This document shows positions 1-64,000 of a stretch of DNA of 64,000 nucleotides, one piece after another. The notes beneath the pieces were generated by a model, which was not told the DNA's origin, did not search any database, and saw only the letters and a program-made list of their open reading frames with translations. Each line of letters begins with the position of its first letter. Position 1 is the stretch's first letter. The translations under genes were made by a program, and so were the position numbers. Origin of the DNA: an uncultured delta proteobacterium (lineage in GTDB: Bacteria > Myxococcota > Myxococcia > Myxococcales > Myxococcaceae); contig CAVZMH010000012.1 in NCBI GenBank assembly GCA_963776345.1, forward strand, positions 1 through 64,000, given 5' to 3'.

Positions 1-37
1 CCGCGGTTGTTCTTCCTTGGACTTAGAACCGGGCGAA

Positions 38-607
38 TTACGGGCAGGCCACCGGATTCTGGCCGTTGGACAGGAGGGCCGCGCAGTAGGTGGCGTCGAC
101 GTTTCCGCTCAGTGAATCCGCCCCGAAGTTGAGACTGAAGCTTCCCGTGGTGTGCGAGCCAGAGGTGTTGGCACCCAGCGCATTGAGGGTGAACGTCCCT
201 CCGGTGGCGTTGGCCTGGGTGGTGGTGGTGCATCCATTGGCCACGATGAACTCACTGAACGCGTACTTCCCCGCCGTCGTCGGAGGACTCTGAGGGGAGA
301 ACCAGTTGTAGGTCCCTGGCACGGGAGCGATGACGGCCTGACCGTCGAAGTTGACGAACCCGCCGATGAGCACGGTGGACTTCCCGGTGGGCGGCGTGGA
401 GGAGGTGTAGAGCGAACACAGTCCGCTGCGGTCCGAGGCCACGAGGAACAGGAAGTTCTGCGAATCAAGGGCATAGATGGCGTCGTTGATGGTCAACGAG
501 TTGCCGCCGACGCTGCCCACCGGACCGTTGTTGTTGCCCCCGTTGTTGCTGCTCCCGCAAGACACCGCGAGCGCCAGGACTCCGAGCACGGCACCAAGAC
601 GCTTCAT
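38..607 (-). CDS. Hypothetical lipoprotein (beta-rich, several Cys)
   Basis: ATG at 607 with GGAGG upstream; signal peptide MKRLGAVLGVLALAVS-C with lipobox; Gly/Asn linker. Confidence 0.8.
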   Translation of the reverse strand: MKRLGAVLGVLALAVSCGSSNNGGNNNGPVGSVGGNSLTINDAIYALDSQNFLFLVASDRSGLCSLYTSSTPPTGKSTVLIGGFVNFDGQAVIAPVPGTYNWFSPQSPPTTAGKYAFSEFIVANGCTTTTQANATGGTFTLNALGANTSGSHTTGSFSLNFGADSLSGNVDATYCAALLSNGQNPVACP

Positions 608-951
608 TAGCTTCCTCCGGCTAACGCAGGTCTCCCCGCGATGGTGCCGCTCGTATCCGAGAACGCCCAAGCGCTCCAGGAGAATGCGACTGCCCATCCG
701 AGCGAGGTCAGCGCGGCCGGAGTCTTCCGTCTGGAGCGCACCTCACCTCTCTCCGGGACATCGCCGAGCCGAGGTGGCGAATGCCCGGCAGCGTGGATTG
801 GTTGAGGCATCCGTCTGCCGCTCCGCAGCTCCTGCGCCATTCCGGCGCGCTGCGCGAAGCGGGTGCGGGGCCAAAAAGAAGCCATCGACGCTGGTCGCCG
901 GCTGTGGCCGAGCGCACCTCGCGAAGGACCTGTGCTTTGGAGCTCCTTCGC

Positions 952-1151
952 ATGCGTTCCTACGTGCTGACCCTTGCCCTTGCCTTCCCGATGGTTACCT
1001 TGGCCGAGCAGTCCGAGGTGAAGACCGGGACCACCAAGGAGACCAAGACCGCTCCTGGGAGCACCGAATCGTCCGTCGACGTCAAAAGGTCACCAAGGAC
1101 GCCCACGGCAACGTGAACAGCAGCGAGCAGAGCACCAGCGGCACGAAGTAG
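952..1151 (+). pseudogene. Small secreted Thr/Lys-rich protein, frameshifted (possible sequencing error)
   Basis: Signal peptide MRSYVLTLALAFPMVTLA; one extra A in the A4 run at 1084-1087 joins ...SSVDVK to KVTKDAHGNVNSSEQSTSGTK* with typical codon usage. Confidence 0.6.
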
Positions 1152-1196
1152 CGCTCGGTCCTGCGCGCTCTTCACAGAACCAGAAACGAGGAAATC

Positions 1197-1553
1197 ATGC
1201 GACGAAGTCTCCTTATGCTCAGTCTCATTGGCGCAGGACTCGGGCTCGCCGGGTGCAGTCAGGACGCTGAACTGGCCGCCTGCAGGTCCGAGCTTGCCGT
1301 GGCCGTGGCAGCCTCCAAGACGGCCCAGGACCGCGTCACCGCCCTGGAGCAGCAGTTGGCGGCGAGCACCGAACGGCTCACCCAGTTGGCCGCGGACGCA
1401 GCCGCCCCGGCGCCAAGCAAACCGCACCCGACGAGCGCACCGCGCGCAGCCAACGCGCCAACTGCTGCACCGGCCCCTTCTCCTGCACCGAGTTCCAGCC
1501 AGCCCCCTCCGGCGCCGCTTTCTCCGGAGCAGCGACGGACCCAGAAGTTCTAG
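1197..1553 (+). CDS. Lipoprotein with coiled coil and Pro-rich tail
   Basis: GAGG RBS; lipobox LAGC; heptad-like segment; Pro/Ala-rich C-terminus. Confidence 0.75.
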   Translation: MRRSLLMLSLIGAGLGLAGCSQDAELAACRSELAVAVAASKTAQDRVTALEQQLAASTERLTQLAADAAAPAPSKPHPTSAPRAANAPTAAPAPSPAPSSSQPPPAPLSPEQRRTQKF

Positions 1554-1574
1554 CTCACCCTGGAGACCCACCAC

Positions 1575-2084
1575 GTGAAACTCAAGCTCATTGCTGCAGC
1601 CGTCCCGGTGCTCGTACTGCTCGCGTGCGGCTCGGACAGTAACCAGACCTACTCGCTCGCCTCGGGCACCTACACCCTGAGCAGCACCTCGGCCGTCGCC
1701 CCAGACAACTGCAATCTCGGGTCGGCCTTCACCGACGGCGACCAGATCCAGATCGCCGTCGCGGGAAGCAACGTGACCTTCGTGTTCGGAGCGGTCAATG
1801 CCGCCCGTAACCCGGTCACCTCGTTGCAGGGAAACGCGCTGTCGTCCGGATCGAAGACCTACGACTTCGACAACAACACGCTGCCCGCCGGTCAGAACTT
1901 CGACTGCGTGGAGACCGATACCATCACCGTCGCCAACGGCACGGTCACGGCGAACAACCAGCTGACGGCCACGCTATCGGTGAGCGCGGTGCAGAAGTCC
2001 GGTACGGCCTGCACGCCGGCCAATCTGGGGTACAAGACGTTCCCTTGCTCGTCGACGCTCAGCTTCGACGCCAAGAAGCCGTAG
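1575..2084 (+). CDS. Hypothetical lipoprotein (beta-rich, Cys pairs)
   Basis: GGAG RBS, GTG start; lipobox LLAC; strong GC3 codon bias. Confidence 0.8.
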   Translation: MKLKLIAAAVPVLVLLACGSDSNQTYSLASGTYTLSSTSAVAPDNCNLGSAFTDGDQIQIAVAGSNVTFVFGAVNAARNPVTSLQGNALSSGSKTYDFDNNTLPAGQNFDCVETDTITVANGTVTANNQLTATLSVSAVQKSGTACTPANLGYKTFPCSSTLSFDAKKP

Positions 2085-2178
2085 CGTGAGCTGGTGCCGG
2101 CGGCCGCATTCCGTTCATGTTCATCCTCCCTCCGAACGGGCCTAGACTCCGACGGCCGGGTCGCGATTCCGCGGAGAC

Positions 2179-2283
2179 TCACGCGCTCAGGTCGCCCCAC
2201 AGTCCCCTGGTCCTGGTCAGCACCACCCGATCCAGGCCGACGCGGTAGCCCTTCGAGCTCCGATTCTGGCCGACGGCCGCCAC
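2179..2283 (-). pseudogene. Possible remnant of a carbohydrate-binding-module-like C-terminus
   Basis: Reads VAAVGQNRSSKGYRVGLDRVVLTRTRGLWGDLSA*, similar from memory to V.GKN..S.GY.VGLD.I.L termini of beta-sandwich modules; no N-terminal part. Confidence 0.3.
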
Positions 2284-2454
2284 GGCCCGTCGTCCGCAAG
2301 GAGCAGGTCAATCGAGCACGCCGTTGACTCGGCTCACGGATGCGCCTGGGCGCGCAGCGGGTCGATTCCCATCCCCAGCTCCCAGGGTGGGCTCCCCTGC
2401 TGGCCATCCCCAACGCGATCGGCTCTGATACGACCCGTTGCAAGGGGGCTTCCG

Positions 2455-2997
2455 ATGAACGCTCTCCCGCAGTCCGTCGTCGCCGTCGAGGCATCCCGCG
2501 CGCGTGCCACCGTCCCGGGCTGGGCGCGCCTGGGTTTCCTCTTCGGGTTGCTCAGCGCGGCGTCGATCGCGCTCTGGGGCCCGATCGGCGTCTCCGGCAC
2601 CTACCCGCGGCTGGTGGGTGCGGCGCTCCGCTGGCTCGTGCCCGGCTGGGCCGGTGCCCACCCCTACCTGGTCAAGATGGGAGCGCTGGCGAAGCCCGAG
2701 AGCTTCCTCGTGCTCGGCCTGCTCATCGGAGGATTCGCCGCCTCCCGGCTCTCGCGCCAGCCGGCGCCGGCACCGGCCGCGATCCACCCGGGCGAGACCC
2801 GCAGCGCGGTCCGCTATCGCGATGCCTTCCTCGGCGGCGTCCTGATCATCTTCGGCGCCAGACTCGCCGGCGGCTGCACCAGCGGGCACATCATCTCCGG
2901 CATCACCCAGCTCTCGCTGAGCGGGATGGTGTTCGCCGCCGGCGTGTTCGTGACGGGGATCCTCACCGCGCGCCTTCTGCAGAGAGGAGGGCGCTGA
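2455..2997 (+). CDS. YeeE/YedE-family sulfur-compound transporter subunit (PmpAB-like)
   Basis: Hydrophobic helices; motif FGARLAGGCTSGH. Confidence 0.9.
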   Translation: MNALPQSVVAVEASRARATVPGWARLGFLFGLLSAASIALWGPIGVSGTYPRLVGAALRWLVPGWAGAHPYLVKMGALAKPESFLVLGLLIGGFAASRLSRQPAPAPAAIHPGETRSAVRYRDAFLGGVLIIFGARLAGGCTSGHIISGITQLSLSGMVFAAGVFVTGILTARLLQRGGR

Positions 2998-3543
2998 ATG
3001 GACCGGCTCTCCGCGCTGCTGGTCGGGGTGGCGATGGGGGCGCTGCTCCAGCGCGTGCGCGCCTCCGACCCCGGGATGATCGCCCGCAACCTGCGCCTGG
3101 AGGATCTCTCGATCATCAAGTTCATGGGCACCGCCATCGCGGTCGGCGCGGTGGTGGTCTCGCTCGCCGGGCTGGCGCTGCCGATGCACCTCGACATCAG
3201 GCCCGCGTACCTGGTCGGTGTGCTCGCCGGTGGTCTGGTGTTCGGAGTCGGCTTTGGGCTGGGCGGCTTCTGTCCGGGCACCTGCGTGGTCGGCCTCGCC
3301 GAGGGTCGCAAGGACGCGCGCTGGGCGCTGCTCGGCGGGATCGCGGGCGCGCTCGTCTTCACCCTGCTCTACGAGCTCGTGGTGGCGCCGCTGCTGCCCC
3401 TGCTCGACCTGGGCAAGGTCACCCTGGCCGACCTGCTGCACCTGCCGGCGCCAGTCGTTGCGGGGGCGATGGCCGCCGTCCTCCTCGCCGGGGTCACGTG
3501 GCTGCCGACCGTGCGCCGCCGGCCGGATGGCCGACCGTCGTGA
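2998..3543 (+). CDS. YeeE/YedE-family sulfur-compound transporter subunit (PmpAB-like)
   Basis: Motif GGLVFGVGFGLGGFCPGT; ATG directly follows the TGA of the preceding gene. Confidence 0.9.
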   Translation: MDRLSALLVGVAMGALLQRVRASDPGMIARNLRLEDLSIIKFMGTAIAVGAVVVSLAGLALPMHLDIRPAYLVGVLAGGLVFGVGFGLGGFCPGTCVVGLAEGRKDARWALLGGIAGALVFTLLYELVVAPLLPLLDLGKVTLADLLHLPAPVVAGAMAAVLLAGVTWLPTVRRRPDGRPS

Positions 3544-3559
3544 TCATCGAGGCGCCCGA

Positions 3560-4507
3560 TCATCGTCGCGCTTGCCGGTAATAGACGGCGTCCTCGGGGA
3601 CCGGCTCGACCAGGTAGTCGCGGGCCTTCTCGGGGAAGACCGGCCGTGGCTTGCTGTCGATGTAGGCGGCGATCTGCTGCGCCTCCTCGTCGGTGAGCGA
3701 GCCCGGGGCCGAGTAGGGCATCGCGTGCCGGACGAAGCTCGCCAGGGTGTACACCCGCGCGGCTCCGGCTCCGTCGTTCCAGGAGCGCGGACCCCAGAGC
3801 GGACCGGGGTGGATGTCGCCGATGTCCACGCCTTGCCCGTCCCGCCCGTGACAGAGCTCGCACTTCTGGCGGTAGAGGCGGGCGCCGCGCGCCGGGTCGA
3901 GGCGGGACAGAGGGATCCGCTTCAGCTGCGCACGCTGGTGGTCGCGCCAGGCCCGGGTGTCCTCGGCGGTGACGCCGTCCGAGAGCCAGCGCAGGTAGGC
4001 GGCGATCGCCTGCACCTCGGGCGCGTCCGGTCCGGGGTGGGGCGTGGCGTTCTCGTGCTCGCCGCTGGGGTCCTTCCGGAGAGCGGTCGAGTTGAGGCTG
4101 CGCAGAAAGCAACCCACCACCCGGTCCTCCAGCGAGAAGGCTCGGCCGGAGCGGCGGTTGTACTCGGGGAAGACGGCGGCGATGCCGACCAGCGGGAGTG
4201 CGCCCTCCTTCTGCCCCGCGTGGAGGTGGCAGCTCCCGCACGACAGCGCGCTGGCGACGCTGCCGCGGGCATGCCGCGGCGTGTCCTGGAAGAGTGCGTA
4301 CCCGCGCCGGATCTGCTCGGCGAGCGCGCCGTCGGCCGGGAGCGGGTCGCGCGCCGGGTCCTTGACCCGCACCGCATTCTCCACGATCGATGCCGACGCC
4401 GGGACCAGGCGCTGCCCGGACGCGACTCCGCCATCCGCCGCCGGGGCTCCGGCGGCGCCAGCTGCGAGGAGCAGGGCCAGCGCCAGGGCCGGAATCGCGG
4501 AGCTCAG
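3560..4507 (-). CDS. tsdA: Diheme cytochrome c, TsdA-type thiosulfate dehydrogenase/tetrathionate reductase family (start uncertain, probably CTG)
   Basis: Two CxxCH motifs (CGSCH, CELCH); RVVGCFLRSLN with the Cys ligand motif; PLWG..SWNDGAG and FVRHAMP; signal-peptide-like N-terminus. Confidence 0.8.
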   Translation of the reverse strand: MSSAIPALALALLLAAGAAGAPAADGGVASGQRLVPASASIVENAVRVKDPARDPLPADGALAEQIRRGYALFQDTPRHARGSVASALSCGSCHLHAGQKEGALPLVGIAAVFPEYNRRSGRAFSLEDRVVGCFLRSLNSTALRKDPSGEHENATPHPGPDAPEVQAIAAYLRWLSDGVTAEDTRAWRDHQRAQLKRIPLSRLDPARGARLYRQKCELCHGRDGQGVDIGDIHPGPLWGPRSWNDGAGAARVYTLASFVRHAMPYSAPGSLTDEEAQQIAAYIDSKPRPVFPEKARDYLVEPVPEDAVYYRQARR

Positions 4508-5265
4508 ATGAGCGGCAACAGCTTCCAGCCGGACTCCATCGCGGCGTGCAGCGCGCCCACGCCCGCCGGGACGATCATGTAACCGGGGAGCATGTTGGCC
4601 TTCCACTCCGCCAGGGCCGCGGCCGGATCGGCGCCCATGCCCATCGCCATCATCCCGGAGAACGCGGTCATCGCGTTGTGGCAGACCATGAAGACCGCGC
4701 CGCGCTTGATGCAGGCCTCGCCGCTCCAGTCCTGGTAGACGTTGCCCCCGGCGCCGGGGTCGCCGTCGAAGCTCATCGAGGTCTGCGCCTTGTAATAGAC
4801 GTTGGAAGTCTCCGGCTTGCCATTGGCGTCGTTGAGACCGAAGGCGGCGCCGAACTTGTACTTGGCCCACATCGCGTCGTTGAGCGCGAGGATGATCGAC
4901 GGGCCGTACAGCACCGCGCCCGCGGCGACCGTGCCCTTGCCCCAGCCGTTGGAGACCTCGCCGGCATTGAGGCTGTTCTGGATGTGGATGTAGAGGCTGG
5001 CGAGCCCGGGGATGATCAGGTGTGGCTGCACCGACTGGTAGATCACCTTGTGCGCCTTCTTGGTGCGCAGCGCCGCCCACATCTTCTTCTCGTCGTAGTC
5101 GGACGGCTTGAGCACCGGGAAGTGGACGGCCGACGGTGGCGGCGGCGGCGGGCCCTTGGCCGGCGGTGCGGACTGGCCTTCGGCGTTGGCCTTGCCGCTG
5201 GTCAACGCCAGCGCTCCGGCAGCAGTGAGTGCGCTCCGCAAGAATAGGCCTCGGGTCATCTCCAT
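4504..5265 (-). CDS. Tat-type exported DsrE-fold protein resembling the Acidithiobacillus-type thiosulfate dehydrogenase (Tsd) family
   Basis: GGAGG RBS; TRGLFL Tat-like signal ending ANA; NSLNA, LALNDAMWAKY, RGAVFMVCHNA, IVPAGVGAL motifs; family match recalled, not searched. Confidence 0.65.
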   Translation of the reverse strand: MEMTRGLFLRSALTAAGALALTSGKANAEGQSAPPAKGPPPPPPSAVHFPVLKPSDYDEKKMWAALRTKKAHKVIYQSVQPHLIIPGLASLYIHIQNSLNAGEVSNGWGKGTVAAGAVLYGPSIILALNDAMWAKYKFGAAFGLNDANGKPETSNVYYKAQTSMSFDGDPGAGGNVYQDWSGEACIKRGAVFMVCHNAMTAFSGMMAMGMGADPAAALAEWKANMLPGYMIVPAGVGALHAAMESGWKLLPLI

Positions 5266-5414
5266 GGCTTCCTCCCCGACGTGCGTGGACCGGGCTCGAC
5301 GCAACCGGTTGGCGTCTCCCGTCGATGAGCAAACCTAATCCGCCCGAACATGATCGACAATGGCCTCGCCAACCTCGAACCTCGGGCACTGGTGCAGCCA
5401 GAAGGGGGATTCAC

Positions 5415-5909
5415 ATGGGCTTCGTTCGCATGGGCATGGTGCTTCCGGCGGTCGTGCTGCTCCTCGGTTCCGCCGGCGGCGCCACCGGGGACGAGCGCGC
5501 GCTGCTCGCCGGAATCAAGGAGGGGAAGATCGTCTACGACATCACCGAGGGAGACGGTAAGGCCCTCGTGACGCGGCTCGAGTCGATCGAGGAGACGCGC
5601 CAGGACCTCATCAAGCAGGGCATCACCCCGCGCTTCGTCCTGTCCTTCCGCGGGCCGGCCACGCTGTTGGTGCAGAGTGATCTGGAGAAGGTGAAGCCGG
5701 AGGCGCGACCCTATGTCGCCCAGATCGCGTCGATGCTGGCGAAGATGGGCAAGACCGCCGGCTTCGACAGCCTCGAGCAGTGCGGGGTCGCGATCCGCCA
5801 TGCCGGCACCAGGGCCGAGAACGTGGTCCCGGCGGTGAAGGTGGTCGCCAACAGCTTCGTCACCCTCATGGCCTACCAGGCGAAGGGCTACGCGTACATC
5901 CGTGGCTGA
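5415..5909 (+). CDS. Secreted DsrE-family protein
   Basis: Signal peptide; KIVYDI, LSFRGPA, LEQCGVA, VVANSFVTLMAYQAKGYAYI pattern typical of single-Cys DsrE proteins. Confidence 0.8.
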   Translation: MGFVRMGMVLPAVVLLLGSAGGATGDERALLAGIKEGKIVYDITEGDGKALVTRLESIEETRQDLIKQGITPRFVLSFRGPATLLVQSDLEKVKPEARPYVAQIASMLAKMGKTAGFDSLEQCGVAIRHAGTRAENVVPAVKVVANSFVTLMAYQAKGYAYIRG

Positions 5910-6053
5910 GGAGCAGTCGCGGTGCCGAGACGAGCGCGCGGGCGAGGGCGTAGCGCCAACGATGCCGCCGCGCCAGACCCCCCGCCAGCGGCTCTAGCCG
6001 TGGCGACCCGTTTGGTCCCATGCTGAAGAGAGTGCCGGCAACCTCGCTTCCTC

Positions 6054-6512
6054 GTGCCGGCGAGTCGTCTGGAGGGCCGGGACATCTTGAGACCGGGCGT
6101 CCGCCTCGTCGTTCTCCGGGCCGGTGGTCTGCTCCTGCTCGGGCTCGGCCTGCTGCACCTCGCCGCCACTCCGTTCATCGTTCGCATGCTGCAAGATGGA
6201 GCGGCGACGGGTGCTGCTGCCTGGTTGACTCCGCCGATGGTGCTGAACCACGTCGTGGTCGGCATCCTGCTCCTGCCATGCGGGGGCCTCGTCTGCTACG
6301 CCGCCCCGGATGCCGCTGCGGGCGCGCGCTGGGCACTGGTCGTGACCCGCTCCATTGCCCTGACCATCGCCGTGCTGGTCCCGACCTTGTTCCTGGTCAT
6401 GGGGCTTCAGCACTTCGAGGCGGTCCTCTTCCGCATTGCTGCCATCATCGTCTGCCTGGCCAGCGGGACCCTGCTGCTCACCGCGTTCTGGCCTCGCGCC
6501 AGACAGGCGTGA
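6054..6512 (+). CDS. Hypothetical 4-TM membrane protein
   Basis: Four hydrophobic helices, His residues within helices; start uncertain. Confidence 0.7.
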   Translation: MPASRLEGRDILRPGVRLVVLRAGGLLLLGLGLLHLAATPFIVRMLQDGAATGAAAWLTPPMVLNHVVVGILLLPCGGLVCYAAPDAAAGARWALVVTRSIALTIAVLVPTLFLVMGLQHFEAVLFRIAAIIVCLASGTLLLTAFWPRARQA

Positions 6513-6598
6513 CTTCCCGCCCTGCCCGGCGGCCCACCCCCTGGGTTTCTCCGGCGCGACGTCGATGGGAAGAGCTGTCCCGGGCAGCCATCGTTCGT

Positions 6599-7324
6599 CT
6601 ATCGCGCGTCCATCCAGGTGTTCGACCCCACCAGCTTGACGGCCACATTCGAGAGGAAAATGTGCAGCGGTTTGCCGTTGGCTGTTCCGCGGCGATCTAG
6701 TGAGAGCAGCAGGGGTCCAGCCTTCTTGTAGTCAGCCCAGGTCGCAATGGAAACGAGCTTGATCGGTCCGCCGCGGTGATAGGCGAATTCCTGAATTCTG
6801 CCGTCGGTGCCGACGTAGAGTTCCCACGTGTCGCCCGGGGTATAGCCGCCTTCCGAGGAATACGTCACCACGATTCTCTTGGCTGACCCCTTCCCCAGCG
6901 GCAGCTTGTGCATACCGGTCTCTTCCACCTTGGCGCCGCTGTCCCAGACAAGATGGAATGGGAAGAGTAGATTATACTGATCGTTTATGAAAGCCGGATC
7001 GATCTCGTCTTTTACGATAGCGGCCTGGCTATTAACCTGAGAGCGCTGGTACGTAAGCTTTACCGGCTTGCCCGCCTTGTCTTTCCCCTCGTAGGAGACC
7101 TGGTCGGCCTTCGGCTCCCATACCCACGTTCGAGAAACTTTGAACGCTCCCTCCGCGTTGAAGGTGTAGCGGATTGCCTCGATTTGACTGAACGAGTCGA
7201 GACCATAGGTCTTGGCGATTTGTTCTGAGACTGGCGCGCGCTCCTGCGCCAGGGACCTCTCGGTGAGAATCAACAGCCCGAGAACCAGGAGACGGGTCAG
7301 CAGAACACGGCTCGCATCTTTCAT
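6599..7324 (-). CDS. Secreted hypothetical protein with atypically low GC
   Basis: AAGGAG RBS, ATG at 7324; signal peptide ending SLA; YTPGDTWELY motif; many A/T-ending codons. Confidence 0.85.
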   Translation of the reverse strand: MKDASRVLLTRLLVLGLLILTERSLAQERAPVSEQIAKTYGLDSFSQIEAIRYTFNAEGAFKVSRTWVWEPKADQVSYEGKDKAGKPVKLTYQRSQVNSQAAIVKDEIDPAFINDQYNLLFPFHLVWDSGAKVEETGMHKLPLGKGSAKRIVVTYSSEGGYTPGDTWELYVGTDGRIQEFAYHRGGPIKLVSIATWADYKKAGPLLLSLDRRGTANGKPLHIFLSNVAVKLVGSNTWMDAR

Positions 7325-7549
7325 GGAGCTCTCCTCCTTGGTGATGGACGGCGTCTTGGATGGCAGTTGGCAGGCTCGCACGGGAGGCGGGTCTCGTGCA
7401 CCGCCTCGTCGGCAGGAGCGCCACCGAGGTGTGCTGGAGGGCGTGAACCGAGCCGGGCCCGGCTCCTTCACCGCCGCCCCGGCGAATACCCGGGTTGTTC
7501 TTCCCTGGACCTGGGCAGGGCGAGGACCGGGACAAACCGAACAGGATCT

Positions 7550-9095
7550 CTACGGATTGGTGAAGTCTCGCGGGGAGGTCGTCCCCCCGAAGTAGCTGCC
7601 TGCACCGACCAGGTGCAGCGCGGCCGCCCCGGCGAGATCGTCCACGCTCGCCACCGGTCCGAAGGCGTTCACGACCCATCTGAAGGCACCGGAGAGTCCC
7701 AGGCCCTGCGCGGAGAGATCGGGAATCCTTGCCGAGGTCGCGGCCGTGAACACGAAGTAGTTCGGCGACGTCCCGGAGCCCAGGAGGAACAAGACGTAGA
7801 CCGTGCCGGTCATGGGGGTCCAGGTGAAGTCGGTGGTCGTTCCCACGTTCGTCGCATGGTCCGCCGGAACGACCGCGGTGCAGGGAGTCGGGAGATCGAC
7901 GACGACGTTCGCCGTCCCGGGAGAGATTCCAGCCAGCTGAGTCGCAGAGACATTGGTCCCGGCGTAGAGCGCGGTGGCGATGAGAGTGGCGGTCGCCCCA
8001 CTCACGTCGGGGAAGGGATAGCTGAAACTGCCGGAGGGAGTGTCTGCCCCCGAGTAAGGTCGGGGGCGTTCCGGGAAAGACGATGGACAGGGTCTGGCCG
8101 AAATAGGACAAAGAAGGGGCAAGGTGGATCGTGCCGCCGATCGTCGAAGCCGGCGGAGCGCTCATCACCAGATCGGCAGAGGCGGTGCCGCCGCTGGAGA
8201 TGCTGACGCCGGGCGTGCTTGCATAGCCCGTGAAGGAGGCCGGTCGGTTGTTCGCGTCCAGCCGCCACTGCAGGACATGGACCGTTCCGGTGGTCGCGCT
8301 CGGGCCCACCCAGGACGGGTTCAGGGTGTACGGATTGCTCGTGACATTCGTCTGAGCATTGTTCACCAGCCAGTCTGGAATGTCCGGCGAGCCGAGGATC
8401 AGACGGGTCACCTCGTCGGCAGCGCCGAGAGGATTCCCTCCGGTCACGTTGCCGGTCAATGTGCCCGTGCTGGTCGAGGCCGTCATCCCGGGCATGAGGA
8501 TCGTGGGGTCGCGGCGGGTGAGTCCCTGATACAGGACGCCGAGCTTCCTGGGTGACGGTGCGACCGCAGTCAGGTCGTAGGGGGGCGGGACGCTGGAGAT
8601 CGTGAACCCACCGTCTGCGTTGGTCAGCGCCGATTTGGCCCCGATGGTCACGTTCACTCCAGCGATCGGCACGAGGTCGCTGCCGAGGACTCTCCCGCTG
8701 ACGTCGATGGCGGCAGGCACGTCGACGTGTACCGTCGCGCTGGCGCTGAGCCCGCCTCCTGCGCTGGCCGTCACGGTCGCGGTCATCGCCGTGCCGCCGA
8801 AGGGTGGAGGGGTGTATGCCGCGGTCGATCCCCCCGAAGGGGCGATGCTGCCCGGGCCACTCAGCGTCCAGGAAATCGGGTTCGAGGACCCGGAGAGGCT
8901 GGCGGTGAACGTCACCGCCGGACCGCCCAGGATGGCCGTCGCGGTCTGCGGTGAGAGGGTCAGGGTGGGCTGGCCAGCACCACCGCCCCCACCGCCGCAG
9001 GCGACGAGACAGAGCAGGGTGAGCGCGGATGCACTGCGAGCAGCAAAGGACATGCTTGCCACCCCAGCCCCTCGGCGCAACGCGTTGGCGGACAT
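7550..9095 (-). pseudogene. Lipoprotein with Ig-like/carboxypeptidase-regulatory-like domains, frameshifted near 8047-8051
   Basis: Lipobox LVAC + poly-Gly; Ig-like strands; removing one base from the C5 run joins ...PTLLG to ADTPSGSFSYP... in ORF 7550..8122. Confidence 0.7.
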
Positions 9096-9273
9096 CGGCA
9101 TCTCCAAATTGGCGGGGACCGGCTGCAGCGCCGCCCCCGAATCTGGTAACGAAAAAGCCCGCCCGATCCGGACATCACGTCCGGTTCACTCGTGCGGGAC
9201 GGCGAGGACACCGCAGGCGCGCGATCCCCGCGTCGCCCTGGCCGGTGTCGGCGTCGATGGGCTTCCAGACGCT

Positions 9274-10611
9274 CTAGGCGATCCGCTTCAGCACGCCGCC
9301 GAGCAGGTCCACCGCCTGCTCGATCTCCGGCCGCTCGATGATCAGCGGCGGCGACAGGGCGATGATGTCCCCGGTGACGCGGACCAGGAGCCCGGCCCGG
9401 AAGGACTCCACCAGCGCCTCGTAGCCGCGCGCACCCACCTTCCCGGGCCGGGGCTCGAGCTCGATGCCCGCCACGAGGCCCAGGTTCCGCACGTCGATGA
9501 CGTGGGGCAGCCCCTTCAGCGAGTGCACCGCGTCCTCCCAGAACTGCGCCAGCGACGCCGCGCGCTCGAACAGGCCCTCGCGCCGGTACAGCTCGAGCGT
9601 GGCCAGCCCCGCCGCGCAGGCCAGCGGATGTCCCGAGTACGTGTACCCGTGGAAGAACTCGATGCCCGACTCGGTCGCGTCCACCACCGACTGGTAGATG
9701 CCCCGGCGCACCACCACCGCCCCCATCGGCACCGCGCCGTTGGTGATGCCCTTGGCCACCGTCATCATGTCCGGCTGGATGCCGAAGTAGTTCGCGCCGA
9801 ACGGCGTCCCCAGCCGCCCGAAGCCGGTGATCACCTCGTCGAAGATGAGGAGGATCCCGTGCGCGTCGCAGATCGCCCGGAGCTTCTCCAGATATCCCTT
9901 CGGCGGAACCAGCACCCCGGTCGACCCGGCCATCGGCTCGACGATGACCGCGGCGATGGTCCGCGCGCCGCGCTCGGAGACGATCTTCTCCAGCGCGTCC
10001 GCCAGGTGCGCCCCCCACGCTGGCTGCCCGCGGCTGAAGGCGTTGTGCTGCAGGTCGTGGGTGTGCGGTAGGTGGTCGACCTGGGGCAGGAGCTGCGCGG
10101 CGAACGCCTTCCGGTTGGGCTCGATGCCCCCCACGCTGATGCCCCCGAAGCCCACGCCATGGTACCCGCGCATCCGGCCCACGAAGCGCACCCGCTCCGG
10201 CTGCCCGCGCGCCTGGTGGTAGGCCAGGGCGATCTTCAGCGCGGAGTCCACCGCTTCCGAGCCCGAATTGGCGAAGAAGACGTGGTCCAGGTCGCCGGGG
10301 GCGAGCGCCGCCACCTCGTGCGCCAGGGCGAAGCTCGCCGGGTGCCCCATCTGGAAGCCGGGCGCGAAGTCGAGCGTGGCCGCCGACCGCTGGATGGCCT
10401 CGACGATGGCCGGCCGGCAGTGCCCGGCGTTCACGCACCACAGGCCCGCGGTGCCGTCGAGGACGACCCGGCCGTCCACGTCCCGGTAGTGCATCCCCGA
10501 GGCGGTGGCCAGCAGGCGGGGCGCCCGCTTGAAGGCCCGGTTGGCGGTGAACGGCATCCAGAGCTCCTCCAGCGAGAGCTCCTGGGCGGCGGCGGTGGGA
10601 GGCAGGGGCAT
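9274..10611 (-). CDS. Class III aminotransferase (omega-amino acid/beta-alanine:pyruvate type)
   Basis: WMPFTANR, SGSEA, GYHG, FDEVITGFGRLG, AKG, HGYTYSGHP motifs. Confidence 0.92.
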   Translation of the reverse strand: MPLPPTAAAQELSLEELWMPFTANRAFKRAPRLLATASGMHYRDVDGRVVLDGTAGLWCVNAGHCRPAIVEAIQRSAATLDFAPGFQMGHPASFALAHEVAALAPGDLDHVFFANSGSEAVDSALKIALAYHQARGQPERVRFVGRMRGYHGVGFGGISVGGIEPNRKAFAAQLLPQVDHLPHTHDLQHNAFSRGQPAWGAHLADALEKIVSERGARTIAAVIVEPMAGSTGVLVPPKGYLEKLRAICDAHGILLIFDEVITGFGRLGTPFGANYFGIQPDMMTVAKGITNGAVPMGAVVVRRGIYQSVVDATESGIEFFHGYTYSGHPLACAAGLATLELYRREGLFERAASLAQFWEDAVHSLKGLPHVIDVRNLGLVAGIELEPRPGKVGARGYEALVESFRAGLLVRVTGDIIALSPPLIIERPEIEQAVDLLGGVLKRIA

Positions 10612-10670
10612 ACGGCGGGCAGAGTCGCCGCTCGCCGAGCCGGGAGCAACCCTGCCGTGGTCCCGAACGC

Positions 10671-12431
10671 TCACGGGAGGATGACCAGCCGGACGCCGCC
10701 CATGAACCACTCGTGGATGGACTTGTTGGCGATGTCCTGACTGGCCGAGGTGCCAGACCCGGAGACCGAGCCCGAGCCGTACTGCCCGATTGAGAAGCTG
10801 ATCCACGGGCCGACCTTCACCGCGGAGCCCAGCGCGAAGTCGAGCCCCGCCTGGAAGTTACCGAACTCCCAGCCGGAGAACTCGAACGTGCCGCCGTTCC
10901 CGCCTCCACCGCTGACGCCGATGCTCAGCTTCTCGTAGCCCGACCCGATGCCGATCCAGGGGTCGAAGCTGGCGTTCCCCAGAGGGTGCCAGTGCACCTC
11001 GCCTCCGAAGCGCAGGGTGGTCGGCGAGCAGCTGAACCCCGTGCCGCAGGTCGCGGCGTCGGTGGAGCCCGCGAACCCGTAGGAGAAGTACGCGCCGAGG
11101 AACCACGACCCGCCGAGCCGCACGCCCACGTCCAGCATCACCGGCACGGTGAAGGACGCGTAGTCGCTCATCTTCGAGCTGATCTGCGTCGTGGCATCCG
11201 GGCTGAACGCATCGCCCATCGGGATCCCGAAGCCGACGCGAAGCGACGCCTCGAAGTGCGTGGCGTTGGGATCCGGCTCGCCGCTCGCCGCCGGAGTCGC
11301 CGCCGCGCCTGCTGCCGGCGTCGTCCCCGCGGCCGCTGCCCCGGCGGCACCCACGGCTGCGCCCGCCGCGACGGCAGCGGCCGCCGGCAGAGGCTTGGCG
11401 CCCGGACCCTTCGTCACCTCGACCGGAGGCGCCGCCTCGCCGCCGGTGGTGGCCCAGTCCGCGAGCAACGCCAGGGCCTCGGTGCTCGGCGCGCCGGGCT
11501 GCACCTTCACCCGCGCCTCGCGGACGTCCTGCCCCTGCGCGTTGGCCGAGGTCGCCACCACGAAGCTGTCCTCGCCCGCCGACTCCGGATGCACCCCGAC
11601 GATGCGCGAGGTCCCGGTGAGCCTGACCACGCGGGCGAGCGCCGGGCTCACGTCGGTCGCCTCGACGCACGGGCCCCCGTCCGGGTAGACAGCCCCCTCC
11701 ACCGCGGCGCTCAGCTCCACCGGCGCGGAGGGAACGGTGATGGTCCGGACCGCGCCCCGGTGTCCCCAGTCCGCCTCCACCCGGTACTCGCCTGGCGGAA
11801 CGCGCACGCTCACCGGACCGACGCCCACCTTCCGCCCGCCCACGTACACCGGCTTGCCCGCCGGAGAGGTGGTGACGTCCAGGCGCGCGGTGCTCTTCTT
11901 CTTCGCCGCCTTCCGCACCTTGTCCGCCCACTTCTGGAACGAGGGCGGGTAGAGGCTGGTGTCCGGGCGGTAGTCCGGCTCGACGCGGAACACCCGGTTC
12001 AGCGCCGCCTCGGCGCCCTTGGCGTCGGTCTTCTGGAGGATCAGCGCGCGCAGGGTCAGCCCGTCGCGCTCCGCGGCCCAGCGCGCCTCCGACGGCGCGA
12101 GGCGGCCGACGTCGTCCAGCGCGCCCTGCAAGGTGGTCTTCGCCTGCGCCGGGTCGCTCCCGTAGAACTCGCTGCGCGCCGAGTTGATGGCCCCGGTCAC
12201 CGTGGCCAGCGTGCGCTCGGTGGTCCCGCCGAACGGCTGCGCCGTCTCGGCCTCGGACGACACCGCGGAGCCCGGCTTCGCGGCCAGAGTCGAGCGGAAG
12301 CTCCGGGCGGCGATCGCGCTCGCCTCGTCGCACTTCCCGACCGCGATCACCGCCGTCCGATCATCCGCGGCCAGCGCTCCGGTGCTCGCGAGCAGCAGGA
12401 CCGTTCCGACGAACCGCCGCGCTTCGCTCAT
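10671..12431 (-). CDS. PEGA-domain protein with C-terminal outer-membrane beta-barrel
   Basis: Signal peptide; helical region; PEGA-like LDVTTSPAGKPVYVGG; Ala linker; alternating aromatic beta-strands. Confidence 0.8.
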   Translation of the reverse strand: MSEARRFVGTVLLLASTGALAADDRTAVIAVGKCDEASAIAARSFRSTLAAKPGSAVSSEAETAQPFGGTTERTLATVTGAINSARSEFYGSDPAQAKTTLQGALDDVGRLAPSEARWAAERDGLTLRALILQKTDAKGAEAALNRVFRVEPDYRPDTSLYPPSFQKWADKVRKAAKKKSTARLDVTTSPAGKPVYVGGRKVGVGPVSVRVPPGEYRVEADWGHRGAVRTITVPSAPVELSAAVEGAVYPDGGPCVEATDVSPALARVVRLTGTSRIVGVHPESAGEDSFVVATSANAQGQDVREARVKVQPGAPSTEALALLADWATTGGEAAPPVEVTKGPGAKPLPAAAAVAAGAAVGAAGAAAAGTTPAAGAAATPAASGEPDPNATHFEASLRVGFGIPMGDAFSPDATTQISSKMSDYASFTVPVMLDVGVRLGGSWFLGAYFSYGFAGSTDAATCGTGFSCSPTTLRFGGEVHWHPLGNASFDPWIGIGSGYEKLSIGVSGGGGNGGTFEFSGWEFGNFQAGLDFALGSAVKVGPWISFSIGQYGSGSVSGSGTSASQDIANKSIHEWFMGGVRLVILP

Positions 12432-12630
12432 CGCTTCCCTCCCCTGTCCGAGCGAAGGCGGATGCTACCCCGGCCCCCCGTCCGGACGCCCGCGCAAACC
12501 TCGTGCTTCCGGGCACCTCGGCCGGCATGCTCTCCTGCACCGGGCCCCCCACCGGACGGCCCCGGCCGTGTGCACCCTCTCGGCCGGGACACGGAGCCGC
12601 TGCCCCCCGCTCGTCCCAGGAGAACCGACC

Positions 12631-13725
12631 GTGGTCTCTCGACGCCTCTTCCTCTCCTCCGCCGCGCTTGCCCCGTTCGCCGCGTCCGGTGGACCCGCCG
12701 GCGCCGGAGGTGGCCCGGCCGGGCAACGGCCGGTCGTCGTCGGCTCGGCCAACGGGCTGAAGGCGGCGGAGCTGGCGCTGGAGCGCATTCGCGCGGGCGT
12801 GGACCCCCTCGACGCGGTCATCGCCGGGGTGAACCTGGTCGAGGACGACCCGAAGGACATGAGCGTGGGCTACGGCGGCATCCCCAACGAGGACGGGGTG
12901 GTGCAGCTGGACAGCTGCGTGATGCACGGGCCGACGGCGCGGGCCGGGGCGGTGGCCTCGCTGGAGGGCATCAAGAACCCGAGCCGGGTGGCGAGGGCGG
13001 TGATGGAGAGCACCGACCACATCCTCCTGGTCGGCCCCGGCGCCCGCCGCTTCGCGGAGATGAACGGGTTCCCGGTGGAGAACCTCCTCACCGACAAGGC
13101 GCGCAAGGTCTGGCTCTACTGGAAGCAGAACCTCTCGGCGAAGGACAAGTGGCTCGAGCCGGACCCGTCGAAGCTCGACCCCGAGGTGCAGGAGTTCATC
13201 CGCGAGTACGGACGCGACCCGTTCCGCGACCCGCGCAGCCACGGGACGGTGCACCTCTCGGCGTGCGACGGCCGGGGAGACCTCGCGGGCTGCACCAGCA
13301 CCAGCGGGCTCTTCTTCAAGATGCCCGGCCGGGTGGGCGACTCGCCGCTGATCGGCGCGGGCTGCTTCGTGGACAACGCAGTGGGGGCGGCGGGGAGCAC
13401 CGGGCGGGGCGAGGCCAACATCCTCGTCTCCGGCGGGCACCTCATCGTGGAGCGGATGCGCGCCGGCCGCTCGCCGAAGGACGCCTGCCTCGACGCGCTC
13501 CGCCGCATCGCCGAGACCACCAAGGAGAAGCGCCTGCTCGACGACCGGGGGCGCCCGGCGTTCCCCATCAGCTTCTACGCGGTCTCGAAGTCCGGCGCGT
13601 ACGGCATGGCGTCGATGTGGAGCACGCGCCCGTCGGGGAAGCCGTCGCAGTTCGCGGTGGCGGACGCCCGAGGCGCACGGCTGGAGAACGCGGCGTACCT
13701 CTACGAGGGGATGCCGACGATCTAG
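12631..13725 (+). CDS. N(4)-(beta-N-acetylglucosaminyl)-L-asparaginase (Ntn hydrolase), Tat-exported
   Basis: AGGAG RBS, GTG start; SRRLFL Tat motif; SVGYGG, HGTV nucleophile Thr, PGRVGDSP, STGRGE. Confidence 0.9.
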   Translation: MVSRRLFLSSAALAPFAASGGPAGAGGGPAGQRPVVVGSANGLKAAELALERIRAGVDPLDAVIAGVNLVEDDPKDMSVGYGGIPNEDGVVQLDSCVMHGPTARAGAVASLEGIKNPSRVARAVMESTDHILLVGPGARRFAEMNGFPVENLLTDKARKVWLYWKQNLSAKDKWLEPDPSKLDPEVQEFIREYGRDPFRDPRSHGTVHLSACDGRGDLAGCTSTSGLFFKMPGRVGDSPLIGAGCFVDNAVGAAGSTGRGEANILVSGGHLIVERMRAGRSPKDACLDALRRIAETTKEKRLLDDRGRPAFPISFYAVSKSGAYGMASMWSTRPSGKPSQFAVADARGARLENAAYLYEGMPTI

Positions 13726-13811
13726 GTGACGCACTGGTCCAGGCCCTCCGCCAGGCGGGACTGCACCGATGGTTGCCGGCGCGGGCGACTTCTGGTGTGA
13801 GAGGAGGCCCC

Positions 13812-15023
13812 GTGAAGCGCTCGCCGCTCCTCCCCATCTTCCTCATCGTCCTGGCCGACATCCTCGGGCTGACGATCATCCTCCCGCTGCTCCCGTTCTA
13901 CGCGGAGAAGCTGGGGGCGAGCCCGACGGCAGTGGGGCTCCTGGTCTCGGCGTATGCGTTTTGCCAGCTCCTGAGCGGGCCCTTCCTCGGCCGCTGGAGC
14001 GACCGGACCGGGCGGAAGCCGCTGCTCATCCTCTCGCAGCTCGGGACCTTCGCCTCGCGGCTGCTGCTGGCGTTCTCCGGGACGCTCTGGCTGGTCTACC
14101 TGGCGCGGATCATCGATGGCCTCACCGCAGGAAATCTCGTACTGGCGCAGGCCTACATCTCGGACGTCACCGAGCCCGAGAACCGGACGCGATCCTTCGC
14201 CGTCATCGGGATCAGCTTCGGCATCGGGTTCCTGCTCGGGCCGGCCATCTCCGGCGCTCTCTCCGGCTTCGGGCTGGCGGTGCCGATCCTCCTCTCGGCC
14301 GGGCTCTCGGCGGTGAGCATCCTCGCGACCATCTTCCTCCTGCCGGACACCAAGCCGGTGGTGGAGAAGGACGCCGCCGGGCCGGCAGGGCGCCGGCTCT
14401 CGCTCCTCGCCTGGCGCGAGTACGGGCAGTACTTCCAGCGGCCCGGGCTCTCCCGCCTCCTGCTCGAGTACTTCTGCTTCGTGATGGCCTTCGCCGCGTT
14501 CACCGGCGGGCTGGCCCTCTTCCTCGAGCGGCGACTCACCTGGAACGGACGGCCGTTCCACGCGCGCGAGGTGGGCTTCGTCTTCGCCTACGCGGGCTTC
14601 CTCGGCATCTTCGTCCAGAGCTTCCTCGGGCGGCTGGCGAGGCGCTTCGGCGAGCCATGGCTGGTCGCCGCGGGGTTCGCCTCGATGACCGTGGGCTACG
14701 GGCTGCTCGCGGGAGTGCACATGCTCCCGCTCCTGCTCGTCGCCGGCGTGTTCAGCTCCTTCGGCACCGGCGTGCTCCGGCCGGCGCTGACCAGCCTGGT
14801 GACGCAGGCGGTGGCGAGGAACGAGCAGGGCGTGGTGCTGGGGCTGAACACCTCCATCCAGTCGGTCGCGCAGATCGTCGGACCGGCCATCGCCGGCCTG
14901 CTCATCGACCACGGGCTGCTGGCGGCCTGGGCCCTGTTCTGCGCCGGGTGCGCGCTGGTGGGTCTGGTCGTTCAGCGGTCGGCGCCGGCGACGACGGGTG
15001 GCGCGGAACCCGCCCGCACCTGA
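13812..15023 (+). CDS. MFS transporter, DHA1/TetA-like
   Basis: GGAGG RBS; motif A GRWSDRTGRKP; about 12 TM helices; motif C GFLLGPAISG. Confidence 0.92.
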   Translation: MKRSPLLPIFLIVLADILGLTIILPLLPFYAEKLGASPTAVGLLVSAYAFCQLLSGPFLGRWSDRTGRKPLLILSQLGTFASRLLLAFSGTLWLVYLARIIDGLTAGNLVLAQAYISDVTEPENRTRSFAVIGISFGIGFLLGPAISGALSGFGLAVPILLSAGLSAVSILATIFLLPDTKPVVEKDAAGPAGRRLSLLAWREYGQYFQRPGLSRLLLEYFCFVMAFAAFTGGLALFLERRLTWNGRPFHAREVGFVFAYAGFLGIFVQSFLGRLARRFGEPWLVAAGFASMTVGYGLLAGVHMLPLLLVAGVFSSFGTGVLRPALTSLVTQAVARNEQGVVLGLNTSIQSVAQIVGPAIAGLLIDHGLLAAWALFCAGCALVGLVVQRSAPATTGGAEPART

Positions 15024-15070
15024 GCCAGGTTCGGCTAGGATTGCCCGGCGAACTTCCCGGAGGGGGGCCG

Positions 15071-15544
15071 ATGCGGAACGTTGGTCTGGCGGTGGTCGCG
15101 AGCGTCCTGGTGACCGGGTGCGCCACGCCGCAGATCGTGCACGACCGGAGCGGGGCGCGGACCACGCTCGAGGGCCTGAAGGGGCATGCCGTCGTCCTGA
15201 CATTCTGGGCCGACTACTGCCGGCCCTGCCTCGCCCAGATGCCCGTGGTCCTGGACTCCGTCGCCACGTACGGAGATCAGGTGGTCTTCTTGCCGGTGTT
15301 CGCGAAGGAGAAGCCGGGGCACACGCTCGACGGCTGGCTGCAGGGCCAGCCGGAGTGGTTCCGGGAGCAGATCTGCTGGGCCAACGAGCCGTTCCTGCTG
15401 AACTACGATCGCACGGCGATGCCCCGGACGTACGTCTACGGACGGAACGGCAAGCTGGTGGAACAGTTCGAGGGAATGATCGACCAGCAGCGGGCACCGA
15501 TCTTCCAGGCCAGCCTGCTGCGCGCGCTCGCCGCGACGAAGTAG
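15071..15544 (+). CDS. TlpA-like thioredoxin-fold lipoprotein
   Basis: Lipobox VTGC; FWADYCRPC; MPRTYV cis-Pro loop. Confidence 0.85.
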   Translation: MRNVGLAVVASVLVTGCATPQIVHDRSGARTTLEGLKGHAVVLTFWADYCRPCLAQMPVVLDSVATYGDQVVFLPVFAKEKPGHTLDGWLQGQPEWFREQICWANEPFLLNYDRTAMPRTYVYGRNGKLVEQFEGMIDQQRAPIFQASLLRALAATK

Positions 15545-15550
15545 CGGCGC

Positions 15551-16054
15551 TCAGGGAAGCGCGGCGAGCGTGGCCAGGTAGAGCTCACGGTCCGCGGCCG
15601 AGAACACCGCGGCGACGACCCGGTCGAACTCCGCCGCCCGGCTCCGCATCACCTCGAGCGCGATGCGGGCCGCCGCCTCGCGTGGGAACCCGTACAGACC
15701 GGTGGAGATGGCCGGAAAGGCGATGGAGCGGACGGTCGGCTCGGCGCGTGCGACCTCGAACGCCGACTGGTACGTCCGTCGCAGCAGCTCGGGCTCGCCG
15801 CATCCACCGCCCTCCCAGACCGGGCCGACGGCGTGGATGACGAACCGCGCGGGAAGCTGGAACCCCGGGGTGAGCACCGCCTGCCCGGTGGGGCAGCGGT
15901 CGAGACGCCTGCAGGCCGCGAGCAGCTCGGGGCCGGCCGCGCGGTGGATCGCCCCGTCGACCCCGCCACCCCCGCGGAGTGAGCTGTTCGCCGCGTTGAC
16001 GATCGCGTCCACGGCGAGGGTGGTGATGTCGGCCTGGAGGACCTCGACGTTCAC
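15551..16054 (-). CDS. ymdB: Macro-domain protein (O-acetyl-ADP-ribose deacetylase, YmdB-like)
   Basis: DAIVNAAN, GGGGVDGAIH, IHAVGP, SIAFPAISTGLYGFP. Confidence 0.92.
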   Translation of the reverse strand: MNVEVLQADITTLAVDAIVNAANSSLRGGGGVDGAIHRAAGPELLAACRRLDRCPTGQAVLTPGFQLPARFVIHAVGPVWEGGGCGEPELLRRTYQSAFEVARAEPTVRSIAFPAISTGLYGFPREAAARIALEVMRSRAAEFDRVVAAVFSAADRELYLATLAALP

Positions 16055-16095
16055 GGTGCCCTCGGGCCTCGATCCAGTAGCGGCGCGCGAGCCGC

Positions 16096-16788
16096 TCAGG
16101 TCGATCGGGTGAAGACCTGCCCCTGGCTCATCCGGTAGGAGTTCTCGCGGATCAGCTCGCGGAGCGCGCGGGGATCCTGGATCCCCCGCATCGCCAGCCG
16201 CGGGGTGCTGCGGTCCGAGGCGACGATCCAGACCGTGCCGATGCCCTGCAGCCGCTCGAGCGGCGACTGCGAGAAGCCCGAGTCGTCCACGGTGCGGAGA
16301 TCCACCTCGTCCAGCGCGCGGCTCAGGATGCCCTTCTCCACCACCAGCCGCTGGCTGGTGAGCCGGTACTTCGTGCTCCGGAGCCGCATCACCGAGATCG
16401 ACAGCACCACCGTCCGGATGACGAGATAGGCGCCGATGACCAGGATGAGGATGAGCGTGGCCGGCGACCCGTCGCGCGGGCCGCGGCCGCCCTTCCCCGC
16501 CGAGAGGTCCTCGAAGAACGAGACCGCCACCGGGTGCACCAGGATGGCGGCGACGATGGCCGCCGCCGCGATCACCAGGGTCCGGAGCACCTGGACCAGG
16601 AGCAGCTTCAGCGACGGCGTCCCCTCCCAGACCACGGTCTCGGCGCGGCGGACGCCCTCCTGGGTGGTGGCATCGCCCACCGCGGCGAACCGCGCCGGTG
16701 CGGCCTGCCGTGCGTAGCCGCAGCTCGGGCAGGACGGCGCCTGGGTGGACATCGGCTTCCCGCACTCCGGACAGGGGACGAGCGCCAT
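16096..16788 (-). CDS. Zinc-ribbon + bacterial PH-domain membrane protein
   Basis: CPECG..CPSCG; two TM helices; YRLTSQRLVVEKGIL and ERLQGIGTV. Confidence 0.85.
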   Translation of the reverse strand: MALVPCPECGKPMSTQAPSCPSCGYARQAAPARFAAVGDATTQEGVRRAETVVWEGTPSLKLLLVQVLRTLVIAAAAIVAAILVHPVAVSFFEDLSAGKGGRGPRDGSPATLILILVIGAYLVIRTVVLSISVMRLRSTKYRLTSQRLVVEKGILSRALDEVDLRTVDDSGFSQSPLERLQGIGTVWIVASDRSTPRLAMRGIQDPRALRELIRENSYRMSQGQVFTRST

Positions 16789-16852
16789 TCGTGCGGGCCA
16801 GTCTGCCGCATCCGGGGCGGCGTTGCAGCGGTGGGGTACGCTCCCGCGCGGG

Positions 16853-17641
16853 ATGAGACAGCCCGGGACCGGGGTCCTCAATGCTCGGCGTGCCGCTCCC
16901 CCGGACGCCGAGTCGCTCGACGAGCTCCGGCTCCGGCTGATCGCGGTGCCGGCCGCGCTCCTCGTCGCGGCGTGGTTCTCCCACGGCCAGCTGGGGCACG
17001 CGTTCCAGCGCCTGCTCTTCGGCATGCCGCTGCACGAGCTCGGGCACGCCCTCACGGCGCTGCTTCTCGGGTTTCCCGCCTTTCCGCTGCCCTGGCGGAC
17101 GCCGATGGCCGAGGCACGGTCCCCGGTGCTGGTCCTGATGCTGCTCGGCCTCGCGTCGGCGCTGGTCGTCCTCGGCAGACGGGCAGGACGGAGGGACCGG
17201 GTCTCCGGAGGGGCGACGCTGGGCGCGCTGGTGCTGCTCGGCCTCCTGGCTTCCGAGGCGCAGGCCCGGGCGCTGATCGTCTTCGGAGGCGACGCCGGTG
17301 CGCTGGTCCTCGGCGCCCTCCTGGTCTCCACCATGTTCGCGGCGCCGTCGTCGCCGCTCCGCCGAGGGGGGCTCCGCTGGGGATTGCTGGTCATCGGAGC
17401 GGCCGCCTTCTCCGACGTCGCTTCCAGCTGGTGGGCGGCCTGGCGCGATCCGGGGGAGATTCCCTTCGGGCAGTTCGAGGGCGGTGGCCTCTCCGACGCG
17501 AGCGCGCTCGTCGAGACATACCGATGGAGCGAACACGCCCTCGTCCAGCGCTACCTGGCCGTGGCCACCATGAGCCTGCTCGTGCTGGTGGTCGTCTGGG
17601 TCGTCCGGGCGCTGCGTCCGGTACTGCAAGCCCGCGGCTGA
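16853..17641 (+). CDS. Membrane protein with HExxH motif (M50-like metalloprotease)
   Basis: LHELGH in TM context; later SD motif; multiple TM helices. Confidence 0.7.
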   Translation: MRQPGTGVLNARRAAPPDAESLDELRLRLIAVPAALLVAAWFSHGQLGHAFQRLLFGMPLHELGHALTALLLGFPAFPLPWRTPMAEARSPVLVLMLLGLASALVVLGRRAGRRDRVSGGATLGALVLLGLLASEAQARALIVFGGDAGALVLGALLVSTMFAAPSSPLRRGGLRWGLLVIGAAAFSDVASSWWAAWRDPGEIPFGQFEGGGLSDASALVETYRWSEHALVQRYLAVATMSLLVLVVVWVVRALRPVLQARG

Positions 17642-17695
17642 TCCTCACGGAGCTCCGGTCGGGGGTTGTTGGCGCCATGAGCTGCAGCGGCTGCC

Positions 17696-18553
17696 TCACG
17701 CTGCCGAACGGAGGTCTCCCTCGCGTGGCCGCCCGAGCCGCTCCCCGCGCGCCACCGCGCCGACGATCCGCGCGAGCTGCTCCACGCCCTCGGTGAGCGC
17801 CGCCGGACCCGGCTGGAGGATGACCGGGCTCTTGATCTCGTAGAGCTGGTCGTCCACCACCGCGCGCACCCTGGCCCAGCCCGGCCGGGCGCGGATCTTC
17901 TCCGGCTTCGCCTTCCGCCCGCACCAGCTCGCCACCACCCCCTCCGGGTCGCGCCTGGCCACCTCCTCGGGCGCGAAGATGCGTCCCTGCGCCCCGTGGC
18001 TCGCCCGGCTCTCGGCGCAGACGTCCACCCCGCCCACCAGCTCCAGGAGCTCGCTGCACCAGCGGATGCCGCTGATCAAGGGCTCGTGCCACTCCTCGAA
18101 GAACATCCGCGGCCGGCGCGGCAGCGACGCCCCCGCCTCGGCATACCGCGCAAGCCCTGCGCCGAGCCGGCTGGCCAGCGCGTCGGCCTCCTGGCCCCGA
18201 CCGACGAGCGCGCCGGTCAGCCGCACGGCCTGGAGGATCTCCGCCACGCTCCGCTGGTTGAAGAGGTGCACCGGCACGCCGCGCTTGCACAGCTCGCGGC
18301 CGATGTCCGCCTGGAGGTCCGAGAAGCCAAGCACCAGGTCCGGCCGGAGCTCGAGGATCCGCTCGAAGTTCGCGTCGAGGAACGAGCTCACCCGCGGCTT
18401 CTTCCGGGCCTCCGGCGGCCGCACCACGAACCCGGACACGCCCACCACCAGCTCGCCCGCGCCGAGGAGGTAGAGCGTCTCCACGGTCTCCTCCGTCAGG
18501 CACACCACCCGCCGCGGCCAGGGCGGCGCGGACGTCAGGAGCGGATCGAGCAT
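17696..18553 (-). CDS. BtuF/TroA-like substrate-binding-fold protein without signal peptide
   Basis: RRVVCLTEETVETLYLLG, LRPDLV, ASWCG, ILQPGP. Confidence 0.88.
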   Translation of the reverse strand: MLDPLLTSAPPWPRRVVCLTEETVETLYLLGAGELVVGVSGFVVRPPEARKKPRVSSFLDANFERILELRPDLVLGFSDLQADIGRELCKRGVPVHLFNQRSVAEILQAVRLTGALVGRGQEADALASRLGAGLARYAEAGASLPRRPRMFFEEWHEPLISGIRWCSELLELVGGVDVCAESRASHGAQGRIFAPEEVARRDPEGVVASWCGRKAKPEKIRARPGWARVRAVVDDQLYEIKSPVILQPGPAALTEGVEQLARIVGAVARGERLGRPREGDLRSAA

Positions 18554-18686
18554 CACCGGCCGAGTGTTGCCCCGGCGTCCAGCCAAGGTCGAGCGCTGCC
18601 CGAAGGATCAGGTGGCACCCGACAAACGCATGCTTATACGAGTGTTTGCTCCCTCTGGATGGCTCGAGGGAGCGGAGGTGTCTTCG

Positions 18687-18875
18687 ATGGAGAAGAGCAA
18701 GAACTGGGCTGCGGATGCTGCACGGGTGGCGATGACCCAGAAGCACGAGGTCGCGTACTGGACCAAGAAGTGGGGCATCACCGAGGAGCAGCTCGCGGCG
18801 GCCCACAAGGTCGCGGGGCCGATGGCAGACAAGATCGAGGCCCATCTGAAGCAGACGGGCGTGATCAAGGCCTAG
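18687..18875 (+). CDS. DUF3606-family small protein
   Basis: GGAGG RBS; HEVAYWTKKWGITEEQLAAA..VAG pattern. Confidence 0.8.
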   Translation: MEKSKNWAADAARVAMTQKHEVAYWTKKWGITEEQLAAAHKVAGPMADKIEAHLKQTGVIKA

Positions 18876-19014
18876 GCGTCTCAACGGCGGCGGTCACGGG
18901 CGCGATGAGTTCGTGCCCGTGCGGCCGCGGCCGTGCCCGAGATGGGCCACGCGCCGGGGCCCGTCACGAGGAAGGCCGGCGTCCACCAGCCCGGCGACCA
19001 GAACCGGCGAGCGC

Positions 19015-19710
19015 TCAGGCCGGGAGCGACGTCCCGTGCTCCGAGCTTCCGAGGATCTGCCTGCTCGCCATGGACGCGCGCTCGAGCACCCGCTGGCGCG
19101 AGAACTCCAGCGTGGTGGCGAGCCGCACCAGCTCGGCCACCGAGCCCACCGACACCTTGCGCAGGATGGATGCGCGGTGAGCCTTCACCGTCCGCTCGGT
19201 GATCCCGAGCTCGGCGCCGACCTGCTTGTTCAGCCGACCGGTGATGAGCTGGTCGAAGACCTCGTGCTCCCGCACGGTGAGCCGATCGAGGCGCTGCCGG
19301 AGCTCCGACATGCGCGACCGGTTCAGCCGCTCCGAGTCGCTCCGGCCGATGGCCTCCTGCACCGCCCGGTGGAGGTCCCGGGGATCGACGGGTTTGCGGA
19401 GCACGTCCACCGCACCCGCTTTCAGCGCGCGCACCACCAGGGACATGGGAGGAGCACGGCCGAGGAGGACGACCGGGGTGCCCTCGCCGATCTCGGCCAG
19501 GAGATGGTCAAACTCGCGCCACGTCGGCCCGGTCCCATCCACGCCGCAGAGGAGGCACCCCAGGCCGGGGGCTGGACTGCACTCGGCGAGCGAGGGGAAC
19601 GCCTCGACCCGCAGGCCGAAGGACTCGATCAGCTGCTGCAGCGTGGCGCGCTCGCTCTCGTTGCGCTCGACGAGCTGCACGGTGGCTGTTCCCGGAGTCG
19701 CTGGAGTCAT
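19015..19710 (-). CDS. FixJ/LuxR-type regulator with degenerate receiver domain
   Basis: LTVREHEV...NKQVGAELGITERTVKAHRASI HTH; ALKAGAVDVLRKP; acidic pocket residues absent. Confidence 0.85.
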   Translation of the reverse strand: MTPATPGTATVQLVERNESERATLQQLIESFGLRVEAFPSLAECSPAPGLGCLLCGVDGTGPTWREFDHLLAEIGEGTPVVLLGRAPPMSLVVRALKAGAVDVLRKPVDPRDLHRAVQEAIGRSDSERLNRSRMSELRQRLDRLTVREHEVFDQLITGRLNKQVGAELGITERTVKAHRASILRKVSVGSVAELVRLATTLEFSRQRVLERASMASRQILGSSEHGTSLPA

Positions 19711-20064
19711 GGGATCTCCCCGCTGCCTTGCGTCTGGCTGTCACTACCTTCGCCGGTACGGCATTTCACTCCTGGTGGTCCCGCGCAACGTCCGCCGCCG
19801 CGGACCCCAGGCGCCCGACCGACGAGAAACCGAAAAGAAACATCGGGCACCGTCCTCGAAACACTGGTGTCACGGAAACGTCTCCCCCTCCTGCCTCGAC
19901 GGCGCAGCCCTCGCTCGCCCGCCCTCGGGCACGAGCTGCACCGACTTCCCACCCGGGAACCTTCGAGTGCTTTACGTCATCTGGTAAACATTAGCCACAC
20001 CAAGAGTCTTGCGATATCCGATTTACGCAACCGGGTCGTAGGGGCCGCCCGGGGGAGCCATCCG

Positions 20065-21108
20065 GTGCCAGGAGACCCTCTCCAGCGCTTTGCCACCTCG
20101 GACATCGACGAGTCGAACCGGCATCCGCCGCCGGGCTGGACCCAGGTGGTGTACCGGCTGGGCGGGGGCCCGTTCCGTCACCAGTTCGTCCGTGTCGACC
20201 TGGGCCGCGGGGTCGACGTGGAGCACGCGCGTTTCCTCGGAGCGACGCGCCTGGTGGGCACCCTGGCCGCCGACGCAGTCCACGTCCTCTTCCCCTACGG
20301 ACGCGACCTGCGCCTGAGCGGCGTCCCGGTCGGGCAGCGGCTGATGGTCATCTCCCCCCCGGCGGTCCAGTTCGAGGCGTCCACGCAGGTCGAGGGCGCC
20401 GGATTCGACATCGCCGCCCGCGGGCCCGCCTTCGCGGAGCTGCGAGAGGCGGGCGTCACCAGCAGCCCGCTGTTCACCCCGGGTCGAACGGCCGTGGTGC
20501 TGAATGAGACCCGGGCGGCCCAGGGTCTGCGCGCCCTGCTCGAGAGCTATTTCTCGCTCCTCGACCAGCGGCCGGACCTGGCGCTGGAGCCGCACCGGGT
20601 CGAGCGCGCACGCGAGGACCTGCTCGAGCTCCTCCGCCTGACCCTGCAGTCCGCGGTCGCGCCCGGGGAGGCCGAGCTGAGACCGCCCCACCCGCGTCGT
20701 CGCGAGCTGGCGATCTCCATCGAGGAGTGGCTCTGGCGCCAGATCGACGATCCGGCGGCTCCGGCGGTGACGCTCGCCGCCGCGGCCCGCGAGCTGAAGG
20801 TCTCGGTACGGAGCATCCAGCTCGCGGTCGAGGAGTACTTCGGGGTCAGCTTCGTTCACTTCGCTCGCCTCGCGCGCCTGCACCAGGTGCACGGTGCGCT
20901 GGTGCTCGGCCAGGTGAGCAACGTCTCCGAGGCCGCCACCCGCCACGGCTTCTGGCACCTGGGCCGATTCTCCCGCTACTACCGGGAGGTGTTCGGCCAG
21001 CCGCCGTCGCAGACGATCCGCGGCGTGCGCCGCCACGCCCCGATGAGCTCGGAGGTGCGCCGCACGCTGATGCGCCGGACGCTCGAGGCCCTCCGCGGCG
21101 AGCGCTGA
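20065..21108 (+). CDS. AraC-family (EutR-like) transcriptional regulator
   Basis: VSVRSIQLA; VSEAATRHGFWHLGRFSRYYREVFGQPPSQT; start chosen at GTG with GGGAG upstream (uncertain). Confidence 0.85.
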   Translation: MPGDPLQRFATSDIDESNRHPPPGWTQVVYRLGGGPFRHQFVRVDLGRGVDVEHARFLGATRLVGTLAADAVHVLFPYGRDLRLSGVPVGQRLMVISPPAVQFEASTQVEGAGFDIAARGPAFAELREAGVTSSPLFTPGRTAVVLNETRAAQGLRALLESYFSLLDQRPDLALEPHRVERAREDLLELLRLTLQSAVAPGEAELRPPHPRRRELAISIEEWLWRQIDDPAAPAVTLAAAARELKVSVRSIQLAVEEYFGVSFVHFARLARLHQVHGALVLGQVSNVSEAATRHGFWHLGRFSRYYREVFGQPPSQTIRGVRRHAPMSSEVRRTLMRRTLEALRGER

Positions 21109-21322
21109 CCAGCCTCACGGCGCCTCGAGACCCCGGGGCGCCGCATCGTGTCGACCCTCACCGACCATACTGGCATCGGCGCAAGATGCGCCACAGCAAC
21201 GGCACGGATGGGGACCCGTCTAGGTACTTTGGACGATTGCCCGGGGCGGGCGTTCCTGCGAGCGAGCGTGCTGGCGAAACGTCGGCCGGGAGAGGGCTGC
21301 TCGGCGGGGCGAGGGGAATGCC

Positions 21323-22708
21323 ATGAACGAGCGGACTGTGTCTGTGTCGTCCCGCCGGCGCCGGGGGCCCTCCCGGGGCTGGGCGGTGCTCCTCCTTCTC
21401 GCGACAGCGGGGGCCGCACGGGCGCAGGACTGGGCGCCCCTCCCACCCACGCTGCTCATCCCCAACTACGACCGGGTGTATCCCGGACTCATCGAGGCCC
21501 TGGAGGGCGGCGCGTTCGTCGCCCGGGCCCGGAGCGCTCCGGCGCTCTTCTACAACCCCGCCGGCATCTCCCTCGCCGAGCGCACGGTCCTGAATGCCAG
21601 CGCCCAGGGCTATCAGCTCACCACCCTGAGCGGCAGCGGCTTCCAGCAGTCCTCGGGGGGGGCCTTCGAGACCATGCCCAGCTTCCTGGGCCTGGTCCTC
21701 GGCAGGGAGGTCATCGACTGGGAGAGGGTCCGGATTGGCTTCGCCGTCGTCCACCCAGTTCACTCGAACCTGACTTTGGTCGCCAGCACCGTACCCGCCG
21801 AGGGGCAGCGGGCCTCGTACTCGGTCCACTCGAGCTTCGACACCCTGACTCCCACCTTCTCGGTGGGCTGGGCGGCGGCGCCCAGCTTCCGCCTCGGCGG
21901 CTCGATCGAGTTTCCCTACACCAGCCTCTCCAACACCGGGGAGCTGTCGGGTGAGAGCACCGACGCGACGAGCAGCCGGGCGACGCTGCGGACTCTCGCC
22001 GCGAGCGGATCGACGCTGCACGTCGTGGGGACGGTCGGGGTCCAGTGGGATCCGCTGACCTGGTTGAAGCTGGGTGCGCTGGTGCGCACGCCGGGGCTCA
22101 AGATCCTGGCCGGGGGCTCGTTCCAGTACGAGGCGCTCACCAATGCCTCCACCGGCACCCGGCAGGTCTTCTTCCAGGACCCCAGCCCCGACTTCCAGTA
22201 CAAGATGCCGCTCGAGGCGGCGCTGGGTGCGGCACTCGAGTTCGGGCCGGTCGCCTTCGAGATCGACCTGCGGTGGCACGACGGCACCGACACCTACGCC
22301 CTGTACAGCTCCACCAAGACGGCTCGCGTCACGGACACCACCACCGGGACCCCGGTCATCAGCGAGCTCGCCTTTCCAGGCGTGTCCTACCGCGCTCGCC
22401 AGGTCTGGAACGGGAGCGTCGGAGCGCACGTTGCGCTCTCGCAGTACTTCGTCATCAGCGCCGGGTCGTACCTCGATTACTCGCCGGTCGATCCAGCCAC
22501 TCCGGTGTTCCGGCGGGTGGACGTGTTCGGCTTCCGCGGCGGTGTGTCGTTCCGGATCGACAAGCTCTACGCGTCGGTGGGCGCCGGATGGGAGCACGGG
22601 ACAGGGAGCGACGACCTCGTCCCCTCGGGTCTACCCATCCCCGGAGAGGCATCCCAGCTCTCGCTCAACACCTTCACCCTGCTCTTCTCGGTGTCGTACA
22701 AGTTCTAG
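21323..22708 (+). CDS. FadL/OmpP1-like outer-membrane beta-barrel transporter
   Basis: Signal peptide; ALFYNPAGI motif; amphipathic strands; C-terminal SYKF. Confidence 0.75.
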   Translation: MNERTVSVSSRRRRGPSRGWAVLLLLATAGAARAQDWAPLPPTLLIPNYDRVYPGLIEALEGGAFVARARSAPALFYNPAGISLAERTVLNASAQGYQLTTLSGSGFQQSSGGAFETMPSFLGLVLGREVIDWERVRIGFAVVHPVHSNLTLVASTVPAEGQRASYSVHSSFDTLTPTFSVGWAAAPSFRLGGSIEFPYTSLSNTGELSGESTDATSSRATLRTLAASGSTLHVVGTVGVQWDPLTWLKLGALVRTPGLKILAGGSFQYEALTNASTGTRQVFFQDPSPDFQYKMPLEAALGAALEFGPVAFEIDLRWHDGTDTYALYSSTKTARVTDTTTGTPVISELAFPGVSYRARQVWNGSVGAHVALSQYFVISAGSYLDYSPVDPATPVFRRVDVFGFRGGVSFRIDKLYASVGAGWEHGTGSDDLVPSGLPIPGEASQLSLNTFTLLFSVSYKF

Positions 22709-22711
22709 CGC

Positions 22712-23143
22712 TCAGAGCGCCAGAGACACGCGCGCTCCGAACAGCCCGCCGGAGTTCAGGTATCCCCCCTCCGCTCCCACCCGGAGGATGCCGAGGTCGA
22801 GGCCGACGCCGCCGGTGGCGTGGAACCGGGCGGTCGGGTCGCGGGAGAAGAGGAACCACGCGCCCGCCTGCCCCTCCAGGTAGAAGCTGCCGAGGCCGAA
22901 GCGGACGACGAGATCCGCCGGGACTCCCGTGGAGTTGGGCGAGGTGACGTAGGCGAAGCCCACCCGCGGCCCGAGCTGGAAGCCCGGCAGGTCCCAGAAT
23001 TTCCCCAGGGTGACCGAGAACGCCGAGGAGTTCTCGGTCCAGTACGCGGCGGTGCCGGAGAGCTCGAAGCCTCCGGCCCGCACGGCGGACGACCAGAGGA
23101 CGGCCGTGAGGAGAGTGACGGCGCAGGGTGCGCGTCGGGACAT
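22712..23143 (-). CDS. Small outer-membrane beta-barrel protein
   Basis: Signal peptide ending VRA; about 8 short amphipathic strands. Confidence 0.7.
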   Translation of the reverse strand: MSRRAPCAVTLLTAVLWSSAVRAGGFELSGTAAYWTENSSAFSVTLGKFWDLPGFQLGPRVGFAYVTSPNSTGVPADLVVRFGLGSFYLEGQAGAWFLFSRDPTARFHATGGVGLDLGILRVGAEGGYLNSGGLFGARVSLAL

Positions 23144-23167
23144 GGGGTGGGGCCTCCGCCCCGCACC

Positions 23168-23490
23168 TTACTTCCCGTGCTTCTCCTTCTCCTTTTCCTC
23201 GTGCTTGGCCTTGTACTCGCCCTTGATCTTGTCCCACTCGGCCTGCTGATCGGGGGTCAGGACGTCACGCATCTTGCCGCGGTACTCCTTGACAGCGCCT
23301 CGGTCTTCTCGAACCTCTCCTCGATCAGCCCCCTGAGCTTCTCCTTCTGCTCGGGAGTGAGCTTCAACCGCTTGTCGATCTTCTGGAGCTCCGTCTTCAC
23401 CTTGGCCTTCACCTCGGCGGCCTCATCGGCGCGAACGGCGCCGGCGCCGAGGGCCACGGCGCAGACAACCCAGCGTGCAACGTTGTGCAT
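23168..23490 (-). pseudogene. Small periplasmic LTxxQ (Spy/CpxP-like) helical protein, frameshifted near 23292
   Basis: Signal peptide; LTPEQ; one missing base in ctg-tc-aag; then KEYRGKMRDVLTPDQQAEWDKIK...HGK*. Confidence 0.7.
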
Positions 23491-23742
23491 TGGATTCCCC
23501 ATCGTCCAGTGGGAGGGCGTCCGCGCCCCCGGGACCACCGGCCCCCGGGGAGCGTTGACCGGCGGGCTACACCGAGGGTGGCGGGGCGTGAATCGCACCA
23601 AGGTTCAATCAGCCCGGAATGCACCCCCATGTCATGGCCGATGCCGCAAGGCATGCGTGCCTGCCCGCGCGATGCCGCAGGGACTGCATCCGCGGATGGC
23701 CACCCGGGCCCCGCCGCCTCGATGGACAGGCCGTCCGGCCGA

Positions 23743-23758
23743 CGGCACGAAGCCTGCT
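23743..23758 (+). promoter_or_regulatory. Sigma54-type -24/-12 promoter
   Basis: CGGCACGAAGCCTGCT, exact GG-N10-GC spacing, about 30 bp upstream of the SCP2 start. Confidence 0.65.
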
Positions 23759-23789
23759 GCGGAACCTCCCCGGAGAGGTGGTGGGCGCG

Positions 23790-24230
23790 ATGGGACAGGG
23801 CATGCGATTCCGCGACCCGCAGGAATTCAAGGACGTCTTCGAGCACGTCTTCGTGCTCATGAACGAGCATCCCGAGGTGGGCCGCACGCTGCGTGACGCC
23901 CATGCACCCCACCGGTTCGTGTTCACCGACCTGGGGCTGGAGATGAACGTCACCGCCGCCTCGGACGGCGAGGAGCGGAACGGCCGGTACCTCCGGTGGG
24001 TGTGGGGCCCCGCCGACTGGAAGCCGTCCATCACGCTCACCATGTCCAGCGAGACCGCCAACCGCTTCTTCCAGGGGAAGGAGAACGTGGCGCTGGCGGT
24101 CGCGCTGGGCCGGGTGAAGGTCTCGGGTCCCATCGGGACCATCCTCCGCCTGGCCCCGGTGACCGGCGCCATCCACCCCGTGTACCGCCAGTGGCTGGAG
24201 CAGAGCGGCCACCGGCACCTCCTCGCCTGA
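23790..24230 (+). CDS. SCP2 sterol/lipid-binding domain protein
   Basis: ITLTMSSETANRFFQGKENVALAVALGRVKVSG signature. Confidence 0.85.
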   Translation: MGQGMRFRDPQEFKDVFEHVFVLMNEHPEVGRTLRDAHAPHRFVFTDLGLEMNVTAASDGEERNGRYLRWVWGPADWKPSITLTMSSETANRFFQGKENVALAVALGRVKVSGPIGTILRLAPVTGAIHPVYRQWLEQSGHRHLLA

Positions 24231-24235
24231 ACGCC

Positions 24236-25603
24236 ATGCGCACGCCACTCGCCAACGTCGACGCCGCGTGGCTGCGGATGGACGAGCCGAACAACCAGAT
24301 GGTGGTGACTGGCGTCCTCATCCTCGAGACGCCGGTGACGTCGCAGCGGGTCCGCACGCTGCTCCAGCGGCGCCTGCTGCGCTTCGAGCGCTTCCGGCAG
24401 CGGATCGTCCAGCCGCTGGCCGGCGTGGGACTCCCGTCCTGGGAAAAGGACCCGAACTTCTCGCTGGATCGACATCTGGTGGTCGAGCAGTTTCCCGCCG
24501 CGCTCGACGAGGAGGGCCTGCAGAGCTTCATCAGCGACCTGGCCAGCCGACCTTTCCCCCGACGCCGGCCGCCCTGGCAGATCCACGTCGTCCCGCACTT
24601 CGAGGGCGGCTCGGCGCTCGTCGTCCGGATCCATCACTGCGTCGCGGACGGCCTCGCGCTGGTCCACGTCCTGCTCTCGTTGGCGGACGGGGCGCCGGAG
24701 CTCGCGCTCGGCGGACCCGAGGAGCAGCCCATCCCCTCGCGCTGGGACGCGATCCGCTCGTCCCTCACCACCGCCACCCGGGCGCTCCCCGCCGGCGCCG
24801 AGCACCTCGGCTCTCTCGCCCGCCTGCTCCTGCTCCCTCCCGACCCGGTCACCCGCTTCAAGGGCGCGCTGGGGATGAAGAAGAAGCTGGTCTGGTCACG
24901 CCCGTACCGCCTGGATGACTTCAAGCGCGTGGGACGTGCCACCGGCTCCACGGTGAACGACGTGCTGATGGCAGCGCTCGCGGGCGCGCTCCGCCGCTAT
25001 CTCCTCGGCCACGGGGAGGTGCCACGGAAGCTCGACGTCCGCGGGGTGGTGCCGGTGAACCTCCGGCCGGCCAGCGAGGCGCATCTGCTGGGGAACCGCT
25101 TCGGGCTGGTCTTCCTCCAGCTGCCGCTCGGCATCGAACGTCCGGGGACGAGGCTCGCGGAGATCCGGCGGCGGATGCGGGCGCTCAAGGAGTCGCCGGG
25201 CGCGGCGGCCACCTTCGAGCTCCTGTGGGTGCTGGGCATGGCCCCCCGGGCGCTCTTCGATGCGGTGGTCGACCTCTTCGCCACCAAGGCCACCGCGGTG
25301 GTGACCAACGTCATCGGTCCCGGAAAGCCGATCTCCATCCTCGGCGCGCGCCTCCGCCAGGCGATGTTCTGGGTCCCCTGCGCCGGGCACCTCGGACTGG
25401 GTGTGAGCCTGCTCAGCTACGCCGGACGGGTCTGGGTGGGGGTCCACAGCGACGTGGGGCTCATCCCCGATCCAGAGCGGATCGTCTCGACGTTCGAGGA
25501 GGAGCTGGACGCGCTGGGCGTCGCACGGCCGTCGCAGAGGACCAAGCGCCGGAAGGTCCGCCACGCGCCCGCTGCACGTCGCAGATCCGCCCGGGCGCGC
25601 TGA
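24236..25603 (+). CDS. Wax ester synthase/diacylglycerol acyltransferase (WS/DGAT)
   Basis: DAAWLRMD, PPWQ, catalytic HHCVADG, TVNDV, PVNLR, GNRFG, VTNVIGP, SYAG. Confidence 0.93.
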   Translation: MRTPLANVDAAWLRMDEPNNQMVVTGVLILETPVTSQRVRTLLQRRLLRFERFRQRIVQPLAGVGLPSWEKDPNFSLDRHLVVEQFPAALDEEGLQSFISDLASRPFPRRRPPWQIHVVPHFEGGSALVVRIHHCVADGLALVHVLLSLADGAPELALGGPEEQPIPSRWDAIRSSLTTATRALPAGAEHLGSLARLLLLPPDPVTRFKGALGMKKKLVWSRPYRLDDFKRVGRATGSTVNDVLMAALAGALRRYLLGHGEVPRKLDVRGVVPVNLRPASEAHLLGNRFGLVFLQLPLGIERPGTRLAEIRRRMRALKESPGAAATFELLWVLGMAPRALFDAVVDLFATKATAVVTNVIGPGKPISILGARLRQAMFWVPCAGHLGLGVSLLSYAGRVWVGVHSDVGLIPDPERIVSTFEEELDALGVARPSQRTKRRKVRHAPAARRRSARAR

Positions 25604-25683
25604 CCGGCATCGCCTCGGGCGCGTCGCTGGCGTCCGGGGAGGCTGCGCGCGATGCTCGCGTCCTTCTCCAACGGAGGTCTCCG

Positions 25684-27822
25684 ATGGCCTCGCTCTCGCC
25701 TTGCACCACGCACGCCGAGGAGCCGCTCCGCGTCCGGCTGCCCGGGCCGCTGCAGCCGCTCGCCACGCTGGCCACCAACCTCTGGTGGTGCTGGCATCCC
25801 GAGGCTGCGGCGATCTTCCGGGCGGTGGATTCCGAGCGCTGGGACAGCTCGGGCCACAACCCGGTCAAGCTTCTCCGGGATGCGAGTCCGCTCCGTCTTG
25901 CCCAGGTGGCGCAAGACGCCGCGCTGGTGGGCCGGGTCGAGGCGCTCGTCCGGACCCTCGAGGCCGATCTGGCCAGGCCCTTCGGGTCGACGGCCGCCAC
26001 GCCCGAGCGGCCCATCGCCTTCCTCTGCGCCGAGTACGGACTCCATGCCTCCCTGCCCATCTACTCGGGTGGGCTCGGCGTGCTCGCCGGCGACGTGCTG
26101 AAGCAGGCGTCCGACGACGGCCTGCCGCTGGTCGGCGTGGGGCTGTTCTACCGCCGCGGGTTCTTCCACCAGCGGCTGGATCTCTCCGGCTGGCAGCACG
26201 AGTGGTGGAGCACGGCCGATCCCGAGGAGCTCCCGCTCCGGCTCGAGGTCGACGCGCGCGGCGAGCCGCGCCTGGTCGAGCTCACGCTGCGTGGCCACCC
26301 CGTGGTCGCGCAGATCTGGCACGCGCAGGTGGGACGGGTGCCGCTGTTCCTCCTCGACACCGACGTCCCGAGGAATCGCCCGGTGGACCGGTGGATCACC
26401 TCCACCCTCTACGTCGGAGACCGCACCTTCCGCGTCATGCAGTACGCGGTGCTGGCCATCGGTGGCCTGCGCGCCCTGCACGCGCTGGGCATCGAGCCGT
26501 CGATCGTCCATCTCAACGAGGGCCACGCCGCGCTCGCCGCGCTCGAGCTTGCCCGCGAGGGGGTGAGGTCGGGACTCCCCTTCGAGCGTGCGCTCGGCGA
26601 GGCGCGGCAGCGGGTGGTCTTCACCACCCACACGCCGATCGGCGCGGGGAACGAGCACTACGGACAGGACCAGATTCTCGAGCTCCTCGGTCACCTCCCC
26701 GGCGAGCTGGGCATCGACCCGGCCACCTTCCTCGCTCTCGCCCAGCCGCCCGACGGACCCTCGTTCGGGGTCACCGAGCTGGCCCTGCGCACCAGCCGCT
26801 CGGCGAACGGGGTCAGCGCGCTCCACGGCGAGGTGGCCCGCGGGATGTGGCAACAGCTCTGGCCCGGCAGGTCCCGGGCAGAGGTCCCAATTGTCCACGT
26901 GACCAACGGCGTGCACGCGCCCAGCTGGATCGCTCCGGAGCTCCAGACGCTGCTCGACCGGTGGCTTCCGTCCGGCTGGCGAGCCGGGGACCCGGGCGCC
27001 TGGGCCGCGGTGGAGGCCATCCCCGACGGGGAGCTGTGGGCCGTGCGCAACGCCCTTCGCCTTCGACTGGTCGAGTTCGTCCGCCGGAAGACCGTGGGCG
27101 ACCGGCTGGCGCGCGGCGAGCACATCCCCTACGTGGAGAGCGCGGCTCGGACCTTCGACCCCGAGGTGCTCACGCTCGGCTTCGCCCGACGGGTGGCCGC
27201 CTACAAGCGGCTGGACCTCCTGATCCGCGATCCACGTCGGGCGCTGGCGCTCCTCCATGGACCCCGACGGCTGCAGCTGGTCATCGCGGGGAAGGCGCAT
27301 CCTTCCGACGACGGAGCCAAGCGGCTGGTGCAGCGCATCTTCGAGCTGAAGGACGCAGCTGGCGCGACGGGGTACGTCGCGTTCCTCGAGGACTACGACC
27401 TCGATACGGCGCGGCAGCTGGTGGCGGGATGCGACGTGTGGCTCAACCTTCCCCGCCCTCCGCTCGAGGCGAGCGGGACCAGCGGGATGAAGGCCGCGCT
27501 CAACGGCGGGCTGAACCTGAGCGTCCTCGACGGCTGGTGGCCCGAGGCGTTCGACGGGAGCAACGGCTGGGCGATCGCCGCGGACGGGATCCAGGACGAG
27601 GAGGCCCGTGACGCGCGCGACGCGAACACGCTCTACGATCTCCTGGAGCGCGAGGTGGTTCCGTCCTTCCACGATCGGGACGCGGCGGGCGTTCCGGTGG
27701 CCTGGGTGCGGCGGATCAAGGCCTCGCTCCGGACGGCGGGGGCCAGGTTCACCACCGCGCGGATGATGTCCGAGTACGTCCAGCGGGTGTACGCGCCGCC
27801 AGACGCCTCGCGCCGGGGTTGA
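25684..27822 (+). CDS. glgP: Alpha-glucan (glycogen) phosphorylase
   Basis: YSGGLGVLAGD, HLNEGH, FTTHT, VTNGVH, ARRVAAYKR, EASGTSGMK (PLP Lys). Confidence 0.95.
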   Translation: MASLSPCTTHAEEPLRVRLPGPLQPLATLATNLWWCWHPEAAAIFRAVDSERWDSSGHNPVKLLRDASPLRLAQVAQDAALVGRVEALVRTLEADLARPFGSTAATPERPIAFLCAEYGLHASLPIYSGGLGVLAGDVLKQASDDGLPLVGVGLFYRRGFFHQRLDLSGWQHEWWSTADPEELPLRLEVDARGEPRLVELTLRGHPVVAQIWHAQVGRVPLFLLDTDVPRNRPVDRWITSTLYVGDRTFRVMQYAVLAIGGLRALHALGIEPSIVHLNEGHAALAALELAREGVRSGLPFERALGEARQRVVFTTHTPIGAGNEHYGQDQILELLGHLPGELGIDPATFLALAQPPDGPSFGVTELALRTSRSANGVSALHGEVARGMWQQLWPGRSRAEVPIVHVTNGVHAPSWIAPELQTLLDRWLPSGWRAGDPGAWAAVEAIPDGELWAVRNALRLRLVEFVRRKTVGDRLARGEHIPYVESAARTFDPEVLTLGFARRVAAYKRLDLLIRDPRRALALLHGPRRLQLVIAGKAHPSDDGAKRLVQRIFELKDAAGATGYVAFLEDYDLDTARQLVAGCDVWLNLPRPPLEASGTSGMKAALNGGLNLSVLDGWWPEAFDGSNGWAIAADGIQDEEARDARDANTLYDLLEREVVPSFHDRDAAGVPVAWVRRIKASLRTAGARFTTARMMSEYVQRVYAPPDASRRG

Positions 27823-27865
27823 GGGGCGAGCTAGGCGGCTCGTCCCGGCGCGCGCTCGAGGCGGC

Positions 27866-28876
27866 TCAGGCGCGGGCCATCCTCGGCACCGGGGCGAACA
27901 CCTGGACCGCCTCCCCCGCCCTGGCGATCGCCTCGAGGCTCTTGCGCGACAGCGCCCCGAACGTCTGGAAGTCGTGCACCTGGTCCTCCCAGACGTCGAG
28001 CGTCGCCTGGACGCCCGCGGCGCGGGCCCGGGCGGCGAAGGCCTCGGCGTCGTCCCGGAGCAGCTCGGCCCCTCCGGCCTGGAGGTAGATCGGCGGCAGC
28101 CCGCCCAGCTCGGCGTGCAGCGGCGAGAGCGCTGCGTCTCCGAGGTTCCGGCCCGGGGCATAACCGGCGGCGTCGCGCAGGAGCGCGGCCCGGTCGAGGA
28201 AGTCGACGTCCGCGTTCTCCGCGAAGGATCTGGCGGTGCAGCGGAGGTCGACCCACGGAGAGAAGAGGACGGCGCCCGCGGGCGGCGGCTCCCCGGCGTC
28301 GCGCAGCGCGAGCAGGAGCTCGAGGACCAGGTTGCCTCCTGCCGAGTCACCGGCGACCACCACCTGCTTCGGCGCGTATTCCACGAGCGCCGCGCGCCAG
28401 ACGGCGCGCACGTCCTCCAGCCCGGCCGGCCAGGGGTGCTCGGGCGCGAGCCGGTAGTCGACGGAGAGGATGCGCGCCCTGCTCGCCAGCGCCAGCCGCG
28501 CGAGCAGGTCCCGCAGCATCCGCGAGGAGCCGAGGGTGAACGCGCCGCCGTGGACGTAGAGCAGGAGGCGCGGCTCGGGGCCACTCCGCGGGGCGACCCA
28601 GGTGACCGGCACGCCCGCCATGCGCTCGCGCTTCCGGGTCGTCCGGAGCAGGGCGGCGGGGAGCAGCACCGGGACGGAGTCGATCTCGCGCCGCCGGGCC
28701 TCGGGCGGCAGCGCGTGGAGGCGCCGCCAGAACCCGCGGAGGAACATCGCCCGCGCCTCGTCGCCGATGCTCCACCTGGGCCGCCGAGGCGGCCGGACCG
28801 TGCGCCGTGCCGCGGTCACGAGCAGCGCAGCGGCGTAGCCGAGGGTCAGCCGGAGCCCGGTGAGAAGACGGTTCAT
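27866..28876 (-). CDS. HSL-family alpha/beta hydrolase (esterase/lipase)
   Basis: HGGAF, YRLAPEHP, GDSAGG, HDFQ. Confidence 0.92.
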   Translation of the reverse strand: MNRLLTGLRLTLGYAAALLVTAARRTVRPPRRPRWSIGDEARAMFLRGFWRRLHALPPEARRREIDSVPVLLPAALLRTTRKRERMAGVPVTWVAPRSGPEPRLLLYVHGGAFTLGSSRMLRDLLARLALASRARILSVDYRLAPEHPWPAGLEDVRAVWRAALVEYAPKQVVVAGDSAGGNLVLELLLALRDAGEPPPAGAVLFSPWVDLRCTARSFAENADVDFLDRAALLRDAAGYAPGRNLGDAALSPLHAELGGLPPIYLQAGGAELLRDDAEAFAARARAAGVQATLDVWEDQVHDFQTFGALSRKSLEAIARAGEAVQVFAPVPRMARA

Positions 28877-28954
28877 CGCTCCGCTCTCCTACACCCGCGC
28901 ATGCCGGCTCCTCTCGTCCCCCGACCGGTCGTCGATACAGTGAGTCGCCCGCCC

Positions 28955-30112
28955 ATGCTCGCACGGCGCCAGGCTCGCTCGTCGCTCCGCTCGACGCTGC
29001 TCGGCGCGGGGGCGGCGCTCGTGCTGTGCGCGTGCAGCGGGCAGGTCCTTTCTCCCAATGGAGGAGCCGGGCTCCAGCTTCCGGGTGGGCCGGGCCCGGA
29101 CGGAGGGGACGGAGGGACGCTCGACGGAGGCGCGGTCGACGGCGGGCGCGCCGATGCCGGCACGACCGACGCCGGCACCGATGGCGGGAGCGCGTTGCCG
29201 GACCGCTTCCCCGCGACCTCGACGATCTACGAGGACGTGTCCAGCGCCCCGCTCGACCCGGGCTCGGCGCAGATCATCGCCCACCTGGCGGATGCGGGCT
29301 GGGGCTCGGGAGCGATGCAGATCGACTTCAGCTTCGACGTGCTCCACGCCGATGGCTCGGTGCAGCCGCGGACCTTCACCCCGGCGCCCGGGTACTACAC
29401 GCCCGACTGCGACCAGGTCCCGGTCCCCGTCCCGCCGGGCGGAGCGACCGAGGGCTCCACCAGCTACGCCTGCGACACCTCGCGGAACGACTGCCACCTG
29501 CTCGTCTACCAGGGGCGGCGCCTGTACGAGCTGTACCAGGCGAACATCGCCGGCGGCCTGGCCGGCGGCTCTCCGTTCACCACCATCTGCGCCGTGGTCT
29601 GGGACCTGGACCGCGACTACTGGCAGCCCGGCACTCCGTACAGCCGCGGCGACCAGTGCACCAGCGCCGACGCGGCCGGGCTCCCCATCGCCCCGCTGCT
29701 GGTGACCGGCGCCGAGCTGCAGGCCGGGGTCGTCCCGCACGCGCTGCGCTTCATCCTCCCCAATCCGAGGATGGCGAGCGGCGTGTACGTCCACCCGGCG
29801 ACGCACGGGGGCTCTCCGAGCGGTGACGCGCTCTACCCGCCGTACGGCGCGCGCTTCCGCCTCCGGTCCAGCTTCGACGTCTCCCGGCTCCCGAACGCGG
29901 CGGCACGGGCGGTGGCGGTGGCGCTCCAGACCTACGGGATGATCCTCGCCGACGGTGGCAACATCCCGCTCACCATGGACCAGAGCGCCGCCGCGTACCT
30001 CGGCTCGCACGACCTGGCGCTGCTCCAGGTCTCCGACTTCGAGATGGTGGCCGCCCCGAGCGCCCGCATCACGCTCACCTACGACTGCACGCGCACGCCC
30101 CTGACCCAGTAG
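28955..30112 (+). CDS. Hypothetical lipoprotein with DGG/DAG linker
   Basis: Lipobox LCAC; DGG/DAG repeats; SADAAGLP, HALRF, YGMILADGG conserved-looking blocks. Confidence 0.8.
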   Translation: MLARRQARSSLRSTLLGAGAALVLCACSGQVLSPNGGAGLQLPGGPGPDGGDGGTLDGGAVDGGRADAGTTDAGTDGGSALPDRFPATSTIYEDVSSAPLDPGSAQIIAHLADAGWGSGAMQIDFSFDVLHADGSVQPRTFTPAPGYYTPDCDQVPVPVPPGGATEGSTSYACDTSRNDCHLLVYQGRRLYELYQANIAGGLAGGSPFTTICAVVWDLDRDYWQPGTPYSRGDQCTSADAAGLPIAPLLVTGAELQAGVVPHALRFILPNPRMASGVYVHPATHGGSPSGDALYPPYGARFRLRSSFDVSRLPNAAARAVAVALQTYGMILADGGNIPLTMDQSAAAYLGSHDLALLQVSDFEMVAAPSARITLTYDCTRTPLTQ

Positions 30113-30118
30113 CCAGCC

Positions 30119-31426
30119 TCAGGAGGTGTACGCCGCCTCGCCGTGCTGGGTGGCGTCGAGCCCCTCACGCTCCTCGTCCTCGTGGACGCGGAGGCCCATC
30201 GTGCGGTCGAGCACGAAGAGGATTCCCAGCGTCACCACCAGCGTGTACCCGCCCGCGACGAGGAGCCCCACCGCCTGCTTCCAGAGGAGCGACGGGTCAC
30301 CGGCCAGGAGCCCGTCCGCGCCGGCCGGGTTCAGCGCCTTCCGGGAGAACACGCCGACCAGCAGCGCTCCGAGCATGCCGCCCACGCCGTGCACGCCCCA
30401 GGCGTCCAGCGAGTCGTCGTAGTGGAACTTCCGCTCCTTGAGCTGCACCGCGCCCCAGCACGCCAGCCCCGCCAGCGCGCCGATGACCAGCGAGGCCGCC
30501 GGGGAGACGAAGCCCGCGGCCGGGGTGATGGCCACCAGTCCCGCGACGAGGCCGGAGACGAAGCCGAGCAGCGTGGGCTTCCTCCGGAACACCCACTCGG
30601 CCACTACCCAGGACATCGCCGCCGACGCCGCAGCGATGTGCGTCGTCGAGAAGGCGAGCGCCGCGGTCTGGCCGGCCGCCAGCGCGCTCCCGGCGTTGAA
30701 CCCGAACCACCCGAACCACAGCAGCCCCGCCCCGGTGATGGTCATCGGCAGGGAGTGGGGAATGAACTTCTCGCGCCCGTACCCGACCCGCTTGCCGATG
30801 AACAGCGCGCAGATGAGCGCCGACAGCCCCGCCGTCCAGTGCACCACCGTGCCACCGGCGAAGTCGAGCACGCCGAGCGACGCCATCCACCCGCCATCCG
30901 CCCAGACCCAGTGGGCCACCGGGTCGTAGACCAGCGTGCTCCAGAGGAGGGTGAAGGCCACGTAGGCGCTGAACTTCATCCGCTCGACGAACGCGCCGCT
31001 GATCAGCGCCGGGGTGATGATCGCGAACTTCATCTGGAAGGCCATGAAGGCCAGCGCTGGCACGCTGCCCTTCAGCGAGCCCACCACGCCGTCGAGCAGC
31101 ACGTAGTCCGTGCCGCCGATGACCCCGCCATGCGTCTTCCCGAACGTCAGCGAGTACCCGAAGAACACCCACTGCACCGTCACCAGCGCCAGCGCGAAGT
31201 GGCTGTACATCAGCGTGGCAAGAACGTTCTTCCGGCGAACCATCCCCCCGTAGAAGAGGGCCAGCCCCGGCGTCATCAGGAGCACCAGGGCGGCGCTGAC
31301 CAGCATCCAGGCGGTGTCGCCCGTGTCGGCGTGGGCCTCGGTCGCCTGGGCCCAGGCGCGTCCGGGCACACAGAGGATGGCGGCGCAGAGGGCCAACCCT
31401 GCGGTCCGGACGGTCGGTCGGTCCAT
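30119..31426 (-). CDS. amtB: Ammonium transporter
   Basis: MTPGLALFYGG, DFAGGTVVH, WFGWFGFNAGS, DDSLDAWGVHG. Confidence 0.96.
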   Translation of the reverse strand: MDRPTVRTAGLALCAAILCVPGRAWAQATEAHADTGDTAWMLVSAALVLLMTPGLALFYGGMVRRKNVLATLMYSHFALALVTVQWVFFGYSLTFGKTHGGVIGGTDYVLLDGVVGSLKGSVPALAFMAFQMKFAIITPALISGAFVERMKFSAYVAFTLLWSTLVYDPVAHWVWADGGWMASLGVLDFAGGTVVHWTAGLSALICALFIGKRVGYGREKFIPHSLPMTITGAGLLWFGWFGFNAGSALAAGQTAALAFSTTHIAAASAAMSWVVAEWVFRRKPTLLGFVSGLVAGLVAITPAAGFVSPAASLVIGALAGLACWGAVQLKERKFHYDDSLDAWGVHGVGGMLGALLVGVFSRKALNPAGADGLLAGDPSLLWKQAVGLLVAGGYTLVVTLGILFVLDRTMGLRVHEDEEREGLDATQHGEAAYTS

Positions 31427-31446
31427 GCCCCGGACTGTCGCATTGA

Positions 31447-31462
31447 CGCGTTGCGTGTGCCA
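31447..31462 (-). promoter_or_regulatory. Possible sigma54 promoter of amtB
   Basis: TGGCACACGCAACGCG: perfect -24 box and GG-N10-GC spacing, imperfect -12 box. Confidence 0.5.
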
Positions 31463-31522
31463 CACCCGCGTGACACTCCGGGCCGTAACGCCCGGGGGCC
31501 CACCGGTGTTCAAGCCTCCAGC

Positions 31523-33144
<1,622 letters not shown>

Positions 33145-33148
<4 letters not shown>

Positions 33149-34374
33149 GCCCCTTCTCCCGACGCCAGTTCCTCCGCTCGGCCGGCGCGCTGGCCGCGCT
33201 CGGCGCCGTGCCCGGCTTCCTCGGACGGGCGCTCGCCGCGTCGAGCCCGGGCGCCCAGAAGACGCTGGTGCTGGTCTTCCTCCGCGGCGGCGCGGACGGC
33301 CTCTCCATCGTCCCGCCGGTCGGCGACCCGGCGTACCGGGCCGCGCGCCCGACGCTCGCGCTCGCGCCGCCGGGCAAGGAGGGAGGCGCGCTCCGCCTCG
33401 ACGACGTCTTCGCCCTGCACCCGGCGCTCGCCCCGCTGCTCCCGCTGTGGAGGGACGGCACCCTGGGCATCGTGCACGCCGCAGGGCTCCCCGGCGCCAC
33501 CCGCTCGCACTTCGACGCGCAGGACTTCTGCGAGAGCGGCACGCCGGGGACGAAGTCCACCGCCGACGGCTGGGTGAACCGCGCCGTGCAGCGCGCGCCC
33601 GGCCCGGACGGCGCCTTCCGCGTGGTGGCGCTGCAGCCCACCCTCCCGCGGATGCTGGTGGGCGACGCGCCGGCGGTGGCGATGTCCTCGCTCGGTCAGT
33701 TCCGGCTCCCCGGCGGCCCCGGCGGGAGCAACGCCTTCGACGCGCTCTACGCCCAGGCGGTGGACACCGCGCTGCGGACGACCGGACTCGAGACCTTCGA
33801 GGCGCTGCGCGAGGCAGGCTCGGCGAAGCTGGCGCAGCTCCCACCGGCCAACGGCGCCGAGTACGCGGCGGCGCCCATCGCCCGGCGGCTGCAGGACGTC
33901 GCCCGTCTCATCCGCTCCGGCGTGGGGCTCCAGGTCGCCGTCACCGACATGGGCGGCTGGGACACCCACGTGGGCGAGGGGACGGAGAAGGGGCAGCTCG
34001 CGTCGCGGCTGTCCGAGCTCGGCGGGGCGCTCGCTGCCTTCGCGCGCGACCTGGGCGCACGCTGGGCCGACACCCGGGTGGTGGTGATGACCGAGTTCGG
34101 GCGCACCGCGCGCGAGAACGGCAACCGCGGCACCGACCACGGGACCGCCTCGGTGATGCTGGTCCTCGGCGGCGGGGTGCGCGGCGGCCGGGTGGTGGGC
34201 GGCTACCGCGGCCTCGCCAGGTCCGAGCTCTTCGAGGAGCGGGACCTGGCCATCGGCACCGACGTGCGCTCGGTGCTCTGGGAGGCCGCGCGGGCGCAGC
34301 TCGACCTGCGCGACGCCTCGGCGGTGTTCCCGGGGTTCAGCCCCGGGTCACCGGTGCTCGGCAGGGACGCCTAG
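33145..34374 (+). CDS. DUF1501-family protein (Tat signal)
   Basis: SRRQFL; LRGGADGL, RSHFDAQ, GGWDTH, EFGRT, GTDHG; ATGA overlap with DUF1800. Confidence 0.93.
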
Positions 34375-34388
34375 CTCCGCGGAGGGGC

Positions 34389-34649
34389 TCAGGCGGTGCG
34401 GCGGCGCTTGGCGAAGCCCACCAGGAGCAGCACGACGATGGCGCCGACGATGGACCAGATGAGCCCGGTCGGATGCAGGTCCAGGAGGTCCCCGCCGGTG
34501 AGGAGCGAGCCGAGCAGGCCTCCGACGAAGCTGCCGACGATGCCGAGCAGGATGGTCGCGAGCCATCCCATCGACTGGCTGCCAGGGACGATGGCCCGAG
34601 CGATGAGACCCGCCACCAGCCCAATCACGATCATTGTGAGGATGCCCAC
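34389..34649 (-). CDS. GlsB/YeaQ/YmgE-family (transglycosylase-associated) membrane protein
   Basis: GGAGG RBS; IGLVAGLIARAIVPG, LGIVGSFVGG, SIVGAIVVL. Confidence 0.92.
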   Translation of the reverse strand: MGILTMIVIGLVAGLIARAIVPGSQSMGWLATILLGIVGSFVGGLLGSLLTGGDLLDLHPTGLIWSIVGAIVVLLLVGFAKRRRTA

Positions 34650-34868
34650 GGTCCTACCTCCTGTCGGCGGCCCCCGGAGGTCCGGATGGTCTTCGACGGT
34701 TGAGATGTATGACGTGTGCGCAGAGGGACCAGTGCGACCAAGGGCCTACTCGGGGAGACATTCTGTTCCCGACGTACTCGAGACCCACTGAACTCGGGTT
34801 CGTGGGTCACCTTTGCGTACAGGAACCGACACGACATGGGGGATGACAGTCGGCCACGCTGGGGGCCG

Positions 34869-35717
34869 ATGCGAGAAACGCTTGCCGTCACGGCGCCCTA
34901 CGACGCGGCCTGGGTGCTCGAGTTCCTCGGAGCGCGCGCCCTCCCCGGCGTCGAGCGAGTGGAGGGCGCCGTCTGGGAGCGGGCCACGCTCATCCGTGGC
35001 CACCCGGTGTTGATCCGAGTCCACGTCCGCCCGGACGGACTGGACGTCGAGACGCCGGAGCGGCTGGAACCGCTCTCCCGAGCTCGGCTGGAGCGACTGT
35101 TCGACACCCGCACCGACGTGGCAGGGGTGCGTGCGGCGCTCGCGCGCGATGCGCGGCTGCGGCGGACGATGGAGCGGCGCCCCGGCCTGCGCGTGCCTGG
35201 CGCATGGGAGCCGTTCGAGACCGCGGTGCGGGCCATCATCGGGCAGCAGATCTCGGTGGTGGCAGCGGTCACCGTCGCCCGCCGCCTGGTCGAGGCGTTT
35301 GGCACGCCGTGGCCCGAGTTGCCCGGCGGGCCGTGGCGGGGCTTTCCCTCGCCGGAGGTGCTGGCCAGCGCGCCGCTCGAGCAGGTGCCAGGTCTTCGCC
35401 TTCGCGCGCCGGTGGTCCGCGCGCTCGCCTCGGCCGTGTGCTCGGGCGCGCTCCGCCTCGACGGTAGCTGGCCGCTCGAGCAGGTGGAGCGCGCGCTCCG
35501 TTCCATCCGCGGCATCGGGCCATGGACCGCCTCCATCGTGGCCCTGCGCGCGCTGGGCGATCCCGACGCGCTCCCCGCCGCGGACCTCGGCCTGCGTCGG
35601 GCGCTCGGACGCGGACGGCGGCTGGCGAGCGCGCGCGAGGTGGAACGGCGCGCGGAGCGCTGGCGGCCGTGGCGCGGGTACGCGACGCTGTGGCTCTGGT
35701 CGGAGGGCGCGACGTGA
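34869..35717 (+). CDS. alkA: DNA-3-methyladenine glycosylase II
   Basis: AlkA N-terminal domain; FETAVRAIIGQQIS; HhH IRGIGPWTA; DLG; WRPWRGYA. Confidence 0.92.
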   Translation: MRETLAVTAPYDAAWVLEFLGARALPGVERVEGAVWERATLIRGHPVLIRVHVRPDGLDVETPERLEPLSRARLERLFDTRTDVAGVRAALARDARLRRTMERRPGLRVPGAWEPFETAVRAIIGQQISVVAAVTVARRLVEAFGTPWPELPGGPWRGFPSPEVLASAPLEQVPGLRLRAPVVRALASAVCSGALRLDGSWPLEQVERALRSIRGIGPWTASIVALRALGDPDALPAADLGLRRALGRGRRLASAREVERRAERWRPWRGYATLWLWSEGAT

Positions 35718-36232
35718 GGAGACTCGAGATCGGCGTGTACCACTCGCCCGTCGGCCCGCTCGGGCTCGCCGCCGAGGACGGGGTGCTGGTGGCGGTCACC
35801 TTCGACGGGCTCGAGCCGCTGCGCGCCTGGGTGACCCGGGCGCTCGGGCCCTGCGAGGCGCTACCGGACGCCGACCCTGCCGGCGTCTCGGCCGCGCTCC
35901 GGCGCTTCTTCTCCGGCCAGCTGGATGCGCTGGCCTCGGTCCCGGTCCGGCTCCATGGCACCGAGTTCCAGCGGCGCACGTGGGAGGCGCTCCGCCGCAT
36001 CCCCGCGGGCACGACCTGGACCTATCGCCGGCTCGCCGAGGAGCTCGGGGATCCGCGGGCGACCCGGGCGGTCGGCGCGGCGAACGGACAGAACCCGGTC
36101 CCGGTGGTGGTCCCCTGCCACCGGGTCATCGGCTCGGACGGCGGGCTCACCGGCTTCGGCGGTGGTCTGGAGCGCAAGCGATGGCTCCTGCAGCACGAGG
36201 GCGCGCTCCAGCCTGTGCTGCCGCTGGAATGA
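35714..36232 (+). CDS. ogt: Methylated-DNA-protein-cysteine methyltransferase
   Basis: GTEFQ, RAVGAANGQNP, PCHRV; GTGA overlap with alkA. Confidence 0.95.
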   Translation: MRRLEIGVYHSPVGPLGLAAEDGVLVAVTFDGLEPLRAWVTRALGPCEALPDADPAGVSAALRRFFSGQLDALASVPVRLHGTEFQRRTWEALRRIPAGTTWTYRRLAEELGDPRATRAVGAANGQNPVPVVVPCHRVIGSDGGLTGFGGGLERKRWLLQHEGALQPVLPLE

Positions 36233-36278
36233 GCCTGGTGCGGGGGACCGAGTTCTCGTCCAGACTGCGCGCCTTCAC

Positions 36279-38003
36279 ATGGCACGACCGACCGCCTCGC
36301 TCCAGACCCACGCCGAGCTCACCCGCTACGCCGAGACCGGACCCGCCGAGGAGGTGGACGCGCTCGCCCGCGCCTTCGTCCGCCGCTTCCAGGGGCGGGT
36401 GCGCGCCGAACGCTTCGGCGCCACGCCCGAGGGCCGTCCACTCTGGATGCTCGCCGCGAGCGACGACGGGACGCTCACCCCCGAACGGGCGCGACGCCGT
36501 GGACGGCCGGTGGTGTTCGCGCTGGCGGGCATCCACCCCGGAGAGATCGACGGGAAGGACGCCGGGTTCCAGCTGCTGCGCGAGCTGCTCGAGGGCACCG
36601 CCCTCCCCGCGGTTCTCCGGGAGCTCACCTTCGTCTTCGTCCCCATCTTCAACCCGGACGGGCACGAGCACGCCTCGCCGCACCACCGCCCCAACCAGAA
36701 CGGACCGCGCGTCCAGGGCTGGCGCTCCACCGCCCGGAACCTGAACCTGAACCGCGACTGGATGAAGGCGGACTCGCCGGAGATGCGGGCGCTCCTGCCG
36801 CAGCTCGGGGCGTGGGACCCGCTGGTGTTCCTCGACCTCCACGTCACCGACGGCGCGCACTTCCAGCCGGACGTCTCGCTGCTGGTCGCGCCGCTCATCG
36901 AAGGGCCACCGGCGATGCAGGCCATGGCCCGGGTGCTCCAGGAGGAGATCCACGCCGAGCTGCGCGCCGGCGGGCACCTGCCGCTCGACTTCTACCCCGC
37001 GCTGGTGCGGGAGGACGATCCGGCCTCGGGCTTCACCCGGACGGTCTACCCGCCGCGCTTCTCGCACACCTACTGGGGGCTCCGGCACCGGCTGGCGGTG
37101 CTGGTCGAGACGCACAGCTGGAAGGACTACCGGACGCGGGTCCTCACCACGCGCGACCTGCTCGCCGCAGCGCTGCGCTCGGTCCGGACGCACGGGCCGG
37201 CGTGGCGGGTGCGGATGCGCGGCCTGGACCAGGACACCGCGCGGAAGCCGCCCGCGGCGCTCGACCTCGCCTTCGCCGCGACCGAGGAGACCGAGACCAT
37301 CGAGTTTCCGGGGTACGCCTACGACCGCGCGCCGTCGCCGGCGACGGGCGGGACGTACCTCCGCTTCCACCTGGACCGGCCGGAGGTCTGGCGTGTGCCG
37401 CTCCGGAGCCGGATGGTCCCGACCACCCGCGTGCAGCTGCCCCGCGGCGGCTGGGCCGTGCCACCGGGCTGGGCCGAGGTGGTGGCCTCCGCGCTCGACC
37501 CGCACGGCGTCGAGCACCGGAGGCTGACCCGCGCCACCCCGGCGCGTGTGTCGACGTTCGAGCTGACCGACCCGCGCCCGGCCGCGGCCCCGTCCGAGGG
37601 CCGGCAGCGCCTGGAGCCCGCCGGGGCCTGGTCGGCGGCGCGCTCGCAGCAGCTCCCCCGCGGGACCCTGGTCATCCCCATCGCGCAGCCCCGGGCCGAG
37701 CTGGCGGCCCACCTGCTCGAGCCCACCGGGCCCGACTCGCTGATGGCCTGGGGCACGTTCAACGCCGCCTTCCAGCAGCAGGAGTACGTCGAGGCGTACC
37801 TGCTCGAGCCCTGGGCCGAGGCGGAGCTGGCGCGCGACGCCGCGCTGCGGGCGGCGTTCGAGGAGCGGCTGCGCGATCCGGCGTTCGCCGCCGACCCGGA
37901 CGCGCGGCGCCGCTTCTTCCTCGTGCGGCATCCCTCGTACGACCAGCGCATCCGGAGGGCGACGGTGCTGCGGCTCGCTGCGCCGCTGGCGAGCCGGAGC
38001 TAA
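36279..38003 (+). CDS. M14-family zinc carboxypeptidase
   Basis: GIHPGEIDG, NPDG, NLNRD, DLHVTDG, LVETHS. Confidence 0.9.
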   Translation: MARPTASLQTHAELTRYAETGPAEEVDALARAFVRRFQGRVRAERFGATPEGRPLWMLAASDDGTLTPERARRRGRPVVFALAGIHPGEIDGKDAGFQLLRELLEGTALPAVLRELTFVFVPIFNPDGHEHASPHHRPNQNGPRVQGWRSTARNLNLNRDWMKADSPEMRALLPQLGAWDPLVFLDLHVTDGAHFQPDVSLLVAPLIEGPPAMQAMARVLQEEIHAELRAGGHLPLDFYPALVREDDPASGFTRTVYPPRFSHTYWGLRHRLAVLVETHSWKDYRTRVLTTRDLLAAALRSVRTHGPAWRVRMRGLDQDTARKPPAALDLAFAATEETETIEFPGYAYDRAPSPATGGTYLRFHLDRPEVWRVPLRSRMVPTTRVQLPRGGWAVPPGWAEVVASALDPHGVEHRRLTRATPARVSTFELTDPRPAAAPSEGRQRLEPAGAWSAARSQQLPRGTLVIPIAQPRAELAAHLLEPTGPDSLMAWGTFNAAFQQQEYVEAYLLEPWAEAELARDAALRAAFEERLRDPAFAADPDARRRFFLVRHPSYDQRIRRATVLRLAAPLASRS

Positions 38004-38087
38004 GTTAGCCGAGGTCGTCGGGCCGGGGGCGCGGCGCGCCGGTGCGCGGACGGTCCCCGGGCCGGGGAGCGCGTTCCCCGCACCTCC

Positions 38088-38423
38088 TCAGGCGCTCGAG
38101 CCCTCGGCCGGACCGAAGAAGACCAGCGCCTCCAGCGTCTCCCGGATGTCGACGAAGCGGTGCTCGAGCCGGGCGGGGACGAAGAGCACCGCCCCCGGGC
38201 CAACCTCCCGCTCGTCGTCACCGGCGCGAAAACGGCACCGCCCGCGGACGACCACGTAGACCTCGTCCTCGGAGTGGGGCTGCTGCAGGTCGGTGGCGCC
38301 CGCCTCCAGCCGGTAGAGGCCGCCGCTCAGGTCCGGGACGCGGAGGAACTCGAGGTAGCGGCGGCCCGCGGCGTTTCGCGTGACTTCCAGCGACTCCACT
38401 GTCGTGAACAGCGCCTCACCCAT
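38088..38423 (-). CDS. Cupin-domain protein
   Basis: QQPHSEDEVY and FVPARLEHRF motifs. Confidence 0.9.
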   Translation of the reverse strand: MGEALFTTVESLEVTRNAAGRRYLEFLRVPDLSGGLYRLEAGATDLQQPHSEDEVYVVVRGRCRFRAGDDEREVGPGAVLFVPARLEHRFVDIRETLEALVFFGPAEGSSA

Positions 38424-38510
38424 CGTCGAACCTCCCAGCGCGGCGGCCCGGCTCAGCGTTCGATCGCCGGCGCGACCCCCGAGCGGGAGCTCGGGCGCGG
38501 CGTCCCCCCT

Positions 38511-41000
<2,490 letters not shown>

Positions 41001-41192
41001 GCGCCCCTCACGCCGGAGCGCCGGAATTCTTACAGCCGCACGTCTCGCACCCCTCGCGGCCGCCGAGCCAGCACGCGGCCGAGTCGAGCCTCGTGTCCGG
41101 CACCGTCGCATCGGACTGTCCAGCGCTGACCCGTCGAGCCATCCCGCGCACGTAACCCCGCAGCCCCGAAGGTGCAACGGCCGCGGTGGTCC

Positions 41193-42743
41193 TCAGAGGT
41201 CCCGAAGGACCGTCCGCGCGCAGGCGAGCCCCGACGCCCCGAACACGCCGCCGCCGGGGTGGGTGCTGGCCCCGGTCAGGTACAGGCCGCCGACCGGTGT
41301 GCGGTACCTCGACAGCGCGGGCGTGGGCCGGAACACGAACATCTGGTCCAGCGACATCTCCAGATGCATCACGTTTCCGTGCAGCAGCCCGAAGCGGCGC
41401 TCGAGGTCGAGGGGAGACTGGATGTGCCGGTGGAGGATGCGCCCGCGCATGTTGGGCGCGAAGCGGAACAGCTGCTCCAGGATGCGGTCCGCCTCGCGCT
41501 CCCGGATGCCGTCCCAGGTCTCGCCGCCGGCGAGGGCGTAGGGGTGGTACTGGCTCCAGAGGTAGCAGACGTGCTTCCCCGCGGGCGCCAGGTCCGGGTC
41601 GAACGCGGAGAAGGTCATCGCGATGACCTGCGGCTCCGAGGCGCTCCTTCCGAGCAGGTACTCGGCGTGGGCCTGCCGGACGGTGGTCTCGGACCGCGCG
41701 AGGAGCTGGAGCCCCATGTGCCGGTCGACCGGCGCGCCGGTGGGCTCGCCCAGGTACTCGGGGAGCGCCTCGGTGGCGCAGCGGACGGCCATGCCGAACC
41801 CGTTGCCCACCCGCGTCGCGGCGACCTCCTCGCGGACCGCCGGAGGCAGGTGCTCGGCGCCGAGCAGCTGGAGCAGCGTGGTGCGGACGTGCGCGCCGGA
41901 GACGACCAGGTCCGCCTCCATGCGCTCCCCGCCGGCGAGCGTCAGTCCGCGCACCCGCCCTCCCTCCACGTCGATGCGCTCCACCGGGGTCTCGGTGCGC
42001 ACCGCGCCTCCGTCCGCGGCAAGACGGCCGGCGAGCGCGCGGGTGAGCATCCCCGAGCCGCCGCGCGGGTGCTTGGCGCCGGTCCGGTGCACCACCGCGT
42101 GCCAGCCCACGAACGGGGCCGAGGCACGCTCGTCGGGCCCGGGGCCGGATTGCGCGGCGAGCCAGAGCAGCGCGGCCCGCACCGGCGCGGAGCGGAAGCG
42201 CCGCTCGATGACGTCGCCGTAGCTCTGGAGGATTTCTTGAAGCCCGGCCGTCACCGGCCGCCGGGGGCCGGGGACGGTGAAGAAGCGGCGGCCCAGCGCC
42301 ATCGGCGTGGGCGGCTCCTGGAAGAGCTTGAACACCGCCTCCGAGAGCGGGGCCCAGTCCGCCACGAAGCGGCGGTACGCGTCGGCGTCCTCGGCGCTCA
42401 CCCGGGCGATGGAGGCGCAGGTCCGGTCGAGGTCCCGGTAGAACGCGAGGTGAGGCCCGTCCGGCGTCGGGTAGTACGCCCACGGGTCCATCTCGAGGTA
42501 CTCGAGCCCGTGCCTCGCGAGCTGCAGCTCCTCGAGGATCGGCGTGGCGTGGATCATGATGTGGGCCGAGCTGCCCACGTCGTAGAGGAAGCCGGGGAAC
42601 AGCTCCTCGGTGCAGACGGCGCCGCCCACCTGCCGGCTGCGCTCGAGCACCGTGACCCGGTGACCGGCCTTCGCCAGGTAGCAGGCGCAGACCAGCGCGT
42701 TGTGCCCCGACCCCACCACCGCCACGTGCCGTGCCCGCGCCAT
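41193..42743 (-). CDS. Phytoene-dehydrogenase-like FAD oxidoreductase
   Basis: GSGHNAL, VGGA, GGSGML, LYLTGASTHPGGGVFG. Confidence 0.9.
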   Translation of the reverse strand: MARARHVAVVGSGHNALVCACYLAKAGHRVTVLERSRQVGGAVCTEELFPGFLYDVGSSAHIMIHATPILEELQLARHGLEYLEMDPWAYYPTPDGPHLAFYRDLDRTCASIARVSAEDADAYRRFVADWAPLSEAVFKLFQEPPTPMALGRRFFTVPGPRRPVTAGLQEILQSYGDVIERRFRSAPVRAALLWLAAQSGPGPDERASAPFVGWHAVVHRTGAKHPRGGSGMLTRALAGRLAADGGAVRTETPVERIDVEGGRVRGLTLAGGERMEADLVVSGAHVRTTLLQLLGAEHLPPAVREEVAATRVGNGFGMAVRCATEALPEYLGEPTGAPVDRHMGLQLLARSETTVRQAHAEYLLGRSASEPQVIAMTFSAFDPDLAPAGKHVCYLWSQYHPYALAGGETWDGIREREADRILEQLFRFAPNMRGRILHRHIQSPLDLERRFGLLHGNVMHLEMSLDQMFVFRPTPALSRYRTPVGGLYLTGASTHPGGGVFGASGLACARTVLRDL

Positions 42744-42757
42744 CCGGGCCGGAGACG

Positions 42758-43171
42758 CTATGACAGCTTCCTCCTCGGAGCATCGGAGCCGCGACCCATG
42801 CGGGTGGGCGGCTCGAGTTCGAGCCAGGCGGTGCGGCAGGCGAGGCAGGCGACCTTCCGGCCCTCGGGGAACGTCCGCTCGGTGACGACCTCCACCGCCG
42901 GCCCCTCGCCGGGCGGACATCGCGGGCAGCGCGCGCCGGGGGCCCGGACCCGGTAGGCGCGCTCGTAGGGTGGCAGGCGCAGCAGCTTGAACCATTCGAC
43001 CACCATCTCCTCGGAGAGCTGGACGTGGAGCCCGTGGCGCTCGGGCTGGACCAGGTCGTGGCGGAGCGCGAGCCAGTAGAGCCGCAGGGGCGCGAGGTGG
43101 CCGTGCATGCCCCGCTTCCGGAACTCGGCGCCGAGGCGCTTCACCATGGCCAGGAGCTCGCTCCGTTCCAT
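42758..43171 (-). CDS. Hypothetical protein with CxxC...CxxC zinc ribbon
   Basis: Fills the gap in a co-oriented run; CPRC and CLAC; typical codon use. Confidence 0.7.
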   Translation of the reverse strand: MERSELLAMVKRLGAEFRKRGMHGHLAPLRLYWLALRHDLVQPERHGLHVQLSEEMVVEWFKLLRLPPYERAYRVRAPGARCPRCPPGEGPAVEVVTERTFPEGRKVACLACRTAWLELEPPTRMGRGSDAPRRKLS

Positions 43172-43186
43172 GAGCTGAACATATGT

Positions 43187-43552
43187 TCAGACGGAGGAAG
43201 CGGGCAACCGCCAAGCGCGGGCGAACCCGCCGCTCAGGACGAACCGGGGAAAGGTCAGCCACTGCTCGGCCAGGATGCGGGCGACGACGTCACCCGGTCC
43301 GCGGAACGGGTACGGCGGCGTTCCCTCCCGCCGGTGGGTGCGGCCCTGCAGCGCCATCGCCCCGGCCATCGCCACCAGTCCCGCGGCGGCCAGCCAGCTC
43401 CGGACGAAGGGCGCGACGAGCACCGCCACCGTCCCCAGCTGGAAGGCGGGCACCGTGAGCGCGTGGACGAGGAGGTTCCGGCGGTCGCGGTGTCCGGCGG
43501 GGTAGAGCGACCATTGCCAGGCGAGGAGTGAACCGTCGCGGGCGTCGGTCAT
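43187..43552 (-). CDS. Mpo1/DUF962-like membrane protein
   Basis: YPAGHRDRRNLLVH, QGRTHRRE His pattern. Confidence 0.75.
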   Translation of the reverse strand: MTDARDGSLLAWQWSLYPAGHRDRRNLLVHALTVPAFQLGTVAVLVAPFVRSWLAAAGLVAMAGAMALQGRTHRREGTPPYPFRGPGDVVARILAEQWLTFPRFVLSGGFARAWRLPASSV

Positions 43553-43609
43553 CGGCAGGCCCTCCGGGCGCCAGCGTGGCACATCACCGTGCCTGCGGGG
43601 GCGTTCCGC

Positions 43610-44266
43610 TCACCCGGGGGTGCCGAGGTCCACCGGGCGCGTGGCGACCACCTGCCGCGCCCGCTTTCGGCGGCGCGAGCGGAGCACATCGACGATCCGC
43701 ACCAGGAAGAGCGCTCCGAGGATGGCCGCCCAGGTCATCGGAACGCGCACGTCCAGCTTCACCCTCCAGATGAAGTGGACGACGGCCAGCACCCCCGCCA
43801 CGTAGGCCAGCCGGTGCAGCGCCTTCCACCGCAGGAACCCGAGCCGCCGGACCGAGGCGTCGGTGCTGGTCCAGACCAGCGGCAGGAGCGTCAGGAAGGC
43901 GAGGAAGCCCACCACCATGAACTTCCGCTGCGTCACGTCGCCCCAGAGCACCGACCAGTCGAACTGCTGATCGATGGCCACGTAGGTCGTGAGGTGGAGC
44001 GCGGCGTAGAAGGCGGTGAAGAGCCCGAGCATCCGCCGCACGCGAACGGGCCACGCCCAGCCGGTGAGGATCTTCAGCGGGGTGCAGGCGAGCGAGGCGA
44101 TCAGGAACACCAGCGCCAGGTACCCGAGCTGGTTCAGGCCAATGGCCACCGCGTCCGCCCCGAGCGTCCGGTGCCACGCGCGCCAGCCCAGCACCGCCAG
44201 CGGGATCAGCGCCCCGGCGAAGAGGCCGGGCTTCAACCAGGGAAGTGGCGGACTGCGGGGAGCCAT
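43610..44266 (-). CDS. msrQ: Methionine sulfoxide reductase heme-binding subunit
   Basis: RRMLGL..AFYAALH, WTS, WKALHRLAY, H in last TM. Confidence 0.93.
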   Translation of the reverse strand: MAPRSPPLPWLKPGLFAGALIPLAVLGWRAWHRTLGADAVAIGLNQLGYLALVFLIASLACTPLKILTGWAWPVRVRRMLGLFTAFYAALHLTTYVAIDQQFDWSVLWGDVTQRKFMVVGFLAFLTLLPLVWTSTDASVRRLGFLRWKALHRLAYVAGVLAVVHFIWRVKLDVRVPMTWAAILGALFLVRIVDVLRSRRRKRARQVVATRPVDLGTPG

Positions 44267-44270
44267 CGCT

Positions 44271-45263
44271 TCAGTAGAGCGTCCGCGGGTCGAGCCCGGC
44301 GTAGAGCTTCGCGACCTCGTCGGCGTAGCCGTTGAAGGGCAGCGTCTTGCGCCGGGCGAGCTCGCCGATGCGCCGCTCGGTGGCCTGGCTCCACCGCGGG
44401 TGCGAGACGTCGGGGTTCACGTTGGCGTAGAACCCGTACTCCCGCGGGCCCTCGAGCGCCCAGGTGGTCGGAGGCTGCTTCTCCACCAAGCTGATCTTCA
44501 CGATGCTCTTGATGCCCTTGAAGCCGTACTTCCAGGGCACCACCAGGCGCAGCGGCGCGCCGTTCTGGTTGGGAAGCGCCTTCCCGTAGAGCCCCGCGGC
44601 GAGCAGGGTCAGCGGATGGGTCGCCTCGTCCATCCGGAGGCCCTCGACGTACGGCCACTCGAGGATGTGCGTGCGCTGGAGCGGCATCTGCTGCGGATCC
44701 AGCAGGGTCTGGAAGGCGACGTACTTCGCCGATCCGAGCGGCTCGACGCGCCGGATGAGGTCGCCGAGCGGGAACCCCAGCCAGGGGATGACCATGCTCC
44801 ACGCTTCCACGCAGCGCATCCGGTAGACGCGCTCCTCGAGCGGGAACCACTTGAGGAGCTGGTCGATGTCGACGGTGAGCGGGTTCTTGACCAGCCCGTC
44901 GACGGTCACGGTCCACGGCCGCGTCCTCAGCGTGCCGGCGTTGGCCGCGGGGTCCGGCTTGTCCGTGCCGAACTCGTAGAAGTTGTTGTACCCGGTGATG
45001 TCCTCGTACCGGGTGGGCGTCTCATCCGTGCTGTAGCGGCCGAGAATCTTGAGTTGCGGCGGCTCGGGCGCGGGCTTCCCCTTCGCGCCTGCGGCGCGTG
45101 CGAGTCCCGGCCCGCCCTCGGTGAGGGCGACCAGCCCCGCGCCGGTCGCCGCCGCGGTGAGCACGCCCAGGCCGGCGTTCTTCAAGAATTCGCGGCGGCG
45201 GAGGTACAGGGGCTCGGGGGTGATCTCGCGGGAGGGAGGCTCGGGGGTCTCGGGCTTGGACAT
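44271..45263 (-). CDS. msrP: Methionine sulfoxide reductase molybdoenzyme subunit
   Basis: RRREFL Tat motif; [27 protein letters not shown]. Confidence 0.96.
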
Positions 45264-45423
45264 GAACGGGTTCCTCCCCGGTGAGACGCGCCAGGGCACC
45301 GGTGGGTTACATCCCGGACGGGCCCGGCGCCACTCACGGCCTCCGGCTTGACGGCCGGCCGTTCCCGGGTGGAAGTGTGGGGCTCCCCCGGGCCACGGGG
45401 AGCCGTCCGGGGGATCCCACTCC

Positions 45424-47190
45424 ATGATTCGAACCGTCTCTCTTGCCCTCGGGGTCGCGTTGGTCATGACCGCCTGCCCCGACAACCCTCCGGGCAACCC
45501 GAATCCAGGCGGCGGCGACGGGGGCCCGCCACTCCCCTTCATCTCCGATCCGCTCCGGGCCGACGCCGGCTGCGATTGGGCCCAGTGGGGTCAGAACTGG
45601 GCCCACACCGGCGTGGCCTGCGTGCCGGCGCAGGGCTTCGGGACGGCGCTGGCGACCGTCACCTTCGACCCCTTCGTGCCACAGGAGATCGACGAGGCCG
45701 CCGGGCTGTTCGGCCGCGCCGACCTCTTCGTCCACTACGCCACCCCGATGGTCGTCGGCGACGACCTCTACATGGCGGTGAAGTCCGGCGCGTACGTGAG
45801 CTGCACGCCGCCGGGCTCCGGGGTCCCCGCCTCATGCGGCTTCGACGCCTGGAACCAGCAGGTCTGGGCGGTGAAGCATCTCGCCTGGATCTCCGGGTCG
45901 TTGACTCCGCAACAGTCGTTCGGCAGCAGCTGGAAGCCACCGCCCTGGCAGGTGGTGGGCGGCTGGGAGCCGGTGTTCCAGCCGGCGGTCTTCGACCAGG
46001 GGGTCTGGGTTCCCGCCGCGCAGGGGACGGTGATCCGTCTCGACCGGCAGCTCGAGAATCCCCAGGCGGTGAACCCGTTCTCCGACACCAACGTCAACCG
46101 GTACGTCACCGGCCCGCTGGTGGTCGACGTGGACGGAACCCTCCTCTACAACGTGGTCGAGCTCGACCCGCTGATGCCGGAGACCGGCGACGGGCGCGGA
46201 TACCTGGTGCGCGTCCCGCCCACCGGCCCGCCGACGAAGGTCCTGTACCAGAGCATCGTCAGCGGCGCGCCCGCGGCCACGGACCAGTGCCCGTACTCGT
46301 ACGCGGCAGGCAACATCCCCGGCCCGTACCCGGCCCCCGGGCCGGTCCCCACCGGTCCCTGCGGCTCGCAGCGGCCCGGGTTCAACTCGGGCCCGGCGAT
46401 CGGCCCGCGGGGAGTCATCTTCGTGGTGAGCCGGGCGCACTACGCCTCGAACGACTCCTCGCTGGTCGCGCTGAACCCGGACCTCAGCCCGAAGTGGACC
46501 TTCCGGATGCGCGAGGTGCTCACGGATGGCTGCGGTGTGCTCGCCAGCTGCCGGTCAGGCGCCCCCCTCGGCGTGGATCCGTCGACCGGGTTGAAGCCCA
46601 GCGTGAGGGTGAACGACCAGGCCTCCTCGGTGCCGGTGGCCCTGCCGGACGGCGCGGTGCTGTACGGGGGGTTCACCGGGTACAACGGCTCGCGCGGACA
46701 TCTGGTGAAGTTGGGCCCTGACGGGAAGCTGATGGGCACCTACGACTTCGGCTGGGACGTGACCCCGGCGGTCTGGGTGCACGGCGGCACGTACTCGATC
46801 ATCACCAAGGACAATCACTACCTCGCGCCGGACGGCGGCGAGGGTCCGTACGACATCACCCAGCTCTCGCGCGACCTGAAGCCGGAGTGGAAGTTCACCT
46901 CCACCGAGACCCGGAGCTGCCAGACCGAGACGGACGGCGGTCTGGCCTGCGTCTCGGACCATCCGGACGGGTTCGAGTGGTGCGTCAACGCGCCGGCGGT
47001 CGGCCCGGACGGAACCGTGTACGCCAACAGCGAGGATGGGCGCGTGTACTCCATCCGCCAGGGCGGCACGCTGGTCGAGCAGCGGTTCCTGCTCCAGTCG
47101 CTCGGCGCCGCGTACACCCCGATCGCGATCGACTCGAAGGGCCGGGTCTACTCGATGAACGGCGGGGTCATGACCGTCGTCGGGCAGTGA
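45424..47190 (+). CDS. Cys-rich lipoprotein, PQQ-like beta-propeller
   Basis: Lipobox MTAC; repeated LVALNPD...[23 protein letters not shown] blades. Confidence 0.8.
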
Positions 47191-47270
47191 GTCACGCGCC
47201 CGCCCACCGGTCGCTCGCACAGCATGCGCCGCCTGGGCCTGTCACGCTCGCGCTGAGCGGCCGGCCGTGC

Positions 47271-49601
47271 TCAGCGCTCGCGGAAGACGACCACGGGCGT
47301 CGTCCCATCGAAGGCGTATCCGCCCTGGACCAGGACGTAGAGTCGGTTGGACCCGTCGTAGCCGATCCCCAGGAGCCCGTACACTCCGGTCAGGAGATGC
47401 TCCGTCCAGCCGTCGGCGGGCCGGGCGATCTGGATGCCCCCCGCCGTGGAGACGACGAGGGCGGGCGATGCCCCGGTCACCGACGTCCCGATGCGCAGAC
47501 CCGACGGGTCGAGCGTTCCGCTGCTCGCCAGGGAGACCGGGGTCCCCCACCCCGAACCATCGCGGCTGGTGAGCTGGAGCTGGCTCCGGGTCCAGTCGTA
47601 GGTGAGGAGGGTGAGCGTGTCGCCGGTGCTCGCCAAGAGCCGCTGGAGCCGCGAATCCGGGGTGGGGAGCGGCGCCGGCTCCGCGCTCCAGGCCGTGCTC
47701 CGCGAGGCATGCGCCGCCGTGCCCGAGTAGTCTTGGGCGAGGACGTGGACCGTCCCTTCCGGCGAGACTGCGACGAACATCGACTGGAGGCTCGAGGTCA
47801 CCCCGCCGATCGTCACGCCCGGGTCCTCGGTGACGTACGCGCTCCCGGACCAGCGGACGACCCGGAGACCGGGACCGGTTCCATCCATCGAGACCAGCGC
47901 CACCGGGCGTCCCGCCGGGTCGAGGGCGAACGCGTAGGACGAGGCCACCATTCGGGCCAGCTCCTCGGACCTCCAGCTGGCGCCGTCGAACCAGTCGTGC
48001 ACCACGGCGCTCGTGCTGGTGCCCTGGACGGTGTTGCGGAGGTAGACCAGGTGGGGTCGGAAGGCGCTGTCGAGGCGGAAGTACGGCTGGGCGAACGGCA
48101 GCGCGTTCGCCGGAAGGTACGGCAGCCACGCCGGCTGATCCGAGGCCGCCAGCCCCGTGGAGTCCGAGTAGGCGAGCATCCGATCCGTGTCGTCCAGAGC
48201 GGCCTCGGAAGCATAGGGGTAGCTCGGCGCCGTGCCGGGAAAATGAACGACCGACGTCTCCCAGGTGCCGGCCCCGGCGGGCGGCAGCGTTGCCACCCCC
48301 ACCGACGCTCCCGCGGAGCCGAAGCCGCTCGCGCGCGGCTCGACCACGTAGGTGTAGAGGCCGGTCGCGATCCCGACGTCGCCGTACGAGGTGGTGGAGG
48401 CCGGCAGGTGGACGAGGTCGGTGGCGAACTGGCCGTTCAGCCCGGCCGCCCGGCGAATCACCACCTCGGTCGCGACGGCCGACTGGTTCTGCCAGGTCAG
48501 CTGCACGCTCTCCACGCCCGGGACGGCGGTGAGCGCTGTCGGTGCCCGAAGCCCGACGACGACCGAGTAGACGGTGGCGGTGAAGCCCTGCGTCGCGCCG
48601 TCGACCCACCGAAGCCGGTAGGAGTAATTACGGGTCTCCTCCGCCTGGTCGTCGACGTAGCTGGACGCCGGAGGGGCGACGCTGGCGAGCGCCGTCCAGG
48701 TCGGGGTCGAGACGCCCAGGTCCGAGCGCTCGATGAGCATGGCGGTCACGTCGGTCCGCGGTTGCCAGCTCAACCGGACCGCGCCCGACGTGCCATCGGC
48801 GGTCAGGAGGGTCGGCGGACGCAGCCCCGAGTCGCTGCTCACCTCGGCGGACCAGTCGGACGACTGGTTGCCGAGCGTGTTGCGGACCCGGAAGGCGACG
48901 GGGGTGCGCTCGGGCAGGTCCGGGCCGAGGCTGACGGTGGCGCTGGAGACGTAGCCGTTGCCGAAATCCTGCCAGCTCCCGGCGCCGATCTTCGCCTGGA
49001 CGTCGATGTCCTGCGTCGAGCCGGTGACGGTGAAGGTGAGGTTGTAGGTGCCGTAGAAGTCGGTCTTCTCCACCTTCAGGTCCTGCGGAATCTGCAGGCC
49101 GTTCGAGGGCGGGGTGTGCGTCATCGGCGCGGTGAGGTCGAAGTCCACCGTGGCGGCGGAGCAGCCCCCGGACGCCTGCTGCACCACGCTGCCGTGGAAC
49201 GCGAGCTGGAGGGCGCTGCTGCTGTTCAGCGTTCCGCCTCCGCTCGCCACCTTCACGGTCAGGTGACACCCTCCGCTGGACGTCACCTCGCAGTCCTTCG
49301 GCGCGACCGTGAACGTGTTGGCCGAGGTCACCGTTCCCACCAGCCCGGTATCCGTCGGACCGCAGAATCCCGGGAGCTGGAGCGCGTTCTTGCCCGTGAC
49401 CAGGATCTGCTGCTGCACGTCGGCCGTGCTCGTCGACGTCACCTGCCCGTTCTGCCGGTAGGTGTAGGTCGCGGTGCCGTACCAGGTCCCGGCGAAGCTC
49501 GGGGCGTGGTCCTCGGCGAGCTCCTGCGCTCCGGGCCCTGAGCCGCAGCTGGCCGCGACGATGGCCAGCGCGAGCCACCTCCCACCCGTGCGTCGTCTCA
49601 T
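47271..49601 (-). CDS. Lipoprotein with fibronectin type III repeats and probable beta-propeller
   Basis: Lipobox AASC; VRLSW...YRLR and VQLTW...YVV FN3 patterns. Confidence 0.8.
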   Translation of the reverse strand: MRRRTGGRWLALAIVAASCGSGPGAQELAEDHAPSFAGTWYGTATYTYRQNGQVTSTSTADVQQQILVTGKNALQLPGFCGPTDTGLVGTVTSANTFTVAPKDCEVTSSGGCHLTVKVASGGGTLNSSSALQLAFHGSVVQQASGGCSAATVDFDLTAPMTHTPPSNGLQIPQDLKVEKTDFYGTYNLTFTVTGSTQDIDVQAKIGAGSWQDFGNGYVSSATVSLGPDLPERTPVAFRVRNTLGNQSSDWSAEVSSDSGLRPPTLLTADGTSGAVRLSWQPRTDVTAMLIERSDLGVSTPTWTALASVAPPASSYVDDQAEETRNYSYRLRWVDGATQGFTATVYSVVVGLRAPTALTAVPGVESVQLTWQNQSAVATEVVIRRAAGLNGQFATDLVHLPASTTSYGDVGIATGLYTYVVEPRASGFGSAGASVGVATLPPAGAGTWETSVVHFPGTAPSYPYASEAALDDTDRMLAYSDSTGLAASDQPAWLPYLPANALPFAQPYFRLDSAFRPHLVYLRNTVQGTSTSAVVHDWFDGASWRSEELARMVASSYAFALDPAGRPVALVSMDGTGPGLRVVRWSGSAYVTEDPGVTIGGVTSSLQSMFVAVSPEGTVHVLAQDYSGTAAHASRSTAWSAEPAPLPTPDSRLQRLLASTGDTLTLLTYDWTRSQLQLTSRDGSGWGTPVSLASSGTLDPSGLRIGTSVTGASPALVVSTAGGIQIARPADGWTEHLLTGVYGLLGIGYDGSNRLYVLVQGGYAFDGTTPVVVFRER

Positions 49602-49677
49602 CGGCCCCCCTTCCTTCCGCCGGGGGGAGCCTAGCCGGTCGGCGCCGCCGGAGCAGCAGATACGCGGGGGCAGGCGT

Positions 49678-51345
49678 TCAGGGGAACTCGGCCTCGAGCT
49701 TCTCGGCGGTGACGTAGCGCGGCGCGATGTCGACCGGCACCCTGGCGAGCCGCGAGAGCACCCGCTCGGTCTCGGGACGGTTCACCACCAGCCGGTCGAG
49801 GAGCGCCTTGGCCCGCGCCTTGTCGCCGGTGGCCTCGATGGTGAGGAGCTCGCGCGCCAGCGCCTCGAACGCCGGGCCCAGCTTCGCGGGGACCAGGGTG
49901 AAGCGCCCATCCGGCGAGACCTTGAAGCCGCCGGCGTCGAGCAGCCAGTTCAGCTGCACCGCGGTGCCCTTCCCGTGCGCCTCGTTCAGCCCGAAGCGGA
50001 TGGACCGGAACATGCCCGCGAGCACCGTCGGGCCGAGCGCCTTCCCCATCTCGGCCGGGAGCTGCCCCTGGTCGACCAGCCGCTGCATCGCCCAGATGCC
50101 CACCGCGTCCGCCTTGCACTCCTCGATGGTGCCGTAGACCTCCTGGAGCTCGGCGCGCGGGGTGGTCTCGCGCCCGTTCAAGGTGATCCGCTGCGGTCCG
50201 ATGCCGTGCACCAGCTCGTGCATCAGGATCTGGGTGAAGAACGGATCGAACTGCACCGACTTCAGCAGCTCCGGCGCGATGGCGATCTTCGCGATCGGGA
50301 CCAGGGTCTTCTCGAACTTCGCCAGGTCCATGTTCCGGAGCATGATCCGCTTGCTGCCGTGGGCGGCGACGGTGCGCTCGTCGTTCGGCAGGTTGTAGGC
50401 GGCGGTCTGGACGCCGCGGTTCCCGTCGCCGGCGGCGAAGAGGCTGTTCACCACCCGGATGGGGGCCAGCGCGCCGATCTTCGGGTTCTTGTACCGGTCG
50501 TCCATCGGCAGCGCGTTCTCCAGCGCCTGGAGCTGGCCGGAGAAGCGCTTCAGCTTCTCGGTCTCCTTCGCGTCGACCACGGTGATGTACGCCTCGAATC
50601 CCGCCTTCTGGTTGAACCACTCGTCCTCGTAGGTCTCGTACGGGCCGAAGGTCGGGTCGATGGTGGTGTCGAGCTGCATCCAGGCGACGTCCGACTCGGC
50701 GTAGTCGTCGTTCAGCAGGGCCGCGGCGCGCTTCTCGAGGAAGCTCCGGAGCGCGGGCTGCTCGGTGGCCGCCGCCGCCTCGCGGAGCAGCGCGGCCGCG
50801 CGGGCCAGCTCTCCCTGGTACTCGAGGCTGTAGGGGACGATGGTGAAGCTCCCGCCCGGCGCCCGCCGGATGGTGGTGAAGAAGCCGCTGGCCCGCGCCC
50901 GGTCCTCGGGAGAGAGCGTCGACATCCAGCGGGACACCTCGTCCTTGGTCGCGCCGGCCGGATAGAAGTTGCCCGCGGCCGGCTTGGCCGGGACTCCGGG
51001 AAGGAACGGTGCATCGTGGGCCAGCCGGTCCCACGGGCCCTGGTTGAGGAGGAAGAAGCGAAGCTGCGCCTGGGCGAGCGGCGACCCGTCCCGCGCCAGC
51101 TTCACTGCCCACGCCTCGCTCCCTGCCCATGACTGGCGCAGGAAGAGCGGGTCCATCACCCGTGCGGCCTGCACCAGCCGGGCGAGCGCCTTGCGCTCCG
51201 AGGCAGGCAGCCCGGCCACGTCCACCGCGAGCGGCGTGGGGACGAACTGGTCGAGCGAGGCGCGCAGCTCGGGCAGCCCGGGCAAGGGGGCGGCGGAGGC
51301 GAGCGAGGCGCCGACGAGGAACGGGAGGAGGAGGGCGGTGCGCAT
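49678..51345 (-). CDS. Secreted M49-like (DPP III-related, HExxH type) metallopeptidase
   Basis: GPWDRL, GPYETYED, AYNLPNDE, MHELVHG, EECKAD. Confidence 0.88.
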   Translation of the reverse strand: MRTALLLPFLVGASLASAAPLPGLPELRASLDQFVPTPLAVDVAGLPASERKALARLVQAARVMDPLFLRQSWAGSEAWAVKLARDGSPLAQAQLRFFLLNQGPWDRLAHDAPFLPGVPAKPAAGNFYPAGATKDEVSRWMSTLSPEDRARASGFFTTIRRAPGGSFTIVPYSLEYQGELARAAALLREAAAATEQPALRSFLEKRAAALLNDDYAESDVAWMQLDTTIDPTFGPYETYEDEWFNQKAGFEAYITVVDAKETEKLKRFSGQLQALENALPMDDRYKNPKIGALAPIRVVNSLFAAGDGNRGVQTAAYNLPNDERTVAAHGSKRIMLRNMDLAKFEKTLVPIAKIAIAPELLKSVQFDPFFTQILMHELVHGIGPQRITLNGRETTPRAELQEVYGTIEECKADAVGIWAMQRLVDQGQLPAEMGKALGPTVLAGMFRSIRFGLNEAHGKGTAVQLNWLLDAGGFKVSPDGRFTLVPAKLGPAFEALARELLTIEATGDKARAKALLDRLVVNRPETERVLSRLARVPVDIAPRYVTAEKLEAEFP

Positions 51346-51379
51346 GGGGCGCCCCGCTTACACCGCCGCGGGCCCGTCG

Positions 51380-51550
51380 TCAGCCCTGACGCCGTGAAAT
51401 GCCGAGATGCGACAGGACCGAGTCGGCCGCCCGCCGCCCCGAGGTGAGCGCGCCGTCGATGCTGGCGTTGTCGCGGTGGTCGCCGCAGACGGTGATGCCG
51501 CTCGGGGTCCGGACCGGGCGCTGCGCCGGCTCGAGCGCCGAGGGAGTTTC
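51380..51550 (-). pseudogene. C-terminal remnant of an FAD-dependent amine-oxidase-like oxidoreductase
   Basis: Frame absent from the ORF track reads ETPSALEPAQRPVRTPSGITVCGDHRDNASIDGALTSGRRAADSVL...*; no start codon or N-terminus. Confidence 0.7.
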
Positions 51551-51584
51551 AGCGACGCCAGGACCTTCGTCACCCGCTAGAGCG

Positions 51585-52538
51585 TCAGCGAGGCGGGGCG
51601 AGCGGGCCCTTCGGCTCGGCCGCCTTGGGGCGGATGGCGCTCATGGCCAGGCCGATCATCGCCCCCACGTCGCTGAGGTTGGACGGGACGACCAGCGTGT
51701 TGGCCGACTTGGCGAGCTTCCCGAACTCGGTGATGTACTGCTCGGCCACGCGCAGCTGGACCGCCTCGAAGCCGCCCGAGGCGTTGATGGCCTCGGCGAC
51801 GGAGCGGATGCCCTCCCCAGTCGCCCGCGCCACCGCCAGGATGGCCGAGGCCTGACCCTCGGCCTCGTTGATCTGCTGCTGCTTCTTGGCCTCGGACTGC
51901 TTGATGACCTGCTGCTTCTGGCCCTCGGCGGAGTTGATGGCCGCGTCCCGCTCGCCCTCGGACTGGAGCACCGTGGCGCGCTTCTCCCGCTCGGCGCGCA
52001 TCTGCTTCTCCATCGCGGCGATGATGTCCCGGGGCGGGGTGATGTTCTTGATCTCGTAGCGGAGCACCTTCACCCCCCACGCCTCCGACGCCTTGTCCAC
52101 CTCGGAGACCACCTGGGCGTTGATGTGGCTCCGGACCTCGAAGGTCCTGTCCAGGTCGATCTTGCCCACCTCGCTCCGCAGCGTGGTCTGGGCCAGCTGG
52201 GTGATGGCGAAGACGTAATTCGTGATCCCGTAGGAGGCCCGGCGCGGGTCCATCACCTTCATGTAGAGGATGCCGTCCACCCCGACCTGCACGTTGTCCT
52301 TGGTGATGCAGACCTGCTCCGGGATGTCGATCGCCTGCTCCTTGAGGGTGTGCCGGTAGCGGATGGCGTCGATGAACGGCACCAGGATGTGAAAGCCGGC
52401 CTCGAGCACGCCGCTGAACCGGCCCAGCCGCTCGACCACGAAGGCGTTCTGCTGCGGGACCACCACCGCGGTCTTGAAGAGGATCACCAGGACGAGGATG
52501 GCGACCAGGACTCCGACGAACAGCAATGCTTCGGTCAT
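51585..52538 (-). CDS. SPFH/band 7 protein (QmcA-like)
   Basis: VVERLGRF, ITKDNV, AQTTLRS, MEKQMRAEREKRA. Confidence 0.93.
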   Translation of the reverse strand: MTEALLFVGVLVAILVLVILFKTAVVVPQQNAFVVERLGRFSGVLEAGFHILVPFIDAIRYRHTLKEQAIDIPEQVCITKDNVQVGVDGILYMKVMDPRRASYGITNYVFAITQLAQTTLRSEVGKIDLDRTFEVRSHINAQVVSEVDKASEAWGVKVLRYEIKNITPPRDIIAAMEKQMRAEREKRATVLQSEGERDAAINSAEGQKQQVIKQSEAKKQQQINEAEGQASAILAVARATGEGIRSVAEAINASGGFEAVQLRVAEQYITEFGKLAKSANTLVVPSNLSDVGAMIGLAMSAIRPKAAEPKGPLAPPR

Positions 52539-52999
52539 GTGCTTCCTCCGCCGGGCGTCCATCCGCCGCGGCCCTCGGTGCCTCCGACCCATACCGTCAA
52601 TCCGTCGATGCGATCCACCGGGACGCGCTCACCCACCCGCACCGTCCGGTTCGCCCGCGCGCTCCAGGCGGTCCCGCGCAGCTCGACCTTGCCCAGCTCG
52701 CCGGGACGGATCTCCTCGGTGACCAGCGCCCATTCGCCCTTCATCTCCTCCCCCGGGAGCGCCGGCGGGGCGATCCCCAGCCGCTGCATCACTGGACGGC
52801 GGAGGACCAGCACCCCCACCACCGACAGGGCGCTGAACAGGAGCCACTGCAGCCACTCCGGTCCGGCGATGTGCAGCACGGTGAGCAGACCCACCACGAC
52901 GGCCGCAAAGCCGAAGAACACCGCAAAGAACCCGCCCGGGGTGACGAGCTCGAAGATGAGGAGGCCGACCCCGGCCACGAACCACATCCACCAGTACAC
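52535..52999 (-). CDS. NfeD-family (YbbJ-like) protein
   Basis: TM N-terminus with ELVTPG; OB fold GKVELRGTAWSA; overlaps the SPFH start. Confidence 0.9.
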   Translation of the reverse strand: MYWWMWFVAGVGLLIFELVTPGGFFAVFFGFAAVVVGLLTVLHIAGPEWLQWLLFSALSVVGVLVLRRPVMQRLGIAPPALPGEEMKGEWALVTEEIRPGELGKVELRGTAWSARANRTVRVGERVPVDRIDGLTVWVGGTEGRGGWTPGGGST

Positions 53000-53075
53000 G
53001 GTGCGGCGACGCTAGCACGCGCCGCGAGAACCCCTCGCCACGGATTCACCCGGCGCGTTTGACCTGCCTCGTGCC

Positions 53076-54311
53076 GTGTCCCTAAACACCCTCCCGGTGC
53101 CCAGCGAGCGCGCGCAGGACGAGGGGAAGCTCGAGGGGCTGCACCCGCACTCGCCGAGCACTCCCGGCAGCCCCGACGAGCACGGTCGCCCGCTCAGGGT
53201 GGCGGTGGGCGCGCTCTTTCTCATCCTTGCGGTGGCGCTGGCGCTCAACCCCCGCCGCTGCATCGACTTCACCGTCTTCCGCACTGCCGGGGCGCGGCTG
53301 CTCGCAGGCACGAGCCTCTACCGGGTCGACGACGGCCCGATGCCGTTCAAGTACGCGCCTCCGGTGGCGGTGCTCTTCGCCCCGCTCGCGCTGCTCCCCC
53401 GGACCGTCGGTGCGGTGCTGTGGAACGCGGGCTCGGTCGTCCTGCTGCTGGTGGCGCTCTCGCGACTACGGCGGATCGACCCCGGCCCTCGAGACGCCGA
53501 CGGCAGCTGGGCGGCGCTCGCCCTGGCCGGCCCGGTGGGCAGCGTCCTCTTCTACGGCCAGGTGGACCTGTGGCTGCTGGGGCTGATCGCCCTCGCCGCG
53601 GCGGCGGCCCGCACCCGCCTCGATGGGGGGGCCGCGCTCGGGCTGGCGGTGCTCACCAAGCCCCCCGCGGTGCTCGCCGGGCTGTTCTTCCTCGTCCGGG
53701 GCCGGTGGCGGGCGCTGGCCGTCGCCGCCGGGGTCGCGCTGCTCGCCTGCGCCCTGTTCGCGCTCCGCGCCGGTGCGGACGCCTTCCTCGACCAGCTCGG
53801 CGCCTGGCGTGCGCTCGTCGAGCGGAGCACCGTGGAGTGGGTCACCGGACCGAACCCGCAGGGGCTCCCCACGATGCTCCTCGACGCCGCGGGCTGGCTC
53901 GGTGCACGCCCCGGCGCCGGGACGCTCTGGCTCGCCGAGCTCGCCTCCGCGCTGTTCTTCGCCGCGCTGGTGCTGGCCCTGCGGGACGACGCCGGAGCCG
54001 CCTTCCGGATGACCACCCTGGCCGTCGCGATGTGCTCGCCGCTCGCCTGGCGCGCGAACTTCGTGCTCGCCCTGCCCGGAGTGCGGCAGCTGGTGACCCG
54101 GGCGAGGGAGGGCGACCGGATCTCGCGCGGGGTGCTCGGGCTGGTGGTCCTGGCCAGCGTCTTCACCTCCGGCGCGCTCCTGGACCGGACGGCGACGGAG
54201 CGACTGCTCGCCCTCCGCCCGTGGGGTCTGCTCGGGCTGATGCTGGTGGTCGTGGAGATCTCGGCTCCGCGAGCCCGCGAGGCCGTGCGCGCCGGCACCC
54301 CACCCGACTAG
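53076..54311 (+). CDS. GT87-like (DUF2029) membrane glycosyltransferase
   Basis: DFTVF, FKYAPP, GQVD, TKP, SPLAW; multiple TM helices; start uncertain. Confidence 0.82.
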   Translation: MSLNTLPVPSERAQDEGKLEGLHPHSPSTPGSPDEHGRPLRVAVGALFLILAVALALNPRRCIDFTVFRTAGARLLAGTSLYRVDDGPMPFKYAPPVAVLFAPLALLPRTVGAVLWNAGSVVLLLVALSRLRRIDPGPRDADGSWAALALAGPVGSVLFYGQVDLWLLGLIALAAAAARTRLDGGAALGLAVLTKPPAVLAGLFFLVRGRWRALAVAAGVALLACALFALRAGADAFLDQLGAWRALVERSTVEWVTGPNPQGLPTMLLDAAGWLGARPGAGTLWLAELASALFFAALVLALRDDAGAAFRMTTLAVAMCSPLAWRANFVLALPGVRQLVTRAREGDRISRGVLGLVVLASVFTSGALLDRTATERLLALRPWGLLGLMLVVVEISAPRAREAVRAGTPPD

Positions 54312-54330
54312 AACCCCCGCGACGCGCGGC

Positions 54331-55314
54331 ATGGCCGATCTCCTCACCATCACCCCGCAGGGGCTGTACTGCGCCCGGGGAGGCTTCCACGTCGACCCGT
54401 GGGAGCCGGTGCCGCGCGCGGTGCTCACCCACGCCCACGCCGACCATGCGCGCGAGGGCAGCGCCGCCTACCTGTGCGCGGCCCCCGGGCTCCCCGTCGC
54501 CCGTCACCGTCTGCCGGGAGCGACCGTCGAGGCCTGGCCGTACGGCGAACGCCATGCCCTCGGTGACGTCCAGCTCTCGTTCCATCCGGCCGGACACGTG
54601 CTCGGCTCGGCGCAGCTCCGCGTCGAGGCGGAGGGGGAGGTTTGGGTGGTGAGCGGAGACTACAAGCGCGCGCCGGATCCGACCTGCGCTCCGTTCGAGC
54701 CCCTGCGCGCCGACGTCTTCCTCACCGAGGCCACCTTCGGGCTCCCCGTCTTCCGCTGGGAGCCGTCCGACGCGGTCATCGAGGACCTCCTCGGCTGGTG
54801 GGAGACGAACCGCGAGGCGGGCCGTGCCTCGCTGGTCTTCTGTCACGTGCTGGGGAAGGCCCAGCGTCTCCTCGGCGAGCTTCTGCTGCGCACCGATCGG
54901 CGGGTCTTCGCCCACGGCGCCATCGCCGGGATGAGCGACGTGTACCGCGACGCCGGCGTGCGCCTGCTTCCCCTGGACCGGGTGGCGGACACCGCCAGGG
55001 GGAAGGACTTCGCCGGCGAGCTGGTGCTCGCCCCCATCACTGCCCGCGGAACGCCGTGGATGCGGCGCTTCGGCGACGCGGCCATCGCCCTGGTGAGCGG
55101 ATTCATGCGGGTGCGCGGCGAGCGCCGGCGGAGGAGCGTCGATCGCGGCTTCGCCCTCTCCGACCACGCCGACTGGCCGGCACTCCTGGACACCATCCGG
55201 GAGACGGGTGCCGGGCGGGTGCTGGTGACGCACGGGTACGCGGTGCCGCTGGCGCAGCGGCTGCGCGAGCTGGGCATCCAGGCCGAGGCGCTGGAGACGC
55301 CGTACGGAACGTGA
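54331..55314 (+). CDS. Ligase-associated DNA damage response exonuclease (MBL/beta-CASP)
   Basis: THAHADH, AGHVLGSAQ, SGDYKR, TEATFGLP, LGKAQR, SDHADW, VTHG. Confidence 0.93.
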   Translation: MADLLTITPQGLYCARGGFHVDPWEPVPRAVLTHAHADHAREGSAAYLCAAPGLPVARHRLPGATVEAWPYGERHALGDVQLSFHPAGHVLGSAQLRVEAEGEVWVVSGDYKRAPDPTCAPFEPLRADVFLTEATFGLPVFRWEPSDAVIEDLLGWWETNREAGRASLVFCHVLGKAQRLLGELLLRTDRRVFAHGAIAGMSDVYRDAGVRLLPLDRVADTARGKDFAGELVLAPITARGTPWMRRFGDAAIALVSGFMRVRGERRRRSVDRGFALSDHADWPALLDTIRETGAGRVLVTHGYAVPLAQRLRELGIQAEALETPYGT

Positions 55315-55347
55315 CCAGGAGGAGGCGGTGGCCACGGAGCGCGCGCA

Positions 55348-57646
55348 ATGAGGACCTGGGCCAGGCGCATCGCAGCCCTGGTGCCCGTGCTGGGAGTCAC
55401 GGCCGCGGTGGTGGCGGTGGTCGACGTCCGCGGGCAGCTCCCGGACCGGCGCACGCCCCGCATCCCCGGGCTCGCGGCGCCGGTGGAGGTCCGCTTCGAC
55501 GCCCGGGGCATCCCCACGGTCCGCGCCGGCTCGCTCCGGGACGCGCTGCGCGTCGAGGGGTACCTCCAGGCGCGCGAGCGGCTCTTCCAGATGGAGCTCG
55601 GCCGCCGCGTCGCGGGCGGCGAGGTCTCGGAGCTGGTGGGGCCCGCCGCGCTCGGGCTCGACCGGCGCCAGCGCGTCTACGGCTTCGCCGGGGTGGCCGA
55701 GGAGGCCGTCCGCCGGCTTCCGGCCGAGGAGCGCGACGACGCCCAGGCGCTCGCCGACGGCGTCAACGCCTTCATCGCCACGCACCACGGTCGCTGGGGG
55801 CTCGAGTTCCAGTTCCTGGCGCTCGAGCCGCGGCCGTGGACCCCCGCCGACTCCATCCGGGTCCTGCTCCTGATGCACCAGCAGCTCTCCGAGAGCTGGG
55901 AGCACGAGCTGGTCTCCGAGGCGCTGTCCGCGCTCCCGCCCGAGCGGCGGAGCTTCCTCCTCCCGGACGTCAGCGCCGACGACGTGCTGGTCGTTCCGGA
56001 CGCCGAGCCGAGGCCGCCGCCGAGCACCGCCGGTCTGCTCACCCGCGGCGCGCCCCCGGCGCGGCCCGGCGCCGGCGCCCCCGCGGCCCGAGCCGCTGGA
56101 GGTCCTCGGCGTCCCGCTCGAGCCGTCGGGGTGGGCCTCGCCGCCCGAGGTGGGGAGCAACGGCTGGGTCATCGCCGGCGCGCACACCGCGCGAGGCAAG
56201 CCCATCCTCGCCAACGACCCTCACCTGGGCTTCACCGCGCCCGGCACCTGGTACCCGATGCGCATCGAGCTGCTCGCGCCCGACGGCTCGGTGCAGCGCT
56301 GGGTGCAGGGGGTGAGCCTCCCGGGGCTGCCCGGGCTGGTCATCTTCCAGAACGACCGGCTGGCCATCGGCTTCACCAACACCGGCACCGACGTGCAGGA
56401 CCTCTACCGCGAGCCCGAGGTGGGCCAGCGGGTGGAGCGCATCGCGGTGAAGGGCGCCGCGTCCGAGACGCTCACCGTGTCGCTCGGCCGCCACGGCCCG
56501 ATGGTGCGGCCCGGCCTCTCCCTCCACTGGGCGGCGCTGGACCCGTCGACGCTGCGGCTGCCGGTCACGAGGATGATGCTGGCCACCGACTGGGCGAGCC
56601 TCAACGCGGCGGCGGACGGCTTCCTCGGTCCGGGCCAGAACGTCCTCTACGCGGACGTGGACGGGCACATCGGCTGGCGCGCCGCCGGGGTGCTCCCGCT
56701 GCGCGCGGCCGGGGACGACGGGCGCACGCCGCGAGACGGCTCCACGCCGGCGCACGACTGGACGGGCTACCTCCCACCCTCGCGGATGCCGCGGGTGCTC
56801 GACCCGCCGTCGGGCCGGGTGGTCACCGCCAACCAGCGCCTCATCGGGACGGCGAGCGGCGTCCACTGGGCCTCGGAATGGGCCTCGCCCACTCGCGCGC
56901 GTCGGATCACCGAGCTGGTCTCGAGCGAGGGACACGATGCGCGCTCGGTCCGGGCGATGCAGCTGGACACCGTGGGCATCGTCCATCGCGAGGTGGTGGA
57001 GCGGCTCGCCCCGCTGCTCCGCCCGGAGCTGGCCAGGGCATTCGCCGGGTGGGACGGCCGGGCCAGCGCCGACTCGCGCCTGTTCCGTGCGGCCGAGGAG
57101 GTGCGCCGCCGGGCCTACGTCGCCGTCGCCGTCGCCGCAGCCGCGCTGCGGGGCGCGGGCCTCACGGCCGAGGACCTCCACTGGTACAACAGCGACCCGA
57201 CCCTGCTCGCCGGGGTGCGCGCCTCGCCCGAGGGCTGGAGGAGGGCCGGGCTGGGAGACCGGGACGCGGTGCTCGGAGCAGCCGTCCGCGACGTGACGCT
57301 CGACGGGCCCGCGTGGGGCGAGCGGAACCGGCTGGAGGTGAAGCATCCATTCGGGCGCTCGGGCGGCGTGCTGGGCTGGCTGTTCAATCCGCCGGCTCCG
57401 GCGCTCTCCGGCTGCGACCGGTGCGTCCGGGTGGCAACGCCGCAGTTCGGGCAGAGCATGCGCTTCGTGGTGGACCTCGCCGATCCCGAGGCGACCACGC
57501 TGGTGCTGGCGCTCGGCGCCTCGGGCCACGTCTGGAGCCCGAACCGCACGGATCAGCAGCGCGACTGGCTGGAGGGCGATCTCGACGGGCACCGCACCCG
57601 GCTGCACGCGCCCTCGGTGGGCGCGCCGATGGTCTTCGCCCCGTGA
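55348..57646 (+). pseudogene. Penicillin acylase family (Ntn hydrolase), frameshifted near 56045-56095
   Basis: Alpha part RFDARGIP, GYLQARERLFQME; beta part GSNGW, LANDPHL, QNVLYAD, VTANQ, GQSMRFVVD in the +1 frame. Confidence 0.8.
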
Positions 57647-59256
57647 AGCGGTTCGCGGATCTCTACGAGGCGCTCGACTCGACCACCTCGACCCTGGCCA
57701 AGGTGGCCGCGATGGGCCGGTACTTCCGCGAGGCGCCGGCGGGCGACGCCGCGTGGGCGCTGTGGTTCCTCACCGGGCGGCGTCCGAAGCGGCTCCTGGG
57801 AGTGCGGGCGCTGGTGGGCTGGACGCTCGAGCTCACCGGGACGCCGGACTGGCTGTTCGCCGAGTGCTACGCGGTGGTGGGCGACCTCGCCGAGTGCATC
57901 GCGCTCCTGCTCGACGACGGCACCCGCGTCACCCACCCCGACGAGACGCCGCTGTCGGAGTGGATGGAGCAGCGCATCCTCCCGCTGCGGGGACTCGACG
58001 CCGAGGAGCAGCGGGCCCGGGTCACCGGCTGGTGGCGCACGCTCGACCGGCGGGAGCTCTTCCTCCTCAACAAGCTGCTGACCGGCGAGCTCCGGGTGGG
58101 GGTCTCGGCGACGCTGGTCCTGCGCGCGCTGGCCGAGGTGGCCCAGCTTCCGCCGGCGCTCCTCGCCCAGCGCACGATGGGCGACTGGACCCCGTCGGCC
58201 GAGCTCCTCGAGCGCCTCCTCGCGCGGGAGCACGTGACGGACGACGCGTCACGGCCCTACCCCTTCTTCCTCGCCTCGCCGCTGGAGGACGGGCCGGAGG
58301 GCCTGGGCGAACGCGCGGCGTGGCAGGCCGAATGGAAGTGGGACGGCATCCGCGGACAGCTCATCCGGCGCGAGTCCCGCGTGTTCCTCTGGTCGCGGGG
58401 CGAGGAGCTGGTCACCGAGCGCTTCCCCGAGGTGGTCGAGGCCGGCGAGACGCTGCCCGACGGCACGGTGCTCGACGGCGAGGTGCTGGCGTACGGCGAG
58501 GACCGGCCGCTCCCGTTCGCCCTGCTGCAGACCCGCATCGGGAGGCAGACGCTGACCCCCAAGATCCTCGCCCGGGCGCCGGCGGCGTTCATGGCCTACG
58601 ACCTGCTCGAGCAGGAGGGGCGCGACCTCCGCGAGCTGCCGCTGTCCGGGCGCCGCGCGCGGCTCGAGGCGCTCCTCGCCGGCCGGCACCGCCGCTTCTT
58701 CCTCTCCGAGGTGCTCGCCGACCCGAGCTGGGAGTCGCTGGCAAAGCGGCGGCAGGAGGCGCGGGAACGGAAGGTGGAAGGGCTGATGCTCAAGCGCCTC
58801 GACTCGCCATACCGCACCGGCCGCCGACGCGGCGACTGGTGGAAGTGGAAGATCGACCCGTTCCAGGTCGACGCGGTGCTGCTCTACGCGCACCCGGGCA
58901 ACGGCCGGCGGGCCAACCTCTTCACCGACTACACCTTCGCCGTCTGGGACCAGGGCACGCTGGTCCCGGTGGCCAAGGCATACTCGGGGCTCAGCGACGC
59001 GGAGATCCGCGAGCTCGACGGCTGGGTGCGGTCACACACCGTCCAGCGCTTCGGGCCGGTGCGCGCGGTGGAGCCGACCCAGGTCTTCGAGCTGCACTTC
59101 GAGGGGATCGCGCGGTCCACGCGGCACAAGTCGGGGGTCGCGGTGCGCTTCCCGCGCATCGCCCGCTGGCGGACCGACAAGCCGGCCAGCGAGGCGGACA
59201 CGCTGGAGAGTCTGAAACGGATGATCCCCGGGGCGGCGCACCCCGGGGATCGCTGA
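57643..59256 (+). CDS. ATP-dependent DNA ligase
   Basis: GTG start overlapping the upstream TGA; EWKWDGIR, LDGE, AYDLL, EGLMLK, WWKWK, VRFPRI. Confidence 0.95.
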   Translation: MKRFADLYEALDSTTSTLAKVAAMGRYFREAPAGDAAWALWFLTGRRPKRLLGVRALVGWTLELTGTPDWLFAECYAVVGDLAECIALLLDDGTRVTHPDETPLSEWMEQRILPLRGLDAEEQRARVTGWWRTLDRRELFLLNKLLTGELRVGVSATLVLRALAEVAQLPPALLAQRTMGDWTPSAELLERLLAREHVTDDASRPYPFFLASPLEDGPEGLGERAAWQAEWKWDGIRGQLIRRESRVFLWSRGEELVTERFPEVVEAGETLPDGTVLDGEVLAYGEDRPLPFALLQTRIGRQTLTPKILARAPAAFMAYDLLEQEGRDLRELPLSGRRARLEALLAGRHRRFFLSEVLADPSWESLAKRRQEARERKVEGLMLKRLDSPYRTGRRRGDWWKWKIDPFQVDAVLLYAHPGNGRRANLFTDYTFAVWDQGTLVPVAKAYSGLSDAEIRELDGWVRSHTVQRFGPVRAVEPTQVFELHFEGIARSTRHKSGVAVRFPRIARWRTDKPASEADTLESLKRMIPGAAHPGDR

Positions 59257-59278
59257 GCCGCCAGACCCTGCCGCGGGC

Positions 59279-61786
59279 TCAGTTGATGATGAACAGGTCG
59301 AGGCTCACTGCGTTGGAGACGCCCACCTGGTTGAGCGAATCGTTCACGTACACCTTGAGCGTCCCGATGCCCGTGGTGCATCCGGCCGTCTTCAGCGTGC
59401 TCGTGTCCCAGGTCGCGTTGATGTAGGGCGGCGAGTCCGGCTGCGGCGTCACGGTGAGGGTCTCCTCGAGGCAGCCGGTGAACGGGGACTGCCACGTCCA
59501 GCGGTAGGTCAGGGGAGCCACGCCTCCCTGCGGGAAGGCCTGGAGCGTGACCACGGAGCCAGCCTGCGCCGAGGCAGGGCTCACCGGCTTGGTGATGGTG
59601 ATGGTCGGATTGGGCGGCGTGGGCTGCACGTCGATGACGATCGACGCCGACCCCTGCCCCCCGAACTGGTCCCGTGCGGTGAAGGTCAGCGTCCGGGGCC
59701 CGGCGCTCCCCGCGAAGTAGGTCTGGATGCAGCCCGGGCCGATGAATCCATCGCTCGCGTCGCTGCTGCTCCAGGAGATGTTGTTCGGCGACTGGCAGAG
59801 GTCGGAGAGGTTCTGGAACGCCTTGCCCACCACCTGGAAATTGCGGTCCGCGTAGACGGTGTCACCGGCGCCGGGACTCACGATCGAGGCGGCGACCGGG
59901 ACGTCATTGATGGTCACCTGGACCTGCGCCGAGGTCGTGGCGCCCTGGCTGTCCTTCGCCGTGGCGGTGATCACCTGGGCCCCGATCTTCTTGAAGGCGT
60001 AGGTCAGCGACACGCCGGCGCCGAGATTGCCTTCCACGTCCGACTGCCAGGAAATCTGGCAGCAGGCGTTCCCGTCCTCGAGGTCCTTCGCCTGCGCGAT
60101 GAAGCTCACCCCGGGCACCCCCACCGTCTCGCTGGCATTGTTCGCCGGCGTGGTGATGCGAATCGCCGGCGGATTGTTCTGCTTGCTCAGCGCGGACTTC
60201 ACCGCGGCCAGCGCGTTGATGACCAGCCCGTCCCCGCCCGGCGTCGAGTCGGCGGTGTTCAGGAGGATGGCGAACACCTGGTCGGCGTTCAGCGAGGGGT
60301 CCGCGGCCCAGACCAGCGCGGCGATGCCGGCCGAGAAGGGAGAGGAGAAGCTGGTTCCGCTGTCCCACCGGCCCGCGCTGCCCTGGATGTTCCCCGCGCC
60401 GTCCGGATCCGGTCCGACGATGACCGTGAACGGGGCGTAGAAGTCCACCGAGTTGTCCTGGGCCGCCGGAGAGTCGCCGTTGTTGCGGCGCCGCTGGAAC
60501 CGTCCCCAGTTGCTGCCCGGGTCCGCGTAGCGGGTCCCGTACTTCAGGCCGGCGACGCAGACCACGTCGTCCATCTCACAGGGGAGGTAGACGTCGCTCT
60601 CCCAGCAGACGCCGAAGCAGTCCTCGTGGTCGACGTCCGCCCCCTCGTTCCCCGCCGCGGCGAAGACCAGGGCGCCCTGCGCGAAGCGGATCTGCACCGG
60701 TCCGAAGGTCTTGCCCCGGATCAAGGTGATGATGTTGTTCAGGGGCACGATCATGAAGCCGAGCACGCCGGGCCACGAGGTGGTCGCGCTGATGTTGATC
60801 ACCCGGGGGCCTTCCGCCAGGGAGCCGAGGACGTTCATCGCGTAGCCGACGTACTGGAAGACGTCGGGAGAGGGGCTGGGCACCGCGAGGACGTCGGCGA
60901 TGGGGGCGGCCGTCCCCACCCCGCCGTACTCGTTGTCCAGGATCCCGGCGAGGGTCGACATCACCGCGGTCCCGTGCCAGGGGCAGGGGCTGCTGCCGGT
61001 GCAGGTCGCGGGGTTCATCTTCCCCCAGCCGTTGCTCGGCAGCATCCCGGCCGAGACCGGCACGTCCGGGTTCTTCACGAAACCGCCGTCCAGGATCAGC
61101 ACCTTCACCCTGTTCCCCAGCTTCCCTGCCGCGAGGAGGGCCTGCCACGCCTCGGGCACGTGGTGGATGAGCATGTGCGGCCAGGTGAAGGGATCGGAGC
61201 TCACCGAGCTGTCCGGCGGCGCACCCTCGGTGGCGCTCCCCTCCCAGAGGCCCTGCGAGACGAGCAGGGGGTTGATGCCGACGGAGAGGCTCGGGTCGGC
61301 CAGCCTCTCCTGGGTGGCCACCGCGAGGAGCTGGGTCACCCGGTCGCTCGAGACCTTGAGATCGCCGCGCGCCTGGGGATCGATGCTCTGCCACTTGGCC
61401 CCGAGCCCGGAGACGTCCGCTCCGCTCGGGTCGACGCGCACCAGGTACATCCGGAAGTCGGTGCTCCCGATGGCGTCGAACGCCGCACTGGAGACGACGG
61501 TCCCCTTCCAGCGGGCGGCCAGCGCGTCGACCTTCGACTTCTGGTCGGTGACCACCATCAGCTCGTCGAGCACCAGGTCGCTCTTCCCCCCGGGCCCCTG
61601 CACCGCGCCCACCGCGCGGTCGGGCCCGCCGTCGATGCCGGCCACGGTGGGCATCGAAGGTGTCACCGTGGGGTCGGTCTGGATCGTCGGGACGGGGGGA
61701 CGGTTCGAGTTGTTGCTGTTCCCCGGCTGCGTGCAGGCGCACAGCAGCAGGGCCCAGACCACGGTTCGGACGCCTCTCGGGTGCAT
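59279..61786 (-). CDS. S8 subtilase lipoprotein with C-terminal Ig/PKD-like domains
   Basis: Lipobox LCAC; catalytic ILDGG, WHGTAV, AAGN, GTSFSSP. Confidence 0.9.
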   Translation of the reverse strand: MHPRGVRTVVWALLLCACTQPGNSNNSNRPPVPTIQTDPTVTPSMPTVAGIDGGPDRAVGAVQGPGGKSDLVLDELMVVTDQKSKVDALAARWKGTVVSSAAFDAIGSTDFRMYLVRVDPSGADVSGLGAKWQSIDPQARGDLKVSSDRVTQLLAVATQERLADPSLSVGINPLLVSQGLWEGSATEGAPPDSSVSSDPFTWPHMLIHHVPEAWQALLAAGKLGNRVKVLILDGGFVKNPDVPVSAGMLPSNGWGKMNPATCTGSSPCPWHGTAVMSTLAGILDNEYGGVGTAAPIADVLAVPSPSPDVFQYVGYAMNVLGSLAEGPRVINISATTSWPGVLGFMIVPLNNIITLIRGKTFGPVQIRFAQGALVFAAAGNEGADVDHEDCFGVCWESDVYLPCEMDDVVCVAGLKYGTRYADPGSNWGRFQRRRNNGDSPAAQDNSVDFYAPFTVIVGPDPDGAGNIQGSAGRWDSGTSFSSPFSAGIAALVWAADPSLNADQVFAILLNTADSTPGGDGLVINALAAVKSALSKQNNPPAIRITTPANNASETVGVPGVSFIAQAKDLEDGNACCQISWQSDVEGNLGAGVSLTYAFKKIGAQVITATAKDSQGATTSAQVQVTINDVPVAASIVSPGAGDTVYADRNFQVVGKAFQNLSDLCQSPNNISWSSSDASDGFIGPGCIQTYFAGSAGPRTLTFTARDQFGGQGSASIVIDVQPTPPNPTITITKPVSPASAQAGSVVTLQAFPQGGVAPLTYRWTWQSPFTGCLEETLTVTPQPDSPPYINATWDTSTLKTAGCTTGIGTLKVYVNDSLNQVGVSNAVSLDLFIIN

Positions 61787-61815
61787 GACTCCTCCGGTGA
61801 TGGAGGCCCCGGTGA

Positions 61816-61831
61816 AGCAGGGCCCGTGCCC
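61816..61831 (-). promoter_or_regulatory. Sigma54-type promoter of the subtilase gene
   Basis: GGGCACGGGCCCTGCT with GG-N10-GC spacing, 30 bp upstream of the ATG. Confidence 0.6.
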
Positions 61832-61872
61832 GTGAGTGCCGGCGGGATGTTGCGCGGGTGGGATGCCCGTCG

Positions 61873-61921
61873 GTCACACCTCGGAGCGGGCGGTGTCACA
61901 CCGCCCGGAGCGGGGTGTCAC
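61873..61921. repeat. Three GTCAC cores at exact 22-bp period with an internal palindrome
   Basis: GTCAC at 61873, 61895, 61917; GGGCGGTGT-C-ACACCGCCC at 61888-61906. Confidence 0.75.
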
Positions 61922-64000
61922 GGCCCAGCAGCGTGCGCCGTCCGGGGCCGGGCGACCCGCTCCAGGCGCGCGAGCACGGCGGAATCCTCGGCGTCGAGCC
62001 GCGGCCGGAGCGGGGCGAGCGCCCGGAGTGCGGCCGCGAGTTCCTTTTCCGGGATCGACGGATGGCCACCGGCCGCGGCCAGGGCATGGGCGAGGAGCGC
62101 AGCACGGGCGCGAAGCACGGGGAGCTCCAGGCCGAGCTCGGTCTCGACTGCGCGATCCGGCTCCAGCGCAGCCCGGGCCTCCTCGAGCCCGGCCGTGGCC
62201 GCCGCGTGGTCGCCCAGGACGAGGTCCAGCTCGGCACGGGACAGGACCAGGTCGGCCTCGTCGTGCCGCCTCCGGGCGTTGGTGGGCTGCTCGGCGCGCA
62301 GCGCCCGGACCTCGGCCAGCGCGGTCTCGAGCAGTTCCCGAGCGTGCGCCGGCGACCGCCCCCGCTCGGCCTCCGCCGCCCGGGCGTGGGCCACGATCCA
62401 CATCTGCCGCACGACGGCGTCGCGCGGCCGCGAGGTCCGCATCCGTCGGTCCAGGTCGATGGCCTCGAGGCTCGAGCGCCGCGCCTCCTCGAGCATGCCG
62501 CTCCGTCGCTCGACGTCCGAGAGCTCGCTCAGCGCCCGGATGAGACCGTCGCCCCAGGTGTCGTTCTCGGGCTGCTCGCGGACCAGCGTCCGGTAGAGCT
62601 CCACCGCGCGCTGGCAATCCGGTCGGCCGTGCTCCGGCTGCCCGCGGTCCGCGCTCAGCTGGCAGCGATCGGTGAGCGTCGAGGCGAAGCTGTCCCGCCA
62701 CAGGCGGTTGGAAGGGTCCCCCGCCGAGAGCTGCTGCCGGGTCCCGACGGCCTCGTCCATCAGGCGGGAGGCCCCGGTCCAGTCGCCGCGCTTCGAGTCC
62801 ACCGTCGACGTCACGTGCAGCGCTCCGGCGAAGACGACCTGCACCGAGGCGTCTTCGCGCTTCCGTGTTGCGAGATCGCGCCACAGGTCGACCGAACGGG
62901 TGAGAGTGGTGTGCGCCTCCTCCAGGCGATCGACCGCTTGAAGCAGATACCCGAGTGAGAGCTCGGCCGCAGCGAGTTCGTGGAGCGTCTCGTCCGACCG
63001 GTGCCGCGTGGCGAACGACGCCAGCCGGTCGCGCGCCACGACGAGTCTCTGGAGTGCCGCGTCGGTCTCTCCCCGGCGGTAGAGGATGTTCGAGAGGTTG
63101 GCCGAGATCCGGTAGACGTTCTTCTGGACGGCGAAATCGTCCGGCTGCCGGTCAGCCGCCTCCACCGCCAGGTCCAGTGCGCGCTGGCCGGCGGCGCGGG
63201 CCGGATCGAGGCGGCCCAGTCCGAGCTCGGAGCTCGCGATCCGGCTCCAGCTGTTGCTCACGGCCCGCAGGCGCTGGGGATCACCGGGCGCCTCGCCCAG
63301 CGCCGACTCGCGCAGCTGCAGGGCCCGGCGCTGGAGCGGCAGCGCCCGGGTGTGGTCGCCCCGGTCGCGCGCCACGTCTCCGAGGAGCTCGAGCGCGGCC
63401 GCGGCGCGGAGCCGCGCGTCGGCGCCAGGATTCGCCTCCACCGACTGCAGCCGCTGGTAGTACTCCTCCACTCGCTCGCCGGTGCTGGCCAGGAGGTCGA
63501 GCCGCCCAAGCGATTGCAGATCGTCGCGGAGCCTGAACACCACGAACTGGACCAGCTCCTCCGCCGCGTCGCGCCGGGTCTCGGCCACGACCCGAAGCGC
63601 CTCGGCGCGGCGCTTCTCCTGGACGATCCGGAAGAAGGAGAACGCCCCGCCGGCGAGCAGGACCGCGAGCGACGCCGCGCCCACCCGCACCAGCGTCCGG
63701 TGCCGCCGCATCCAGTGGGACACCAGCTCCCGGGGGGTGTAGGCGTGCGCCCGGACCCTCCGGCCGGCGAGGTAGGCCCGGAGCTCCTCGGCCAGCGCCG
63801 AGGCGTCGGGGTAGCGGTCGCCGGGGGCGAAGGCCAGGGCGCGGTCCACGATGCTCGCCAGCTCCGGCGGCGCCGCGGGCGTGGTGCTGCGCAGCGGCGG
63901 CGGAGGCCCCGAGCGCACCTGCTCGAGGATCTCGACCGCGGAGGCCCCGGAGTACGGCGGGGCGCCGGACACCACGTGGGAGAGCATCGCCCCGAGCGCC
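61918..64000 (-). CDS. Ser/Thr protein kinase with TM segment and TPR-like repeats (5' end outside window)
   Basis: Kinase C-lobe G.PPY, ELASIVDRALA..PGDRY; TM helix; helical repeats; catalytic motifs not visible here. Confidence 0.8.
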   Translation of the reverse strand, partial: ALGAMLSHVVSGAPPYSGASAVEILEQVRSGPPPPLRSTTPAAPPELASIVDRALAFAPGDRYPDASALAEELRAYLAGRRVRAHAYTPRELVSHWMRRHRTLVRVGAASLAVLLAGGAFSFFRIVQEKRRAEALRVVAETRRDAAEELVQFVVFRLRDDLQSLGRLDLLASTGERVEEYYQRLQSVEANPGADARLRAAAALELLGDVARDRGDHTRALPLQRRALQLRESALGEAPGDPQRLRAVSNSWSRIASSELGLGRLDPARAAGQRALDLAVEAADRQPDDFAVQKNVYRISANLSNILYRRGETDAALQRLVVARDRLASFATRHRSDETLHELAAAELSLGYLLQAVDRLEEAHTTLTRSVDLWRDLATRKREDASVQVVFAGALHVTSTVDSKRGDWTGASRLMDEAVGTRQQLSAGDPSNRLWRDSFASTLTDRCQLSADRGQPEHGRPDCQRAVELYRTLVREQPENDTWGDGLIRALSELSDVERRSGMLEEARRSSLEAIDLDRRMRTSRPRDAVVRQMWIVAHARAAEAERGRSPAHARELLETALAEVRALRAEQPTNARRRHDEADLVLSRAELDLVLGDHAAATAGLEEARAALEPDRAVETELGLELPVLRARAALLAHALAAAGGHPSIPEKELAAALRALAPLRPRLDAEDSAVLARLERVARPRTAHAAGP

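Follow-up and report, generated by a model that had tools for sequence, protein, structure and literature searches.

A Tsd-family DsrE-fold protein accompanies TsdA in a five-gene locus of a soil myxobacterium, a possible periplasmic thiosulfate-capture relay

Analysis of the window, the stretch of 64,000 nucleotides studied here, identified a soil myxobacterium locus of five neighbouring genes (Table 1), in which the gene for the dihaem cytochrome TsdA adjoins a gene for a DsrE-fold protein of the Tsd family. Comparison with relatives demonstrated that these two genes form the conserved core, that the transporter is interchangeable, and that the five-gene form is lineage-specific. We see roughly even chances that the locus is a periplasmic thiosulfate-capture relay, in which the Tsd-family protein, predicted to be exported, would accept thiosulfonate on Cys195.

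Table 1. Features of the locus in the window
Feature	Position	Strand	Description
PmpA-type half, split YeeE/YedE sulfur transporter	2455..2997	+	180 aa, single Cys141 in GGCTSG
PmpB-type half, split transporter	2998..3543	+	181 aa, Cys92 in GFCPG
TsdA dihaem cytochrome c	3560..4507	-	315 aa from likely CTG start
CTGA overlap of Tsd-family gene stop and likely tsdA CTG start	4504..4507	-	
Tsd-family DsrE-fold protein	4504..5265	-	253 aa, degenerate twin-arginine leader, Cys195 conserved
Second DsrE-fold protein	5415..5909	+	164 aa, hydrophobic N-terminus, single Cys123 (EQCG)

All five frames were found where an earlier sequence-only reading of this DNA had placed them, each product carrying the motif named there (GGCTSG, GFCPG, RVVGCF, VCHN, and EQCG). 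The pmpB gene starts on the base directly after the pmpA stop, and the second DsrE gene is divergent from the Tsd-family gene. A scan of the locus for promoters and terminators returned nothing above shuffles. The arrangement is not due to chance, because it recurs in relatives: the neighbourhood survey that the earlier reading had proposed recovered all five genes in 12 related loci and the core pair in several phyla. The profile and structure searches it had also proposed returned matches to TsdA, PF04143 and the DsrE fold, and a weak one to NF052225.

The TsdA product matched PF21342 (SoxA/TsdA) and cytochrome c profiles, as well as the Allochromatium vinosum TsdA structures (E value, 7.5e-41), which supports its identity. 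It contains CxxCH haem sites at residues 90 (CGSCH) and 216 (CELCH), and three further residues line up with their A. vinosum TsdA counterparts: Cys133 (catalytic, haem 1 ligand), Arg119 and Arg129, with roles taken from PMC6879331. The haem-2 Met ligand is Met263, and all haem ligands are present; Ala262, just before it, replaces A. vinosum Lys208 at a position known to vary. The protein is predicted to interconvert thiosulfate and tetrathionate, as the TsdA family does. No ATG, GTG or TTG start was found ahead of the signal-like N-terminus, and the in-frame candidate is the CTG at 4507-4505, which overlaps the stop of the upstream gene. Among the 17 relatives shown, the junction takes the form TTGA in 12, where tsdA is in frame, and CTGA in three; of the other two, one carries an ATG located 5 nt downstream, the other a frameshift. 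A contig of sequencing run X8 spans 4414-4564 with zero differences, although this run and the window may share a source. A broken tsdA lacking an ATG was ruled out because the overlap start is conserved in relatives, and this overlap, kept in 15/17, agrees with the proposed co-translation of the two core genes.

The Tsd-family protein scored 38.3 bits against NF052225 (E value, 9.4e-10; curated cut-off 300), and the best scores among the 75 and 10 relatives scanned were 113 and 121 bits. No Pfam match was obtained. Acidithiobacillus ferrooxidans Tsd was compared through four plasmid-encoded stand-ins above the NF052225 cut-off (371-421 bits) in place of its own sequence; these aligned with the window's protein at tblastn E values of 1e-7 to 2e-5 and an identity of only 23-29%, and have RG..F..CHNA in common with it. 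Kinship to the Acidithiobacillus Tsd family, as suggested in the earlier reading, is supported by the NF052225 match and the CHNA cysteine. The AlphaFold2 model (pLDDT 89.8) resembled ST0148 (2pd2; Z 14.2, rmsd 1.5 Å over 108 residues) and MTH1491 (Z 13.9), and the cysteine of the family profile lines up with that of MTH1491. The second DsrE protein scored 21 bits against PF02635, just under the gathering cut-off of 22.7, and its model (pLDDT 88.2) matched 2pd2 and 1l1s with Z 16.8 and an rmsd of 1.5-1.7 Å over 108-111 residues, so that the DsrE fold was recovered for both proteins. Sequence searches of the PDB with either protein alone gave no significant match, and the ESM Atlas returned unnamed clusters with only a 0.83 lead to DsrE. 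The cysteine of the second protein is invariant in 44 rows; the Tsd-family protein has two, of which only Cys195 is conserved (138/139 rows), and no recognisable cofactor site.

The description of this product as a Tat protein held in part: a leader is present, but its twin-arginine motif is degenerate, reading TRGLFL with a single arginine, and Tat export is accordingly a prediction. The RR motif occurs in 0/60 close homologues (35 RK, 18 RG) versus 93/147 distant representatives. The idea of two unrelated, co-translated thiosulfate enzymes was not supported in that form, given 38 versus 300 bits and the lack of a recognisable cofactor site. The family is also nested in TsdA genomes or lies beside DoxD, a distribution more in keeping with a partner or carrier than with a redundant oxidoreductase. 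We consider the Tsd-family protein likely to be an exported sulfur carrier loaded by TsdA and not a second enzyme.

Both membrane proteins matched PF04143 (64 and 47 bits; cut-off 27). The PmpA-type protein covers positions 178-309 of 310 (E value, 2e-17), corresponding to the C-terminal half according to the definition of the PmpA and PmpB halves in PMC11582611, and the PmpB-type protein covers positions 8-149 (E value, 4e-12) and also matches DUF6691. Their cysteines are kept in 14/14 and 19/19 alignments, respectively. Other related loci carry TauE in place of PmpAB. Among 78 Tsd-family loci with long flanks, 51 have no tsdA within 3.5 kb; PmpB or TauE was nearby in 23 of the 27 with tsdA, compared with 0/51 without it.

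The association with TsdA extends across samples, with counts that overstate independence because the sampled genomes are kin: TsdA was present in 49/49 Tsd-family-positive genomes of Gemmatimonadota (121 genomes sampled; 23 within 300 bp), in 9/9 of Bacteroidota (151 genomes; all within 300 bp), and in 10/12 of the window's order (363 genomes). Direct adjacency was seen in three phylum-level samples, and where a Tsd-family copy does not lie beside tsdA, TsdA was found elsewhere in 40/44 genomes. TsdA often occurs without the Tsd family (21/31, 7/16 and 2/51), and hence does not need such a partner. Two genomes (G028 and G230) have the Tsd family without a TsdA match; G028 also has no DoxA match, and the idea that hosts lacking TsdA all rely on DoxDA was not borne out, with DoxA found in 0/5 genomes. 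Of the plasmid records, 14/25 have tsdA within about 5 kb and 5/25 carry doxD, which encodes another tetrathionate-forming enzyme; members above the NF052225 cut-off adjoin tsdBA or doxD on proteobacterial plasmids. Neighbours in other lineages include rhodaneses and persulfide-dioxygenase-like genes, and the second DsrE gene is restricted in distribution among relatives. The family comprises 1,476 clusters at 50% identity, with up to seven matches per genome; a quick tree was used only descriptively, and genes in relatives were called with a simple codon-model caller that missed some.

In six relatives (L011, L097, L099, L101, L137 and L140), and not in the window, the codon for the catalytic Cys of TsdA is an in-frame UGA beyond which the frame stays open. 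A SECIS-type hairpin accompanies 6/6 of these forms versus 0/17 Cys forms, and SelA and SelB scored above cut-off in the L011 genome, the other five being metagenome contigs. These relatives are predicted to encode a selenocysteine TsdA, a form absent from a 2026 catalogue. The Tsd-family Cys is likewise UGA in relatives, and together the two replacements point to reactive residues.

The statement that the window holds no TsdB or sox genes was extended to the genome, in which no TsdB or Sox match was found with the queries used. The Sox searches covered SoxZ (0 matches) and SoxB (best 75 bits, below the cut-off of 550) in a genome that is 98% complete. With regard to a cytoplasmic sink for the sulfur, one SQR query found no match, and one persulfide-dioxygenase-like gene of this genome lies in two frames, which weighs against the relay.

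By analogy with SoxAX and SoxYZ, it is about equally probable as not that TsdA performs the redox step and a DsrE cysteine takes the thiosulfonate. SoxAX and TsdA are described as having the cysteinyl-thiosulfate step in common, differing only in the acceptor (PMC6879331), and a DsrE cysteine has been reported to form and transfer thiosulfonate (PMC4175335). Thiosulfate would be oxidatively attached to Cys133 at haem 1, as known for the TsdA family, with the electrons leaving through haem 2. The -SSO3 group may then pass to Cys195 directly, in the way SoxAX loads SoxYZ, or reach it via free tetrathionate, as in archaeal DsrE3A. In the last and weakest step, the cysteines of the second DsrE protein and PmpAB might hand sulfur on through the inner membrane, in the manner of SoxT1A, to be used or oxidised in the cytoplasm; TauE would fill this role in relatives.

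A different possibility is that the Tsd-family protein acts as a thiosulfate dehydrogenase in its own right, making the S-S bond on its Cys, with TsdA or DoxDA as its electron acceptor or backup. The homology and the RG..F..CHNA residues described above favour this, as does the reported activity of purified A. ferrooxidans Tsd (reviewed in PMC6335251), but the low identity and profile score, the one conserved Cys, and the want of a cofactor motif make it unlikely. The neighbouring TsdA also keeps a full catalytic site, which would be superfluous if it only conducted electrons. The review further describes the A. ferrooxidans enzyme as reducing neither ubiquinone nor horse cytochrome c, and its natural electron acceptor is therefore unassigned (PMC6335251).

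Alternatively, the module may run in reverse or outward, TsdA reducing tetrathionate or disposing of thiosulfate or sulfane sulfur exported through PmpAB or TauE from cytoplasmic sulfide detoxification, with the DsrE proteins protecting periplasmic thiols by scavenging or releasing thiosulfonate; we regard this reading as improbable. The residue at the Lys208 position, Ala262, does not serve as a ligand, and neither does the Asn found there in the Campylobacter jejuni reductase. The N254G variant of that enzyme is biased towards reduction (PMC5146829), but the same source indicates that this residue does not simply set the direction. The lack of a TsdB match, the annotation of TauE as an exporter, and the SQR-like, dioxygenase, DsbA/DsbC/TlpA and MsrA genes added in relatives would also suit such a module, whereas proteobacterial members lie beside tsdBA and, in a single instance, beside oxidase genes, which points to oxidation. 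Mere co-regulation in a sulfur-stress regulon with no substrate exchange would fit the variable gene order and the Eremiobacterota, where most Tsd-family copies lie far from tsdA, but is very unlikely given the conserved start/stop overlap, the direct adjacency in three phylum-level samples and the nesting inside TsdA genomes.

If the capture relay is correct, the carrier would represent a fate for the TsdA product in many heterotrophs without Sox. A large family annotated as "hypothetical" or "transcriptional initiation protein Tat" would also gain functional labels. TsdA and Acidithiobacillus Tsd are regarded as unrelated thiosulfate dehydrogenases, each with a distribution of its own, and how the cofactor-free Tsd works is given as an open question (PMC6335251); a DsrE-fold Tsd family travelling with TsdA or DoxD bears on that mechanism. 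More tentatively, and with the odds somewhat against it, the whole family, including the A. ferrooxidans enzyme, could be a periplasmic DsrE-fold analogue of SoxYZ loaded by TsdA or DoxDA. Sox-independent thiosulfate capture with sulfur import would then be widespread in soil and freshwater heterotrophs, and some lineages would have selenocysteine as a haem ligand in full-length TsdA or in the carrier. The UGA variants would provide a naturally occurring His/Sec counterpart to a His/Cys haem enzyme that has been studied in depth; standard gene callers would break such genes in two. Hosts that are cultured and tractable include Paraburkholderia fungorum, Methylobacterium radiotolerans and Gluconobacter oxydans 621H (on plasmids), and Aestuariibaculum marinum.

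Among known systems, the window's TsdA has two CxxCH sites, the Cys ligand, both Arg and the haem-2 Met in common with TsdA of A. vinosum (4wq7/4v2k) and C. jejuni and with Marichromatium purpuratum TsdBA (5lo9). It differs in the Ala at the Lys208/Asn254 position, a genome without a TsdB match, the coupling to a DsrE-fold gene, and the UGA codon of the six relatives. The multihaem selenoprotein MccSep/ExtKL (PMC13510729) likewise has Sec in a sulfur-converting cytochrome c; its Sec lies beside a His/Cys haem, whereas that of the TsdA relatives would replace the haem ligand itself. A. ferrooxidans Tsd (AFE_0042; NF052225; tsd-sbp-doxDA-rhd) is similar to its window homologue in length, the leader, the CHNA Cys and freedom from cofactors, and also adjoins a tetrathionate-forming oxidoreductase. 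The window's protein differs in its score (38/300 bits) and in its partner, TsdA, and its locus has no ModA-like binding-protein gene; no DoxA or DoxD match was found in the genome, and Acidithiobacillus is described as lacking TsdA (PMC6335251). Fold and Cys position are common to both window DsrE proteins and YchN, MTH1491 and ST0148, and DsrE3A/TusA of Metallosphaera cuprina is a precedent for Cys-S-thiosulfonate chemistry. These DsrE proteins are cytoplasmic, whereas those of the window have export-type leaders; DsrE3A has two conserved Cys in contrast to one here, and the Tsd family differs from these proteins by large insertions. PmpAB likewise consists of two half-size PF04143 proteins with a conserved Cys in each, but the window's halves have about 180 and not about 130 residues, and the predicted transporter is interchangeable with TauE in relatives. 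The logic proposed for the relay is that of SoxAX/SoxYZ with SoxT1A of Hyphomicrobium denitrificans: a Cys carrier in the periplasm receives its load from a His/Cys-haem enzyme, and sulfur enters through a YeeE-type transporter (PMC6879331; PMC11582611); unlike SoxYZ, the proposed carrier here has a DsrE fold, in a genome without a SoxZ match and with SoxB below cut-off.

The reading frames and Cys motifs that the sequence-only reading had claimed for the five genes were found at their positions. The two transporter genes matched the two halves of PF04143, which agrees with their proposed PmpAB-like identity and follows the pattern of PmpA and PmpB, half-size PF04143 proteins corresponding to the C- and N-terminal halves (PMC11582611, accessible text). 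The TsdA assignment was likewise upheld by the match to a solved TsdA. No Pfam match was obtained for the Tsd-family protein, but its AlphaFold2 model (pLDDT 89.8) matched ST0148 (Z 14.2, rmsd 1.5 A, 108 residues aligned) and MTH1491 (Z 13.9), followed by YchN, DsrEFH and TusBCD. Structure search with a predicted model recovered the same fold in the second DsrE protein. No published DsrE-fold assignment for Tsd was found in the titles, abstracts and passages covered, mainly from open-access papers.

Genes of the module in the window, and TGA codons at the TsdA catalytic Cys codon in relatives
Feature	Position	Strand	Evidence
pmpA-type	2455-2997	+	C-terminal half of PF04143
pmpB-type	2998-3543	+	N-terminal half of PF04143
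tsdA	3560-4507	-	match to solved TsdA, E 7.5e-41
Tsd-family gene	4504-5265	-	NF052225 38 bits; DsrE-fold model
second DsrE	5415-5909	+	DsrE fold as in 4504-5265; Z 16.8 to ST0148/MTH1491
TGA codon, L011 (genome)	7810		
TGA codon, L097 (metagenome)	7860		
TGA codon, L099 (metagenome)	2692		
TGA codon, L101 (metagenome)	2543		
TGA codon, L137 (metagenome)	1390		
TGA codon, L140 (metagenome)	1417		

Ahead of the hydrophobic N-terminus of tsdA, the window contains no ordinary start codon. In 12 of 17 displayed relatives, an in-frame TTG overlaps the stop of the upstream gene; the other five start with CTG as in the window (three) or a downstream ATG (one), or are frameshifted (one). Because relatives keep this TTG or CTG overlap, the most plausible reading of the window's CTGA is a CTG start with coupled translation. 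The Tsd-family protein carries RG, not RR, in its leader (RR in 0/60 close, 4/52 intermediate and 93/147 distant homologues), and we infer from the sequence that the protein is exported. Since close homologues are labelled Myxococcaceae or Myxococcales, the host is likely a myxobacterium. The window also contains an msrPQ pair, a periplasmic methionine sulfoxide reductase (43613-45263, minus strand, above NCBIfam cut-offs), and an ordinary omega-aminotransferase AptA (9277-10611, minus strand, above cut-off).

A neighbourhood survey across genomes had been proposed, and a profile built from 45 homologues yielded 79 genome and 80 metagenome loci, drawn from the best 80 of 184 genome and best 80 of 261 metagenome candidates. 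Twelve of the 159 loci (L006-L010, L012, L014, L015, L086, L089, L091 and L095) contain all five genes; two of the twelve share one genome and two look like one strain. L007 and L015 each contain one frameshifted gene; L014 and L015 are two module copies in one genome, with the Tsd-family gene of L015 in pieces. Other Myxococcales loci have the order DsrE2, Tsd-family gene, TauE, tsdA, and Eremiobacterota-type loci the order Tsd-family gene, TauE, rhodanese, tsdA. Upstream of the Eremiobacterota-type set, a dioxygenase-rhodanese fusion and a rhodanese with two domains are often found, and MsrA adjoins the module there. Among 78 loci with 2.5 kb on each side (those with <140 aligned residues were left out), tsdA lay within 3.5 kb of the Tsd-family gene in 27 and not in 51; PmpB or TauE was nearby in 23/27 loci with tsdA versus 0/51 without it. 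The module is patchy, as only one of 12 other genomes of the window's genus has a Tsd-family gene. The module is real, conserved and built of known parts. It is apparently undescribed: the titles, abstracts and passages covered, mainly from open-access papers, gave no link between TsdA and an exported DsrE or Tsd-family protein, although neighbourhood data in the supplements of TsdA papers might affect how new the pairing is.

Co-occurrence was also observed at the genome level, where the genomes are kin and not independent, and no weight is placed on the Fisher values. Among 57 genome loci without adjacent tsdA, 44 genomes were searched and 40 had TsdA elsewhere. The Gemmatimonadota and Bacteroidota samples each include a centre genome (G517 and G647, respectively) picked for having the family. 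Of 121 Gemmatimonadota genomes, 51 had TsdA and 49 the Tsd family, all within those 51, with 23 pairs ≤300 bp apart. In 151 Bacteroidota genomes, TsdA was present in 16 and the family in nine, all nine having tsdA ≤300 bp away, as read from coordinates. Among 363 genomes of the window's order, 31 had TsdA (including the unpublished G220), at least 12 had the family, a floor because the family search used a stricter first look, and 10 had both. The dependence is one-way, from the Tsd family to TsdA, and TsdA occurred without the family in 21 (order), seven (Bacteroidota) and two (Gemmatimonadota) genomes. Some Gemmatimonadota genomes (e.g., G629 and G559) carry up to 6-7 Tsd-family matches, part of them arranged in tandem, and in most cases just one tsdA.

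What the data establish are the protein identities, the folds, the conserved Cys, the coupling and the co-occurrence. According to the accessible texts, TsdA and SoxAX both form cysteinyl thiosulfate but hand it to different acceptors (PMC6879331), DsrE3A picks up a thiosulfonate group from tetrathionate and transfers it further (PMC4175335), and the YeeE-like SoxT1A imports sulfur (PMC11582611). The conserved Cys195 of the Tsd-family protein would accept the product of the TsdA step, and the second DsrE with PmpAB would move sulfur inward, a reading to which we give an even chance. By residue comparison, the window TsdA has both CxxCH motifs, Cys133, Arg119, Arg129 and Met263, with Ala262 at the position of A. 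vinosum Lys208. Ligand and Arg roles follow the accessible text of PMC6879331. Searches of the window's genome gave no match for SoxZ, none above cut-off for SoxB and, with single-protein queries, none for TsdB, DoxD, TetH or SQR. The absence of a TsdB match, together with Ala262 read with PMC5146829 (accessible text), speaks for a module running in the reductive or export/detoxification direction, which we nevertheless consider unlikely. It is equally doubtful that the Tsd-family protein is an independent dehydrogenase with TsdA as its acceptor, and a loose regulon is quite improbable. Elsewhere, the genome encodes five TauE proteins, several rhodaneses and one sulfite/nitrite reductase domain. 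At G000:C16:77939-79060, a rhodanese-domain gene precedes a persulfide-dioxygenase-like gene aligned in two frames, reflecting a frameshift or an assembly error.

In six loci, TGA occupied the TsdA catalytic Cys codon, a Cys codon being present in 49 of 55 alignments covering that column. The frame beyond TGA was open for 174-185 residues, second haem included. All six are full-length dihaem TsdA forms, belong to modules of the TauE type, share 67-83% identity and form one clade (FastTree support 88). When the model for bacterial SECIS elements in the accessible text of PMC13188914 was applied in a strict form, a hairpin 23-24 nt downstream of TGA was found in 6/6 TGA forms versus 0/17 Cys homologues, and none in the window tsdA; four-fold codons were invariant in 4/4 cases inside the hairpin versus 16/69 elsewhere. 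SelA and SelB scored above cut-off in the genome of L011, in G028 (a genome of the window's order) and in the window's genome. The TGA-form TsdA genes are predicted to encode selenoproteins. In G028, TGA likewise replaces the conserved Cys codon of the Tsd-family gene, again accompanied by a similar hairpin; the database entries for this gene (P0273 and P0276) end at that codon. The 119 families in Table 1 of PMC13188914 do not include TsdA, and literature searches found no close published case beyond MccSep. According to the accessible text of PMC13510729, Sec in MccSep lies beside a His/Cys haem and is not the haem ligand, whereas TGA in the TsdA relatives falls at the catalytic haem-ligating Cys.

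With 1,476 representatives at E 0.001, the Tsd family is a large one, and 72/74 members matched NF052225 weakly in one scan. A plasmid search yielded 25 records, and four tested plasmid proteins scored 371-421 bits on NF052225, above cut-off. Their CHNA Cys aligned with that of the window protein, which supports the suspected kinship of the latter to Acidithiobacillus Tsd, although it scores 38 bits against the NF052225 cut-off of 300. tsdA lay within about 5 kb in 14/25 records (six genera) and doxD within about 2 kb in 5/25 (one near-identical element); 5/25 had neither on the plasmid and 1/25 was unresolved. The cultured P. fungorum carries, beside a Tn3 transposase on plasmid NZ_CP099644.1 (L254:1-9364), genes for SQR-like, dioxygenase-like, TauE, DsbC, DsrE, TlpA, two binding, Tsd, TsdB-like and TsdA proteins; its small DsrE aligned only loosely and lacks the residues of P0005 around Cys. 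A Bradyrhizobium SK17 plasmid (L252:5776-12558) carries tsdBA together with genes for Tsd, a binding protein and a SoxB-like hydrolase (339 of 550 bits), resembling a TsdA plus SoxB route. The tsd-sbp-doxD cassette of a G. oxydans 621H plasmid (L253:5767-8729) is near-identical on Gluconobacter, Acetobacter and Kozakia plasmids.

The family adjoins either tetrathionate-forming oxidoreductase, TsdA or DoxD. A counter-example is G028, without a TsdA or DoxA match in its genome, where the TGA-containing copy is flanked by a tetrathionate-hydrolase homologue (E 1.7e-48) on one side and a ModA-like gene on the other (L005:6412-9301), an Acidithiobacillus-like thiosulfate cluster. According to the accessible text of a review (PMC6335251), tsd of A. 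ferrooxidans adjoins sbp, doxDA and rhd and Acidithiobacillus lacks TsdA; the review treats Tsd and TsdA as different kinds of enzyme.
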